NCBI GenBank assembly: GCA_951406725.2
Contig: OX597816.1
Coordinates: 85,746,001-85,810,000, forward strand
Reading direction: 5' to 3'
DNA: 64,000 nucleotides
Origin: Octopus vulgaris
Taxonomy: Eukaryota
Shown: one piece after another, positions 1 to 64,000 of the stretch
How the letters are laid out: every line of letters starts with the position of its first letter
How positions within the stretch are numbered: the first letter of the stretch is position 1
Program-made: the position numbers and the translations under genes
The notes under the pieces: generated by a model
Database searches by the model: none
What the model saw: only the letters and a program-made list of their open reading frames with translations
Told to the model about the DNA's origin: nothing

Positions 1-458
1 CGGAGTGGATGGGTCTTTCAATGTATAGATTGTCTCTTTGTGCTTGGCTCAGTGTGATGAAGCCAATCTTGGCTTAGGAAACGTTCAAGGAGACCAGCTG
101 GAACAGTCTCAAGTATTGTCAGATTTTCTCTTCATGTGATCAGTCTGTTCGGCTTTTGATAAGATATTAGTAAAGGCGGCATACACCACGGAGAAACCGT
201 CGTCATACAAAGTTCATTATGCAGAATATTCTCAACTCTCTAACGGTATATAGTAATAACATTGTTTTTTTGATCTATAGTAATCGCCTGTCATCTATCA
301 CCATGTGGTAAATACGTTAAATGTTTTCCTTATTTTGAAGAACCTCTCAGACATGAAATCTTATTTAAAATAACTTCCATTATAAATAGATGTCGCCAAT
401 CAGATTATTGATAGGATACATTGCAGTCAATAACAATAACGCTATAACAAATATAAGA

Positions 459-815
459 AGGTGGCTAGCTGGCAGAAACGTTAGCACGCCTTTTATCCTT
501 TCGGGGTCGATTGAATAAGTACCAGTTACGCACTGGGGTCGATATAATCGACTTAATCCGTTTGTGTGTTCTTGTTTGTCCCCTCTGTGTGTATACCCTT
601 GTGGGTACTAAAGAAATTAGAAACGTTAGCACACGGGTTGAAAAGCTTAGCGGTTTATCGTCTGTCTATACGTTCTGAGTTCAAATTCCGTCGAGGTCGC
701 ATTTACCTTTTGTCCTTTCTGGGTCAATAAATTAAGTACCAGTTGCGTTGGGGTTGATCTAATCGACTGGTCCCCCTCCTCAAAAATATCGGTCCCCTGT
801 GCCTAGAGTAGAAAA
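459..815 (+). mobile_element. tRNA-derived SINE interrupted by a nested 5'-truncated SINE (488-618)
   Basis: Head ggtggctagctggcagaaacgttagcac, B-box-like gagttcaaattcc and core ggggtcgat...aagtaccagtt. The 14-bp direct repeat agaaacgttagcac at 474-487 and 619-632 flanks the nested copy. A related copy lies at about 54945-55145. Confidence 0.8.
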
Positions 816-846
816 GAAAAGAATATAACAAATACCAGGACAAGAC

Positions 847-878
<32 letters not shown>

Positions 879-2409
879 TTTGTGTGTGTGTGTACATACA
901 TAAATATCAAAATATAAATATACATGTATGTAGATATGTATACATAGATATATATGTATATTTGTGTATGTAGATTATATGTACACATACAAAGGCACAT
1001 ATATCACAGCAACAATTAGTATGTTCGAACCACTGGACCTTCATCCATTACGCAAGCCTCAAATAGTACTAATGTAACTTTAAAAACTATCCTTCACTTT
1101 AACTAACACGAGACAAAAGCAAATCATTTACAGTTGCATGAAACAATAAAATGAATTGTCATATGAAAGCCTTCAAAGGTATCCGGGTTGCTAATGATGT
1201 TCATATTTGAAATTCGTCCAATTTTATGACGTACATAGTATATAATCTGAGAGAATGTAATAGTGATTTTAATATAACATAATTCCTCAAGGTGCATCTT
1301 CCATGAATGTACATTTTGCTGACACACATTGCTTGATTGATTTGTCGAACATCTTTAGAGGAAAGAGAATAATATTCATCACTTCAAACCATTCAAACGT
1401 ACATAATTTATTTTTCTTCGCTTTTAAATATTACACACAAAAAAGAAACACTTTCTTAACGCCGTAATTCGGAAACGTAGAGCTATTACTAAATGTATAG
1501 TCTCAGAAGAAAATTAGCGTTATTATTTTATGTTATGAGAGAAAATTTACTGATCAATGTTGGGAAGAAATTCACAGTGATTAGCCTAGACGTGTATTTG
1601 TTCCAAGAAAATGCTTTATAGAAGATTTAATCTGAAAATCCATTTTAATCAAAAAATCGCTTTTGATCCATTATATGTTTGTTAGAAGAACGATTACCAT
1701 TTACATAAATTTGTAAGAAGTAATGGCAAAAAAGAGGGTTTCCTTAAAAGTTCCTCGGTTCATGATTGAATTAGCTTATCCTTGTTTCTTTCTCTTTGAA
1801 TGAGATTTATATTCATTGCTTTAATTTAAATTTCCTCTTATGCAAAATGATTCAATCCAGTGAACATACATTCCTATTCAACCTAATCAACCATAGATAT
1901 AAAATGTTGAAACTGAAAGCCATTGTGGGTACCGCATTGTAGTACTTTCTTATCTGCCCTATGTTAAAACACGTTGCACAGTGCATGCTTTATGCATTTT
2001 GTTATGCAATGACGATATACCTAGGTATAACAATATGTAAGGTCCTAAGATTCACTCTGTACGTAATAATGGGTCTACAGCACGTTTAAGCAATACACTG
2101 TTGTTACGTGTTCTACTATGAATGTTGGTGAACTAGTCACTTGTATTTCCGCATTACCTTTTTATGTGTTTAAAACTTACCTGAAAATGGCAGGTGTATG
2201 CCATGATGTAATCTCAAAACGTACCAATAAAAATGCTGCCAAAAGAGCTGATGTGTATATATGTAGATGGATAGATAGATAGAAAGACACACAGATAGAC
2301 AGAGATAGAGAGGAAGAGAGATAATGATGCAAATAAACACGGTTGGGCATTGTATATGAAGTATACGAACATGTATATTTGAAATGTTCGGGTACATTCG
2401 GACAAGGAA

Positions 2410-2545
2410 AGGCAACCAGAAGCTTTTTGAATAAGTACTGGGCTTACAAAAGAATAAGTCCCGTGATCGAGTTGCTCGATTAAAGACGGTGCTCCAGCAT
2501 GGCCGCAGTCAAATGACTGAAACAAGTAAAAGAGTAAAGAGTAAA
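2410..2545 (+). mobile_element. SINE 3' portion
   Basis: ataagtactgggcttacaaaagaataagtcc...ggtgctccagcatggccgcagtcaaatgactgaaacaagtaaaagagtaaaagagt. Recurs at about 53125-53295, 62590-62730 and 40975-41130, and inverted at about 22470-22520 and 57190-57350. Confidence 0.75.
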
Positions 2546-2729
2546 TAATAATTAAAATCAAACTAAAGTATAATATAATCGTAACATAACAAAAGAAAAA
2601 ATAGCAATTGGTATAAAATTGCATTAATGACTTGAACTTGAATAAGTGGTTTCACATGAATGGGAATAAATTAAAAGTAAAATTAGCGTGCAGAAATGGA
2701 ATAGTCCAGATGGATAATAAAAAATTAAA

Positions 2730-2800
2730 TTAAAGGAAAGACAATTGTCTATAAAGTATACAACGTAGAGAAAACAGAAGATTTGAACACATCGAGCAAA
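2730..2800 (+). pseudogene. Left half of a decayed L1/Tx1-type ORF1 that was the insertion target
   Basis: Translates KGKTIVYKVYNVEK, which aligns with EKKRIIYKTYDTT in the LINE ORF1 and ENKTVTYRTQDKS in the short-element ORF1. Confidence 0.55.
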
Positions 2801-2928
2801 TTTACCCACGTGTGTTGTTATCTGTGATTAGAAGTTGAAATTTTGTTGTGTAAAGTGATTAATATCGCGCGAGGCGTTTGCCTCCACGTTTGGAAACCTT
2901 CAGAAGAAGGTGAATTGACCCTCTAGTC

Positions 2929-3108
2929 ATGGCGACTTACGCGGGGGTCACGGGAAAGAAAAATAATGATTCGTCGATAATCGTGAAGGATGTTTTCTTT
3001 GAGAAAAGTAAAATCAAAGAATATGAAAAGCTATTCAAAAGGGAGGGTGATAGCGTGAAGCTAATCCCCCCGCGAAAGCAAAAGAGGACAAAGAAAACAA
3101 GACTGTAA
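2929..3108 (+). CDS. N-terminal segment of ORF1 (59 aa, MATYAGVTGKK...KREGDSVKLIPP), overlapping the main ORF1 frame
   Basis: ATG in gtcATGG context. TYAGVTGKK..IVKDVFFE..KREG aligns with KFAEVAGKK..IKKIYIE..KKEG in the LINE ORF1 N-terminus. Confidence 0.7.
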   Translation: MATYAGVTGKKNNDSSIIVKDVFFEKSKIKEYEKLFKREGDSVKLIPPRKQKRTKKTRL

Positions 3109-4328
3109 CGTATAGAACCCAGGACAAAAGTACAAAGAAACTGGCAAGAGTGGAGATAGCAGAGATCGAAAAATGTCTGGGAGACATAATGGATAAATCG
3201 ACCTACGTGAGTAGAGGAAAAAAATTTGGTACGGTGGAGGTGAGATGTGCAACGGAAGAAATTGCAGCCTCACTGGCTACCACTGTTCTAAGAGCGGAAA
3301 CATTTATAATGTGGCCCTCATACAAGGGAAGAAGAGGGGTCCGGGTTAAAATCCCGAATATACCCCCAGAAGTAAAAACAGAATGGCTGGCAACAGCTAT
3401 TCTAGGAGCAGCAGAAGAGGAAGTGGAGGTGGAATCCTTTAAGGAGTCCAACGCAGTAAATTGGAGAGGATATGGGGTAGAACTGTGTTTGATGGCCACA
3501 AAAGAGGACATTGAAAGGTTCCCCTATAGAATAGAAATCGAAGACGAGAAAACCCTCAGTGTAATTGTAGAGGGAAGAAAGCCAAACTGCTACTTGTGCG
3601 GGACAAGGGGGCACATTAAAAAAGAGTGCCCGTTATATGAATTCGTGGCGGAGTATGAGAAGGAAATTGAAGAAAAGAAGAATACGGTAAATGAAAGAGA
3701 AAACATAGAAAAGGAGACAAAACAACAAGAGAAAGGAAATAATAAGTCAACGAAGGAAAAAGAAATAAAAGAAAAGAAAGAAATAGAACCAAAACAGAGT
3801 CAGGAAAAGAAAAAGGAAAAAGAAACAACAGGAAAAAAACAAGAGAGAGAACAGAACCAAACGAAAAGAAAAGACGGCACACAAAAGGAAAAAGAAAAGG
3901 AACATAAAACACGAGAGAAAGAGAGAACAGACAAAGAACCAAAAAGACAAGAGAAGGAAGAAGAAAGAAAAGAAGGCAAAAAGAGAGAAAGAGAGAAACA
4001 AAGAGAGGAGAACAAGGAAGAAGTAAGCCCGAAAAGAAAAACGAGAGAAAACGTAGGACGGAAACAAGATTACTACAAGTTAATAACCTTCCATTTCAGC
4101 CCCGAAATGAAGGAATTGACATGTAGTATGGAGGGACATGTGTGGGTCAACAGGATGACTGATCAGTGGCAGGAGACTGCTCTGATCCCCGAAGAAAGAG
4201 TCGCTGAGTTCCTCAGAGCAGCTGGAGAGAGTGTAAATTTTTACACGGGTGTTCGAGTGAAAGAGCGGCTGCCTGAGGGCTCAGTGATTGACTTTAGAGA
4301 CTTGAAAAGTATTATGGAATACGTGTGA
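3054..4328 (+). CDS. LINE ORF1-like nucleic acid-binding protein: RRM-like region, CX2CX4HX4C knuckle, K/E-rich linker, unknown C-terminal domain
   Basis: Frame is open from 3054 (ORF track starts at GTG 3150). Contains CYLCGTRGHIKKEC. SRGKKFGTVEVR and VIVEGRKPNC match NRGKRYGTVEVR and VFVDGRKPRC in the LINE ORF1. Confidence 0.85.
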   Translation, partial: REANPPAKAKEDKENKTVTYRTQDKSTKKLARVEIAEIEKCLGDIMDKSTYVSRGKKFGTVEVRCATEEIAASLATTVLRAETFIMWPSYKGRRGVRVKIPNIPPEVKTEWLATAILGAAEEEVEVESFKESNAVNWRGYGVELCLMATKEDIERFPYRIEIEDEKTLSVIVEGRKPNCYLCGTRGHIKKECPLYEFVAEYEKEIEEKKNTVNERENIEKETKQQEKGNNKSTKEKEIKEKKEIEPKQSQEKKKEKETTGKKQEREQNQTKRKDGTQKEKEKEHKTREKERTDKEPKRQEKEEERKEGKKREREKQREENKEEVSPKRKTRENVGRKQDYYKLITFHFSPEMKELTCSMEGHVWVNRMTDQWQETALIPEERVAEFLRAAGESVNFYTGVRVKERLPEGSVIDFRDLKSIMEYV

Positions 4329-4581
4329 GATTGTGAGAGGAGAGAGAAGAAAGAAGAGAAAAAGAAAAAAAAAATTGTGAACTATATGTGACGAAAATGT
4401 AACCTCTCGATTCCGGGGATCGAGTGGGCATTTGCATCTCATTGTAAATATTCTTTCATTTGTCATTTTTATTTTAATTTTTCCCTTCTTGTCATTTCGC
4501 TTTCTTATTTTAAGTTCCCCGATTGTATTGTCCCCTCTATGTTCGCCCCTTGTGGGTAGTAATAAAATCACATCGAGGAAA

Positions 4582-6348
4582 TTTACCCACGTGTGTTGTT
4601 ATCTGTGATTAGACGTTGAAATTTTGTTGTGTAAAGTGATTAATATCGCGCGAGGCGTTTGCCTCCACGTTTGGAAACCTTCCGAAGAAGGTGAATTGAC
4701 CCTCTAGTCATGGCGACTTACGCGGGGGTCACGGGAAAGAAAAATAATGATTCGGCAATAATCGTGAAGGATGTTTTCTTTGAGAAGAGTAAACTCAAAG
4801 AATACGAAAAGCTATTCAAAAGGGAGGGTGATAGCGTGAAGCTAATCCCCCCGCGAAAGCAAAAGAGGACAAAGAAAACAAAACTGTAACGTATAGAACC
4901 CAGGACAAAAGTACAAAGAAACTGGCAAGAGTGGAGATAGCAGAGATCGAAAAATGTCTGGGAGACATAATGGATAAATCGACCTACGTGAGTAGAGGAA
5001 AAAAATTTGGTACGGTGGAGGTGAGATGTGCAACGGAAGAAATTGCAGCCTCACTGGCTACCACTGTTCTAAGAGCGGAAACATTTATAATGTGGCCCTC
5101 ATACAAGGGAAGAAGAGGGGTCCGGGTAAAATCCCGAATATACCCCCAGAAGTAAAAACAGAATGGCTGGCAACAGCTATTCTAGGAGCAGCAGAAGAGG
5201 AAGTGGAGGTGGAATCCTTTAAGGAGTCCAACGCAGTAAATTGGAGAGGATATGGGGTAGAACTGTGTTTGATGGCCACAAAAGAGGACATTGAAAGGTT
5301 CCCCTATAGAATAGAAATCGAAGACGAGAAAACCCTCAGTGTAATTGTAGAGGGAAGAAAGCCAAACTGCTACTTGTGCGGGACAAGGGGGCACATTAAA
5401 AAAGAGTGCCCGTTATACGAATTCATAGCGGAGTATGAGAAGGAACTTGAAGAAAAGAAGAATACGGTAAATGAAAAAGAAAACATAGAAAAGGAGACAA
5501 AACAACAAGAGAAAGGAAATAATAAGTCAACGAAGGAAAAAGAAATAAAAGAAAAGAAAGAAATAGAACCAAAACAGAGTCAGGAAAAGAAAAAGGAAAA
5601 AGAAACAACAGGAAAAAACAAGAGAGAGAACAGAACCAAACGAAAAGAAAAGACGGCACACAAAAGGAAAAAGAAAAGGAACATAAAACACGAGAGAAAG
5701 AGAGAACAGACAAAGAACCAAAAAGACAAGAGAAGGAAGAAGAAAGAAAAGAAGGCAAAAAGAGAGAAAGAGAGAAACAAAGAGAGGAGAACAAGGAAGA
5801 AGTAAGCCCGAAAAGAAAAACGAGAGAAAACGTAGGACGGAAACAAGATTACTACAAGTTAATAACCTTCCATTTCAGCCCCGAAATGAAGGAATTGACA
5901 TGTAGTATGGAGGGACATGTGTGGGTCAACAGGATGACTGATCAGTGGCAGGAGACTGCTCTGATCCCCGAAGAAAGAGTCGCTGAGTTCCTCAGAGCAG
6001 CTGGAGAGAGTGTAATTTTTTACACGGGTGTTCGAGTGAAAGAGCGGCTGCCTGAGGGCTCAGTGATTGACTTTAGAGACTTGAAAAGTATTATGGAATA
6101 CGTGTGAGATTGTGAGAGGAGAGAGAAGAAAGAAGAGAAAAAAGAAAAAAAAATTGTGAACTATATGTGACGAAAATGTAACCTCTCGATTCCGGGGATC
6201 GAGTGGGCATTTGCATCTCATTGTAAATATTCTTTCATTTGTCATTTTTATTTTAATTTTTTCCCTTCTTGTCATTTCGCTTTCTTATTTTAAGTTCCCC
6301 GATTGTATTGTCCCCTCTATGTTCGCCCCTTGTGGGTAGTAATAAAAT
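4582..6348 (+). mobile_element. ORF1-only element, copy 2 (1-nt frameshifts)
   Basis: Near-identical to copy 1. ORF pieces at 4931-5155, 5026-5805 and 5886-6107 are broken at short base runs. Confidence 0.9.
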
Positions 6349-6361
6349 CAAATGGCGGAAA

Positions 6362-8111
6362 TCAATTTGCGTGTTGTTATCTGTGATTAGAAGTTGAAAT
6401 TTTGTTGTGTAAAGTGATTAATATCGCGCGAGGCATTTGCCTCCACGTTTGGAAACCTTCCGAAGAAGGTGAATTGACCCTCTAGTCATGGCGACTTACG
6501 CGGGGGTCACGGGAAAGAAAATAATGATTCGGCAATAATCGTGAAGGATGTTTTCTTTGAGAAGAGTAAACTCAAAGAATACGAAAAGCTATTCAAAAGG
6601 GAGGGTGATAGCGTGAAGCTAATCCCCCCGCGAAAGCAAAAGAGGACAAAGAAAACAAAACTGTAACGTATAGAACCCAGGACAAAAGTACAAAGAAACT
6701 GGCAAGAGTGGAGATAGCAGAGATCGAAAAATGTCTGGGAGACATAATGGATAAATCGACCTACGTGAGTAGAGGAAAAAAATTTGGTACGGTGGAGGTG
6801 AGATGTGCAACGGAAGAAATTGCAGCCTCACTGGCTACCACTGTTCTAAGAGCGGAAACATTTATAATGTGGCCCTCATACAAGGGAAGAAGAGGGGTCC
6901 GGGTTAAAATCCCGAATATACCCCCAGAAGTAAAAACAGAATGGCTGGCAACAGCTATTCTAGGAGCAGCAGAAGAGGAAGTGGAGGTGGAATCCTTTAA
7001 GGAGTCCAACGCAGTAAATTGGAGAGGATATGGGGTAGAACTGTGTTTGATGGCCACAAAAGAGGACATTGAAAGGTTCCCCTATAGAATAGAAATCGAA
7101 GACGAGAAAACCCTCAGTGTAATTGTAGAGGGAAGAAAGCCAAACTGCTACTTGTGCGGGACAAGGGGGCACATTAAAAAAGAGTGCCCGTTATACGAAT
7201 TCGTAGCGGAGTGCGAGCAGGAACTCGAAAAGAAGAATACAGTAAATGAAAAAGAAAACATAGAAAAGGAAACAAAACAACAAGAGAAAGGAAATAATAA
7301 GTCAACGAAGGAAAAAGAAATAAAAGAAAAGAAAGAAATAGAACCAAAACAGAGTCAGGAAAAGAAAAAGGAAAAAGAAACAACAGGAAAAAAACAAGAG
7401 AGAGACAGAATCAAACGAAAAGAAAAGACGGCACACAAAAGGAAAAAGAAAAGGAACATAAAACACGAGAGAAAGAACCAAAAAGACAAGAGAAGGAAGG
7501 AGAAAGAAAAGAAGGCAAAAAGAGAGAAAGAGAGAAACAAAGAGAGGAGAACAAGGAAGAAATAAGCCCGAAAAGAAAAACGAGGGAAAACGTAGGACGG
7601 AAACAAGATCACGGCTTCTACAAGTTAGTAACCTTCCATTTCTGCCCTGAAATGAAAGAATTGACAAGTAGTACGGAGGGACATATATGGGTCGACAGGA
7701 TGACCGATCAGTGGCAGGAGACTGCTCTAATCCCCGAAGAAAGAGTCGCTGAGTTCCTCAGAGCTGCCGGTGAGAGTGTAACATTTTACACGAGTGTTCG
7801 AGTGAAAGAGCGGCTGCCTGAGGGCTCAGTGATAGACTTTAGAGAATTGAAAACTATCATGGAATATGTATAGAAATGTGAGAGAGAGAGAAGAAAGAAG
7901 TGAAAAAAGAAAATATTGTGAAATATATGTGACGAAAATGTAACCTCTCGATTCCGGGGATCGAGTGGGCATTTACATCTCATTGTAAATATTCTTTCAT
8001 ATGTCATTTTTTACTTTTATTTTTTCCTTTTCTTGTCATTCGCTTTCTTATTTTAAGTTCCCCGATTGTATTGTCCCCTCTATGTTCGCCCCTTGTGGGT
8101 AATAATAAAAT
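6362..8111 (+). mobile_element. ORF1-only element, copy 3
   Basis: Same architecture. ORFs at 6708-7565 and 7652-7873. Diverged 3' half and a different 5' leader (tcaatttgc). Confidence 0.9.
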
Positions 8112-8125
8112 CACATCGGCGGAAA

Positions 8126-9873
8126 TTTACCCACGTGTGTTGTTATCTGTGATTAGACGTTGAAATTTTGTTGTGTAAAGTGATTAATATCGCGCGAGGC
8201 ATTTGCCTCCACGTTTGGAAACCTTCCGAAGAAGGTGAATTGACCCTCTAGTCATGGCGACTTACGCGGGGGTCACGGGAAAGAATAATAATGATTCGGC
8301 AATAATCGTGAAGGATGTTTTCTTTGAGAAGAGTAAACTCAAAGAATATGAAAAACTATTCAAAAGGGAGGGTGATAGCGTGAAGCTAATCCCCCCGCGA
8401 AAGCAAAAGAGGACAAAGAAAACAAGACTGTAACATATAGAACCCAAGACAAAGATACAAAGAAACTGGCAAGAGTGGAGATAGCAGAAATCGAAAAATG
8501 TCTGGGAGACATAATGGGGAAATCGACCTACGTGAGTAGAGGAAAGAAATTTGGTACGGTGGAGGTGAGATGTGCAACGGAAGAAATTGCAGCCTCACTG
8601 GCTACCACTGTACTAAGAGCGGAAACATTTATAATGTGGCCCTCATACAAGGGAAGAAGAGGGGTCCGGGTTAAAATCCCGAATATACCCCCAGAAGTAA
8701 AAACAGAATGGCTGGCAACAGCTATTCTAGGAGCAGCAGAAGAGGAAGTGGAGGTGGAATCCTTTAAGGAGTCCAACGTGATAAACTGGAGAGGATATGG
8801 GGTGGAACTGTGTTTGATGGCCACAAAAGAGGACATTGAAAGGTTCCCCTACAGAATAGAAATTGAAGATGAGAAAACCCTCAGTGTAATTGTAGAGGGA
8901 AGAAAGCCAAACTGCTACTTGTGCGGGACAAGGGGGCACATTAAAAAAGAGTGCCCGTTATACGAATTCGTAGCGGAGTGCGAGCAGGAACTCGAAAAGA
9001 AGAATACGGTAAATGAAAAAGAAAACATAGAAAAGGAAACAAAACAACAAGAGAAAGGAAATAATAAGTCAATGAAGGAAAAAGAAATAAAAGAAAAGAA
9101 AGAAATAGAACCAAAACAGAGTCAGGAAAAGAAAAAGGAAAAAGAAACAACAGGAAAAAAACAAGAGAGAGATCAGAACCAAACGAAAAGAAAAGACGGC
9201 ACACAAAAAGAAAAAGAAAAGGAACATAAAACACGAGAGAAAGATAGAACAGACAAAGAACCAAAAAGACAAAGAAGAAGGAAGGAAAAGAAAAGAAGGC
9301 AAAAAGAGAGAAAGAGAGAAACAAAGAGAGGAGAACAAGGAAGAAATAAGCCCGAAAAGAAAAACGAGGGAAAACGTAGGACGGAAACAAGATCACGGCT
9401 TCTACAAGTTAGTAACCTTCCATTTCTGCCCTGAAATGAAAGAATTGACAAGTAGTACGGAGGGACATGTGTGGGTCAACAGGATGACTGATCAGTGGCA
9501 GGAGACTGCTCTGATCCCCGAAGAAAGAGTCGCTGAGTTCCTCAGAGCTGCCGGGTGTTCGAATGAAAGAGCGGCTGCCTGAGGGCTCAGTGATTGACTT
9601 TAGAGACTTGAAAGGTATTATGGAATATGTATAGAAATGTGAGAAGAGAGAGAAGAAAGAAGAGAAAAAAGAAAATATTGTGAAATATATGTGACGAAAA
9701 TGTAACCTCTCGATTCCGGGGATCGAGTGGGCATTTACATCTCATTGTAAATATTCTTTCATATGTCATTTTTTACTTTTATTTTTTCCTTTTCTTGTCA
9801 TTTGCTTTCTTATTTTAAGTTCCCCGATTGTATTGTCCCCTCTATGTTCGCCCCTTGTGGGTAATAATAAAAT
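8126..9873 (+). mobile_element. ORF1-only element, copy 4
   Basis: Same architecture. ORF at 8475-9434 and a deletion of about 20 nt near 9553. Confidence 0.9.
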
Positions 9874-10099
9874 CACATGGAGGAAATCAATTTTTTGCGT
9901 TATTAGTAAGTTGATATATATTTTGCTCTCGTACTATTATCTCTGTTATTATATACTGTTGGTCTACCTGTTTTGTCTATTGTTGTCTAACTGACGAAGT
10001 CAGCCTTCGCGCGAAGACTTCGCGTTGGTGTTCCCCCTCCGTGGGGGAAAACTACAATTAATTTGGATTTACCAAAGGCTTGTTAAAGCCATTTGTTCA

Positions 10100-11119
10100 A
10101 GATGGAGTCCCCCATCTCTTATTCGCCCGTGACGAGCGAGGATGAATACCCGGCGTTGTCGCCAAGAAAAAAAGAGGCGTTGTCGCCGAAGAAAAAAGTG
10201 GCGGCGTCGCCCAAGAAAATGGAAAAACCAGTACCAGCATCAACTCCAGCAAAAAAATTCGCTGAAGTGGCTGGGAAAAAGATTAAAAAAATATATATAG
10301 AAAATTTGGAAAAATTTGCAGACTGTGTAAAAAAAGAAGGGCACAGAAGTGACTGTGGCCACAAACATACAAAAACATGACGATATAGAAAAAAAAAGAA
10401 TAATATATAAAACTTACGACACAACGACAAAAATGATCCAAAAAATCGAAGAAAAAAAAATAGAGTTTTGTCTAAAACCTTTTATGGATAAAATAACGTA
10501 TATAAACAGAGGAAAAAGATACGGCACAGTGGAGGTGCGTTTTACTATGGAGGAGATAGCGAAAAAACTATCGATGGAGCCAATCAAAGCAGAAAACATT
10601 GTCTTACAACCATTGTATAAAGGAAAAAGGACGTCGAAAATTTCAATGAACAACATACCGCCAGAGGAAGATGCAGAATGTCTGGTGGCAGCAGTGATGG
10701 TAGGCCTGGAGGAAAAAATAAACATCCTCCAGGCCACAGTGGAGGAAGAGGAGTTTTGGAAAGGGCAGAAAATAGTGATAGCCATTCAGGCGGAGGTGCA
10801 AACACTGGAAGAAATTCCAGAAACGGTAAAGATTAGTGAAGACGAGAAAATAACAGTTTTCGTGGATGGCAGGAAGCCGAGGTGCTTCGGCTGCGGCAAG
10901 AAGGGTCATGTAAGGGCGGAATGCCAACCCCAACCCAAACCGCAGGAAGCACCTAAGCCAAGAGAAAAAGAAGATAATGTGTCACCAGAAGCAGCGTCGG
11001 ACGGCCCAGAAGGGAAGACTGAAGGTGTGAGGTGGTGACAGCAGAACCAGCGGCGGAGGAAAAAAAGAGCGAGGAAAAGATAACTGCGGAGGGGTGGGCA
11101 AAAATTACCGGAACTTAAT
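10100..11119 (+). CDS. LINE ORF1 with zinc knuckle, frameshifted near 10340 and 11030
   Basis: ORF pieces 10093-10380 (SPKK repeats) and 10349-11038. Contains CFGCGKKGHVRAEC. An E-rich tail continues in another frame to TAA near 11119. Confidence 0.8.
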
Positions 11120-11147
11120 TACCGAACCACTGATATAAAGGTAAGTA

Positions 11148-14100
11148 ATGGATTACATTTATGTTGGTTGTTTGAATGTGCGCGGCCTGGGAGCAGGCTG
11201 GAAGCAAGGTCGCTTCCTGCATGATATCAGGTCGCGTAATTTAGATGTTATTGTTGCTACAGAAACCCGGTTAGAGGGGCCAAGAGGTCTACTCCCGCTG
11301 TTTGACGGCTACGAGAGTTTTTTCTCTCCTGGCAGTCCTACAGGCGGGAGTGGGGTGTTGGTCCTATTAAAAGAAACCGGGTTTCTGAGAAAAAGTTAAT
11401 TTTTGCAGATCCAGAAGGTAGGCTGGTCGTCATGGATTTGACGTTCAGTAATGGTAAAGTTATCAGACTGGTTGCAATTTACGCACCCAACCATACAGGG
11501 CAAAGTGATTATTTTCGTGAACTAGAAAACTTTCTTGGTACTTCGCATTCATTAGTGGTGCTAGGAGACTTTAACACAATTTGCAAAGCGGATGTAGATT
11601 GTGTTGGCTCGCGTCCAGATAGAAAAGGCAACAGTGGCTTCATGGAACTGCTAAGCCGCTTTGAGCTAGCAGATCCTTATAGGCTGGAATTTCCGAACGC
11701 TCCATTGTGGACATGGTCAAACAGCGACGGATCTTCCAGGTCATATTTAGATAGAATACTAATTAGAAAAGTAGACAGTAAAATAGCTAAGTGTCCACAG
11801 TTTTACCCGATCAGCTACAGTGATCATAAAATGGTCACTTGTAAGCTTGACATAGATAAGGTTAAAAATAGAGGATCCGGTTACTGGAAACTTAATACGT
11901 CCCTTTTGGCGATTAAGGAGTACAAAGACCGGATTAGGAATATAATTCAGAGGGCACTATCTGGTACCATCATTAATAACAAATGGTGGTACGCCCTCAA
12001 ACGAGCCATCAAGTTTGAGTCTATTAGATATAGCATAGGAGTAGTGGCTAGAGAGGCTAGAAGGGAAACTACTCTAGTTAAGGAATTAGAGGAAGCCATG
12101 AAAACTGGCTCTGCGGCTCAGGTGGCGTCCAAGAGACTGGTGTTAAACCAGCACCTCGAGGCCAAACACATGGGCTGCATTGTCAGGGCTAGAATCCGCC
12201 ATATGGGATGTGAAGGAATCAACGCCGTGAGATGGGCCCGAGTGGTGGAAGCTCAGCATGGTAACGATGCCACGATTCGATCTTTGACGAACCAACAAGG
12301 TGAGTTGATAAACGAACCCGAGGAGATGTGTGAGGCCTTTCAGGAGCACTTCGCTCAGCTTTTCGGTGAGTGCGGCGGACTGGATAGGAGGAGGGCCTTT
12401 ACGGACCTACTCGACGGGCTGCCGCGCTTATCGGGGCGAGATGCGGAGGGCTGTGAAGGGCCAATCACGCCTGAGGAGGTGGTTGAGGCAATGGCGGACT
12501 GCGGCGTGGGCAAGGCGCCGGGTTTGGATGGTCTACCCTATGAGTTATATAAGAGTATGCCAGACTTGTTCGGGCACCTACTGGCGGAGGTCTATGCGAA
12601 CTGGCAGCAGAACGGGCTTATACCCAGATCTGTGCGCCGGGGAGTAGTGACTCTCGTCAGAAAGGACCCGAGCAAGGGGGAGTGCATTGATAATTTCAGG
12701 CCCATCACTCTGCTAAACACAGAGTTGAAGATTTTGGCCAAAGTGTTATCGAAAAGATTGGCGCGTGTCGCGGATGGTCTGATCGGAGAGGCACAGACAT
12801 GTGCCGTTCCGGGCAGATCCATTCAGGATAATCTCCATCTAATGCGGTACACTATAGAGGGGTTTAATAGTGATTCTGGCAAGGGTGGGGCACTGGTCCA
12901 TTTAGACCAATCTAAAGCTTTTGATAGGGTCGACCATCGTTACCTGGTATCTGCCCTGGCACAGTTCGGGCTGAGCCTTGGCTTCCTCAGGTGGATTATC
13001 CAAATTTATGATAACATCGACTCGGTAGTTCGGGTGAACGGCTTCTTGTCGAAGCCGTTCAAAATCAAACGCTCGGTTCGTCAAGGGTGTCCGCTCTCCC
13101 CGCTTTTGTACGTGATGGCTCTTGAGCCATTACTGCGAAAACTGAGCGGCATCCCGAGACAGCCAGGTAATGGAAAATCAGTGTCAGCGTACGCGGATGA
13201 CATCACCATCATCGTAACCGAAATGGACCACCTATGTAAAGTAGGCAAGGCCATAGAGGTTTACGAGACGGTGACAGGAGCAAAAGTTAATCGCGAAAAG
13301 TCAGTCGGCTTGCAACTCGGCACCTGGAGAGGCAAGTCGATGCCTCCTGACAGCGTCGTGGGACGTTGGACGGAGGGTCCGATTAAACTGCTAGGGGTCT
13401 GGTTCGGTCCAGACCTCCAAATAGAGAAGAATTGGGGCGAGGTAACGAGCAAGGTGGCTGCAGTAGCCAAGACCTGGTCTTGGCGGTGGCTATCCCTGAA
13501 AGGGAGGGCGGAGGTGGCCAATGTGTTTATCGCATCGGTTATCACCTACCGCCTTTCCGTCGTTCCTTGCCCTGATTCGTGGTTGATCAAGTTGGAAAGA
13601 CAGCTCTTCTACTTCTTGTGGAAGGGCGGGAAACCACTTGTGAAACGCTCTACTTGCTGTCGACAACCGTTAAAGGGTGGGCTAGTGATGCCGTGGCTGA
13701 TGATGCGCAGACATGCGCTGAGGTTAAGACATCTGTGGCTCTACCTGGATGGTGAACGGGTGTGGTCTTCGCTAGCAAAACTGATGTTTCCCAAGTTCAC
13801 TAGTTTCGGTGGATGGGAAACCTGGCTGAATCGTAGATCGAAACTTGGTACTTGGTACACGGAGTGTCGCAAGGCTCTCCTGCTATTCCGTCGCTCGGGC
13901 AACGCCTGCGGTGGGGGTTCCACCACATTCTTCTATAGAGGGTTGGTAGAGGCGGAATGTGAAGATACCTTGGGGAAACCCTAGGTCTCGACGATAATCA
14001 GCTGGCCAGTCTGTTCCGACGTACGTTCAAGCCGAGGACACTGGACAACTTCCAGAAGTCTCTGGCATGGCAATGCTACAGAGGAGCTCTACCTGTTCGG

Positions 14101-14541
14101 GATAAACTCGCAAGGCACGGTGGCCAAGACAGTCCGATATGTCCAAGATGCGGGCGGGATAGGGAAACCGTCCCGCACGCTATTGTTCATTGTCCGGACG
14201 TGTCTGAGGTGTGGGTTTATGCCGAACAGCTGTTGTCAGGTACACGAAGAGTACAGCTGTCGACTGAGTCGATTACAAAAATTGACCCACCGGATTTCCT
14301 CGTGAATGAAGGTAAGTTTCGTTTTCTCGTTGTAGTAGCAATTGCGAAAGAGGTGATATGGAAGACGAGAATGAAAGGTTTACAGTCAGGCAAGTTCATC
14401 TCCGGCCCTGGTTTGATGAATTATTTCATCTTTCACCTGAAAAGGAAGATAGGGCTGGAGAGAATATGCCTGACTAGGAGAGTGTATGAAGAACGATGGA
14501 AGGATGTAGCACGAAAGTTGCGAGTGAAAGATACAACATAA
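11148..14541 (+). CDS. LINE ORF2: APE endonuclease, reverse transcriptase and C-terminal CCHC; two frameshifts (about 11372 and 13978)
   Basis: Endonuclease motifs LNVRGL, ATET, IYAPN, LGDFN, YLDRI, SDH. RT motifs KAPGLDG, FRPITLLN, LDQSKAFDRV, RQGCPLSP, AYADD. C-terminal CPRC-x7-H-x4-C (CPRCGRDRETVPHAIVHC) near 14140-14195. Confidence 0.93.
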
Positions 14542-14785
14542 ATGTAATACCAAGCGCAACCAAAAGTATCAGTGGGGAGGCGGGGCTCGTGGGGTCCGAG
14601 CTAAACCCGCACCCACTCCACCCGTAATGTCTTCCGGTCTGTCCCATCATTCGATTTCTGTCCATTTATTGTAATTCATGAAAATTTTTAAATTCGATTT
14701 ATTGTAAAAACCCATTCGTGTGTCTGACCCCATCATCAGATTATATTGTCCCATCTATGTTCGCCCCTTGTGGGTAATAATAAAA

Positions 14786-15095
14786 CAACATGGAGGAAAG
14801 CACCTTCGAAAAGTGTCTTGGTGTGACTATGAAAGATATCTAATCAGAGGCGGTAAATTCGCCACAATAGAAGCAAGGATCGAGTCAACGGAGCGTGCAA
14901 GGGAGTACTCGACTCGAAGTTGCAAAGTGGAAATATTTTATTTTTACCTTTATATCTGGGACATAGGATTTCCCGGAAAAAAATTTAAAATGCCCTCCCC
15001 CCAGAAGTAGAGGTAGGCTGGATTGTAGTCACACTTCTATGCAAGAAGGAGGACAAGATACAAATGATTGAAATTACAAGAGACGGGCTAAAAAT
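14786..15095 (+). pseudogene. Right half of the decayed ORF1 target
   Basis: MEESTFEKCLG / IRGGKFATIEARIESTERA / PPEVEVGWIVVTLL align in order with EIAEIEKCLG / SRGKKFGTVEVRCATEEIA / PPEVKTEWLATAIL. Confidence 0.75.
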
Positions 15096-15234
15096 TCCAG
15101 TCTGTTATATATTTTGAGTATTGTTATCACTAGCGATATCAAGATATAACTTTGTATTTTGTATTTTATGTGTAGATGTATATATATATATGTACATGTA
15201 ATATGTACACATATATATGCACATATATACATGC

Positions 15235-15276
15235 ACTAGCACTATGACCCGGCAACGACGGGTCTTTGATGCTAGT
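15235..15276 (+). repeat. Helitron/Helentron-like 3' end hairpin
   Basis: actagca..gacccg-gcaacga-cgggtc..tgctagt: a GC-rich hairpin followed by CTAGT. Confidence 0.45.
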
Positions 15277-16025
15277 ATATATATATATATGCATATATGA
15301 AGCAAAAAAAAAAGATGGCAGTATCCCATGCATTGATTACTTACGAACGTTTTAATAAGTAGTGGAAATGCGACATCAGTTAACATCGGGAATTATATAC
15401 ACAAAAATTATATATGATATAAAAAGATTATATAAGTTCTTGCAACTTTGAAACTAAACTACGCTATTCATGGCATCACATCTAGTGACAAAGGTCAGTA
15501 AATTTGTTTGTAGTAAAAATACGAAAAAATGGAGTGCTAGATGGTGGTCAAGACAATATGAGAGGGAAGAGGATAGCTCTCAGAAGATAAAAAGGAATAG
15601 GGAGAGGGACAAAAGTAAGACATAAGAATGTAAGGAAGGAATTTGTGTGAGAAATTGGTGGTGGGGTGATATGAAAGTCACTAAGTTGGAGAGATAGGTA
15701 AAGGAAATGGCACGGGGGCGCTGTACTGAAAGTAAGTAGTAAGACTCAAACAGGAAGAGACGACAAATAAGATATAATGGACAAGTTGCTAAAAACAGAG
15801 TAGCTAAATTGATAACAGGGGCTGATAAATCAGTGGGAGAAATAGAAATATGTATCTGTAAATAGATATACGTGCACGCACACATTGTACATGCAAATGT
15901 GTATATATACACTATTATGTAAGCAAATATACTAACGTAACAATATACAAACTCATACTTTTATAAGTATGTGTGTGCGTTCGTGCGTAAGTGTGTGTAC
16001 GTGTGTGTGTGTTCATTCATGTATT

Positions 16026-16243
16026 ATTAAACAATTAAGAAATTAAAATTAAAAATTCAGAAGTTAAAAATTTAAGATATTGGTAAGTCAAATTAGATTA
16101 TTAGAGATTACCTAAGGCGTTTTCTGTATATGTATTGTCTAGTGATTTAGATTACATTTAGATAATCTCTAAAACCTAATTTGACGTTCTAATGCTTAAT
16201 TTTTTAACTTTTCAATTTTCATTTTTAATTTCTTAATTGTTTT
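16026..16243. repeat. AT-rich fold-back nested inside the larger inverted repeat
   Basis: aaacaattaagaaattaaaa pairs with ttttaatttcttaattgttt, and gtcaaattag..tagagatta pairs with taatctcta..ctaatttgac. Confidence 0.7.
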
Positions 16244-16296
16244 TATCACATCTGCTTTACACGCAGAAGGTCGTGAGTTCGATCCTCGCTAGAACC
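16243..16296 (+). pseudogene. 5'-truncated tRNA-Val(TAC)
   Basis: ttatcacatctgc-tttacac-gcagaaggtcgtgagttcgatcctcgctagaacc has an intact anticodon arm (TAC) and T arm and is followed by a T-run. The 5' acceptor strand and most of the D arm are missing. Confidence 0.75.
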
Positions 16297-16540
16297 TTCG
16301 GTTTTTTAAAAAATCCCCTTCTATCCGGCACTTGTCACCATGATAGATCGTTAGCCACTACACACACTTTTTTCCTCCCTTGTTTTTTTTCTGTGTCCCT
16401 TTCTAAAAGAGCGTAGGCTCGAAACGTAAAAGACTTTTTCTATTCCTGAGCGTTATACTGATACATCTGTTTGCTTTGTACACCACCTGTCTTCATCTTT
16501 TGTTTTTTTCGTAAACTCTCCCTATATATAAACTTATATT

Positions 16541-16594
<54 letters not shown>

Positions 16595-17654
16595 TACATA
16601 AGTGTGGGAGCCTATATAATAGAACATATAGACATTTATATGTATACGGTTGTGCGTGCACGTATATCTATATACATATTTTTTTTCTTTTTATCACTGA
16701 TTCATCAGCCCCTACTATCACTACGTCTATTTTTTAAAACCTGACTAATATATCTAATTATTCTTCCCTTCCTTTTGGGGGTTTACTACTCACTTGTAGT
16801 ACGTACCGCGTACCATTTATTGTGTAGGCTTATTGTGCCTATCTCTCCTCCTTAGTGCCTCTCGATCATATCACCCTACCTTCCACTTCTCACAGATATT
16901 CCTTCCTAACATTATTATCTCTTCCTTCAATCCCCTATTCCTCTTATCAACTGATAGCTCTCTTCTCCCTACCCCTCAAATTATCTTGACCACCATCTAG
17001 CGCTTTTTCATTTTCTCTTCCTATTTCGTTCTTTCTTCTTTCCTCGCCTATTCCTCCGGACCATTACAATTCTCCTCTTTCTAACATACCTATCTCCTCT
17101 CTTCTTTTTACCTACGTACCCTTACCAGTAGTTTCTCAAAATTTAATCCCCACTGCAAGACCTCTTTGAATGAACAGCACATGGAATTAATGTCTCCACC
17201 TTATCCATCAGTAATTAAAAGAATTCCTATTGGAATCTTCATACCATGCACAAGTAGCTTTTCTACCGATTCAACACAGCATTTCCTTGGATAATAGAAC
17301 TGCAAGTGTAACATTCAACAGGCATTTTTATTTATATTCTTTCATTTCCCTTTATACTTCCTATATTTCTGCCTTTCCCAAATAACTTCTTATATTGAAC
17401 TCTAGTATTTCTCTCTATATAATTCTCTTATATTGTTTCTAATGAATGAATATCCCTCATATCCCTGAAACAGACCTAGAAATTTCAAACTAGCTTGGCT
17501 TTATTGTCTCATATTATGTAACATATAAACGCTCACACACGACCCACATTAGACTGGACACTCATAATATTATCGAACCGAGAGTCTAACTACATTACTT
17601 TCTTAGCACTTGCATAGTCTTACCTTTCAGTTTTGGTTTTCTGGATACCAAAGC

Positions 17655-17710
<56 letters not shown>

Positions 17711-17818
17711 TATATAAATATACCCTTTTATATATATATAAAAGGGTAGAAATTGATATTAATCAATTAAAACCAGTGGCCTAGCATATTAAAAAAATCT
17801 GAAGATTAAAATATTTTT

Positions 17819-18248
17819 TACATACAAAATTTAAAGGACTGACCACTAAAAGTGGACAGTCAATATGCTAGATATATACGTCAAAATCGCTATTTTCCAC
17901 GAAGAATGTGTTCTCAAGAAAAAAACTCAGCAAAAAAACAAAGTGTAAAAAATAAGCAAGACAAATGAAAACATACGAAATGAAAACGATTACCTATGTA
18001 CTAATTAGTTTCACTTGTTAATATTCACGTATATGTACACGCAAACATCTGCAAGATCATCAGCATAGTCTGTCGTTTACAAACGTAATTTCCAGAACTA
18101 GATACAGAACGCTTGACCGAAATCCCGCATGCATAGAGTTCAACAAATTATATTTTCTTGAGAACACATTCTTCGTGGAAAATAGAGACTTTGACGTCTA
18201 TATCTAGCATATTGACTGTCCACTTTTAGTGGTCAGTCCTTTAAATTT

Positions 18249-18253
<5 letters not shown>
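17819..18253. repeat. Fold-back element (about 100-bp arms) in (TA)n with an internal hammerhead
   Basis: Arms 17819-17922 and 18154-18253 are near-perfect reverse complements. Confidence 0.85.
17994..18068 (-). ncRNA. Type I hammerhead ribozyme motif
   Basis: Minus strand reads ctatg-CTGATGA-tcttg...caagt-GAAA-ctaattag-TA-catag. Stem I is ctatg/catag and stem III is palindromic. Confidence 0.75.
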
Positions 18254-18296
<43 letters not shown>

Positions 18297-18333
18297 ACAT
18301 TATTGGTGAATTGAAGAACAGAAATCGTTTTAT

Positions 18334-18421
18334 TTCATTCTACACGTGTTTCGAAAGGCACAAATTACCAAAATCCGATTGAATAATGAGACCACATTGT
18401 GTCTTTCTCTTCAGGAAGAAA
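18334..18421 (-). ncRNA. Hammerhead ribozyme, inverted pLTR copy
   Basis: Reverse complement of the motif at 19560-19646, with the core intact. Confidence 0.75.
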
Positions 18422-18539
18422 ATAGGAAATCCGTTGGAAAAACAAAAACAGAACAGAGGCGGAGCAAAAGTGACGTAGTGGAAAATAGAGTAGTAAGCGG
18501 CTGCAGGTCTCGGAACGAATATAGTGACAGGAACGCAGT

Positions 18540-18966
18540 TCTAATTTCAGAAACTAATCCTAGCAGAATAAGATTCACGTCGGCGAACTCCAAGATCAAA
18601 AACGCCGTCTACCAATGCAAGGTTTACACGGACTCAGATGTCTTCACTTATGTAGGGGCCTCATCCTCAAGATTGTCTTTGCGTGTCTCCAACCATTACG
18701 CAACTTTTCGGGACATGAACAAGCGCCAGACCACGGGACTCAGTAAGCTAATATGGCGACTGAAGGATACGAACTTAAGCTACAGGCTGGAATGGTCAAT
18801 TTTGTCGGTGGCCCTCCCATTTGATAGGGGCAGAAGGCAGTGCAACCTTTGTGTCTCCGAACTCTTCCATATTTTGTTTGCCAGAGGCCGGATGGTAAAC
18901 GGGCTTTTACAGTCGGCTTTTCGATGCCCCCATTGGCGGCGTTACACTTATCTGGCTTTTAAATAG
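18540..18966 (+). pseudogene. GIY-YIG endonuclease domain of a Penelope-like element
   Basis: AVYQCKV...TYVGASS...RVSNH...GLSKLIW...WSIL...CNLCVSELFHI. Confidence 0.85.
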
Positions 18967-19559
18967 CGTTTATAAATAATACCGGCACCCATAGCCCTTG
19001 GTAACAAATTCTGAAATAGCCTTTAAGATATCTACGATTAACCACTGCAAGGGGAATTACTCCTGTAAGACAAACGGGGCTTGGTTTTTTCACAGCGGGG
19101 GGTTTCCTTGACAAGGCAGGCTTAGATGAACACACACACATAAAATATAAAATATATATATATTTTTTTTTTCTGCCACCCAACGGCTCTCGCGGCAGTA
19201 GCCACTGACAGCCGAACGCTCAAACGCACACACGTACACAAAAAATGTTTTCTACCCCTACGCCAACACACACATATATAGAACAGTATACACACACACA
19301 CGTCTCTAAGTAGATTTTTTCTCGCCCCTTATAAAACATCCAATATTCCTTAAATAGTCAGAACTTTATTCTCGGTCACAAAGAACACCCACACACCCTC
19401 ACCCACATGATTGACCGATGCCTGACCCGTTAAATTCTTCAGCCACCGGTTCTCAACATACACTGATAAACAGTTTCGCCATGGGCTCTTAGGAGCATAG
19501 TTCGATTTGTTTTTGCTCCGCCTCTGTTCTGTTTTTGTTTTTCCAACGGATTTCCTATT

Positions 19560-19646
19560 TTCTTCCTGAAGAGAAAGACACAATGTGGTCCCATTATTCA
19601 ATCGGATTTTGGTAATTTGTGCCTTTCGAAACACGTGTAGAATGAA
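19560..19646 (+). ncRNA. Type I hammerhead ribozyme in the pLTR
   Basis: ttcttc-CTGAAGA-gaaagacacaa...ttgtgcctttc-GAAA-cacgtg-TA-gaatgaa, followed by AATAAA. Predicted cleavage after 19639. Confidence 0.8.
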
Positions 19647-19863
19647 ATAAAACGATTTCTGTTCAATCTGCGTTCAGCTCCATTTCTTCAATTCACCAAT
19701 AATGTTTTAATTTCAATTATCCGCACCAACGCACGGTTGCAACACCATATGGTTGTACCTCCAACCGTGCTGTTTACTGCTGTGATTTTTGCTACTAAGG
19801 TATCGGTTAAACCTTTGATTAATCTACTACAAGATTATTCATCTTTCAATTTCACATAATATA

Positions 19864-19968
<105 letters not shown>

Positions 19969-20040
19969 CAGATGAATTAGGTACTTTAGTACGGTATTAT
20001 CCATACAGTTTCAAAATAAGGTGAATTAAATTCAAAATAT

Positions 20041-20414
20041 GTAATAGAATATCTAGAGGTAACGCAGTACGATCGTTTCAAGCGACTCCATTTAATTGAA
20101 CAATGCAGCCATTACATCGCATAAATACATAGAATTAAATTATATCAAAACACATTAGTATAATTTTACCTAAAACCTCTAAGAAGGTAAGGAGATAGAC
20201 AAAGAACATGCTGCCTTCACTTCAGCTTAGAAGCTTGGAGGTTTTAGGCAAAAGTATATGCTAATGCGTCCATCTGTTTTAATTTAATTTAATTCTATGT
20301 ATTTATGCAGCTGAGGATTGCTCTGCATTTAAATTGATGTAATGTTTGCATTGTTCAATTAAATGGAGTAGCTTGAAACGATCGTATTGCATTACCTCTA
20401 GATATCCTGTTACT
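20041..20414. repeat. Fold-back element with a hammerhead motif in the right arm (20305-20392, +)
   Basis: Arms about 20041-20182 and 20225-20414. Right arm reads atgcag-CTGAGGA...GAAA-cgatcg-TA-ttgcat. The left arm lacks the CTGAGGA segment. Confidence 0.75.
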
Positions 20415-20416
20415 GG

Positions 20417-20455
<39 letters not shown>

Positions 20456-21392
20456 ATAAGTGAACAAACGAACGAAAGAAGCGTTGTTATATTTATTGCG
20501 TAAGAGATTGAATTACTTCTTCATGCTTCCTAAATGGGCATAACAGATACGCAACGAACTTTAAGGACAAGTAGCATGAGGTACAGCATGAACCTATTCC
20601 TCTGTCTCTCTCTGCCTGTCTCTTTCACTCTCTTTCTCTCTCTCTCTCCCACTCATTCACAGACACTTACACATGCACATAAATATCAGTAATTACAATA
20701 TATGCTTCTTCACTGTATAGGATAAATCTAGGAACGCAATATATAGATAACACTGTATTGGCAATAAGAAAGTATATCAATAACTAATAGTTGAAGTCAG
20801 ATGTAATACTCTATGGAACTGACTTGCACTGAATTGCGATGTTACCTCATTTGCTGTTCAAATGTTTTATATCTATATATCTGAACCGAGATAATTGGAG
20901 AGAAATATACTGCGAAACATTAATTTGGACGCTTCTCTGTATCAAATTGCGCACTTGACGTGTGTGAAACGTTAATATGATCACTGAACGACTTTTGCAG
21001 AATAAATGAAGAGTTAAATTAATTGCATACCACCTAATTTTCAAACCCTTTTGTAATGTCAGTTTGCTAAGAGTTGATTTCCTGATGCGTTGCACTTGTA
21101 CTCGTTACTAGCAAACCAGAGTGATTTATTTCTAGAGTTCAAGAAAAAGTTGATAATGAAGAGAGAATGTGCCTTTTGTATCGATGCCGAATATACATGT
21201 TACATATTCTTTCTAAACTGTAATCAATGTTGAAAGGGTTAGCAAAACGCAAACGTCTTGGGCATATACAATACAAAAGATGAAGATGAAAACAACATTG
21301 ACGGGATATTAACCTTCAAACCGTTTCTTTCTTCTTAGTCGCTGCCGTATTGATTGATATGATTGCCAACATAGGATATTGCTATAACGATT

Positions 21393-22340
<948 letters not shown>

Positions 22341-22519
22341 GAATATTTATATAGTTTAAAGTTTATACATGGATGCATATAAGTTTATTCATATATATTT
22401 GTGTGTCCGTGCGTATATAGGTATGTATGGATGTATATACCCATGTCTATATATGTATATATACACATATCTCTTTGCCTTCTTTTACTTGTTTCAGTCA
22501 TTTGACTGCGGCCATGCTA

Positions 22520-24210
22520 GTTCCCCGCATTTATTATTTTTAAACAAGAATACAATTGACAGCGTCTTCGAAATTTCGGTCTATGAAGCCATCGTCGGAC
22601 TGCAATGCATTGAAGCTAGTTTTGGCCTTCTATTGCCTGCGTTGAGCAAAAATCATCCTTGGATTTAAGCGTTTTAAGTTGTTATGTGGTATGTTATGAA
22701 GGGAGGTTTTGGAGTAATTTCATTGGTTGAATTTGGTGTAAAAATAATTGCTTACAATTTATTCCTGTTTGTAGAACTTTGTAAGCAGGTGTGAATATTG
22801 AGATGTGCCGCATTTGGTAGGTATATGAATTGTCAGTTGTTTTAGTTACTGTTGGCTTTATTGAATTTAATCTTTTAGTAATTGGGTGTGGAAAAGTACG
22901 TAAGTGGGTGTTATGTTTTAGCAACTCAATTTCATCAGTTGTTTTTGATATTTAGAGTAATTCTTGCTTTCATTTGCAAGGTGGAGTTTATTAGTCGGTG
23001 ATGTCATGGTGTTGTTAATATCAAAACTTATTTATCTGGTGCATTGATGTTCCCAAGAGGATGCCGGTAGATGTATACAAATATATATATTTCTATGTGC
23101 GCCTATAAACGTATATTAAAAACGCTTTTGTGTGTACTTTTGTTGGAAATAGAGTAACTTTTAGATCATTTCTGCAGATCTGAGTGTAAAACCTTCAAAA
23201 CATTTCCTTATGTACATTTCAGGATAGTTTATTGTGTAGGTAGATGGAGAGGAGTTGATGAGATATGCACATATTTAGTCATTAGAACCAATTACCTGTT
23301 TGAAATGCTTTAGAGTTTCTAAGATATTGTGTTTGCATGAAGAAACTAGTTCAGAGATTCGGTTCAGAATTTGGTCTATGAATGTGTAAATGTGGTAGGA
23401 TTCATTTGTACAAAGTTGAAAGGATTTGTTGTTACATTGGTTGCGCGTGTGTGAGTATTTTCCAGTTTATGCTACATGGTGGGCTTTTTATTTTAATGTT
23501 CATATATATTTGGATAATTATGTGCCATTTTTCCTCTTTAGGTTGCAAAACGTGTGTGTGTGTATGCTAGCAAGATCGAGGTATTGTACAATTGAAATAG
23601 TTATTATATTGGTGGGGTTCCGGCTTCTAATTTTAGCCAATTTCTGGTAGTTTTAATTGGCTAGAGTATGACAATTTTACCTTGTGATTGTTTATTAGGT
23701 TCAAGTACTTGTGATTGGAGGTGGAAATATTTTTGAGGTATTTAGAAAAATAATTTAGCTCTTGGTGTAGGGAATTGTAAATAAGTGGTGAGGATTACAA
23801 GATTTTCCTTTTTCTTTTCTTATACACTTTATTTACTATGGGAAGTTTGCTGTTTATACATCGCACCTTTTCCTAGTAACAGCTGTTACTGAGAACTTCC
23901 TTACATGAAGTTGTTTGGGTATTTGGTTAAGATAAATGTTCTTTACTATATTCTCGTTAATGCTTTTTGGGTGGTCGGGTGTTTTCTGTATATACTGAAC
24001 TTTTTCGTTGTCTTTCTCTTAGGGTTTATCGATACTGAATTCCAGATCGAGAGTAACATCTAGGAAGTTATCTGACTTTAGTTGTGTTTCTATTGCAATA
24101 GAGAATCCCAAGTTTTTGAAGTGTTGTATTTCCTTCCGAAACTTATCAGTTATTTTATATACATACTTTTTTTTAATATTTGGATTGCTTCCAAATTTCA
24201 TCAATTATTG
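22520..24210 (-). mobile_element. Decayed Penelope-like element (RT C-terminus to 3' end)
   Basis: ORF 24019-24204 reads FKNLGFSIAIET..NFLDVTLDL, typical of the PLE RT thumb region. A degenerate hammerhead core (ccgacga..gaaa) lies near 22570-22600. Confidence 0.55.
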
Positions 24211-26191
24211 CAATAGTAAACTTTAATCAAACTGAAATCAAACCCTAAAACTATACAACAACGATGACACATGATAGTAGTTTATATGGACCTAATTTCT
24301 TGATCAGAAAGGAAACCACATCTAGTTTTCATGTGTGTCAAAAATTATTTCAAAAGTTATTTTTAGCATAGGCAGGGTAATTGATATATGGCGAGAAGTG
24401 TTAGTTGGTTCAATCTACCTCAGTTTATGACTGGAATATTATTATCGACCCCAGAATGATGAAGGTTGATTGCGATATTGATAGAATCTCTACTCTAAAC
24501 GTAAAAATACAGATTTACATAACACACTGTTCAGTTGGAATCGTAACAGTCTCTTCGTTGTATTTATGACATAAGTGGATAATGTACATGCCTCATACTC
24601 TTTGATAGTATGGCTGGTTCATCAGAATATCTATCTCATCAATTCAGATTAATGCATCTTAGTTAAGTTTGTCAAATTAAACACTGTATTATTTACAGTA
24701 TTATTACTATGTGGGAAAATATGCTATTCCATGTTATTTTCGCTTATTTGTTCAATAAGTGATTTGAGTATATTATAACAAAATGATACTCTATGTATTA
24801 AAACTACTGTGCCGATGCTCTGACCATCCTGTAATTTTGAATACGACAGATCAATGTGCCACTTCTTTAATTAAACATTAAATTATATTTCAATGAATTT
24901 CTATTCTATCTATGGAACCTACTATTTTCGATAATACACACTAAAATATCTAACAGACCAAAATGAAATGTAGATGCTCGTATCCCTGATATCCAGTAAT
25001 ACTGGTAATTCAGTTTGTCAGAAATGTCATACACAATGACTTTCCCATTATATATTTCCTACGGAAATATATTTTCATTATTATTGTGAGAGTTCTGATG
25101 AAATCTAGAAGGTACTGGCATATGTCTTATTTATTTATTTGAATACACGGCATGTGACTTTGCAGCCTGTTTTTGTTTTACGAACAAGAAAATTGTTCGT
25201 ATATAAAATAAAACAAAATTATTCAAATAATGTTTCCTACGGGGTACATATTACATTGACTTAGTGTAACGTAACACGCAAAATAAAAATAAAAAAGCAT
25301 TACTCTATATTGTATTAAAATTTTAGATTCCATGCAGAAAAGAAAAATTATAAATATACGAAAGGAAATATAACAGCAGAAAGCGTATAATTAGGGAATA
25401 AAAGTTGAATATTCAATATCACTATCAGCGGAAATATTTTCATCCTCAGAATTTCTAGAGGAAACCTGAAACAAGTGTACATCACTTCCCTGGCTTTTAA
25501 CTTTTCTACTACATTTTCATTTTCTTTTGCATACCTTTAACGTTTTATTATAATGTACGATGAAATTTCTTTATTGTTAAAGGTTTCGATAAATTCTATG
25601 TTCATATAATACACATAGCCTATACATCATATCCATTTATTTATACGAATAACATTATAAATCCCGTTTGATGTTTAATGTTATATAATTTTAACATCGT
25701 CCAAAAACTATCATGTTCGATTTCAAACTGATGATGAATTGAGTTAATATATTTTACAGCCCAGAACATAAACATGGTTTATTACATGGTGTAAACATTA
25801 TGGCATAAGTGCCTCTTTTTTATGTATACCATATATTTGGATTACGGAATTGTCTTATATTTTCTAGAAGTAAGGGTGTTCCCGCAGCAATCCTAACCAT
25901 GAATTTGGATTGAATGATAGCCGAGGTAACACAAAGAAGGGCTTTGAAAGAAACTACACGGCTATATAAACAAGAGTGGGTATCCCTACGATTAAAAAAT
26001 AATCGTCTTTTTTTTAATACTGTAGAAAATGCATGTCGTAATCAGAAATGCAGCATGATATATGTGTACACTTGATGGGGAGCATTTCAGTTGTAAAGGT
26101 AGAAAATGTTGTAGGGTTTTTTTTTTCATATCAACATAATTGATGCAATAATAAATCTCTGAACGTGGTATAGACGGTAACTGCACGACAA

Positions 26192-26541
26192 TGTGAAGTA
26201 TATTTACCATCTAAATATGGCTAACCACTAAGAGTGGATGTTACTGTAGCTTGTAGTCCCAGGTGAACATATGTGCCCTATCCATATTTGCAAAGGGAGG
26301 TCATCTTTCCCTCGTCAACCTAAGTGATACGCACGGACTGCAGTTTCGAGGTATTTACCTCTTGTCAACGTACGGCAATCACTGCTTTTCGATGGAAGGG
26401 TCCCAATGCAAATATATATATCCTTTTCCCAGTGCCTTTTCATCACTGAACTTGAAAAAGTGTAAACAAGCGATAATAAATCTCTACAGTAACATCCACC
26501 CTTAGTGGTTAGCCATATTTAGATGGGAAATATACTTCACA
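26192..26541. repeat. Fold-back element (58-bp arms) with a degenerate hammerhead (26330-26374, -)
   Basis: Arms 26192-26249 and 26484-26541. Minus strand reads cgtacg-TTGACAA-gaggt aaat acctc-GAAA-ctgcag-TC-cgtgcg. Confidence 0.75.
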
Positions 26542-27547
26542 ACATAATTCACGTTTTCCCAAAGTCGATCTGATAGGCTATATTTTATGTTCATCGGCAT
26601 GCAACTCATTGGACTTTAAAAGTTACTATTAGTTTTTCAAGGAAAGAAAGAGTAAAATTATATTAGTAATACGATTGCTAATTTAATTTTATTAGCATTG
26701 ACTCAGAGAGACATATGAACCATTTTCGGATAGTAAAATAAAAGGGATTTTGAAATAAGTGAGGTCAACATCCAGTTAAAACAACATTTGCCTGAAGGCT
26801 TTTAAAGAAATCTGATTAGAAAAAGGATTAGGGTGGTATATAAGCAATGAGTGAAATCAATATGTTTGACAATATGACTGGCACATGACAAAGGTGAGTC
26901 AATTGAAAAGCTATACATTAACGGTGCAGATGTATTACTTTCACAGAAGAAGCAAGAAGATAGAACCGTTTTACATGTATACCGGCTAGAACTTCATGCA
27001 TGACTGAAATGTTAGCGTTTGTACCACACAGCCTTAGATATACAGCAGGTACATCAATGGAAGTTGTATTTGTGTTTCTTCAGATAAGTTATTGCACGGA
27101 GACGAGATATTTTGTAATACCGAAAACAGACCATAGTATTTGGTGGGTGGGTGGTGGTGGTGCAATGTTTATATAAGATATCATTATGCAAAACGTACTT
27201 ATCGAACAATTATCAGCTGGCTACTGACATATAAAAAGGTCAACATTTGACTGAAACAAAGGGATCGATATACGAATACGGGTGCATGAAACTAGCTGTC
27301 AAAAAACCTTTAGGGAGGGAGTGTACAAGAACACAACTAGTGTATAAGAAACAATACCTGCGACAAATATCTTCAGATCTCCAAACTTGGACGGTAAAGT
27401 TATGGAGATATCGATTGAATACAAATTCAGAACTCTGCTGTCCGAAACCCCATCAGTGAGTTAATCCACTGATTCCTTTCCAATATCTCCTTCAACTCCG
27501 GGCATTATGGCAATTCGAATGAGCTGTTTTTTCCGCAATGAAATATC

Positions 27548-27654
<107 letters not shown>

Positions 27655-30231
27655 ACACATTATAAACTCACCATCCCATGCCCTTCAGGTTTGTCCACAC
27701 GTAGCTCTGCCAAAGATAGTCACATATAAAATAAGGACAACGAAGTTTGAAGAAACATAAATAACGCTTAATTAGTACTGTAAATCGTTCTGCATACTAT
27801 CATTTGATCAGAAAATGATGGCTTTATGAACCACATAGAGCCCTATATTTCTTGCCTCCAAAACTCCCTTGCGAAACATGTCTTACCATATCTGAGGAGT
27901 AATGCTTTTATCAAATCCTCAGCTATAATCGCTGTGCAAGCAATGTTGCCATAAAAAAACCCTCGTTCACTATGAGGTACGATCAATTTCCATATTCGTT
28001 TGTCCAATGAGTTTTCCGTCGATTTCAGGAATAAGTACTAATTTGTTCGTAAGATTCTACGGATTATACCACGGAAACGCATACTTTTAATGTAACTATC
28101 AGATGGAACCAGTGATAATATGTAGCAAGAATCGATATTTGTGTCATAACTGAAGAGAGAAAGAGAGGAAGGAGGAGGAGGAGAGAGAGACTGTTTGCAA
28201 AACAGAGTGAAAGAAGAAGGAAACAGAGATCGACCCCAGTCCTAGACTAGTATTTTAGCTATAAACACTTAAATGAAGAAAGACAATTCTGGGTCTAAAT
28301 TCGAACTAACTACTGAAAGGTTGCATATACGTGCATGTAGAATCGACTTTCCTCAACATTCAGTTGCCTTGTCTCCATACCAGGAACAAAACTTTAATGG
28401 TACAGGGACTGATGCGACCCATTCCTCATACATATAACTTCATTTGTCGTCTCTACCCCAGTAAAAGCTTCTACAATACAGCTGAAGAGAAATTTTATCC
28501 TTCATCTTTCACGAAGAACATCTCGGTCATATCAAAAGTTATCGGGATATATAACGCTAAAGCTGCGTTGGCTTGAGTTTGTATTCTACAAATTTGCATC
28601 AGGTGCGGTAACATATTCTTTGAAAATCGGTACTTTCTGTAACAATTACTGTTAGCTGTAACTCATATGCTTGACTCTGGGACAAAAATACAGCACTGAA
28701 AAGTGCGACGATAATTACATAACAATTTTTTTTTTTTTTATAGGTAATGATTCCGTTTAGATGAACCGCATTATCAGCATTAAGCAAGTGAAGTTACCTC
28801 ATCAACTTCTGATGTGGGTTGTCAACCTATCTTGCCTGCAGTAAAACTATTATTGTATGAAATTTAGCACTATGATATCTGTATTATACTACGTTAAAGA
28901 TTGAAAATTAAATATAAAATGAAGGTACTGTTCAACTGGTTGGAAGTAATTGCAAACATTTTCTGGTAGCTTTATGGTGAAATTAATTAATTCGCATTGA
29001 TTTCATTTTTGTAACTTTATTTGATAACAATGTTATTAAATATTGTTTAGTTATTTGTTAAGACTTAACAATTTGCTTCATTTGATTTTTGTTGTTATAT
29101 TGTTTTTCTTTTTAAAATTTGTTGACAAAATAAATGATAGAGAGAAAATTGATATACTTTGTTTTATTTCCTCTCAAATGCATTCTTACATCAAATTTCG
29201 AATCATTTACAATGCAGAACATTATCTTTTTAATGCTATGTTAATTTTTCCTAAAATATTTATTATCATAAGTCAACTTGCTGCAGTATCGGTTATCATT
29301 TTATTTCAATGCCAATGTAATGAATGATATGATAAATATAAAATAAAACAATTTTAACTCTCTTAGTTAACTACGCAGTAGAATTCGGTGCTATTGAAAT
29401 GTCTTGAAATCGATTGAATTAAATCAATTTAATGTTTCTTGTTTTCCCTGAATTTATGGAAGTAAAGCTAAGCAATATACGACTTTATATAATAAAGTAC
29501 AAAACAAAAATTGTGTCGAAAATGATATTTTCAACTTAGCTCAACGAACCTAGCACTGCTTCCTGGTTTGTTACATACATGTAAGGGAGCATTACATAAA
29601 AGTTTCCGACGGATATTCTATATGCTTATTTGAGTTTCTTAACAAATGCTAAATGTATTTTAATCACCCTACCGTCAAAAACAGACAGACACACACAGAC
29701 GCACACAAAAGAGAAAGAAAAACATGAAGGTTACGACTGAGATTCATTTTATTATAGGTAAACTCAGTCAAGGCTGAAATGGAGCAATTCGACCATAGAA
29801 CCATAAACTTTATTTTATATATCCTAGTATATACAACAAAATGCTAATATGGTCGCAATACCGCCAAGCGAAAGGCTACACACACACACGCGCACAGGTT
29901 CATATGTATGTATGTAAGTATGTATGTATTGTGTGTTCAAGGACTGGGTGAGAAGTGATCCTTCCAAATTGTAGCTGATACGGTTTATTCAGGCTGAATT
30001 TTCATCTCCATACTCTTGTTAAATACCAGTGCTATCTTCAAACGAGATCTCTTTGAAATCCCTTCCGGTGAATTCACTGTAGATTTTGGTGCGTGCTGTC
30101 TTATGTTTGAGTTTCTTCATTGCCAAATGCAGTTGCCAAATGGGTACGGAATTTCTTATTCTTCCAAGGTCTATGTGTTAAAACATTGGTCTCTCTCTGT
30201 CTCTCTCTCTCTCTTCATATATATATATATC

Positions 30232-30565
30232 GGAGACCCCCTTCGGTCACGACACAGACCATGGGATTGCACCTAGAAAGTTACCCTCCTAGACACATGT
30301 CCGGGCGAGGTTGTTTATGGAAGACCAGCAGTTGCCCATGCATACCAGCGTCCCCTCTCCACGCCACCAGTGTTATCCAAGGGAAAGACAAAGGTCGATA
30401 CAGCTTGGCACCCGTAACGTCGCAACTCATTTCTACAGCTGAGTGAACTGGAGCAACGTGAAATAAAGTGCCTTGCTCAAGAACACAACACGCAGCCCGG
30501 TCCGGGATTCGAGCTCACAACCTCACGATCGTAAGATCGACGCTCAAACCACTGAGCCATGCGCC

Positions 30566-30568
<3 letters not shown>
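30232..30568 (-). mobile_element. Full-length tRNA-derived SINE
   Basis: Minus strand has A-box tggctcagtgg, B-box-like agctcgaatcc and a conserved core gtgttcttgagcaaggcacttta...ttcactcagctgtagaaatgag. Embedded in (TA)n. Confidence 0.8.
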
Positions 30569-30658
<90 letters not shown>

Positions 30659-31076
30659 ATACACACACATACGAGCACACACACAAACACAGACACACAC
30701 ACACACACATATATATATACCAGTTGAATAAACTTACAGCATAGTCTGGTTTTCACGTTTTTTACTATTGTATTTTTAAAACAAAATTTTACAACGTGCA
30801 AGTGTGTTAAACATTAAAAAATATTTAGAAATACTCATAAATGTCAATTAGCGCTTTTATACCTTCGTAGTAATCATCAGATTTTAAAATCTTCTGCTTC
30901 AATGTTGAGTCAAGTTCTTGACAAACCGTGACATTTATGCTACATTGGTTAAAACCGTATTCAAAAAATTCAAGAAGGTATAAAAAGGAAAAAGTCAGTA
31001 ATTTTACTACAGTTTTCAAGGTCTCAACTCATATATTATTCTGTGCAAATTTGCACGAAGTCGGCAAAACACACAC

Positions 31077-31115
<39 letters not shown>

Positions 31116-31377
31116 TACACACACACACGCACACACGCACACACACACACACATACACACACACACACAAACACACACATACAAACACACACACACATAT
31201 ATATATATATACATATTCTACCTTGCGATAGAACTTTTCCATAGATATCAACATAACTTTCTCACAGATGAAGTCTGTAACTTTTGAAAATGTAACTCCC
31301 CTACCACCGAAAATGTCACATCATATTCAGGCCTCGAATGAATCTATAGGATGTTATCTTAGTACTCAACTTAATTC

Positions 31378-31453
<76 letters not shown>

Positions 31454-31515
31454 CGTATATATATACATATAGATAGATAGATAGATAGATAGATACATCG
31501 ATAGATAAATAATGT

Positions 31516-34268
31516 TGCATAGTGAAATGTATGTACAATCATCCCGCAAAAAAGTAGTAGTAACCAGCCATTATAAATATACTAGTAGCAGGTCGACAGA
31601 TAAAATGTTAGGAAGATCTGAAGTACGTGTAGACTGTGTTGATAGTCGTGTCTGTGCTGACATACTGTGATACTGAGTGGACGTTATAATGATCCAATAT
31701 TTTGAGGATAATACCACTGTACGACTGCAGGTCGTACAGTGCCAGATAGAAGCATTCTATCGACGTCTTCGAAATATAAAAATACCTGTCAGAGCGACAA
31801 CCGTCATCAAAAGACAGATAAAACACGCTTTGTAAGAGTGGCGACAAGGTAAAATATATTTACGCGTAGTAAAAAAATATTAAAACGTAGAAAACAAAGT
31901 GATGAAACGTTGGGGGTTTAAGCTAATTCACGTGGAAATTTAAGTACCTCGACAAAAAAGTAGCAAAAATGTTGTTGAGCAAACTTACGAAAATCGTAAA
32001 ATATGGAAGACTTTTTAGCTGGGATAGCTGAGTTGCAAAAATAGCGACATCAACTCGAGGAAGAACGAGAACAACAAGGATTGCAACAGCAAATGTTACA
32101 AATAATGAAGTTTATAAACAAACCGGATAATACATTTTCATCCGACCATGTAGCAGATACCATAAGCGGCTTCAAATATGGCTCCGAAGAAGGGGTCGTA
32201 GATTTTTGAAAAAGAATATCAGGATTAGACGGACGAAAATAAACGCGTCTGGTTTTAAGGAAGCTAGCAATCGCAGAGCATAAGAAGTGTAGTAACTTCA
32301 TATTGCCAAAAAAAGCGTCCAACATAAATTTCATCGAGACAGTTGATATTTCGTGCAAAATTTTTAGTGAAAAGGAGCTCACTGTTTAATACTACATGGA
32401 ACTGTATAAAAATAGAAAAGAGCGAAAATAAAGACTTCACTAATTACACAGGAAGAGTCAACAAAGAATGTGAGAGATTTAAGCAAGATATATTTACTCA
32501 AGATTTTTTTTTAAAGTTTGATTATCGCACAAGGATGGAGAGATAGAAGGGATGCAGAAATCCGAACGGATATTCTATCAGACTTGGAAACGAACCAGGA
32601 TTTGATATTGCAGAAACTGTCGCAAGATTGTGATAAGATATTAAAATTAAGGCATGATACGAAAGAAATTCAATGGAAGACAAATAAAGCATTCCAAGAA
32701 AAAAAAAATATCGGGATGAAGACCCATGTATGGCATGTGGTGGGGTGCACTTGAAAAACGATTGCCCGTGTAAAAAAGCTAAGTGTTTTCGCTGTGGATT
32801 TACAGGTCATATGAATTTGTAAAACTAGAATGGTACAAAAATGAAACAAAATAAAAATAATAATTTGTCAGCAGGAAAAGTTGTGACTACAACAAACAGA
32901 AAAAATCGTGAATACGAGAATTGAAAACACTAGTCTCAGAATACTGACCAAGCATTGGCAAGGAAGTTGAAAACCTGATAAAAAGTTGCAGCGGATATGC
33001 GCTGGCGGCGAAACTACCTACTTCAAAATGTGAATCTTGACCGGAAGTGAAAATAGCATGATCCCGATTGCACATCTACTTTGCAGGCCCGGTAAATAAA
33101 TATTATTACTTAATAGTAGTGGACAGCTACACAAAAGGACCTGAAGTCACGATCTGTAAACGACCCACCTCATATAAGGTAATAAACTTCTTACACGAGC
33201 TGATGCAAGAATTGATGTACCAGATATAATTACCTCTGATAACGGAACACAGTCTGTATACTGTGAGTTTAAAAGATTCTGGGAGATGTTCACGTTATAA
33301 CATAATACTACAGCACCGTACCAGCGTAGGTCGAATGGAAGGGCCGAACGGTGCGTGTTCACTTTTAAGAGGGCTTTAAAGAAAGTTAATAAAGAGGCCA
33401 CGGAAGAGGTTGCGATCCAACAATTCTTAAGGGCATACAAGGTAACCCGAACCTAAATGCGCCAGACGGAAGTTCACCAACAGAAATAAAGTTTGCCAGA
33501 AAGGTGAAGTTAGTATTCGATAAAGTGTTATCAGTGAAGACAAATATATGTACTAGTAGAGGAATGCCAAAATTGTTTAAAATCGGTGATAATGTATATG
33601 TAAGAATGTACATAAATGGCAAGCAATACTGGGAAGAAGGAGAAATCGTAACGTAAATAGGAAGAATGATGTAGGATGTAAGAAGCAAAAATGGAATGGA
33701 AATGTGACATATAAATCAGCTTAAGGAAAGAGTCATAGAAAAGGAACCAACAAGAGTAGGAATACTGATGGATTCCGACACCGTTACAAGAAGACGAAAC
33801 CACACTACAAGGAAAAGGAAGAATACTGAATTCCTAAAACTAGAGCCTAAGAAGAAGTGATATTTAATAAGAGAAGAGGTGGGGTGAATAAAAGAAACTG
33901 ATTGATAAATAAAAAAAAAATATATGGGAGATGTATAGTGAAATTGTAAACCTCTCCCGGTAAAAAGTGGTAGTAGCCAGCCATTATAAATAGACCAGTA
34001 GCCAGTCGATAGCAAAAGTTCAAGAAGATCAGAAGTACGTGTAAACTCTGTTCGTACTCGTGTTTGGGCTGATATATATTGTACTGTGATACTGAGTGAA
34101 TGTTACAACGATCCAACTTTTTGAGGATAATAACACTGTACGACTTGGAATGGTACAGTGCCAGATAGAGTCATTCTATCGATGATATCGGAATATAACA
34201 ATATCTGTGAGAGCGACAACTGTCGTCAAAAGACAGATACAATAATGGCAAAAGACCGCTTTACAACA
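31516..34268 (+). mobile_element. Internally deleted, decayed Ty3/Gypsy LTR retrotransposon
   Basis: Diverged LTRs at about 31516-31835 and 33932-34268. PBS-like tggcgacaagg at 31839 and a purine tract before 33932. Gag knuckles CMACGGVH..C and CFRCGFTGH near 32725-32815. Integrase motifs RLHIYFAGP, VVDSYTK, SDNGTQ and SNGRAER at 33060-33380. No RT is recognisable. Confidence 0.85.
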
Positions 34269-35069
34269 TACGTATATAGCGAGAGTATAGTATTCAATAT
34301 ACCCACAACTAAATGAAGGGCGAATGCTGATATTGATCAGTGATGTAGTTGTGGTTGTAGTTATTTTGACTGAAAGAAAATGCAGGAAATTTCTTTTCCC
34401 CAGTGAATATCAAATAAAAGTCTCATTAAATGTTCTCTATTCGTTATATATTTTACTCTCATTTCAGTAGACAATAATAACAACAAAGAGAACAAAGAAC
34501 AGAGCATTATTTGTAACCTTGGTCTTAGGCTTCATTGTATTAACATTATCTTAACATATCGATGCATAGATGATGGAAGATATCTCACAGCGGGTCTGTC
34601 TCAATTCAAGCAACCAAAGTAACGAAAAAAATTTAATAAAACATGTAATTATATGATGGTTTTAATATAATTACCACATCGGTAAGTAATATTAAATATC
34701 TATTTACATTGGTAAGTAATATTAAACATTTATTTTGTATAAGCACACGGCTATTTTACTCAAATGACAGCCGATGAAATTACCTAACTAGCTATCTTTC
34801 TATCTAGCAAGCTAGCTTATATATGCAGTAATCCCTCGACTAGCGCGCTTGGTACGTTTCAAAACAGCCCGCGGTAGGTAAAAATCCGTGAAAGAGTACT
34901 GTATATTTCTTTTATTATTTTTATAATTTGTGTATATTAATTTTATTATAAATGCACAACACCACGGAGGAATCGACGTAAGCTTAAATGATAAACCACG
35001 AGAGATGAACCGCAATATGGCGGGTGATTACTATATGTGTGTGTGTGTGTGTGTAGTTAAGGACTTGTA

Positions 35070-35111
<42 letters not shown>

Positions 35112-35238
35112 AACCAAGGCTTGAGGTGTAGGAAGAAAGTTGGCTACAAGCAAACAGTAGTAGAGAAAAAAAAACAATTTTTAAGGGCAATAATCGTTTA
35201 TTGAGACGGAACGTGGTGGATTTGATTCTTATCGTGCG

Positions 35239-35298
<60 letters not shown>

Positions 35299-36279
35299 GG
35301 CGAACTGTGATCATGACTAAACATCACTACCGGTTGTACATCTCCATAATTAAGAACTCTTTCTCCCACTCTTGTTTCACGAAATCACGATTTATTTATC
35401 TATTTTTCTTCCTCTCTCTCTATATTTTTTGTCATGGATAAAGCATAAGCGAGTAAACAACATGCAAATCCGATTGTTCAGTGGATTGTAAATCGAGATT
35501 CGGATATTGACAACAATCCAATTATTCCAAAGGTGGGATTTGCGCAAAAAAACGAAAAGTTGAGACAAATTACTACAAGGCGTTCAGTGCTGTCTAATCA
35601 TTCTACTGGCAAATCACCAGCTTGCATACGGTGTTATTTTATCGACGCAGCGTTTATATGAACGCGATTTGAACTCAGGTGCAGTGAGTCAGAAAAAAAC
35701 ACATCATGCTTTTCTATCCAGATCGACCGATAGTTGTTTTTTCGTACAGGTAGGGAATGTTGTTTTAGTTGCTGTTGTATAGCTCTCCTTAAAATCTGAT
35801 ACCAGATATTCCAGTAGTCGTTATCGACTTCATTTTCTTATGTAAGCTATAGACTACAATCATGATATGACCTTCCATGATTAAAAGAGAAATTCCCCAA
35901 GGAATTCGTTTCTATTTCTAGTTGGGCGAACGGTTATGTAGATGCACAGAAGTTAATCAGATGGTTGGCTGAGTTTAACACATTATATGCTCGTATATTC
36001 TATTTTTTCGCCCGTTCCGCAAATAAATATAACTGTCACATTCCAATATATACATATATATACATATCCATCCAACTTCGAGGCCACAAGAAAGGTGGGG
36101 TATTGATTATTCACGGAGAATAAACTTTATATTCTGTGGCACTTCCTTATGGTGCATTCTATAAGGTTTAATAGTTTTTAAGAGTCAGTTACAACTGTTC
36201 TATACTACTGATAATTTTAGTATATCATTAGTGTACAACTAATAAACTGACCTGCTCTCTTCTTTCTTATTTTAGACTG

Positions 36280-37290
36280 AAAGAAATGGCAGTAACATCA
36301 CTTTGAACACACCCTCTAAACACTGACTATCACAGAATGCAGTCGGGACGTTTAGACAATTTCGAAAAGTGTTTAGAGCTAAACAAGACAAAAACTTGCC
36401 GTTGGATGTATTAGTATGGTTCAGGATGTTCAAGGGCGGTATAAAGGTGGTAGGAGACGATGAGACATGTGGGTAGGAGAGAGAGAAACTCTAAGAGCTC
36501 AGAACCGGTTGAGGAAAATTCCCAATTTTCAGGATTAAGACCGTCGTGTGTCTCTAAGGTCAATAAGCATAAATTTTGGTGTTGCTCTGGCAATTGTACA
36601 CAGAATTCGCAAAATTTGTCCAACGTTTGTTCTGAAGGTGCTTAGTGATGAACAGAATAAAAGACGCATTGGTTACAGCAGGGAGATGTTTGAGGTCCAA
36701 TACAAGAGTAATTCAATCTCTAGTGACATGTAAAAAATCTGGATCTACTGTTATTATCACAAGCCAAAATGCAGTCCACCGGAGAGTTCATGATCATCCC
36801 ATTTTTCGACAGCAAGGGTATCATCTACATGCAGTGTGATTCCTCTGGCTTGCCAGTCAATTGCGAGGAAGACCTTTCGTCAGATGAGGCCAGTGCTCAT
36901 CCACTCGCGTCGGTGGCTACTGAGCCAGAGCAATTCACATGTCCACAATTCCATCTTGGCAACTAACCACTTCAGTGCTGACCATCAAAACTGTCCCTCA
37001 CTCACCCTAGTCTCCACAGTTTGCTGCTTGTGATTTTGTTTGTTCCCTAAGCAGTAGAAGAACCTCAGGCATAATCGTTTGAAGACAGACGAAGGTGTTT
37101 GTGAAGGGATATTAGACACCTTCACATCAAAGAACTTCCATAAGTTCCTTCTCGAAATGGCTGAAGCGATTCAACAAGTGCTATGAAATCAGAGTTGGGG
37201 GACCCTATCTTGAAAAAGATTAGAGTTCTTAATTCTTTGAAATTGATAAAGTCTCTCTTGAACTTGTCTCAATTTCTTCTGAAATGCAAC
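36280..37290 (+). mobile_element. Highly decayed mariner transposase remnant
   Basis: Fragments MIIPFFDSKGIIY, PHSP*SP..A.CDF and KW.KRFNKC appear in mariner order. Confidence 0.6.
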
Positions 37291-38690
37291 TTGCATGTAT
37301 TTCACAATTCATTATTTTTTATAGATTTTGAGAACCCGTATGACAATTACATTCAACGTCCTATATTGGAAATGTTGAAACTTGACCTTGCTTGTATACT
37401 GTCAATTTCTCTATAATTATTTTTAAAGTAGATAATGGGAATTCAATGCTCACACCCACTCCACCGACAAAAATGAAAGCTTTTGCAAAAGAGAAAGAAT
37501 TGTAAAGTTTAAAGTCTTCCCTCACGCTCATGCACCAACGCTCCACCAACATCATTGAAAGCTTTTGCAAAATTCGAAGCTTCTAAGTAAAATGACAGTA
37601 TCGCTTTTCTTCTATTTTGAAAACAGATTGAATTCAGCACCTGTTCCCAAAGATGAAACGCAAATTGTTTTCAAAAATAATAGTTTATGATTTTCAAATT
37701 TCAAAATTTAGAGCCCCAAAAAGACGAGTTATATATAATTTTCTTAAACAGAATTTCTAGGCATTATACATATATCAGCCAGTCTTTAGCTGTACAGAGA
37801 TGTTAGAAAAGTTGATAACATTGCGTTTTTCAGATGATATGGCTTTAACTATGATAGTGGAAAGCGTATCTAAAGTAGGTGGAAGGATGGAAGGAATCTA
37901 TCCCCAGACTGAAAGCTTCACATAAATGTTTGCAACAAATTTGTTGATAAACATTATAGAACAGGATTCAGTAATCTGATGAATTAACTTAAGGCCCAAT
38001 TTTGAATAAATAAACAACTAACAACCTATTTGTTAAGTGCAATATTTTAACAGGATTATTTTCAGATGTTTCTAATTCATTATAAATCAGTATCATAAAT
38101 ATGTCAACATATAAAGCATTACATATCAACAAAATATGAAGAAGGCTACATATTCAAATTGAGTTTATGTAATTGCCTGTATGTCCAGTTATCTAATTTG
38201 TATATTTAATCCTTTGAAGAGTCCTTCTATAAATATATACTGATAGACATTTGTACGAATATTTGTATGTTCATATTTCGATATTTGCATGTTGTTATGT
38301 GGGCATAGGAATGCATATGTATTTGTACATCTGTATAATTCTGGGCAGGACTATTCCCATCAAACTATGTATAAAATGTATAGTTTTGAATGTAACCCAC
38401 TCAATGTATTTAGATGGTTTCAAAAATAAGCATACACTTCATTTCAATCACCTTAGTTAAAATGTATTTTCAAGAAGCACTCATTATTGAGGACAATGTA
38501 TCGTTTAGGAGAAACGGTTTTAAAACAGGAAAACTGATTTAGTAATTATAGGCAGCTACAGTTTCATGTCATGTGGTAGCGAATAAAGACAGATGATAGG
38601 ATTTACATAAAGAAATACTAATCTCTGCCTATGTTCTTTCTCTCATTATTGTTGTGCTATTTGCATTACGCCGTAGCCCAGCTCTGGATA

Positions 38691-38753
<63 letters not shown>

Positions 38754-38796
38754 ATACATACACATGCTGATCTATTACGCCGTAGCCCAGCTCTGG

Positions 38797-38839
<43 letters not shown>

Positions 38840-39001
38840 ATACATACACATGCTGATCTATGATTTACGTTGGATTCCTTATTCGCATAATAATCCGGGT
38901 TCAGTCCCACTGCATATATGTATATTATTTATATTATTACTTGATTGAACGCCACGCACCCCTTTCCAAATAAGTTTATCTTATATATACACACACATAC
39001 A

Positions 39002-39079
<78 letters not shown>

Positions 39080-39306
39080 CATAGATATATATAATATATA
39101 TATACATATATATATACATATGTATATATATATAATAGTAATAATAAAGGGTAAAATTAATTAATTAATAATTAATAATTTTATTAAGTAGTTCGGTATG
39201 TTAAAAGAACCATCATCGGTAAACTTATACAAAAATTCTATAATCATGGGTATAATTACAAATTAATGGTTCAGCAAAATTTGCTTCATCACATACCTAA
39301 ATTATG

Positions 39307-39354
<48 letters not shown>

Positions 39355-39503
39355 TATGTATATGTATATATATATATGAAATTTAGTTTGTCTGTGTGTG
39401 TGTCTGTGTGTCTGAAATAGTAGATTCTGATGAAACTTGATACACACATAGCCCAATGTATTTCTAGCGCAGCGAAAATTATGTAAATATATACTGTCTA
39501 TAC

Positions 39504-39538
<35 letters not shown>

Positions 39539-39548
39539 TATGTATATG

Positions 39549-39597
<49 letters not shown>

Positions 39598-39643
39598 GTA
39601 TGTATATATACATATATATTCAGTATATATATATATATATTCA

Positions 39644-39686
<43 letters not shown>

Positions 39687-40057
39687 CACATATATATAAG
39701 TAAAACATTGAAACGTTGAGTTTTGACTACTGTTCATATCATCTGTTGATAATTTTTAATATTGATATCACTAGTATTGACACAAATGGATCGCAGGCGC
39801 GATAGCATTATATAGTTATGTATTATAATTTAGCAGGAAGCGTAATGATGCTTAACATATATCTACCTGCTACAAATGAGAGCAAAAGTCTTAAACTAAT
39901 CCACCGTATCGCACCAAGATAACAGAAAAACAGCATGCGAGGAAAACAGAAAGAATTAAAGCATTGAACAGCACGAAATAAAAAAAAAATATTATGCAAT
40001 TAGGAATATCCACAAACCAGGTCTCGGCTTTTGTGCATTTCATATATATATATATAT

Positions 40058-40219
40058 AATTCATAATTAAGGGCAAACGAAAAATTTCTAATGCTGGATA
40101 TGCCGAAAAATTGGATATATTGTCCATTAACCATATAATTATATGGTTCATGGACAATATGTCCAATTTTTCGGCATATCTGGCATTAGAAATTTTTGGT
40201 TTGCCCTTAATTATGAATT
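40058..40219. repeat. Spacerless palindrome with about 80-bp arms
   Basis: Centre ccatataa|ttatatgg at 40138/40139. aattcataattaagggcaaac pairs with gtttgcccttaattatgaatt. Confidence 0.9.
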
Positions 40220-40324
40220 GTTTATAGATTTAACCTTTAAAGGTATTTTTTGATATGCTGGTCATTGATAAATTTTTTTTTTGGGAAAAGAATATTTCTT
40301 TCGAAAAAAATTTTATCCTACATT

Positions 40325-40387
<63 letters not shown>

Positions 40388-43099
40388 CATATGTATGCAT
40401 ATACATATATATCCATATGTGTTTGTGTTTGTGTGTGTATAAATATATATAAAATCTATAGCCACATCTTCACACGTTGTGATGATGCTATCTGAAATTA
40501 CATATTGAATACCGTACATGAGATTTGTGTGAAACATTTGAATGAGATACATTAACTAAGAATTCTCAGGCTTATCTCGGTGAAGTATTTCGCTTAAATT
40601 AAATGCGGAAAAACTGCATTCAGTGAACTTATCAGGGTCATGAACAGAGAGAAAGAGATAGAGTGAGATAGTAACAAGGAGGGAGAGAGAGAGAGAGGGA
40701 GCGTGATGGAGAGACCGGGAGAGATTATAAGTGGGTGCTAAATTTTTTCGTACCCACATGGTTTATGGTTCAGTCCTACTACGTGTCACTTTTGGGTAGA
40801 GTTTTCTTCTATAGCCTCGGCCCGACGAAAGCCGTCTCCGTGGATATGGTAGACGGAAACTGGGAGAAGTCCATCATATGCATATATATGTGTGTGTATG
40901 TGTGCGTACGTGTGTGTATGCATGTGTGTGTATGCCTGTGTGTGTAGTGTGCGTGTGTATGCGTGTGTGAGTGTTTATCCCCCATGACCGCTTGAAAACC
41001 GGTATTGGTGCGTTTACGTCCCCGTAACTTTGCGGTAGAATAAGTACGAAGTTTAACAATAAAGCACTGACTCTTTCGGCTAAAATATTTCAAGATGACG
41101 CCCCAGTGTTGCCGCAGTCTCATGGCCAAAACATTTATGTGCTAGGATTTATTTATTCAATATTGTACCCATTGTGTAGGGTGAACATAAAATTAAACCC
41201 CAAAGACATTTAATACAAATTATACATTCTGCACCACGACTCCCCCGAATTAGGCAGAATATAGAATTTAAATGCTCGGGTTAAAATATCTCAAGTTCTT
41301 GGCAACTGTCTCTGAAATAAATGCTTGCTTTTAATTTATTGCATGTCGTCGCGTGTTTGTGTCTTTTATTGCTTCGTTTAGATGCATTGGAATGCGTTTA
41401 TGTGTAAAATATGTGCCCTTAATTGGGAGCTTGTGGTTTTGAGATATTCCTGTTTGACGTTTCTGCATCCAAAACAATCCCTATTAATCTTAGAAGTGTT
41501 AGAAAAAAAGAATTAATCTAACAATACAATAAAATATTGCTTCTGTTGAATGTATTTTTATTTAATTATGTTTATTTCAAATTTTTTTGTCAGAGTTAAA
41601 TCCTTAAGGATTACAATGTATAGACACCGACAAATTCTGTTTATTTCTTTTTAAACGATTTTAGTTTTAAGTAATTAACAAATACGGAATAGATTATCAG
41701 CTTGAAAGCGCGAATAAGATTCAATCTTTTCATTCCATAGCATTCATAAGAAGAGAAATAGACTTTAATGACTTGGCTACACAAAGGAGTCCAACTCTAT
41801 AGTAGTCTCCTCATCAGAAAGTAAATAAAATAAATCATTTCCCCAAGTCACTTTCACTAACTAAGCTGTGTACATGTGTGCGAAGTATTGTTCTGTTTAA
41901 CGTCTACTGTTTGTGAATTATTGATCCAAGCCAGAGACTTCTAAATCTTTCAAATTTAAATTAACTGTACGATAAACTTCCCAGCTGTATATAATTCACT
42001 GAAGTTACTTGCTTCCTACTCGAGTGTTTATTTTACCAGTTAACGTTCTTCTGAATAGAGAGTGTATTTCATTATATTTTGCTACTTTCCAGTACCTTGA
42101 CTGTGAATAGCTTAACTCGAGCTGATGTTAGCTAGAACGATATTGGGAATAAGCAAATACGTGAGATAAACTAAGGTATTTTCAACAAGCAAACAAAATA
42201 AACATGAAATAAAGTAAAAATGCATGTTAAAGTTCTCTGTAAACGGATTACCTGACGTGATTCTGGACTGAAGCCATATCACAATAATTACGCATTCATT
42301 GACCTGAAGAAAGGCATTTGATTTACAATGCAAGTTTCCTAACCTAGAAATAAATTTGAAGCCATGTTCCTTGTTAAAAAGAAACCCTAAGATTTGTAAA
42401 TTCTATCACTGTTAACTTACAATTTTAAGCTATGGCTGCACATTATATATTATAAATATATTCATGATAAGAACCACAGTACATTTCATATATTGTACTT
42501 CTGTCATTGTGAGAATTACGTCTCTCCCAGTATTATAATCCTACTTCCATTCTATATACAGATCATTTTGCATTAAGTCAAAATAATTTATATTTCCAAT
42601 GATTATTACATATGGATCCTCCAAATTTACACAAATACAGAATCAAATCTCTCGTACAATGTATTCTGCTTTATGGACATTTCAACATTATTGTTATACT
42701 ATTTAATTAACTGAATATTTCTTTTAGCATTTCATATACGTAGATTAAAGGAAACATTAAAATGCTGATATAAGCAAAATATCAGATTAAAACATATCTT
42801 CGACTTATCAAAAATACGAACTAAATTATGTATTTACAAAGAAAAAATGAATGACTTATGCGAGAAATAGATGAATCACCAAACATCACTCTCACCATCA
42901 AGATTCAGTTACATCATATAACAGACCTGCACTGGGTATGTATGACACTGGCAATTGAAAATATTAGGTATATTCTGCCAATTATATCTATTTGTATATA
43001 TACATACACACACACGCACGGTTTTTCATTTAAAGCTGTACTTCTACTGTAATAAATACCTGTAATAAATATACTAGTTTGTTAATTCTTATACAGAGA

Positions 43100-43950
43100 A
43101 AACCAAATGCTATTCGCAAGACTCCAACCACAGAATTTTCTTCAATGAGAAGATCACTTGCCACTTTCGCCCGAGTAACCTTTATTCTCTGTCCTATGAA
43201 CCTAGACGATTTGGAATCAAAAGCAACACATTAAACTACATTTTAGAGTAGCGTAGTTCGGCTTTGATGATAACTAAATAGCAAAAGATCTTCAGGGTAG
43301 TAACCCACTCAGGCAATTGAGTCGACTCTTAACTTCTTACATTTTAAGTCTCTTCAGTGAAATGTTTAGCGCATCGGCAACAGTTAGATGTCCTTGTGAA
43401 ACTTCTTAATTCACAAACACTGTAGGACAAACAAGTTTGCGAAATATTATCCACAAAACATTTCGAGTCACAGTATTGAAAGCCTTGGTAACATCTACAA
43501 AGATCTGATATATTTGTAAACTATATTTAAAATATATCTCCTGTTACTGCCGCTCCATGTTTGAACGCAATTTGACTTTTTGGTGGAACAGAAAGTCAGA
43601 CCCAGATCAATAATCTAATAAGCAATAACTTGCCAAGAATCGTAGCAACGGCTTCGAGTACACTGATAACACAATGGTCGTTGCTTATTCTTTGGATGCT
43701 TTGGCCTTGCTCAAGGATGTGATTATATCTCTAACGTCATGGAGCATATCACCTCCTTTCTAGATTCGCAATATCTGAAAATCTGCGAAGTACTACTGTA
43801 ACCTCCATATCTCGAAAGCTCAGTTGGATTCGAAACCAGACCAGGAGCTTCCTTGATATTAGTTCTTATAATTACCAATTTTACTGAAGTCTATGGTAAT
43901 AAATTCATTATCTCTGCAGTTACGTCCGTCTAGTTGAGACTTCTGTTTAA
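43100..43950 (-). pseudogene. Decayed RTE-like LINE RT remnant
   Basis: Minus-strand fragments KEAPGL..PTEL..YGG (about 43850), ATILGKLLL (about 43640) and FVDVTKAFN (about 43490). Confidence 0.55.
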
Positions 43951-44499
43951 CACTTAATCGATTTCTGATGGATTATGAAACAAAACAGTGACTTTTTCCC
44001 ACCATCGCTTCATAATACAATCAATATCCTTCTACAAATTACTACACGTATCATGTAGAGGTTCAGAATTCTTCCAAATCCTTCCTATCTGAAGATATGA
44101 TAGGCCATGACGTTTTCTTTCATTCTTCACATTTCTCCTTGCAATGTTCCTTTCCATTGCTTGAAAAAGGTTTTACCTTCTGGTATCTTTGCCAGACTCG
44201 CTTGAAACTATTTACACACCTACTCACATGTGTACATACTCTCATATACCCATGCGTGCGTACGTCTGTACGTATGTGTACATATAAACATAGATCCATA
44301 CGTATACACATGCACACACATGCACACACACACAGACGCACACGCACACACATGACATGTATACAATTTGCGAGATGTATGTCAGGACATACTTGGTAAT
44401 TCAATAAAATTAGTTGTATTTTGATAAAAGAAAAATTATGCACATATCCACAATAAGCTTCCTTACCAGATTATTTTATGAATCTGAGTAAAGGTACAA

Positions 44500-45100
44500 T
44501 AACTGTTTCAGTGCGGAAACAGGATCGATGTATGACTTCAATAAATGATATTTATCCAATTCGCAAATCACCTTGAAAGTGGGATCCTTCAGTGAAGATA
44601 CGGTCTTGCACGATTATCGATTTGTTTCCCTTTTAAAAGCGCTCCAACCATAGTAGTCCAAGGGATTTAAATCTGGTATGTTTGGCAGCCATAAGTTTGG
44701 TGTCTCATGATCGAAAAGATTATCTGAAATGCATTCTTTACTTACGTGGTCTTTGATATCAGAATATCTTTCACATAACTATCGATCTTTCTTTTTTCAG
44801 ATGTTTTGCCATGGTAGAATGAAAGCATTATATATACGGAAGAAATTTTAAACTTGTTAAAAGACCGCTAGTCACGGACAATTTAGCCTCTTTGCATCCA
44901 ATATCTTCGCGCACCACAGTTCTGATAGTCCACTTCGACAGCTTAATTTCTTTAGCGCGGTGATTTTCATTAACTTATCATGATCAACATCATTAATATT
45001 TTCCATTGTATGAACCTCGGTGTCTTTATAGTGTCCAAAAGTCTTGAAGGTTATTTTTTCTTTTTGATACAGTAGGAACATAATTGAAACCAGATCAAAA
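44500..45100 (-). pseudogene. Decayed Tc1/mariner-superfamily transposase remnant
   Basis: Minus strand WLPNIPDLNPLDYYGWS near 44640-44692 matches the WPPNSPDLNPLD motif. Confidence 0.6.
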
Positions 45101-45493
45101 TTTTAATTTGTTATTCGTGATGGTACGTGACGAAATTTGTCGTGCCAAAATTGATTGAGTTAACTTATCCTAGCAATTACATAATAGCTTATTTATGAAA
45201 TATAACTCATATACACGTACGGTACCGAATGTATGTGCGTGTTGACACAGAATGGTATAAAAAACGTGATTTAACAGTGTTGTCTGACAAATGTGCTTGG
45301 TAATCTTAAATATATTGGCTCTTGTACTCGAAGCAGTTTTGGTAATCCACCGTATGCATATGCACATGCTACGTAAAACATCGACTTAGCTTGTTTTCAA
45401 ATAAGTTTTATGCGATACTACAGTCGATATTCAGCAAATATGTTAAATAATGCTATCATAAAATCTGTTATTGCATCTTTCTCTCTCTCTTTG

Positions 45494-45541
<48 letters not shown>

Positions 45542-45796
45542 CGTCTCTCTTAATACTTGTGCAAGACCTGAACATGATATAAACTAGTTATAGTCAAATA
45601 AAATTGAATTTGCTAAGCATTTTATATCAATTTTGAATTGATGCAAAAGGCTGGAGTTAAAAATAAATTTAATAAAATTTCTTATCGTATTTCACGACTA
45701 AAGGAAATTATGACAGCATCTTCAACATTTATCATATTTTAATGCACCAGGCATATCTGAACGAAGAATAATATTAACTTCTTTTGTCTCTTCGTT

Positions 45797-45834
<38 letters not shown>

Positions 45835-46539
45835 TAACGAATAACTATTGTAAGGTGTCAAACGTGTCTACATTTATGTTTATATTTGTGGACGTCTGAG
45901 CGAATTAGCAAGTCATAAATATAGATTAAATAATAAGTTATTATTTCTCGTTTAATGTGTTTTATGTATGTATGCATGTATGTATGCATTTATGTGTGTA
46001 TGTATTTATGTATGTATGTATGTGTAGTCCACATTATGTTACATTAAATCACATAAGGTCAATGGGGTGACCAACAACGATAGAACGCTAGACAAAATGC
46101 CACACAGAATTTAGTGTCGAGTGTCTTTCTTGTTCTTAGAGGTTCTTAGATACTCTTATATCATGTTGTTAATATTATTTACTGCTGCAGAGTTAGCAAA
46201 TTTGGGAGAGAAATGAGTAAATAGCATTTTCTATTTGGTTTTAATCATTTGGTTTCTGAGTTCAAATCCACGTCCTCAAGTGGGAGACCAGAATTAACTG
46301 ATGCCAACGGCACTGTAAAACTAACAAATTGCTGTCATTGACAATTAAATTTCCTTCTGTAGGAAATGTTATCGGTAATAATCTAACATATGTAATCTGC
46401 TTAAATTTACAAGAAGAAAGCTATGATTTCATAGATTCTTAAGATCAAGAAAGTATTGGCTTGCATAAAAAGAACATTTAGTTAAGAAAGATAACTGCAG
46501 AAATACGAATTATTGATAAATGTTGATAAGTTCTTATTG

Positions 46540-47775
46540 CATTAATACATTTCTATATTTAAGAGATGAGGAATTATGTACATTATGTACATTATTTACA
46601 TTCGACGAATATATATCCTCATCTTGTTTGTTGTTAACACAAGGTTCCGGCTGATATTCCCTCCAGCTTTCTTTGGGTGTTTTGGAGAAAGTTCGAACCT
46701 GGGTTCTCATTCCTAAGGTATTTTTCAATGATATTATTACTATTGTTCAGGACACTGCTCGGAATTGAACTCGGAATCTTGGGGTTAGTAGCCCGCTCTC
46801 TTACCCATTACGCCATATGCCTGTGGGCTATTATGGTGTGAATTTTAGAGCTTATATATCTAATATTTCTCTATCCTTCATTAATAGCGGTTCCTATATG
46901 CTGCTCATATTTGTACTCGGTCTTCTTAGGAGGTTGTTGTGTCCAAGCATAAGTGCTGCTTCTTTTAATTTTCGTATTTTCCAGTGGTGTTCTCTATTAT
47001 TTCAAATGGTCTCCATTTTTCCATACATGATCAGCTATACTCGATTTATCAATGTCTCCTCGTGTCACAGCTTTGCAATGTTCATCAACCCTCATTTTGA
47101 TGGGGCTGCATGTTTCCCTTTGTATAATTTACCACAGCTGCATGGGATGGATTACATGCAATCTTTAGTCATATTCTCTTCTACTGGTGGTTTTACTTGG
47201 AGATATTTGCGAAGTGTTGTATTGCACTTGAATACTGGCCTAATGTCAGATGGGTCGCATATCTTTTGTATCTTTTCGGGGAGGCCTTCAGCATAGGGTA
47301 GACAGACTGTAGACAGTTTGTTGGCCTTATCCTCTCTCTTCTTCATAATTGGAGTGGATAGTATACTTTTGCTGTAGTTGTTGCTTAACATATCGTTATT
47401 GAGCTTGATCATTTCTCGTGGTGTGTGTCACGATCGGTACTTATATTCTTTGCACGATATTTTCTGCACTGCGCAATCCCTGTCTTTACACTGTATGGAG
47501 TGTGGGAATTGAAGTTGAAGTATCGTCCAGTAAATGTCGGTTTACGGTATACGGATGTCCTGAATTCATACTTGGTGCGTGTTATTAATACGTCCATGAA
47601 TGCCAGCTGATTGTCTTTTTCTTTTTCCATTGTGAAATGTATGGATGGCTTTATTGAGTTCACATGATCTAACAGCACTTGGGCATCTTCTTGGTGGGGG
47701 CCAAAGTATAAAGGTGTCATCAACATATCATAGCCATAGCGCTTTATTTTAATGGTGTTGATCCTACAGCCTGTT
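46540..47775 (-). mobile_element. Penelope-like element 3' part (RT palm/thumb, GIY-YIG remnant) followed by a tRNA-like segment
   Basis: LWL*YVDDTFILWPH, HVNSIKPSIHFTMEKE..LAFMDV, SVYRKPT..GRYFNFNSH and CLPYAEGLPEKI. tRNA-like A/B boxes at about 46750-46816 on the minus strand. Confidence 0.8.
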
Positions 47776-49874
47776 ACATTGATGAACGAAAAATGATCGG
47801 TTGACATTGTTACCCTTGAATGGTTTATAAAAATACGGTATTTAAGCCCGCCAACATACCTGAAATAAAGGAGAAATATTGCCACAGCTGTAAGTGCATG
47901 TTTTTTCATATAATTGTTTCAAGAGTTAGGTATCTATCACCATGTTAAATCCAACCTTAAGAGAAATTGCACACATTTGTTGAAATATATTTTTCAGATT
48001 CCAAAACACTGTTTTCTTCTTTGTCCTGTGTAAATGAGTAGATAAAGATATAAAACTGAGCAGATAAAATTATGAAACTGAGTAGATACAAATATGAAAC
48101 TGAATAGATCGATAAATAAGGCACATTCAAAGAACATTTAAGTTTCGTTAGTCGATGTAGTAGATATTCAATTAAAATTAAGCTCATGTCCAGAACGATA
48201 TTTAAATAAAACGGATCCTTGAAATTTTCGATTAAGCGATCATTGTTATTATAACATTCAAGTCAGAAGACATAAATGTTAGTGCTCGTTTGAATTTCGA
48301 TAAATTATAGCAGGTTTTAATGCTGTATACTACAGACGACGTATCCTGCTTCGCCTTCGGTTTGATAGAATTTCCCATTTCTCTTGTTACACAAACACAC
48401 ACACACACACATACACACACACACACCCTCTATCTTTCTCACACGCAAACACACCACACACATACACACTCACACACACCACACATACATACACACTCAC
48501 ACACACAAATTTATATGTATGAATATCCGAAATTCATAAAAAAAATCTCTTCCTCTGCTTAATTTCTTTCTGCAGGGCATAAAGTACATCCATGTAGTTT
48601 AAATGATTACTTGATCTGTACATATGTTTCTACAATAAAACCCTTTTATTAACATGGTTCGTCCCGCTCATTTCTGAGTCTTTATTCTACATGGGTCACA
48701 TTTGCTATTCATTATTCTGACGTCAATTTAATATATATTCTAATAATTGCCGCTAGTCAGTACACTCGACTATACACAGAACTATGAATAGAAAGATATT
48801 TTCTCGAAGCATGGTGCGATAAATGAATAGAGAATATACGACATGGGCATATATATGCGTATGTACGAATAGACCATTGCACGTGAGCATGGGAATGAAA
48901 CATAGAGAATAACACACTCATATACACACATACAGAGGCAAACACACATACATGAACGTATGCATATGCGCTTGTACACATATATGTGTGTACATGCACT
49001 TATATAACGATGTTGTAATATTCGTGTGGTGTAGTATTAAATGTGGACAGTATACATTCGGGAATTGTAATTCGTAAGATGAATTAAATACTGGGCTAGT
49101 CAGCTATCCGGTTTTATTACATTACTGTCAGAAAAATAGTGGACGTTCTTTTCAACTATAACATAACCACACCATTCGCTCTCCATCAAACCAAACTCAC
49201 ACGCTTTACTACTTTTATTGTGCCTTTCAGTCTCTCTATATATGATTCTCATTCCATTTTCGTTTCTCTCTCTCTCTCACTCACTTTCTCCTTCTCTTTC
49301 TCTCTGTTTCTCACATTTCCATATTGTTTCTTTCTGCTTGATATTTTACTCTTACTAATCTCTCATTGTATATAGCACTCTAGATGCATGCTAGACGTAT
49401 TAAACTTTTATTCTCTCCCAGTCCAATCTACTCTCCGTGGTCCTATTATGATTTTCTCTCTCAAACATCAGCTCTTTGCCTCAGAACATCTTTCTTTCTC
49501 TCTCTCTCTCTCTCTCTATTACTCTGTCTCTTTCACAAAACTGTCTTTATCTCTCTGTGAATACATGTTTTTCTATGGTACCTCTCCTAATTTCTTCATT
49601 TCATGGTGCGATTCGCTTATTCATTCTTTCTGTGATAAGCTTGTTTTATATTTTTCATTCTGTAATAATTTCTCTCATTCTATCTTCCATCACAGCCATC
49701 AGATGATCTAAAACAGTTAACTTCTCCTATCTCTCGTAAATTTTTTGATTAAACTTTTTCCTCTGTCTCATTACTCTGTCTCTCTCTCCCTCTCTTTCTC
49801 TCTGTCGTATCCTGTGAGGAAGCATTTATACATACACTTTCAATGCCTATCTATACACATGCACGTGTAGAATG

Positions 49875-49923
<49 letters not shown>

Positions 49924-49948
49924 TGCATACATACTATACAAAGATATT

Positions 49949-49993
<45 letters not shown>

Positions 49994-50583
49994 ATATGTA
50001 TGTATGTATATATGTATGTATGTGTATTACAATCTGCACAATCTTTAATATTAAGAATCTCTTTCAGTTTGTACTTATTCTTTGTTCGTTTCTTTCTACC
50101 TTATTCTTTCTCGTTCTCTTTTTTTTCAGTTTCTCTCCCCCATCCCTAGTCTCACCTGCATGCTCCGTTCTTGATTTTATAACTCTCTGTTTCCTTATCT
50201 TTCTCACTCTGTTATTTTCTGCTACATTCTCTGTATTTCGCAATCGATTCGTCGATAAAGTTCTTTTCTTATCTGACTATATATATCACCATTCTATCGC
50301 TTTTCGTCTTTTTCATTCACCTTCTCTTGTGTTCTGCTCTGTCTATCAGATTGTTGCTTCTGCGTTCTTTATGAAACACTAAACTCTCTCTTTTCTTCTT
50401 CATTCAAAACTCTCTGTATGTTTCTCTCATTCAGCTATTAATATTTTTCTATCAGACTTCCACCATTGTATCCCATTTTATCAAAATTTTTCGTCATAGT
50501 CCAAAGTACATGTAAATGTTCACTCTCTCTCACTTTCTCTCACTCGCGCTCTCTGTATATGTATATATGTTTCTGCTTGTGTG

Positions 50584-50629
<46 letters not shown>

Positions 50630-51004
50630 TATGTAGCAGGCATGTACGTAGCTGACTATTTTCTCTCTCTCTCATTTTTGTTCAGTCTGTCTCCTTCTCA
50701 ATCGCATACCTCCTTTATATCTCTATCAACTTCATGACAGTTTCCATTCCAATTACCAGGGACAGAAATATGAATATTGATGGCTAAAAATTTGAATAAA
50801 TTACTTCATGAATATTTCATTAGAATATTCCATACGACACTGATTTGGCAGAATATTACTTTAAGTGCTTCTTGCTGAATTTTCATTTTAATACGAAAAT
50901 ATCAAAAATGTCGTTTCCAAACATATTTCTGCCGCCCATGCCTTTATTGCCGAAGTGGAAGATAGATTTTAATAGTTTTTGCTTTTGACCACCAATATCT
51001 TCAA

Positions 51005-51193
51005 TGAGGATGATGATGATGATGATAATCATGATGATGATGATGATGATGGCGATGATGATGATGATGATGATGATGACGACGATGATAATGATAATAA
51101 TAAAAATAAGAGGGAGGAGGAGAAAACAACAATAAAAACTATGAAATCGAAATAAAAACAAATAAGAACGACAGTAGTAATAATAATGATTTC

Positions 51194-51248
<55 letters not shown>

Positions 51249-51285
51249 GTATTAATATTAATAATAATAATAATAATAATAATGA
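51005..51285. repeat. (GAT)n and (TAA)n microsatellites
   Basis: Directly visible. Confidence 0.9.
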
Positions 51286-51712
51286 TAAAGGCCAATAGGC
51301 GAGATATAGTTGGCAGAAATCATGAAGGAAAAAATGCTTTCTAATTGATGTATCAATACCAGCAGATGACAACGTTTCTCTAAAATAAAAGGTGAGACTT
51401 TCAGAATACAAAGACCTGGTAAAAGAGGTAACTCGAATGTGGAATATAAAAACAGTAACAATTCCTATCATAGTGGGCGCATTAGGTATGATAAAAAAAT
51501 ATTCAGACAAATACATTAAAAAAACACGGGGACTTACAAATATATATAACATACAGAAAATAGCACTACTGGGCACTGCACACATCCTTCGCAAAACACT
51601 TTCAATGCAGTAACCATAAGAGCATCACAGCAAACCACAGCACATACCCAAGGTACACAGAGCTGAGCTCAGTAGTGAAGTGAAATCACACTATAAAAAT
51701 AATACTACTGAA
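51285..51712 (+). mobile_element. 5'-truncated R4/Dong-like non-LTR element (restriction-like endonuclease C-terminus) in (TAA)n
   Basis: IDVSIPADDN..K..EYKDL..EVTRMW...PIIVGALG...IQKIALLGTAHILRK. Flanked by TAA repeats, the known Dong target. Confidence 0.85.
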
Positions 51713-51742
51713 TAATAATAATAGTAATAATAATAATAATAA

Positions 51743-52290
51743 TGCAGTACCAGGCAGTGGCTCTCATGGCTTCTGATCTTAACTGATTGGAAGTGTTATC
51801 ATGTACATTGTTTTGTCTTGGTATAAAAGATGGGCTACAGCAAATATTCTGCTCAATACCACAGATTTGCTTGTCAGTTGTTTGACCTTAACCAGTTGAG
51901 CATGTCCCTTAGTGGCTGACGATATGTGCATCTCTGATCACGAGCAGAAGTAGTGGGGGAGCATCATAGCCATGTGTTGAGAGGGATTCTTTGGGGTTTG
52001 AATAGTTCACCTCTGGAAACATGGGTGGTTCTTTCAACATCCTTAAACAACCCTTATTCAGGGACCGTTTGAGCGGGATGGGCTACTCAACCTGAAGAAA
52101 ATTCTAACTGGGCCCCACCTGCAAGGTCATGTGCTGTTTATCTTGATATGAGATCACCATGTCGCGCACATATGGTTGTGATGCATGTGCCTGGTGTACC
52201 TTTATCAGACGGGTAGTCATGATGGGTATATTGGGCTTCGTATATTTTACCCCAGTGTCACTTTGATGGCATGAACTGCTCTCTCACTCA
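51743..52290 (+). mobile_element. Non-coding repeat bounded by (TAA)n, probably the 3' UTR or non-autonomous partner of a TAA-targeting element
   Basis: GC-richer block sharply bounded by TAA tracts, directly after the Dong-like fragment. Confidence 0.5.
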
Positions 52291-52550
52291 ATAATAATAA
52301 TAATAATAATAATAATTATAATAGCAACTCCTTTTGTTTTGCTACTTGTGCTTATTGATAAGTATAATAAACGAATTACAGTAGTATGGCAAAGCGTGTC
52401 GTAATACAAACTCGTAAGGAAATGTAAAAGTGGGAAAGTGACTAAGAGTAAAGTAGTACAAAAATTTTAGGATAATGTATATTAATCAGTCAAAGTAATT
52501 TAGTTAATTTGTGAAACATACGAATTTATATAATATAATATATATATATA

Positions 52551-53045
52551 TATATAGAAAATAGTAAAAAGTGAAAAAACTACCGAAGGCTTGTTTTAAA
52601 AGGTTAAAAAATATATACTTGAGTCATTATGTCAGAAGAATGTTATAAATTTTTTTTCATACAGTGACATAGTTTTTGAGGAAATTACCGGTTTCGTGTT
52701 AACTTTTCAAATTTCTCAAAACATTGTTATGATTTCGTTAAGAAGTGTAAAGTAGAGTTCCAGGTAAGGGGAGGTAATAAGTGATTTCTGTCGTTTAAGT
52801 GAAATAAGTGAAATCACTTATTACCTCCCCTTACCTGAAACTCTGCTTTACACTTCTTAACAAAATCACAACAATGTTTTGAGAAATTTGAAAAGTTAGC
52901 ACGAAACCGATAATTTCTTCAAAAACTATGTCACTGTATGAAAAGAATTTATAACATTCTTCTGACATAATGACTCAAATATATATTTTTTAACCTTTAA
53001 AACAAGCCTTCGGTAGTTTTTTCACTTTTTACTATTTTCTATATA
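52551..53045. repeat. Large palindrome (about 237-bp arms, 21-nt spacer) with a degenerate minimal hammerhead in each arm
   Basis: Arms 52551-52788 and 52810-53045. gaaat-TTGAAAA-gt taac ac-GAAA-ccgg-TA-atttc occurs at 52681-52715 (-), with a variant at 52883-52916 (+). Confidence 0.9.
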
Positions 53046-53078
53046 TTCAAGCACGTGCTTTCACACACCAACTTTCTC

Positions 53079-53126
<48 letters not shown>

Positions 53127-53309
53127 ACCGATGATGGTGTGTTTACATCCGCGTCACTTAGCGGTTCGGCATAAGAGACCGATAAAATAAGTACTGGGCT
53201 TACAAAAGAATAAGTCCCGGGGACGATTTGCTCGATTAAAGGCGGTGCTCCAGCATGGCCGCAGTCAAATGACAGAAACAAGTAAAAGAATAAAATATAT
53301 ATATATATT

Positions 53310-54195
53310 TCTGTGTCCTTGCCCAAGTGTCCACCTTTCCCTCCACGACACTAACCATGCTCTGCGTCTATTCAACTCCTTCTTCTCTCCTAACCCCTCT
53401 AAACTTCTCTTCACTCTTGATATCAAGAGTCTATTATACGGTGATGCCACACAACGAAGGACTTCTTCCTCTCAAACACTTCTAGTCAGACCTTTGAAAC
53501 ATCCTCCAGCCTGACATCTCAACACTTCTTCGTGTGGCTGAACTTGTTCTCTCCCTCAACTGTTTCCTGTTCGGGGAGGATCTTTACCAACAGGTCTCGC
53601 GGCTGGCCACTGGAACGAGAATTGGCGCCAACTATACGAATCTGTTCGTTGGTTACGCTGAAGTCCAAGTTTTAACACTATTCACTTGTACTACTTCCGA
53701 ACTACACGATCGTTATATTGATAAAAGTATCATAACCCCCCACTACACCACATACACTAGCACTGACCACTTCCCAGCACCCACACCGCACATTAGTATA
53801 TGCACGCCCACACAACGCCATTCGCACATCCACATACCCACACATTGCATACGCACACAACGACACATCGAACTTAATAGCTCCTATCCACACATACACA
53901 CATTCTCACATGCATACACACGCATGCGTACCTTCATTTTGGGATCACCAGTACTTTATTACCTCCTCTTCTTTCTACCTCTCCTGTCCATCTTTTTCCC
54001 CAACCAGTTGCCTTGCTTGATCGCTAAATCTACAAGGTTTTCTCTGTTTATTTCTTTATTTGCTCAAATTCCTTTCTGTTGAAGAGCATCGGCTCGAAAC
54101 CAAGAAGACTCACTTTACTGAGCGTCAAACTAATACACCTGCTTGTTGTTCATACACCTGTGTTCGCCTTTGGTTTTTCTGTAAATTCCAACTAT
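53310..54195 (+). mobile_element. Decayed, internally deleted Penelope-like element (RT core plus 3' end)
   Basis: LLFTLDIKSL, ELVLSLNCFLFGEDLYQQV..ATGTRIGANYTNLFVG and RYID. The 3' end ttgaagagcatcggctcgaaac (about 54079-54100) matches 16403-16430. Confidence 0.75.
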
Positions 54196-56344
54196 ATATA
54201 TACATGATAAGCATAAATGTAAAACATATTTATATAGGTTATATATCTTGTGATATGTGTAAATAAATATTTTAAAGAGAACATGAAACATACGGTGCAA
54301 GCACCTTAATATATGTGATAGGGCGAACCTTCGTCTGAGGCTCCAACATCTCTAAACATCTACCATTGCTTTGAATTTCTTATATTATTGCTGCTCAGTT
54401 TCAATACTGGATCGTAGAGGACAAGGAGACCGTGTCCTGGTATCACCTGATGTGGTCTTCTTCGTATCTTACAAATATTCCTATGTACAATTAGCGAAGC
54501 CTTAATCAATAAACGAAGCATCAGATCATTTCTATGCTCGTAGAAAAGACCTATTGTATTTTTGTATTTTTGCCCAAAGGTTGCGGGCAAGAATATATTA
54601 CTTTTGTAGTGTTTTGAGTACAAGTGGTGTATTTCTGATCCAGCACTTACATTGGCTGACTGCAGTTCCTAAATTTTATTCTTTCTACCTTTCTGCTGTT
54701 TTTTTTTTGTCCTCTACCAAATGACTCTTACATTCGTATATGTAGCCACTAAAAGTTCTGTACTGCATCACCGATCCCGTTATCTTTCTCTTTCCACGTG
54801 CAATAAGAGTTTACTACTTTGAGATTGACTTGTTATCTTCGAGGGTCATGAGAATTAGCATGGCTATTGAGAACTCTGTTGACCAGTCCTTTGCCGGAGA
54901 GGCAAATGTGAATCAAGGATTTCCTAATATAGTGCAACACAGAAGGCGGTAAGCTAGCAAAATCGTTAGCACGCCGGGAAAAGTGCTTTGACTACATTTC
55001 TCCCATCTTTACGCTCTGAGTTCAATTCCACCGAGGTCAAATCTGCTCTTCATTATTTCGGGGTCGATAAAATATATACCAGTTGAACACTCGGACCTTA
55101 CACCGTACCCTGAAATTCTGGCCCCGTGCTAAGATTTGAAACAAATATATAACAAAACAGCACTGTAGATAGACTTTCTATGTATAATTTGTATTTATCT
55201 TTCGTATCGCTCTAAACTTCAACGACAAGGGATACATAAATGTCCGTCTAGTTCCTTTCGCGTGTACACTGTCAATCTATACCTCCGCGACATCGTTCCT
55301 TAAATGCTACAACAATTGTACTCATAAGACACGTCCGTTGTTTTGAGAAGCTGATATATGTAATATTCCTACATTCAAAATTTTAAAATATTTACTAGAA
55401 CATCTACTATGGATTCAGCACCAACACGCTATTTCTGCTAACATCTAGTTCTGATGACTAGAAAATTCGTAAAAGTAGGGAGTTATACGATATTAATAAC
55501 ATAACAATAATCCTTTCTTGTTTAGATGTAAGGGAAACAATTTTGCTGGAGGGGCTAGTCAATTATATCGATTCCATTAGTCAATTGGTACTTACTCCAT
55601 TCACTCTGAAAAGATGAAAGGCAAAGTTCACAGCGGCGAAATTTGAAGCTAGAATGTATAGACGGAGGAAATAACGTTTAGCATTTTGTCCAACGTGTTT
55701 ACGAAACTATCCAATGACTAAATTATCTAGCCCATTAAGCAAGGGCTTAAACCTATCATTTCTTGGTCAAAACACACACATACACATACACAAAACTACA
55801 CACTCACACGACATGCACACGTACACACAAACATGTACACACATATCTAAATATATACCTACATATGTATGTATTATTTTCCTATCATGTATTCTACACC
55901 ACCAAGCTAGACGGAGCCTTTCATCGCAAGGAAGAACAACATGAATTTTCCGCTAAACTATTTCAATGGTTAACATTACTAATACAGTTCCCATAAAATT
56001 TTCATGTGTTGTTTCAATATAATTTCACAAACCATCACAGATTTCATATTACCTTTAAAATAATGTTATGGTTATGACTCATTTGGCGTCACAAATCGAT
56101 CGCTTAATAGGGTGACGGAAGGGTCATATTCGTAAAATATCACTGTCACTGCTAAATTGCCCACGCCACCAATTTCCAATCAAAAACAATCAACTAGACA
56201 GCAGTTTATTTAAAATGATCGAGAGCAGCGTTTAATTAGAAAATGCAGTACAATGTATCAGATAAAGTATTTGGCATACCAATTGTACCGAATGATAATT
56301 TATGCCTAACAAATATCGCTTGGAGTTTTATAGCAGAATATAAT

Positions 56345-56418
<74 letters not shown>

Positions 56419-56998
56419 CCGAGAGAGAGGGGGAGTGATAGAGAGAGAGACAGAGATAGACAGACAGACATAAATATAGAGTCAGGACACATACGAGTTT
56501 AAAGTATATATATCTTTATCCGCGTGACTTCCACTAGATTACTGCCTTTTCGCAACCTTGTTAATGTATTATTAATTTCGGTTTGGAAGAAATAATCCGT
56601 ACATGTTTGTATTGGTATATATATACTCAGCATTATATAAAACTATTGTATTACCACAAATTAATGCTCGGTTTCTTTCTCTGCGTATTTTGTGAATATA
56701 CACTTCTACCTAAAAATGCCGAGCATACTTATTATTGTAAGATGTACGCATGATTTCTTTCATACTGAAATTAATACGTTTAATATTCTGTTTAACACCC
56801 GGCCACCAAAGCCTCAACGAAAAAAGTGTAATAGAAAACAATAATTTGGGCAAACGAAATGCGGGTGGGGAGAAGAGTTTCGGAATATTCACACGATCCG
56901 ATTTTTCCCTCACAACTTCCAGCATCGGTGGTGGGGTCAAGCGCAAACACACAAAAATATACATATACATACATATAATATATAATACACACACACAC

Positions 56999-57032
<34 letters not shown>

Positions 57033-57036
<4 letters not shown>

Positions 57037-57590
57037 CGGACCTCTTTCAGTTTCCGTCTACAAAATCCATTGAGAAGGATTTGGTCGGTTCGAAGTTATA
57101 GTAAAAGACACTTTCCACAGGAGCCACGTAGTGGGACTGAACCTGACACTATATGGTCGGTAACTAAGATACTTACCGCTCAAACACTCCTTTTATTCTT
57201 TTACTTCTTTCAGTCAATCGACTGCAGTCATGCTTGGGCACCACGTTTTAGGCGAAGAAATCGACCCTACAATTTATTCTTTGTACGTCTGGTGCTTATT
57301 CTATCAGAATAGTTTGCTGAACAGCTAAGTTACGGTGATATAAACACACCAAGATCAATTATCTCGCGATGAGGGAGGATAAAGACAAAGACGCGCGCGC
57401 ACACACACACACTGATATATATGTATATATACGACGGGCTTCATTCAGTTTCCGTTTACGTAATCCACTCACAAGGCTTTGTTCGGCCCCCGGCTATAGT
57501 AGAAGACACTTGCCCAAGGTGTCATGCAGTGAGACTGTACCTAGAACCGTGTGGTTGAGAAACAAGCTTTCTTCCGATAAAGCCACACCT
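57033..57590 (-). mobile_element. Cluster of tRNA-derived SINE fragments
   Basis: acgacgg..tttcagtttccgt..aaatccactcacaaggcttt..agaagacacttgcccaaggtg occurs twice. The same family is on the + strand at about 62270-62405, 63877-63970 and 40760-40875. Confidence 0.7.
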
Positions 57591-57728
57591 AGTTATTTAT
57601 TTGGTTGTTTCTGTATGTGTGTATGTGTGTGTGAACGTTAGAAACATATTCACTTTGAACAATCTATGAAGGTACGTGCATGATTAAGAAATACTTTTAC
57701 CGGCAGTGTAGCGACGGTTTCCACCTAC

Positions 57729-57767
<39 letters not shown>

Positions 57768-58130
57768 AACGGATGTCTTACAAAACTATTCCGCACATAC
57801 AATAGCAGCCATACCAACCTAACACACCTCCATCATTAGCTGCCATACAGATATCACTATATATATAATAAGAGGCGTAGAGAGAGTCGGAATAACCGAC
57901 ACATGGATACTTACGTGCATATATGCAACATATGCACAAACATATGGACATTTATGCATACAAGCATGTTTACTGACAACCTATGTGTAGCATCTCTGAG
58001 TACAAGGTATTTCGCTAATTTGAAGGCCTCCCGACCTAGTGAAAGGATCTTACACTTCTAATTTCGAAGTGTTATCATCATTAGAAGTAAAGTAATTTCC
58101 ATGATTTGCTTTAGTTTATTTTATATCGTA

Positions 58131-59383
58131 CGAGGGGCGTTCAATAAGTAATGCCCCTGACCCACTTGCAGTTGTTTGATCTATCTGAAATTTTGCATGT
58201 GCAATTATTTATACCTCTATAGATTAAGTGAACTAATTGTGGTTTCTGATTTACAGGTGTTTGAACTGAGTCAAGTGTGAAATGGAGCCTGTTGAGTGTC
58301 GAGCAGTGATCTGGTTTTTGTATTTGAAAGGACGCACACCACAGGAGACTTTTGATGAAATGAAAGTAATTTATGGTGATGATGCCCCATCATATGACCT
58401 TGTAAAACGCTGGCATCGTGAATTCAAACATAGTCGGAACTCTGTGGAAACAGCTCCCAGATCTGGTCGCCCCCTTCTGCCGTTGATGAGACGTCTGTCC
58501 GTCAAGTTGAGGCTGCCATTTTGGAAGGTCAACGCATAACTATTCGCCAAATACCCCATAAGGTCAAGATTAGTACCGGGTCTGTGGAAACTATCATTCA
58601 TGACCATTTGCATATGCAAAAGGTGTCTGCCAGATGGATTTCCAGGTTGCTCACACCTTTCCAGAAGCAAGAACGCTTTGAGTGCTCGAGGATGAATTTG
58701 GAGATGTGCCAAGAAGATGAGTCAAAATTTTTCAAAAGACTGATCACACAGGATAAAACCTGGGTCCATCACTATGATCCATAGACCAAAGCCCAGTCAA
58801 TGCAGTGAAAGCACCGTGACTCACCTCCTCCAAAGTAGGCAAGGTGCGGCCCTCCGCTGACAAGGTTATGCTCACAGTCTTCTGGGACCAGGAAGGAGTA
58901 GTGATGACAGATTTCCTGGCAAAGGGTACCACAATTACAGGAGCCTATTATGCTTCACTTTTGAGGAAATTAAGAGAAGCTATCAAAATCAAGAGGCGGG
59001 GCAAGATCAGCAAAGGCATCCTCCTCCTGCAGGACAACGCTCCGGTCCACAACTCGCGTGTCGCCAGATCAGAAGCACAGGCGTGCAGCTATGAACTCCT
59101 CCCCTTGCACCCTCTGATTTTCACCTTTTCCCAGCCATGAAGTTGATTTTGAAAGGAAAGCGTTTCCCAGATGATGCAGCCTTGATTTCTGAAGTCACGT
59201 CGTGGTTGGAGGACCAAGCTGGGGTCTTCTACAAAAACGGTCTCCAGAGCTGTATCAAACGATGGGAGAAATGCATAACTCTGGGTAGTTCCTATGTAGG
59301 AAAAGACTAATAACTGGGCCAAGTGTCGTTGCTCTACTGCTATGGGAAGTGGGTCAGGGGCGCTACTTATTGAATGCCCGTCG
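58131..59383 (+). mobile_element. Full-length mariner transposon, about 37-bp TIRs, TA target duplication
   Basis: TA|cgaggggcgttcaataagtaatgcccctgacccactt ... aagtgggtcaggggcgctacttattgaatgcccgtcg|TA. Confidence 0.95.
58282..59310 (+). pseudogene. Mariner transposase pseudogene
   Basis: HTH region, PRSGRP, ARWISRLLT, ITQDKTWVHHYDP, VMLTVFWD, LLQDNAPVH and APSDFHLF. Has stops, a frameshift and loss of the YSPD motif. Confidence 0.92.
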
Positions 59384-62300
59384 TATATGGCCATAGACAC
59401 AACGTCCGACTCATGTGTTACCGGTTTCCGCCATCTGAAAAGCATACATGGAAAGTATAAACATTACTCTCTTCTTCCTAAATGTACATGTGTGTTGAGA
59501 TAGCTTCGATGATGGAAATATCACTCGTCGGAGTGTGAGCAGTTTTAGATGGCTGAAGCCAGTGCGTTTACATTTTGTCCATGGAGAAATACAATGATGC
59601 TGAACACAAGAATAGGAATTAGCAGTTGGTGCATAGTCTGTTATAGGAAAGTAGAGTACTAAATAATAAATGTTTTTAAGAATGGTTTAATGACCTGTTG
59701 GTTCGTTCAACACGTTCGACCACTGGTAACTTTACGTGCTCTGGAATCTGTATATAAAGATAATGCATTCAATGAACTATCAATCTAATGAGTTATGATA
59801 CTGCCAAAATGACGTAACCAATCCTTTAGATTTACATTATCGCAAAAGTTTACACCAAACAATTCTGTTTCTCAATCCTGATATGGATCGATTTTTCATT
59901 TATCTCCTCGAGGTCAATTATCTGAATACCAACACGGCTGAAGAATTTGCTTTTATCAGCTATATTATTCCCTCTTTAAAAAATAAATGGCCATGGTGAC
60001 TAAGTAAAAGCAAACGATTGTTCAGCAGTTTTAGGAAAATTTACCAATATGAGTGCCAAGAACCAATGTAATATGGACAAGAGATCTGCTTTTGTGCTTT
60101 CGTATTTTGTATATTGATCTCACTCATAACAAAAGACTGTTTTCCCTTCAATAGAGAAGTCGGGTAGCTTTTTTTTCTTCTTTGTATATTTTTTGTACAT
60201 GAGCTGATCCACGCCTTCGGTGTGCAATGTGAGTCAAGTGATTGATGAGTGGTCAGAAAATATGATATTAAAGTGGTCATTAATCTGATATGCAAAAGAT
60301 AGAATATTGACCAAGGAACGAAATACGAAAGAACTTTCCTTTCTTCTATAGATTTGTGAATATTTTACTTTTATTTATTTTATTGTATATTTCTATTTTC
60401 CAGGCCAACAACTGATAAAACAGATAATTTTCTATAGATTTTTTCAAGAGGTAATGATAAACGAAACCATATGCATCGATTTCTAGATATGTCATATATT
60501 ATATAGCTTAAATTCCGAATTTTGTTTCGGCATTTCTTGAAGGCAAAGAAAAGCAGAATCTGAAATATCAAAATATCATTATACGACATACATACGCAGT
60601 TACACACAGAAAAACAAATACACACACATTTGCATGTGCATATGCTCCGTAAATAGCCTTTCAATATCAAATAGTTAATAGAGAAAAGGAGTGGCTTTTA
60701 GGCATAGAAAATTGGGTATGAATCTGACCTAGAGGTTCGGCGTAGCAAGCGATTGACTCAGAGCATTACAATGAAAACCTATTAGAGATACCTTGGAGAA
60801 TATGCACTATCATCATCTCCATCAGAATTATTATTACTGTCTGTGTTCTCATCAGCGCTAAACTCCAGACAATTATTGTTATCATAGCTTCCACACCGAA
60901 TACAATTATAATTACCACCATCACCGCCATCATGGTCAGCATTTAACATCGTCACCATTATCATCATGATCACCATCGTCGTCATAATCATCATCATTCT
61001 TATTATAGCAGTCGTCGTCATCGTCATCATCGTCGTCGTTATGATCTCCCTCCGCATCCTCATCATCGGTATTTTATGATCTTCCTCATCATCAATATCA
61101 CTACGATTATCATCATCATCATCATCATCCTAATCCTCATCATCGTCGTCGTCATCAAAATTTTTGCTAAAATCAGCAGTAACTGCGTCGCTTTTATTAT
61201 GAATAATATCACCATAACAACAATTTCATACGCATACATTCTATACTTGTTGGCTAACCACCATTTTTCACCAGAGCATTTTTCTGAAAGAAAACGTTGA
61301 TTTTTTAGTAAATAATATTTTGAACCAAAACATTAATTTATGATACGTTGTAAAGATCTTTGTCCAAAAATTCTAAACTTTGACACCTAAAATTATGAGT
61401 TTCATACTAATTTATTCACAGACATAAAAAAAAAACTGAATATGGAAGTACTTGGGAGTACTGGGGTTATGTGAAACTGATGGATCGATGAGTTACATAA
61501 GATTTTCAGGCCCAAAGTGTAGCATAAAAAGGATAATCATAAGACATGTTCAGCAATGAACATATCAAATCTCACATTGCAATAAATATGTTGATAGTAA
61601 CCTTAATAGAATGATTCATGCCGAGTGAAAATATCTATCAATGCCAGTAGGAAGTAACTTTATACACACACACACACACAGAGTCAGGCAAACATACATG
61701 TGTATGTATACATACATATATGACCAATAGTAAAACCCGTTCAACAAAGGGTTATTTCTCTACGCTCCAATATTAGAATATGATGTGCAAAACTGAAAAC
61801 ATTCTACACAATACGATATATTTTATAGAATTTCAAATGTCCTCATTCAGATACTGTAATGGTAAATTTATAAAGATCCACTGCAGGAGGCAAAGGTGAG
61901 GAGAGCCGTACGACCTGAATTGGTTATTTTCGCCGTCATTCGTGCAAATTGAACCTATAATTTGAAAGAACTTGGTATGGCAATACAAATTTAAATTGCT
62001 AAAAAAGTTTTGTATTTTATTAAATTGGGAATATAATATATAATATAACTGCTCCTGATAATGTTCAAGAAAACAGAAATCTAGGTTTAGCAATTTCACT
62101 GCTGCTGTCGGACAGTGTAAGTGCGCTACCGTTTGGCCTCTCTGCGGTTTAGTACATTATGTCTGTACGAAATGCTGTATCTGGAGGCATATCGCAGTTT
62201 CATGATTTTCTGTATATCCACAAATATTGAACTAAATATCTAACTATAGCCATCGACGGGTTGTAGGAAGTCTACTCCTTAATAACAAGCTTATGTATTC

Positions 62301-62458
62301 TGTCGTATGGCGTATGACCTATGGCAAATGTCTTTTGTTTGCTTCGGGCCAAACAAAATCTTGTGAGTCGTCTTTGTAAACGAAAACTGAAAGAAGCCCG
62401 TCGTATATATATATGTGTGTGTTTGTGTGTGTGTAAGTGTGTGTATAAGTAAATATAA

Positions 62459-62495
<37 letters not shown>

Positions 62496-64000
62496 CATAC
62501 ATATATGCATGTATATATTTATGTATGCAGGTATGCATGTATGTATGTATGTATGTATGTATGTGTGGGTGAATGTCCAACCCAGCCCAATTGATAACCG
62601 GTGACTGATAGCATAAGTACCAGGTTAAAAAAAATATGTACTGTTGTCGATTCGTTCGACTAAATCTATTCAAAGTGGTGCTCCAGCATTGCCACAGTCT
62701 GAATTATTGAAGCAAGTAAAAGACAAATGAAGGTAATACTGCTTCTGCCGTTAGTGTCGAACACATTTTTTGAAACAATTGTTAGTTCATTAAGCAACGT
62801 ATTTTTAAAATTATCCAATCTTTTTACGTAATGATATTTGATTTACACAGCCAATAATTTTGACAGGAGGGGTGCAATCGATAACAACGCGCCCATTACT
62901 TGACTGTTATTTTATCGATCATGAAACAATGAATGAAAGTGTTAACCTGGAGGGGATTTGAAAGCAGGAACTAAAGAGATTCAACAAAGAGATTTTTCCC
63001 CAAACTCTATCGATTGTGTCAGCTGCCTACCTAGTGTATTATTTTCATAATACTAGGTTCAAGCATTTAGACGAATTCCTGGTTGATAATACGAATTTAT
63101 GAGGTTATGGTGAATTTATTATATAATTTAATCGATAATATGATGCTTAGAGGTACGAAAACACTATATTCGGCATGAGAAAATATTTCTTTGTGACATA
63201 TAATTCTTTAATTTCAATTCCCTTCAAAGTAAGCATTTAAAAATAACTGTTTTAGGGCTATACTCTTGCCTTAAAATATCATTGAATAGATTAACGTTTT
63301 ACTATCTTCAATTCACGAACAATTTTCTAATCAATGGAACCTCGTTTTCCCTAAATATAAGTGCAAATCATCCCTGTCGTTCGTCTTTTTAAGAATTGAA
63401 TCCTCTATCGTTTTTATGTTTAAAACAAAAACATGTTTGCTGGCAATGTAAGGAAATGCCGCTTTGTTTCGTCGCCATTGTAAATATTCTCAGGGGAAAA
63501 TTTTTAACTAATTCTTAACCACACAATCTTAATTCAGACTTCTAGCAATTAATACAATCGATGCTTTCTTCGTCATGAGCGAATGTATTCACGTCATTCA
63601 CTCATCGTTTCCACATGTTAAATGAGTTCTCAATTAGTGTAAAGATCTCTTTATTCATAAGTTTTCTGAAATCTTTCTTTTCACACAATAGTGGATCACT
63701 ACATAAAGTATTGTTTTCACGAACATAGCCAAAGCAACTTTGCATGTGTGTGATTTTACCAAATCGCGTAACATACACCACATGTCAACATTAACAAGTG
63801 ATGGTTTTTCATTTCTAAGAATAGTTTTTGTGTTTGAAGAATACGTATAATATACGTACATGCATGCATCTACATTCAGGCGTGGCTGTGTGGTAAGAAG
63901 CTTGCTTCTCAACCACATAGTCTTGGGTTCAGTCCCACAGCGTGGCACCTTGGGCGACTGTCTGCTACTATATGATCTCGTGAGGGCGCGTGGCTTAGTG

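Follow-up and report, generated by a model that had tools for sequence, protein, structure and literature searches.

A poly(A)-less 3′ tail is shared by an octopus SINE, an L1-group LINE and ORF1-only elements

Few SINE/LINE pairs with a common 3′ tail involve the L1 clade. The count in PMC3472496 is three of 58 pairs, in line with an earlier sequence-only reading of the DNA described here, which had called such sharing less common in the L1 group. The L1-clade pairs tabulated in PMC3747384 (Table 1) come from maize/sorghum and Chlamydomonas alone, with neither a Tx1 partner nor a mollusc in that table. In these pairs (ZmSINE2 and ZmSINE3 with LINE1-1_ZM, SINEX-3_CR with L1-1_CR), a tRNA-type SINE ends in about 45-50 nt of an L1-clade 3′ end, the LINE end is far more conserved than the rest, and a hairpin has been proposed (PMC3472496, PMC3747384). 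From these three plant and algal SINEs, Ohshima proposed that L1-clade elements originally recognized their 3′ ends stringently, a state that mammals and most plants have since lost; in the stringent L1 lineage of monocots, divergence is 0.144 over the last 45 nt compared to 0.570 overall (PMC3472496). The octopus locus analyzed here, in a 64-kb stretch of Octopus vulgaris DNA that we call the window, is built in a similar way. Unlike the plant and algal pairs, however, it has an animal host, a Tx1-like, site-preferring LINE lineage, a 3′ end without poly(A) or a simple repeat, and an additional tier of ORF1-only elements with the same tail. Compensatory changes were shown for the plant and algal pairs; in the octopus tail such changes are putative.

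Several other described systems share parts of this arrangement. Crocodilian SINEU elements are likewise Tx1-linked SINEs that insert in a mobile element and stack in tandem around the TSD, with different Tx1 families serving different SINE groups (PMC4494074). They differ in having an snRNA head and poly(A), and as described in that paper no LINE carries the SINEU-1 3′ terminus, so that the link is target preference; in octopus it is the tail that forms the link, and a SINE head serves as landing site. Tx1 in Tx1D, Tx1-9_AMi in Harbinger, and Kibi/Koshi resemble the octopus LINE in their endonuclease-RT-zinc finger ORF2 and, as target-preferring Tx1 elements, in fixed-motif insertion inside another repeat and in forming arrays (PMC4494074). 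Unlike these named elements, the octopus array appears to split the remains of an older ORF1 from its own lineage, and its membership of the Tx1 clade is putative. The ORF1-only elements are comparable to HAL1 (half-L1), which is also non-autonomous and encodes ORF1 alone (PMC5753468), but they share a tail without poly(A) and are not a deletion product of the adjacent LINE. Finally, Deu/Nin and other mollusc SINEs resemble the octopus SINE in their plan of tRNA-type head (putative in octopus), conserved body and exchangeable tails; the bivalve partners named in these sources are CR1, CR1-Zenon, L2 and Nimb, none of them L1-group (PMC5804259, PMC4758252, PMC11481361). Our literature search returned no description of a Tx1 or L1 tail on a SINE from octopus; repeat databases may already contain the pair. 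A term search of the supplement to the O. vulgaris repeat paper likewise returned no discussion of a SINE-LINE partner (PMC13282606).

Table 1. Features of the SINEs, the ORF1-only array and the LINE, in window coordinates.
Feature	Positions	Strand	Remarks
5′ head of outer (host) SINE	456..487	+	matches SINE head at 54941-54975; A-box-like motif 462-472
Left copy of 14-bp duplication	474..487	+	may reach 490 via 3-nt microhomology
Inner SINE: 3′ body part and tail A	488..618	+	81% to 706-768; 5′-truncated or internally deleted
Shared ~45-nt 3′ tail of SINE (tail A)	575..617	+	blastn, shuffles; without poly(A)
Right copy of 14-bp duplication, at tail-to-head junction	619..632	+	recurs in paralogous contigs
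Rest of outer SINE, ending in tail B	619..825	+	B-box-like motif 679-688; five-base loop near 795-800
Upstream piece of older ORF1 relic	2729..2788	+	aligns to LINE ORF1 residues 19-41
ORF1-only copy 1	2787..4569	+	zf-CCHC ORF1; tail 4523-4568
ORF1-only copy 2	4570..6349	+	99% to copy 1; tail 6303-6348
ORF1-only copy 3	6350..8111	+	mosaic, 5′ half of copy-1/2 type, 3′ half of copy-4 type; tail 8066-8111
ORF1-only copy 4	8112..9873	+	tail 9828-9873
L1-group (Tx1-like) LINE	9874..14785	+	ORF1 10102-11038, ORF2 11148-14541
Shared 3′ tail of LINE	14739..14785	+	96% over 47 nt to ORF1-only tail; without poly(A)
Downstream piece of older ORF1 relic	14784..15078	+	tblastn E 8e-6; starts with CACAT-type junction motif
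Decayed SINE copy with third tail type (tail C)	54941..55146	+	4-bp stem, 5-nt loop

By its ORF2 similarity, the LINE is an L1-group element: the best solved relative is human L1 ORF2p (211 bits, E 3e-61, residues 6-786), compared to 90 bits (E 1e-24) for R2, in a narrow set of 12 solved-structure hits without any RTE, CR1 or L2 protein. ORF2 has an apurinic-type endonuclease (PF03372, E 1.6e-6), a reverse transcriptase (RT; PF00078, E 1.7e-31) and a C-terminal zinc finger (zf-RVT; PF13966, E 1.1e-9), and the element likely belongs to the Tx1 clade. None of the 120 ORF2 homologues listed by the homologue, cluster and Atlas searches bears a clade name, and the sole species name among them, at 49% identity, is Argonauta hians. 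In O. vulgaris, the LINEs with recent activity include a single L1-group entry, L1-Tx1 (13 families; PMC13282606 Table 1). The copy in the window has three frame breaks, one in ORF1 near 10340-10375 and two in ORF2 near 11370 and 13975. No other LINE RT remnants were found within the 64 kb, and no RNA data were listed as carrying the LINE.

Upstream of the LINE, four ORF1-only elements of 1.76-1.78 kb lie head to tail (2787-9873) and are 94.7-99.0% identical. Like HAL1, they code for a zinc-knuckle ORF1 alone. Tx1 ORF1 carries a CCHC zinc knuckle; the ORF1-only protein matches PF00098 (zinc knuckle, E 7.5e-5), and the LINE ORF1 gave no Pfam hit, though the two proteins are 37% identical. Outside the tail, the DNA of the two element types shares just two weak patches (E 0.025 and 0.088). 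We rejected an origin of the ORF1-only elements by deletion from the adjacent LINE on these two grounds, the divergence of the ORF1 proteins and the lack of strong DNA similarity beyond the tail; a different parent LINE is possible. Copy 3 resembles copies 1-2 in its 5′ half and copy 4 in its 3′ half, and at its very start (~25 nt) it is similar to the 5′ end of the LINE; template switching or unequal crossing-over may explain this. By eye, the first ATG of each of the four copies (2929, 4710, 6488 and 8254) does not lie in the frame of the long ORF1, which may indicate a defect of the master copy, a downstream start or a frameshift. As a lead only, the Atlas ties the ORF1-only protein to CCHC/ZCCHC3-like clusters; a literature search found no paper covering both ZCCHC3 and Tx1.

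The SINE at the start of the window consists of an inner copy nested in the head of an outer copy. It is short, non-coding, highly repeated and dispersed, with further copies in the window at 54941-55146 and 55540-55686. It resembles octopus SINEs and may be of the OK/OR1 type, and its body may correspond to the Deu/Nin domain. The octopus SINEs OK, OR1 and OR2 were reportedly described by Ohshima and Okada in 1994. The A- and B-box-like motifs in the table were located with loose patterns; in the SINE head, ARAGORN found no tRNA gene and Rfam no tRNA match at E≤10, with two chance-level hits.

The sequence-only reading had proposed that the end of the inner SINE, placed at 575..618, matches the tails of the LINE and the ORF1-only elements. 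Alignment bears out the match and its location, and moves its end by one base, to 617. Using blastn within the window, SINE 572-617 aligned with all four ORF1-only tails (38 of 47 columns, E 1.7e-5) and SINE 576-611 with the LINE tail at 14746-14780 (29 of 36, E 0.002). When SINE 489-618 was shuffled with its dinucleotides preserved, the observed local score was reached in 0 of 1000 shuffles against a whole ORF1-only copy, in 0 of 1000 against the 3′ UTR of either element type, and in 1 of 1000 against the LINE over its full 4.9 kb. When the SINE was cut back to 575-605, which excludes its A-rich end, the shuffles that did as well numbered 0 of 1000 for the ORF1-only element and 2 of 1000 for the LINE. 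Additionally, in each of the six elements (the SINE, the four ORF1-only copies and the LINE) the match lies at the very 3′ terminus, a position that the shuffle test does not count, and none of the six ends in poly(A). The 3′ ends of the ORF1-only elements and the LINE are identical at 45 of 47 nt, and the similarity of the SINE to these LINE-type elements begins at the same place as their identity to each other. In the shuffle test, the SINE tail is nearer to the ORF1-only tail than to that of the LINE (score 45 compared to 35), and this copy differs from both at 612-613. Taken together, these comparisons show that three otherwise dissimilar kinds of element have a homologous tail, confined to the last 45-47 nt.

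We then compared this copy with its family by aligning the contigs of four public runs to window positions 430-850 (421 nt). The family is very abundant, with 83,556-166,383 contigs per run over these 421 nt. At 591, 594 and 595, its majority letters are T, G and C (77%, 84% and 87% of contig depth in run X5), and the majority points in the same direction in all four runs. At these positions and at 608, the majority departs from this copy and agrees with the LINE-type tail; because of the majority letters at the first three positions, the family and the LINE-type elements do not differ anywhere in the hairpin. Compared to ORF1-only copy 1, the family majority matches at 37 of 43 positions and this copy at 34 of 43, a hand count that rests on the best 40 of 113 variant rows and may miss further changes. 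The ORF1-only tail attracts 675 contigs, and among the loose ends in front of it are SINE body in at least 45 contigs and LINE-type 3′ UTR in at least 24 (best 6 of 52 rows). A scan for the tail pattern gave no match in metagenome contigs and none in viral contigs, where host DNA is not expected.

The same SINE body also carries other tails. In run X5, loose ends occur behind 553 and 555 in 905 and 806 contigs, and within the window the bodies at 619-825 and 54941-55146 lead into at least two other tails, in which the five-base loop is kept and the stem is different. Tails B and C keep the layout and loop of tail A, which suggests kinship. Normal SINE copies have body sequence upstream of 488 (920 contigs in X5); the short 5′ side of the inner SINE is therefore private to this copy, whether by truncation or by deletion.

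Because the ORF1-only elements and the LINE are strongly alike in their last 47 nt alone, the tail probably acts as a recognition signal of the stringent type, conserved by selection in cis. That three dissimilar elements keep this terminal segment, in a pattern resembling that of the stringent monocot L1 lineage (PMC3472496), also makes it look functional. An L1-group RT would then need the tail for reverse transcription, and the arrangement suggests that in these relatives of human L1, RNA cargo is likely picked by its tail rather than by poly(A).

The small terminal hairpin, previously read as a kept structure with accc in the SINE stem and gccc in the LINE-type stem, is not established as the conserved fold. 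The accc stem is a private variant of this copy, as is the five-pair stem, and the local hairpin energy is -6.7 kcal/mol here compared to -4.5 kcal/mol in LINE-type tails. We rejected the accc/gccc difference as covariation because the majority letters of four runs trace it to change or decay in a single copy. In the five LINE-type tails, 12-13 of 15 folds prefer a longer stem in which GGG pairs with an upstream C run around a loop of ~15 nt (the count of 13 includes a near tie of 0.25 vs 0.22), and two favor the short hairpin (c1 and c2, longest context). The two structures are mutually exclusive, and two of three folds of the SINE copy favor the short hairpin. Only one of nine tail segments folds better than its shuffles (z -2.75), the other eight having z above -1.1. 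Counting pairs in the long stem gave 83% of 48 cells paired, a value reached in 23 of 500 shuffles, with eight related window rows, which are too few; the double changes in this count come from the decayed tail B and C rows or from this SINE copy. The common polymorphisms in the 3′ arm, 606 T/C and 608 G/A, both fit the long stem, and 606 also fits the short hairpin (read by hand). The loose-end consensus of the other tails keeps the CTTGT loop with a GGC/GCC stem instead of CCC/GGG, a double change that would support the short hairpin if those tails are homologous; the tail C copy in the window folds as such a GGC/GCC hairpin. Thermodynamic folding, in short, singles out no one structure for the tail.

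The LINE-type elements and the SINE land at different sites. A CACAT-type motif of 13-14 nt, with small variations, stands at all six junctions of the array, and beyond the LINE-type tail in other contigs (14 contigs, agreement 0.49) the consensus starts with TCAACAT. Contig depth, which is not copy number, is 41,368 at 9879-9884, through the motif, and 2,856 at 9891-9896. Because the motif occurs at every array junction and behind tails elsewhere, we conclude that the LINE and ORF1-only tier prefers a site, in qualitative agreement with the target-sequence preference of the Tx1 type.

In translation, the two flanks of the array read as successive parts of an older ORF1, the 5′ flank weakly: for 2729-2788, 26 of 2000 shuffles were as good against the LINE ORF1, and 654 of 2000 against the ORF1-only protein, which is not significant. 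The five-element array thus appears to split an ORF1 relic of the same lineage. The site of the split appears to carry a motif similar to the 5′ ends of the elements themselves, which would make the family self-targeting.

As had been noted from the sequence, the inner SINE sits in another SINE head between direct repeats of 14 bp and lacks the CACAT motif. The repeat is exact, 3 nt of microhomology (488-490) mark the 5′ junction, and the site shares no motif with the LINE junctions. Non-simple 14-mers whose copies start within 300 nt of each other number six in the 64 kb, this one included, so its position at the SINE end outweighs its length as evidence. The 618/619 junction is bridged by three pieces with at least 31 letters on each side, among 32 listed as the longest of 430,908, a biased sample that gives no frequency. 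One is this locus, and two align without gaps at 27 differences in 136 letters and 21 in 109, and are thus other copies. The tail-to-head 3′ junction is therefore not private but recurs at the same base in paralogous copies, as this sample partly shows. Beyond the tail of SINE-type contigs, the consensus of 69 contigs (agreement 0.51) is not head sequence, so many SINE copies do not lie at the head site. In a single observation, SINE 612-616 (AGAAA) equals the first five bases of the landing site, an identity that arises from the two differences to the LINE-type tails at 612-613.

We favor, with moderate confidence, a model in which the poly(A)-less tail is the signal for the RT of this lineage and a putative sister Tx1-like family, rather than the LINE in the window, is the likely carrier of the SINE. 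Tx1-like families would share the 3′ signal and tail core while cutting different motifs. The window LINE family and its ORF1-only passengers would stack at the CACAT-type site, and the SINE, having captured the tail, would be mobilized by the Tx1-like group, with the sister family inserting this copy at the SINE-head site. Here target-primed reverse transcription may have inserted a partial SINE cDNA, with the 3-nt microhomology on its 5′ side and a duplication of 14-17 bp, and a resemblance between the last tail bases and the first bases of the landing site (AGAAA) would help priming. A more far-reaching reading, which we offer only tentatively, is that this is a Tx1-type animal lineage with plant-like stringent recognition of a folded tail without poly(A), in which each family retains the core of the tail and retunes its last few bases to its own landing site, and the abundant SINE, having taken up the tail, both rides one family and offers that family a landing site in the SINE head. 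The sequence-only reading had proposed three tiers using one RT, with either relaxed targeting or a sister LINE as the true partner. Of these, the sister family is preferred because the head junction recurs at one base and LINE-type tails precede a different motif; a single RT with relaxed targeting, as it was worded, is not supported.

Other origins of the SINE copy deserve consideration. The LINE family in the window might itself move the SINE and the ORF1-only elements, with looser targeting of the SINE. In its favor, tail identity to this very lineage is high, the SINE duplication of 14 bp is similar in length to the motif of 13-14 nt found where array elements join, and crocodilian SINEU-1 and -2, though assigned to Tx1-Mar, show target preferences of 23% and 13%, much weaker than the 90% of SINEU-3 (PMC4494074). 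However, the SINE site lacks the LINE junction motif yet recurs at one base, and the SINE tail is both closer to the ORF1-only tail than to the LINE and different from both at 612-613, so we regard a single RT as rather unlikely. Also unlikely, in our estimate, is a single origin of a dimeric SINE that then multiplied in dimeric form, with a later loss, between short repeats, of part of the first monomer of this copy. The tail would still be homologous, and the 14-bp repeat would be inherited architecture and uninformative on targeting. An amplified dimer would also give a recurrent junction with ungapped paralogous contigs, and the microhomology at 488-490 suits a deletion as well as a truncation. 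Against it, majority differences number ~17 in 619-800 and 8 in 488-618 (best 40 of 113 rows), which leans toward an older host without amounting to a test, and tandem copies of SINEU-3 were reread as sequential insertions (PMC4494074).

The partner comparison covered the L1-group LINE of the window; O. vulgaris also has active LINEs of other kinds, among them RTE, CR1 and Dong-R4 (PMC13282606 Table 1). At some earlier time the tail could have passed between SINE and LINE, in whichever direction, and a LINE of another clade, such as these, could be or have been the main mover of the SINE. Tails B and C on the same body fit this proposal, as does the frequency of tail exchange in SINEs (PMC5786205, PMC11481361), and the Deu/Nin SINEs tabulated in PMC3747384 (Table 1) pair with CR1, L2 or Crack LINEs. 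We nevertheless find it quite improbable: the tail A family still keeps its 37 of 43 matches to young LINE-type tails, and the similar layout and loop of tails B and C suggest kinship with tail A. Chance similarity in low-complexity sequence is hardly credible. The match is short (36-47 nt) and one shuffle in 1000 equaled it against the whole LINE, but no shuffle did so in three other tests, the match is terminal in every element, and the family majority fits better than this copy; these results, with the contigs on the ORF1-only tail, led us to reject it.

If the preferred model with a sister Tx1-like family holds, an animal Tx1-like LINE, ORF1-only elements and a major SINE with one poly(A)-less tail would extend the stringent state to animals. 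The probable driver of a large SINE family would then also be identified, in a genome with a SINE content of ~11.6% (PMC13282606). At 45 nt, the tail lends itself to mutation and exchange in tests with an L1-type RT, for whose human relative solved structures exist.

The window as a whole is AT-rich with many microsatellites. By eye, a tRNA-like stretch followed by repeat-like sequence lies at 16230-16520, where ARAGORN called no gene. At 18316-19664, inverted repeats of 154 nt (99%) flank an open frame of 218 aa that looks GIY-YIG-like by eye and has no Pfam hit; this is probably the end of a Penelope-like element. The long near-perfect palindrome at 52560-53040 (core arms 52648-52788 and 52810-52950, 94%) probably represents a DNA transposon of the foldback or MITE type. 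Besides the SINE, another family of short dispersed repeats occurs at 2430-2538, 53186-53294 and 57192-57301, with 94% identity between the first two copies; its tail is unrelated to that of the SINE and ends in short A-rich repeats.

Follow-up and report, generated by a model that had tools for sequence, protein, structure and literature searches.

Within the 64-kb window analysed here (the whole stretch of Octopus vulgaris DNA under study), five LINE-type elements lie head to tail in one orientation, and a short motif recurs at every boundary between them. This raises the question whether the motif is a target sequence duplicated upon each insertion or a part of the elements themselves. Four elements encode only an ORF1 (S1 to S4) and one is an L1/Tx1-type LINE (L); they and their main components are arranged as follows:

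2788..4568, + strand: S1, ORF1-only element of subfamily a (zf-CCHC, E 7.5e-5)
4569..6348, + strand: S2, ORF1-only element of subfamily a, with 98.9% identity to S1
6349..8111, + strand: S3, a mosaic with an S2-like 5' half and a 3' half of subfamily b
8112..9873, + strand: S4, ORF1-only element of subfamily b
9874..14786, + strand: L, APE-type LINE with two ORFs (L1/Tx1 group), its frames interrupted in this sequence
10102..11038, + strand: ORF1 of L, with one frame break and a zinc knuckle
11148..14541, + strand: ORF2 of L (APE endonuclease, RT, zf-RVT), with two frame breaks
4521..4567, + strand: 47-base 3' tail common to the S copies and L (94-96% identity), ending in AATAAA

The boundary strings are found where an earlier note on this DNA had put them (2788, 4569, 6349, 8112, 9874, and 14786):

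2788..2800, + strand: junction J1, CACATCGAGCAAA, immediately 3' of the landing-site DNA
4569..4581, + strand: junction J2, CACATCGAGGAAA
6349..6361, + strand: junction J3, CAAATGGCGGAAA, preceding an L-like leader
8112..8125, + strand: junction J4, CACATCGGCGGAAA
9874..9886, + strand: junction J5, CACATGGAGGAAA, 12 bases of which are the same as in J6
14787..14799, + strand: junction J6, AACATGGAGGAAA, coding sequence native to the landing-site ORF1

The consensus given in the earlier note, CACATNGNGGAAA, is exact at J2 and J5 and inexact at the other junctions. Its two further observations stand: six junctions carry six different sequences, unlike an identical plain duplication, and the motif variant tracks the downstream leader at all five junctions that have a downstream element. 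The variant ATCG is paired with the TTTACCCAC leader (S1, S2, and S4) and ATGG with TCAATTT (S3 and L), a covariation that on its own reaches Fisher p=0.10. When CACATGGAGGAAA is searched with up to two mismatches, six matches occur in the window against 1.61 expected (five junctions and one site elsewhere), and at least six matches were reached in one of 100 shuffles; J4 escapes this search because of an extra base. A degenerate pattern, composed post hoc with the data already seen, matches all six boundaries and no other site. The strength of this evidence lies in finding the motif at each boundary between elements, and the covariation alone is weak. An snRNA, tRNA, or rDNA origin of the motif, also raised earlier, was searched for (Rfam, tRNA) and not found, with nothing at gathering score in Rfam and a single chance match (E 0.97). 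A telomere-type repeat unit is absent from the 81 tandem-repeat rows of the 64 kb.

The two kinds of elements are related at both ends. The ORF2 of L shows the Pfam domains Exo_endo_phos, RVT_1, and zf-RVT, all above cut-off, and the element has three frame breaks overall in this sequence. A profile of L and its relatives scores 404 bits with L1 ORF2p versus at most 136.5 bits with R2. ORF1 of Tx1 elements carries a zinc knuckle; the zf-CCHC domain is above cut-off in S (E 7.5e-5) and below it in L (E 0.036). L likely belongs to the Tx1 clade. A named Tx1 reference is absent among the matches, and the named relatives come from Octopus vulgaris, O. sinensis, and Argonauta. Among active LINEs of O. 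vulgaris, L1-Tx1 is listed as the sole L1-group class (PMC13282606, Table 1).

The S copies encode an ORF1 with a zinc knuckle and neither RT nor endonuclease. Their ORF1 is 37% identical to that of L over 182 aa and has a C-terminal region of its own. The common tail recurs at positions 6301, 8064, 9826, and 14739, and the S and L leaders are homologous in a gapped alignment over about 60 bases. This common tail and these homologous leaders suggest that S is mobilised in trans by an ORF2 of the L family, and S matches the description of those bipartite non-autonomous LINEs in which an ORF1 is present (PMC5786205). Two subfamilies are separated by 38 sites that distinguish S1 and S2 from S3 and S4, and private substitutions amount to 0.06-1.7% in the S bodies, with private sites in all four copies. 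S3 switches from subfamily a to b near base 860 of the unit, and this mosaic arose from template switching or local gene conversion.

Several minor features of these elements are recorded here. The ORF1 of all four S copies has a frame break at a run of six C (3061, 4842, 6619, and 8386), which falls after the ATG at 2929 and before the long frame; it reflects a programmed frameshift, a common dead source, or a systematic sequencing error. Annotated O. vulgaris proteins likewise begin downstream of this frame break. The S-type leader contains TTACCCAC, the reverse complement of GTGGGTAA in the tail (4583-4591 and 8127-8134), and this complementarity is missing from the L-type leader. Eight complementary bases were reached in 24-30 of 3000 shuffles, and the 7-base match in S1 and S2 in 129 of 3000; the two sequences could pair the RNA ends or mask AATAAA, a weak, post hoc find. 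No significant RNA fold was detected at the tail or leader by pseudoknot-free folding (leader folds z -1.6 to +1.3), and an HDV-like ribozyme had no Rfam match at E<=1 over 2400-3000. In the ATGG motif variants, the ATG starts a short upstream ORF within the leader (6349-6390 and 9874-9906), which ATCG variants are without. A related tail at 572-640 with a CCCTTGTGGG core is 81% like the S tail over 47 bases. It adjoins AGAAACGTTAGCAC within a repeat that we take to be SINE-like, which points to a sister family with a different downstream flank.

Whether the motif preceded the array depends on the DNA into which the first element was inserted. Protein alignments show the two halves of one decayed ORF1, that of a third related LINE, on either side of the array:

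2732..2785, + strand: left half of the decayed ORF1, 18 codons without gaps in the register that the right flank predicts
2786..2789, + strand: AACA, the sole bases common to both flanks in the in-frame registers (0 and +3)
14787..15080, + strand: right half of the decayed ORF1, with two frameshifts and stops (tblastn E 1.9e-5)

The right flank matches the ORF1 of S and L (tblastn E 1.9e-5) as well as other homologues (blastp E down to 5e-12). For the left half, matches to ORF1 homologues are short and individually weak (best E 0.04), and its register score of 35 was equalled by 5 of 102,784 control stretches. P0313, an intact ORF1 relative, reads EEST where J6 falls, and therefore the J6 motif is native coding sequence and was not brought by L. 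The same comparison shows that the pre-insertion site already contained one motif copy. As a side observation, the ORF1 of L reads AAAATCGAAGAAA at the site homologous to the landing site (10433-10474), resembling the ATCG variant, and the ORF1 of related families may therefore be a recurrent target.

How much of the site was duplicated depends on the register in which both halves are joined. The anchor residues straddling the site are spaced by 18 residues in 43 of 48 homologues, by fewer in 5 of 48, and by more in none; therefore, the register was chosen in which the flanks have only AACA in common. Profile scores are 21.8 bits for register 0 and 22.1 bits for register +3. The latter gives the better pairwise alignment, but the insertion it requires is seen in no homologue, and its flank overlap is also just AACA. 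A clean duplication of 12-13 bases demands an out-of-frame register; with two other frameshifts present in the relic within about 300 bases, this register is disfavoured, not disproved. The in-frame register is preferred over a clean duplication by several-fold odds, short of proof; read in this register, the leftmost motif (J1) is apparently no clean duplication of the pre-insertion site. Junction peptides are absent from the database proteins compared.

These data bear on the simplest alternative, a plain stacking of the R1 type, in which a 12-base duplication is reused and the variants stem from sloppy 5' joining and later mutation. The motif being native to the landing site speaks for this alternative, and so do the other frameshifts of the relic, but a frameshift would be needed exactly inside an interval that is otherwise of the right length. 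There are precedents in R1, with a 14-bp target-site duplication reported between tandem copies (PMC2718515), and in SINEU-3, which is reported to be mobilised by Tx1 (PMC4494074). The strongest link to plain stacking is provided by L itself, which is flanked by an exact 12-base repeat (ACATGGAGGAAA at both J5 and J6). Such a repeat is what a plain duplication predicts and thus counts against an element-borne motif. By chance, a landing site would match the head of L at 12 of 12 bases with 6.5e-8 per position, or at about 360 sites in 2.8 Gb; within the array itself, sites with one or two mismatches have evidently been used. The L junctions may represent a true duplication, or the endonuclease and a read-through RNA may favour near-perfect sites when an array starts.

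At the S elements the junctions behave differently, and the earlier proposal that the motif is partly element-borne is supported for them, J1 being no clean copy and the variants following the downstream element; for L, a plain duplication fits as well. At five of five junctions, the G/C at core position 5 agrees with the leader downstream, and at four of four, the A/C at position 7 agrees with the downstream S subfamily. Neither position tracks the upstream tail: type a and type b tails each precede ATCG once and ATGG once. At J1, an S-type block lies directly on landing-site DNA, with no upstream element as a supplier. The ATCG junctions (J1, J2, and J4) are non-contiguous, with J3 interrupting them, whereas serial duplication of one site would leave related junctions side by side; by hand count, it then takes at least six events in 72 bases. 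The probability of at least six events is 9e-5 at 1% decay, 0.003 at 2%, and 0.15 at 5%; at 5% decay, the junction variation is unremarkable. Plain stacking would have to accommodate these events together with the same G-to-C change at non-adjacent junctions, each before the same leader. In view of both sides, it is regarded as an unlikely explanation.

S2 and S3 differ at 9 of their 23 leading bases and then at only 2 of 822. Since their first blocks differ while their bodies are nearly identical, the junctions arose one by one. This contrast also concerns the possibility that one or two inserts were multiplied by unequal crossover or by tandem duplication, or that the array is an assembly artefact; the 98.9% identity of S1 and S2, the 2/822 differences between the 5' halves of S2 and S3, and the mosaic S3 would lend themselves to such an origin. 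However, a crossover of the S3 front with the S1 back would copy the junction, and the J2 and J3 blocks differ at 9/23 positions. The 3' halves of S3 and S4 are 25/894 sites apart, so that S3 is no recent copy of S4, and private sites in all four copies also speak against such events, which are considered highly improbable. Simple unequal crossover as the origin of the array was rejected on the 9/23 versus 2/822 contrast between S2 and S3. Local gene conversion may have contributed.

We therefore prefer, and consider probable, a reading in which the motif is both the endonuclease target and the head of the element, so that each full-length insertion leaves a new landing site at its front. The tails end with TAATAAAA plus one base; the next bases are AACAT at J6 and CACAT or CAAAT within the array. 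Because the tails end in this way directly before the motif, the nick is placed 5' of it; the bottom strand would be cut just 5' of a site resembling (A/C)ACAT(G/C)G(A/C)GGAAA. The RNA of the element would begin with its own motif copy, which would be copied in at the 5' junction. The simplest geometry would be a stagger of 2-4 bases with CA microhomology, which would explain the two extra bases at J1 and the five heads starting with CA. When the target is the head of another element, this microhomology would prevent bases from building up within the array. A close alternative, with nearly the same result, would be a 12-base stagger in which the copy carried by the RNA anneals, as has been proposed for R2. 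Propagation of junction variants through RNA has also been proposed for R2 (PMC3774820). AATAAA lies 2-3 bases upstream of the motif; being so near, it suggests that transcripts extend into the head of the following element and that they could base-pair with the nicked DNA strand, a pairing of read-through RNA that has been proposed for R1 (PMC2718515). Repeated rounds would pile different subfamilies at one spot.

Read-through is also the basis of another explanation, according to which a junction block of roughly 25 bases rides on the 3' end of the read-through RNA of the upstream element. In the S leaders, a GU-rich tract follows about 25 bases after the motif, in addition to AATAAA 2-3 bases before it, and from the position of this tract, transcript ends would be expected close to the end of the variable block. 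This would account for the L-like block on S3, and R1 is reported to insert sometimes up to 14 bases of downstream target (PMC2718515). Against it, J1 has the block without an upstream element, native landing-site sequence directly follows the motif at J6, and the variants are independent of the upstream tail, which together make a 3'-carried block improbable.

The motif could instead be primarily a YY1-like internal promoter signal, with stacking mediated by a host factor or open chromatin and not by endonuclease recognition. YY1 binding needs an ATGG core; three of the four S heads read ATCG and are without this core, and the first landing site is coding sequence in the middle of an ORF1. 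A regulatory origin is thus quite improbable, in spite of the location of the motif at the extreme 5' end and the resemblance of J3 (CAAATGGCGG) to the YY1 site of human L1 (CAAGATGGCCG at nt 12-22; PMC2912911).

If the motif is indeed target and head at once, a wider scenario can be sketched, which at present must be called possible but doubtful. In an octopus L1/Tx1 lineage, the RNA would have come to begin, as a fixed feature, with a mimic of the lineage's endonuclease target. One autonomous and at least two ORF1-only families would have this head in common and form mixed head-to-tail stacks at many sites, with the ORF1 of related LINEs as the place of seeding. They would form a guild comparable to HeT-A/TART with a safe landing site of its own, in need of neither telomeres nor rDNA.

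The separate ingredients of the preferred reading all have precedent, and the novelty is their combination, not the principle. Tandem arrays of R1 are described to form by insertion into its own 14-bp duplication, and some of its transcripts carry target sequence (PMC2718515). As in the tandem arrays and melanogaster-type R1 of Drosophila, an APE-type LINE is stacked in the octopus array, its units joined head to tail at a single site with a short target copy between them. Unlike R1, whose spacer is reported as an invariant 14-bp stretch of 28S rDNA, the octopus array has spacers that change along with the element downstream, occupies an ORF1 relic and no RNA gene, and mixes autonomous with ORF1-only elements; identical duplications between units, the hallmark of R1, are not found in the octopus array. 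In R2 of earwig, sow bug, and horseshoe crab, a target copy of 21-24 bases with 1-3 substitutions is described at the 5' end, which in the earwig corresponds to downstream target sequence (PMC3774820). On the preferred reading, the octopus elements would resemble R2 in this substituted target copy at the 5' end. R2 is described with a restriction-like endonuclease, a single ORF, an HDV-like ribozyme, and a 28S target, whereas L has an APE domain and two ORFs.

Tx1 families are reported to target other transposons often, and SINEU-3 to form tandems around a duplication (PMC4494074). The octopus array is like Tx1L, Tx1-Mar, and SINEU-3 in its probable clade, in a site inside a mobile element, and in sequential tandem insertion with a target copy between. 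A Tx1 family counts as target-specific in that work when the same sequence occurs in >20% of flanks across copies (PMC4494074); here, the same motif is found at five of five copies, all at one locus. An element-borne target copy is not described for Tx1-clade elements in the excerpted text of PMC4494074. The Tx1 targets reported there are DNA transposons, LTR elements, snRNA or 5S genes, and microsatellites, and the octopus site differs from these in being a LINE ORF1.

Cnl1 is a subtelomeric fungal element of a different clade and endonuclease type. In Cryptococcus, it is reported to insert preferentially within itself (PMC9942834), yielding nested arrays with many truncations, in contrast to the head-to-tail array of the octopus. 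HeT-A, HAL1, and Ag-Sponge are given as ORF1-only non-autonomous LINEs from the Jockey, L1, and CR1 clades, respectively (PMC5786205). S is like them in coding for ORF1 alone and in having both ends in common with an autonomous partner. HeT-A arrays are described at chromosome ends; the window is without telomere-type repeats. Double insertion has been put forward as a general source of tandems (bioRxiv 10.1101/158386), and Utopia junctions are treated in PMC4640811. In the literature searched, Repbase reports lying outside it, neither this octopus array nor a Tx1 element whose head mimics its target is described, and the combination as a whole is likewise unreported there for elements of the L1/Tx1 type.

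Target-specific LINEs normally rely on a host multicopy site, which saturates. If the preferred reading is true, an element whose head is its target has a landing site that is renewable and does little harm, and it could found satellite-like arrays at any place. The naturally occurring variants of the junction offer a ready panel for studying recognition by the APE endonuclease and the choice of target or cDNA in second-strand priming. Caution is required, as these copies are annotated as genes in octopus assemblies.

Relatives of these elements were also sought beyond this locus. Among the matches listed, part of 8060-15100 is contained in 20 of 24 sequencing runs (9 studies), none of them an RNA run. 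A metagenome scan was uninformative: its 80 loci are all 22-36% identical, a single one-mismatch motif match occurs in 493 kb, and the S/L tail was not found in them. The viral and prokaryotic collections contain no relative and no tail. A search of four of the eight supplementary files of PMC9115989 yielded none of four motifs, and the accessible text and supplement of PMC13282606 give LINE family counts and no junctions.

Among the proteins listed, 22 of 30 contain an S-family ORF1, in named Octopus vulgaris records on 9 distinct scaffolds; two of these 22 proteins are the window's own. Consecutive accessions occur at four places (CAI9715245-249 and 251, CAI9739099-101, CAI9729052-053, and CAJ1099379-380). 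The run CAI9715245-249 and 251 holds several different sequences, which suggests another array; such arrays are deduced from the accession order of gene models, and identical sequences could be isoforms. In 4 of the 22 gene models, a repeated segment of 87 residues is fused upstream of S, which hints at a second family upstream of S copies, known from gene models and not from DNA. The 87-residue segment (P0192, P0203-P0213) occurs on many scaffolds, not in this window, and is weakly like the C-terminal region of the S ORF1 (38 of 2000 shuffles; blastp E 0.15).

Follow-up and report, generated by a model that had tools for sequence, protein, structure and literature searches.

The locus and its retroelement units

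The window (the whole stretch of DNA that was analysed, 64,000 nucleotides) is AT-rich and microsatellite-rich animal DNA. The closest named proteins to those encoded in it come from Octopus and Argonauta. As listed in Table 1, the window contains a 12-kb train of retroelement units (2789-14787), in which four ORF1-only units of ~1.77 kb each (A1-A4) and one LINE of 4.9 kb (B) are arranged head to tail within a repeat, which we call the host repeat. Neither the host repeat nor the train elements were found anywhere else in the 64-kb window. A tRNA search of the window gave none. The Rfam search of the window gave nothing at the gathering score; below this score, only two weak hits and miRNA matches caused by microsatellites appeared, and neither a ribozyme nor a small-RNA target family was matched. 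Exact-pattern scans gave no match in metagenome contigs or viral contigs, and a search for short homologues of ORF1 was likewise without a hit.

Table 1 Features of the train, of the host repeat and of their surroundings in the window
Feature	Position	Strand	Description
Unit A1	2789..4569	+	ORF1-only; ATG at 2929; CCHC knuckle; head ACATCGAGCAAA; common 3' tail
Unit A2	4570..6349	+	ORF1-only; 0.96% different from A1; head ACATCGAGGAAA
Unit A3	6350..8112	+	ORF1-only; head AAATGGCGGAAA, then ~10 nt like the head of B
Unit A4	8113..9874	+	ORF1-only; head ACATCGGCGGAAA
Unit B	9875..14787	+	Full-length L1/Tx1-type LINE by its domains; this copy frame-broken; 12-nt head identical to the host site
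Unit B, ORF1	~10100-11040	+	Inside unit B
Unit B, ORF2	~11140-14540	+	AP endonuclease, RT, zf-RVT
Landing motif ACATGGAGGAAA	14788..14799	+	In the host repeat; codons M-E-E of the fossil ORF1
Host repeat, left	2635..2788	+	ORF1 fossil, N-terminal codons; profile and protein matches, contigs across the empty site
SINE fragment	~2430-2540		To the left of the left part of the host repeat
Host repeat, right	14788..15155	+	ORF1 fossil to ~15085-15130, then AT-rich up to and into a TA microsatellite; coverage very deep in all four runs
Candidate Helitron-like end	15235..15276	+ (also readable on the minus strand)	GC hairpin, CTAG, then T

In unit B, the Pfam domains Exo_endo_phos, RVT_1 and zf-RVT scored above the cut-off; zf-CCHC was above the cut-off in A1 and below it in B. 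The ORF2 of B matched L1 ORF2p with an E value of 1e-61 over residues 32-814, and R2 with an E value of 1e-24 in the RT only. Judged by these domains, B belongs to the L1/Tx1 group of LINEs and is nearer to L1 than to R2. The assignment to the Tx1 clade is our assumption, made from element architecture rather than from a tree; no Tx1 name occurs among the best 120 RT homologues listed.

The A units possess an ORF1 with no ORF2 match and have their 3' tail in common with B, which is the composition of an ORF1-present non-autonomous LINE. Taken together with the motif, the A and B tails are 88-92% alike over 61-64 nt. In all four A units, ORF1 is broken at a run of six C (3066-3071 in A1) after a short first frame; this common break is a shared mutation, a site of -1 recoding or a homopolymer or assembly error. 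The A units differ pairwise by 0.96-5.2% in mosaic patterns. Such divergence is at odds with one A unit having simply been duplicated in tandem. It agrees with insertions that took place separately and involved two or more subfamilies, although A1 and A2 could be a duplication of each other.

Three further observations concern these elements and the DNA around them. A protein named "EPM2A-interacting 1-like" in Octopus vulgaris (P0002) is in fact a B-family ORF1 (72% identical), and it reads through the frame break that B carries near 10340. At 571-625, the window contains a SINE-like tail close to the A and B tail; contigs with such a tail are abundant, which hints at a SINE-LINE partnership. 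At 18310-18966, there is an open frame of 218 amino acids, for which Pfam gave one weak unrelated match and which looks GIY-YIG-like. An inverted copy of the start of this frame lies downstream (~19500-19700), as in Penelope-like elements.

The host repeat

According to the earlier note, removal of the train rejoins one ORF1-like sequence. This claim was borne out by an ORF1 profile, by a natural protein that spans the junction and by contigs that cross the empty site. The profile was made from 34 homologues chosen from 152 proteins. The left flank at 2720-2773 corresponds to profile positions 47-64, and the right flank to positions 70-87 (14790-14843), 87-119 (14834-14932) and 113-185 (14911 to ~15130). 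Thus, the two flanks fall on consecutive positions of one profile, which is the contiguity that the earlier note had asked for. A gap of five profile codons at the junction is spanned by 17 nt, giving an offset of +2. The ORF1 match extends weakly to the left as far as ~2635 and fades at ~15085-15130, ahead of the zinc knuckle. Because the train occupies 2789-14787, the right flank begins at 14788; the insertion as proposed stands, but not the starting point of 14786 that had been given for this flank.

The left flank alone is a weak match (profile E value 6e-4 in a focused search). When it was added to the right flank, the frameshift-aware score rose from 58 to 77 against the A ORF1, from 48 to 68 against the B ORF1 and from 57 to 80 against P0002. 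Random stretches of the window reached the observed scores in 2, 0 and 0 of 150 trials, respectively, and shuffled flanks likewise in 2, 0 and 0 of 150. A natural protein, P0120, can be aligned with the left flank and then the right, with 69% over 16 amino acids on the left.

The empty site and the depths were read from the contigs of four public runs, out of 24 listed. In three of the four runs, 11-15 contigs cross to the left of 14788, and their consensus agrees with the window at 2759-2788 in 26-28 of 30 letters. A one-letter variant of the empty-site continuation occurs in all four runs (8-32 contigs). Because these contigs read straight through the empty site, uninterrupted copies of the host repeat exist, and an assembly chimera of unrelated flanks is ruled out.

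From its sequence, the host repeat can be described as an ORF1 fossil of ~550 bp. It belongs, with the train ORF1s, to one octopus LINE ORF1 family, within which it represents a third subfamily, and it is not the ancestor of the train. Its translation, with X at the frame breaks, is 34% identical to either train ORF1 (A, B) and 48-56% identical to the five closest proteins among the matches listed. In a tree of ORF1 proteins, for which 86 of 154 aligned rows were kept (at least 85 of 122 columns covered) and in which many forks are unresolved, the host grouped with P0051 and P0120 with 99/99 support, apart from both train ORF1s.

The frame breaks of the host appear to be common to most copies. 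The consensus of the contigs across the junction has the same length as the window flank; in other words, the +2 offset is kept. Near 14838 and 14918, no indel with a share of 5% or more was listed, although clipping of contigs can hide indels, and eight contigs in run X4 keep the frame near 14918. When the majority letters of the contigs were used, the similarity of the host to ORF1 rose from 124 to 130, from 135 to 154 and from 117 to 132. Because the breaks are apparently common to the copies, the host is likely to have spread as non-coding cargo.

The host repeat is abundant. Its median summed contig depth was 13.7-19.7 times that of the 3' end of B and more than 100 times that over the head of B in all four runs. 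If the shallow pieces are single-copy, the host would have about 10^4 copies; this value is rough, and depth is no copy number. LINE insertion leaves 3' ends in excess of ORF1s. Therefore, the excess depth of the host calls for a carrier other than a LINE. By rough arithmetic, the repeat makes up ~0.2% of a 2.8-Gb genome, this size being derived from figures in the available text of PMC13282606.

The earlier note regarded the target as a third, decayed family of the same lineage. A third subfamily, present as an ORF1 fossil, is retained from this description, but the host is not simply an ordinary decayed LINE copy. That candidate was rejected because the repeat is high-copy, with a depth far above that of the B 3' end, because its breaks are apparently common to the copies, and because neither an ORF2 nor a LINE tail follows the fossil in the window.

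We give about even odds to the idea that the host was spread as cargo of a non-autonomous Helitron. At 15246-15276, a hairpin is followed by CTAG and then T, which has the form of a Helitron 3' end (hairpin plus CTRR, then T); it is the sole such site in the window, where 0.01 would be expected by chance, and the fold has a z value of -3.9. The surrounding 15235-15276 is a 42-nt near-palindrome within the TA microsatellite, with hairpin and CTAG on both strands. Starting in the fossil, the contigs listed reach 15134, and one of them reaches 15188, in the microsatellite (the stretch examined ended at 15200). For the 5' end, TC-after-A candidates are found at 2558 and 2579, among five such candidates in 1900-2790, with this copy alone compared. 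Terminal inverted repeats of the HLE2 type were rejected, since the matches consist only of microsatellite or are 9 nt long. As described in the available text of PMC11417382, HLE1 non-autonomous Helitrons often reach thousands of copies, and Helitron-like elements carry captured gene fragments. Like these elements, the locus has a candidate hairpin, CTAG and T, ~80 nt beyond the last well-covered part of the host; unlike them, it has no sure 5' TC end at the host, and the candidate 3' end was seen with the fossil in this copy alone.

Unit heads and use of the site

B is bracketed by perfect copies of the 12-mer ACATGGAGGAAA, its head matching the host site at 12 of 12 positions. Relative to the host site, each of the four A heads carries one or two changes, and A1, A2 and A4 have ATCG where the host reads ATGG. 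Along the train, successive heads show eight changes in five steps, whereas 0.6-3 would be expected (P values from 2e-7 to 0.012), and a plain chain of target-site duplications is improbable on this count. Because the variation of the 12-nt motif follows an inherited pattern, the motif that opens the units is probably element-borne and inherited, not a plain target duplication.

Two observations were made on the letters of heads and host sites. The A3 head (6350-6372) is like that of B for ~20 nt and then A-like, which suggests head exchange between the families. The host site (14788-14791) occurs as two variants, ACATGG and ACCTGG, of which ACCTGG has more contigs (24 versus 15, 32 versus 11 and 23 versus 15 in three runs). 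The host copy that was hit is of the ACATGG variant, and all six junctions have A as the third letter.

Contigs of run X10 show the site in another arrangement. Among the matches listed, two contigs of this run join the left part of the host directly to the B head; these contain no A units and lack one letter that is private to the window. Two others join a tail and the motif to the right part of the host. A deep X10 contig (depth 186, which is 35% of the B-head depth; shallow pieces have 4-8) starts at 9874 without a tail, and it would fit many host-B junctions. Alternatively, the X10 junction contigs may show the orthologous locus in its state prior to the arrival of the A units. In the other three of the four runs, host-to-element junctions were not found among the matches listed. 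The depth over the motif behind a tail was roughly 37-59% of the depth of A/B-type tails, which bounds the interrupted host copies at a few percent. Related tails are also found with unrelated sequence following them (8-14 contigs per row among the matches listed, with an agreement of ~0.5). Therefore, either the site preference is not absolute or the tail is common to other families. The host site has likely been used repeatedly.

At 15093-15094 in the same fossil, an element-type 3' tail is joined directly in all four runs (depth 26-754). These junctions may mean that elements land at a further position of this repeat, or that another element has its head here.

A proposed landing pad for the train

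We propose, with a probability of roughly 60%, that LINE B and the four ORF1-only units were stacked at one base of an abundant ORF1 fossil that is a reused landing pad, and that the element-borne motif lets later units stack. A fragment of a third-subfamily ORF1 is present as uninterrupted high-copy DNA, and it would have been amplified after its frame broke, as passive cargo; our best guess for the carrier is a non-autonomous Helitron. Target-primed reverse transcription is the known mechanism behind a step of nicking and copying. In this step, the ORF2 of a B-type element is predicted to nick the target on the left border of the motif, after which it would copy RNA from the tail common to A and B, so that the A units would travel in trans. 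The first 12 nt of each RNA would be an inherited copy of the target; like its counterpart in earwig R2, this copy would anneal where the 5' end is joined, and it would thereby rebuild a usable site. The repeat would serve as a landing pad because it is common and dispensable, and the kinship between host and guests is likely incidental.

Several other explanations should be weighed against this proposal. The elements may simply prefer a short ACATGG-like motif anywhere, including in their own heads, and may have landed once in the fossil because the fossil is common. The tails that continue into unrelated flanks agree with this idea, an abundant host makes single hits cheap, and the X10 contigs could come from one orthologous locus; moreover, beyond the exact junction matches, the window contains seven one-mismatch versions of this degenerate motif, about as many as in shuffles. 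However, the B head equals the host site at all 12 positions and is joined to the left part of the host in a different arrangement in X10, where the deep contig is as expected from many such junctions, and the host makes up, by the rough arithmetic above, ~0.2% of a 2.8-Gb genome. A chance match of the motif had been an alternative in the earlier note; it is weakened, but with 2 + 2 junction contigs listed, in one of the four runs, it keeps some probability. We consider it unlikely, although it is the first alternative to which we would turn.

The earlier note had also suggested that the train may reflect targeting of relatives, as when Tx1L inserts into Tx1D. Here, the lineage would recognise homologous ORF1 codons of related LINEs and disable or parasitise its relatives. 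In the ORF1 of B, the homologous codons (10443-10454) do match the target at 9 of 12 positions and read I-E-E, as do the ATCG heads of A1 and A2, and the junctions at 15093-15094 provide a second set in the same fossil. Against this, protein homology alone predicts such a near-match, and that of B is uninterrupted here; the A units do not have the motif at the homologous codons, and the host, at 34% identity to either ORF1, belongs to another clade. The residues of the motif are also variable across the family: at its two Glu codons, E is the commonest residue, with 30 and 29 of 154 aligned rows, many rows not covering these columns. Thus, of the comparison with Tx1L, the part that survives is that the target is another repeat; kinship as the cause is improbable, and more so than a bare preference for the motif.

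Least probable in our estimate is that the site is set otherwise, either by pairing of the RNA tail with the target or by a host factor that marks a spot like a transcription start. Nine nucleotides of the A tail are complementary to the first 9 nt of the target (rank 6 of 511 host 12-mers; 0.3% in the background and 0.8% in shuffles). However, the tail of the autonomous B pairs more poorly (rank 39 of 511; 4% in the background and 10% in shuffles), and the SINE-like tail at 571-625 is about equal (rank 9), yet it is followed by other sequence. Because the pairing is modest for B and as good for the SINE-like tail, tail-target pairing is only a lead. As for a host factor, the site is preceded by TATA words, at distances of 32 and 39 nt, but such words are common in AT-rich DNA; the A3 head resembles a YY1/initiator motif, but the ATCG heads break the YY1 core. 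These ideas can be combined into a single bolder scheme, in which the LINE would aim at the ORF1 of its kin: a sister fragment amplified by a Helitron to about ten thousand copies would be the target, the 5' heads would be taken from its codons, a complementary RNA tail would find the site, and the trains would renew themselves. We doubt this scheme as a whole and place it after the bare motif preference and before recognition of homologous codons.

Several Tx1 families are known to insert into repeats. According to the available text of PMC4494074, Tx1L inserts into Tx1D (piggyBac), Tx1-Mar and SINEU into Mariner-N4_AMi, Tx1-8_Crp and Tx1-4_AMi into LTR elements and Tx1-9_AMi into Harbinger, and a Tx1 family counts as target-specific when more than 20% of its flanks are one repeat. 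As in those cases, an AP-endonuclease LINE and non-autonomous passengers have a common site in an abundant repeat (its repeated use is read here from contigs), tandem insertions sandwich the target, and one host repeat has two hot spots, the second being a candidate here. The present case differs from those in PMC4494074 in that the host is the fossil of an ORF1 from the wider family to which the LINE itself belongs, in that ORF1 is encoded by the passengers, and in that the units are separated not by a uniform duplication but by sequence that varies by inheritance.

The A units can be compared with ORF1-present non-autonomous LINEs such as HeT-A, HAL1 and Ag-Sponge, a group for which PMC5786205 gives Jockey, L1 and CR1 origins. 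Like these, the A units are ORF1-only and have a 3' tail in common with an autonomous LINE. Unlike them, they stack at an internal site of a repeat, they have one frame break in all four, and their ORF1 is only ~40% identical to that of the partner. For earwig R2, PMC3774820 describes that each element starts with a copy of the target from downstream of the cut, altered by substitutions, and proposes that the RNA carries this copy along. The units here likewise have a copy of the target with substitutions at their 5' ends, whereas R2 cuts its rDNA target with a restriction-like endonuclease and possesses an HDV-like ribozyme; no ribozyme family was matched here.

For O. vulgaris, the repeat annotation in PMC13282606 counts 13 L1-Tx1 families as recently active and places a burst of Helitrons at a distance of 0.09; the word "target" is absent from its main text. 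A preprint on Chlamydomonas (10.1101/2022.06.16.496473) describes ZeppL clusters, and the parts of it covered contain no statement of self-targeting. In the literature covered, which comprised few of the subscription papers and not Repbase, no LINE was reported to target an ORF1-derived repeat.

On the likely best reading, an abundant repeat serves as the landing pad both for a Tx1-type LINE and for the ORF1-only passengers of this LINE, in the manner known from Tx1L and Tx1-Mar. If so, this would be a new kind of landing pad for transposon-targeting LINEs, in which coding DNA of the wider family of the LINE has been turned into a repeat that no longer codes. The two natural variants of the 12-nt site, spread over thousands of host copies, would together with the inherited heads be a natural experiment that informs how AP-endonuclease LINEs read their target and join their 5' ends. 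Moreover, annotation of octopus genomes should take into account that this abundant repeat will score as LINE coding sequence, though it has likely moved by other means.
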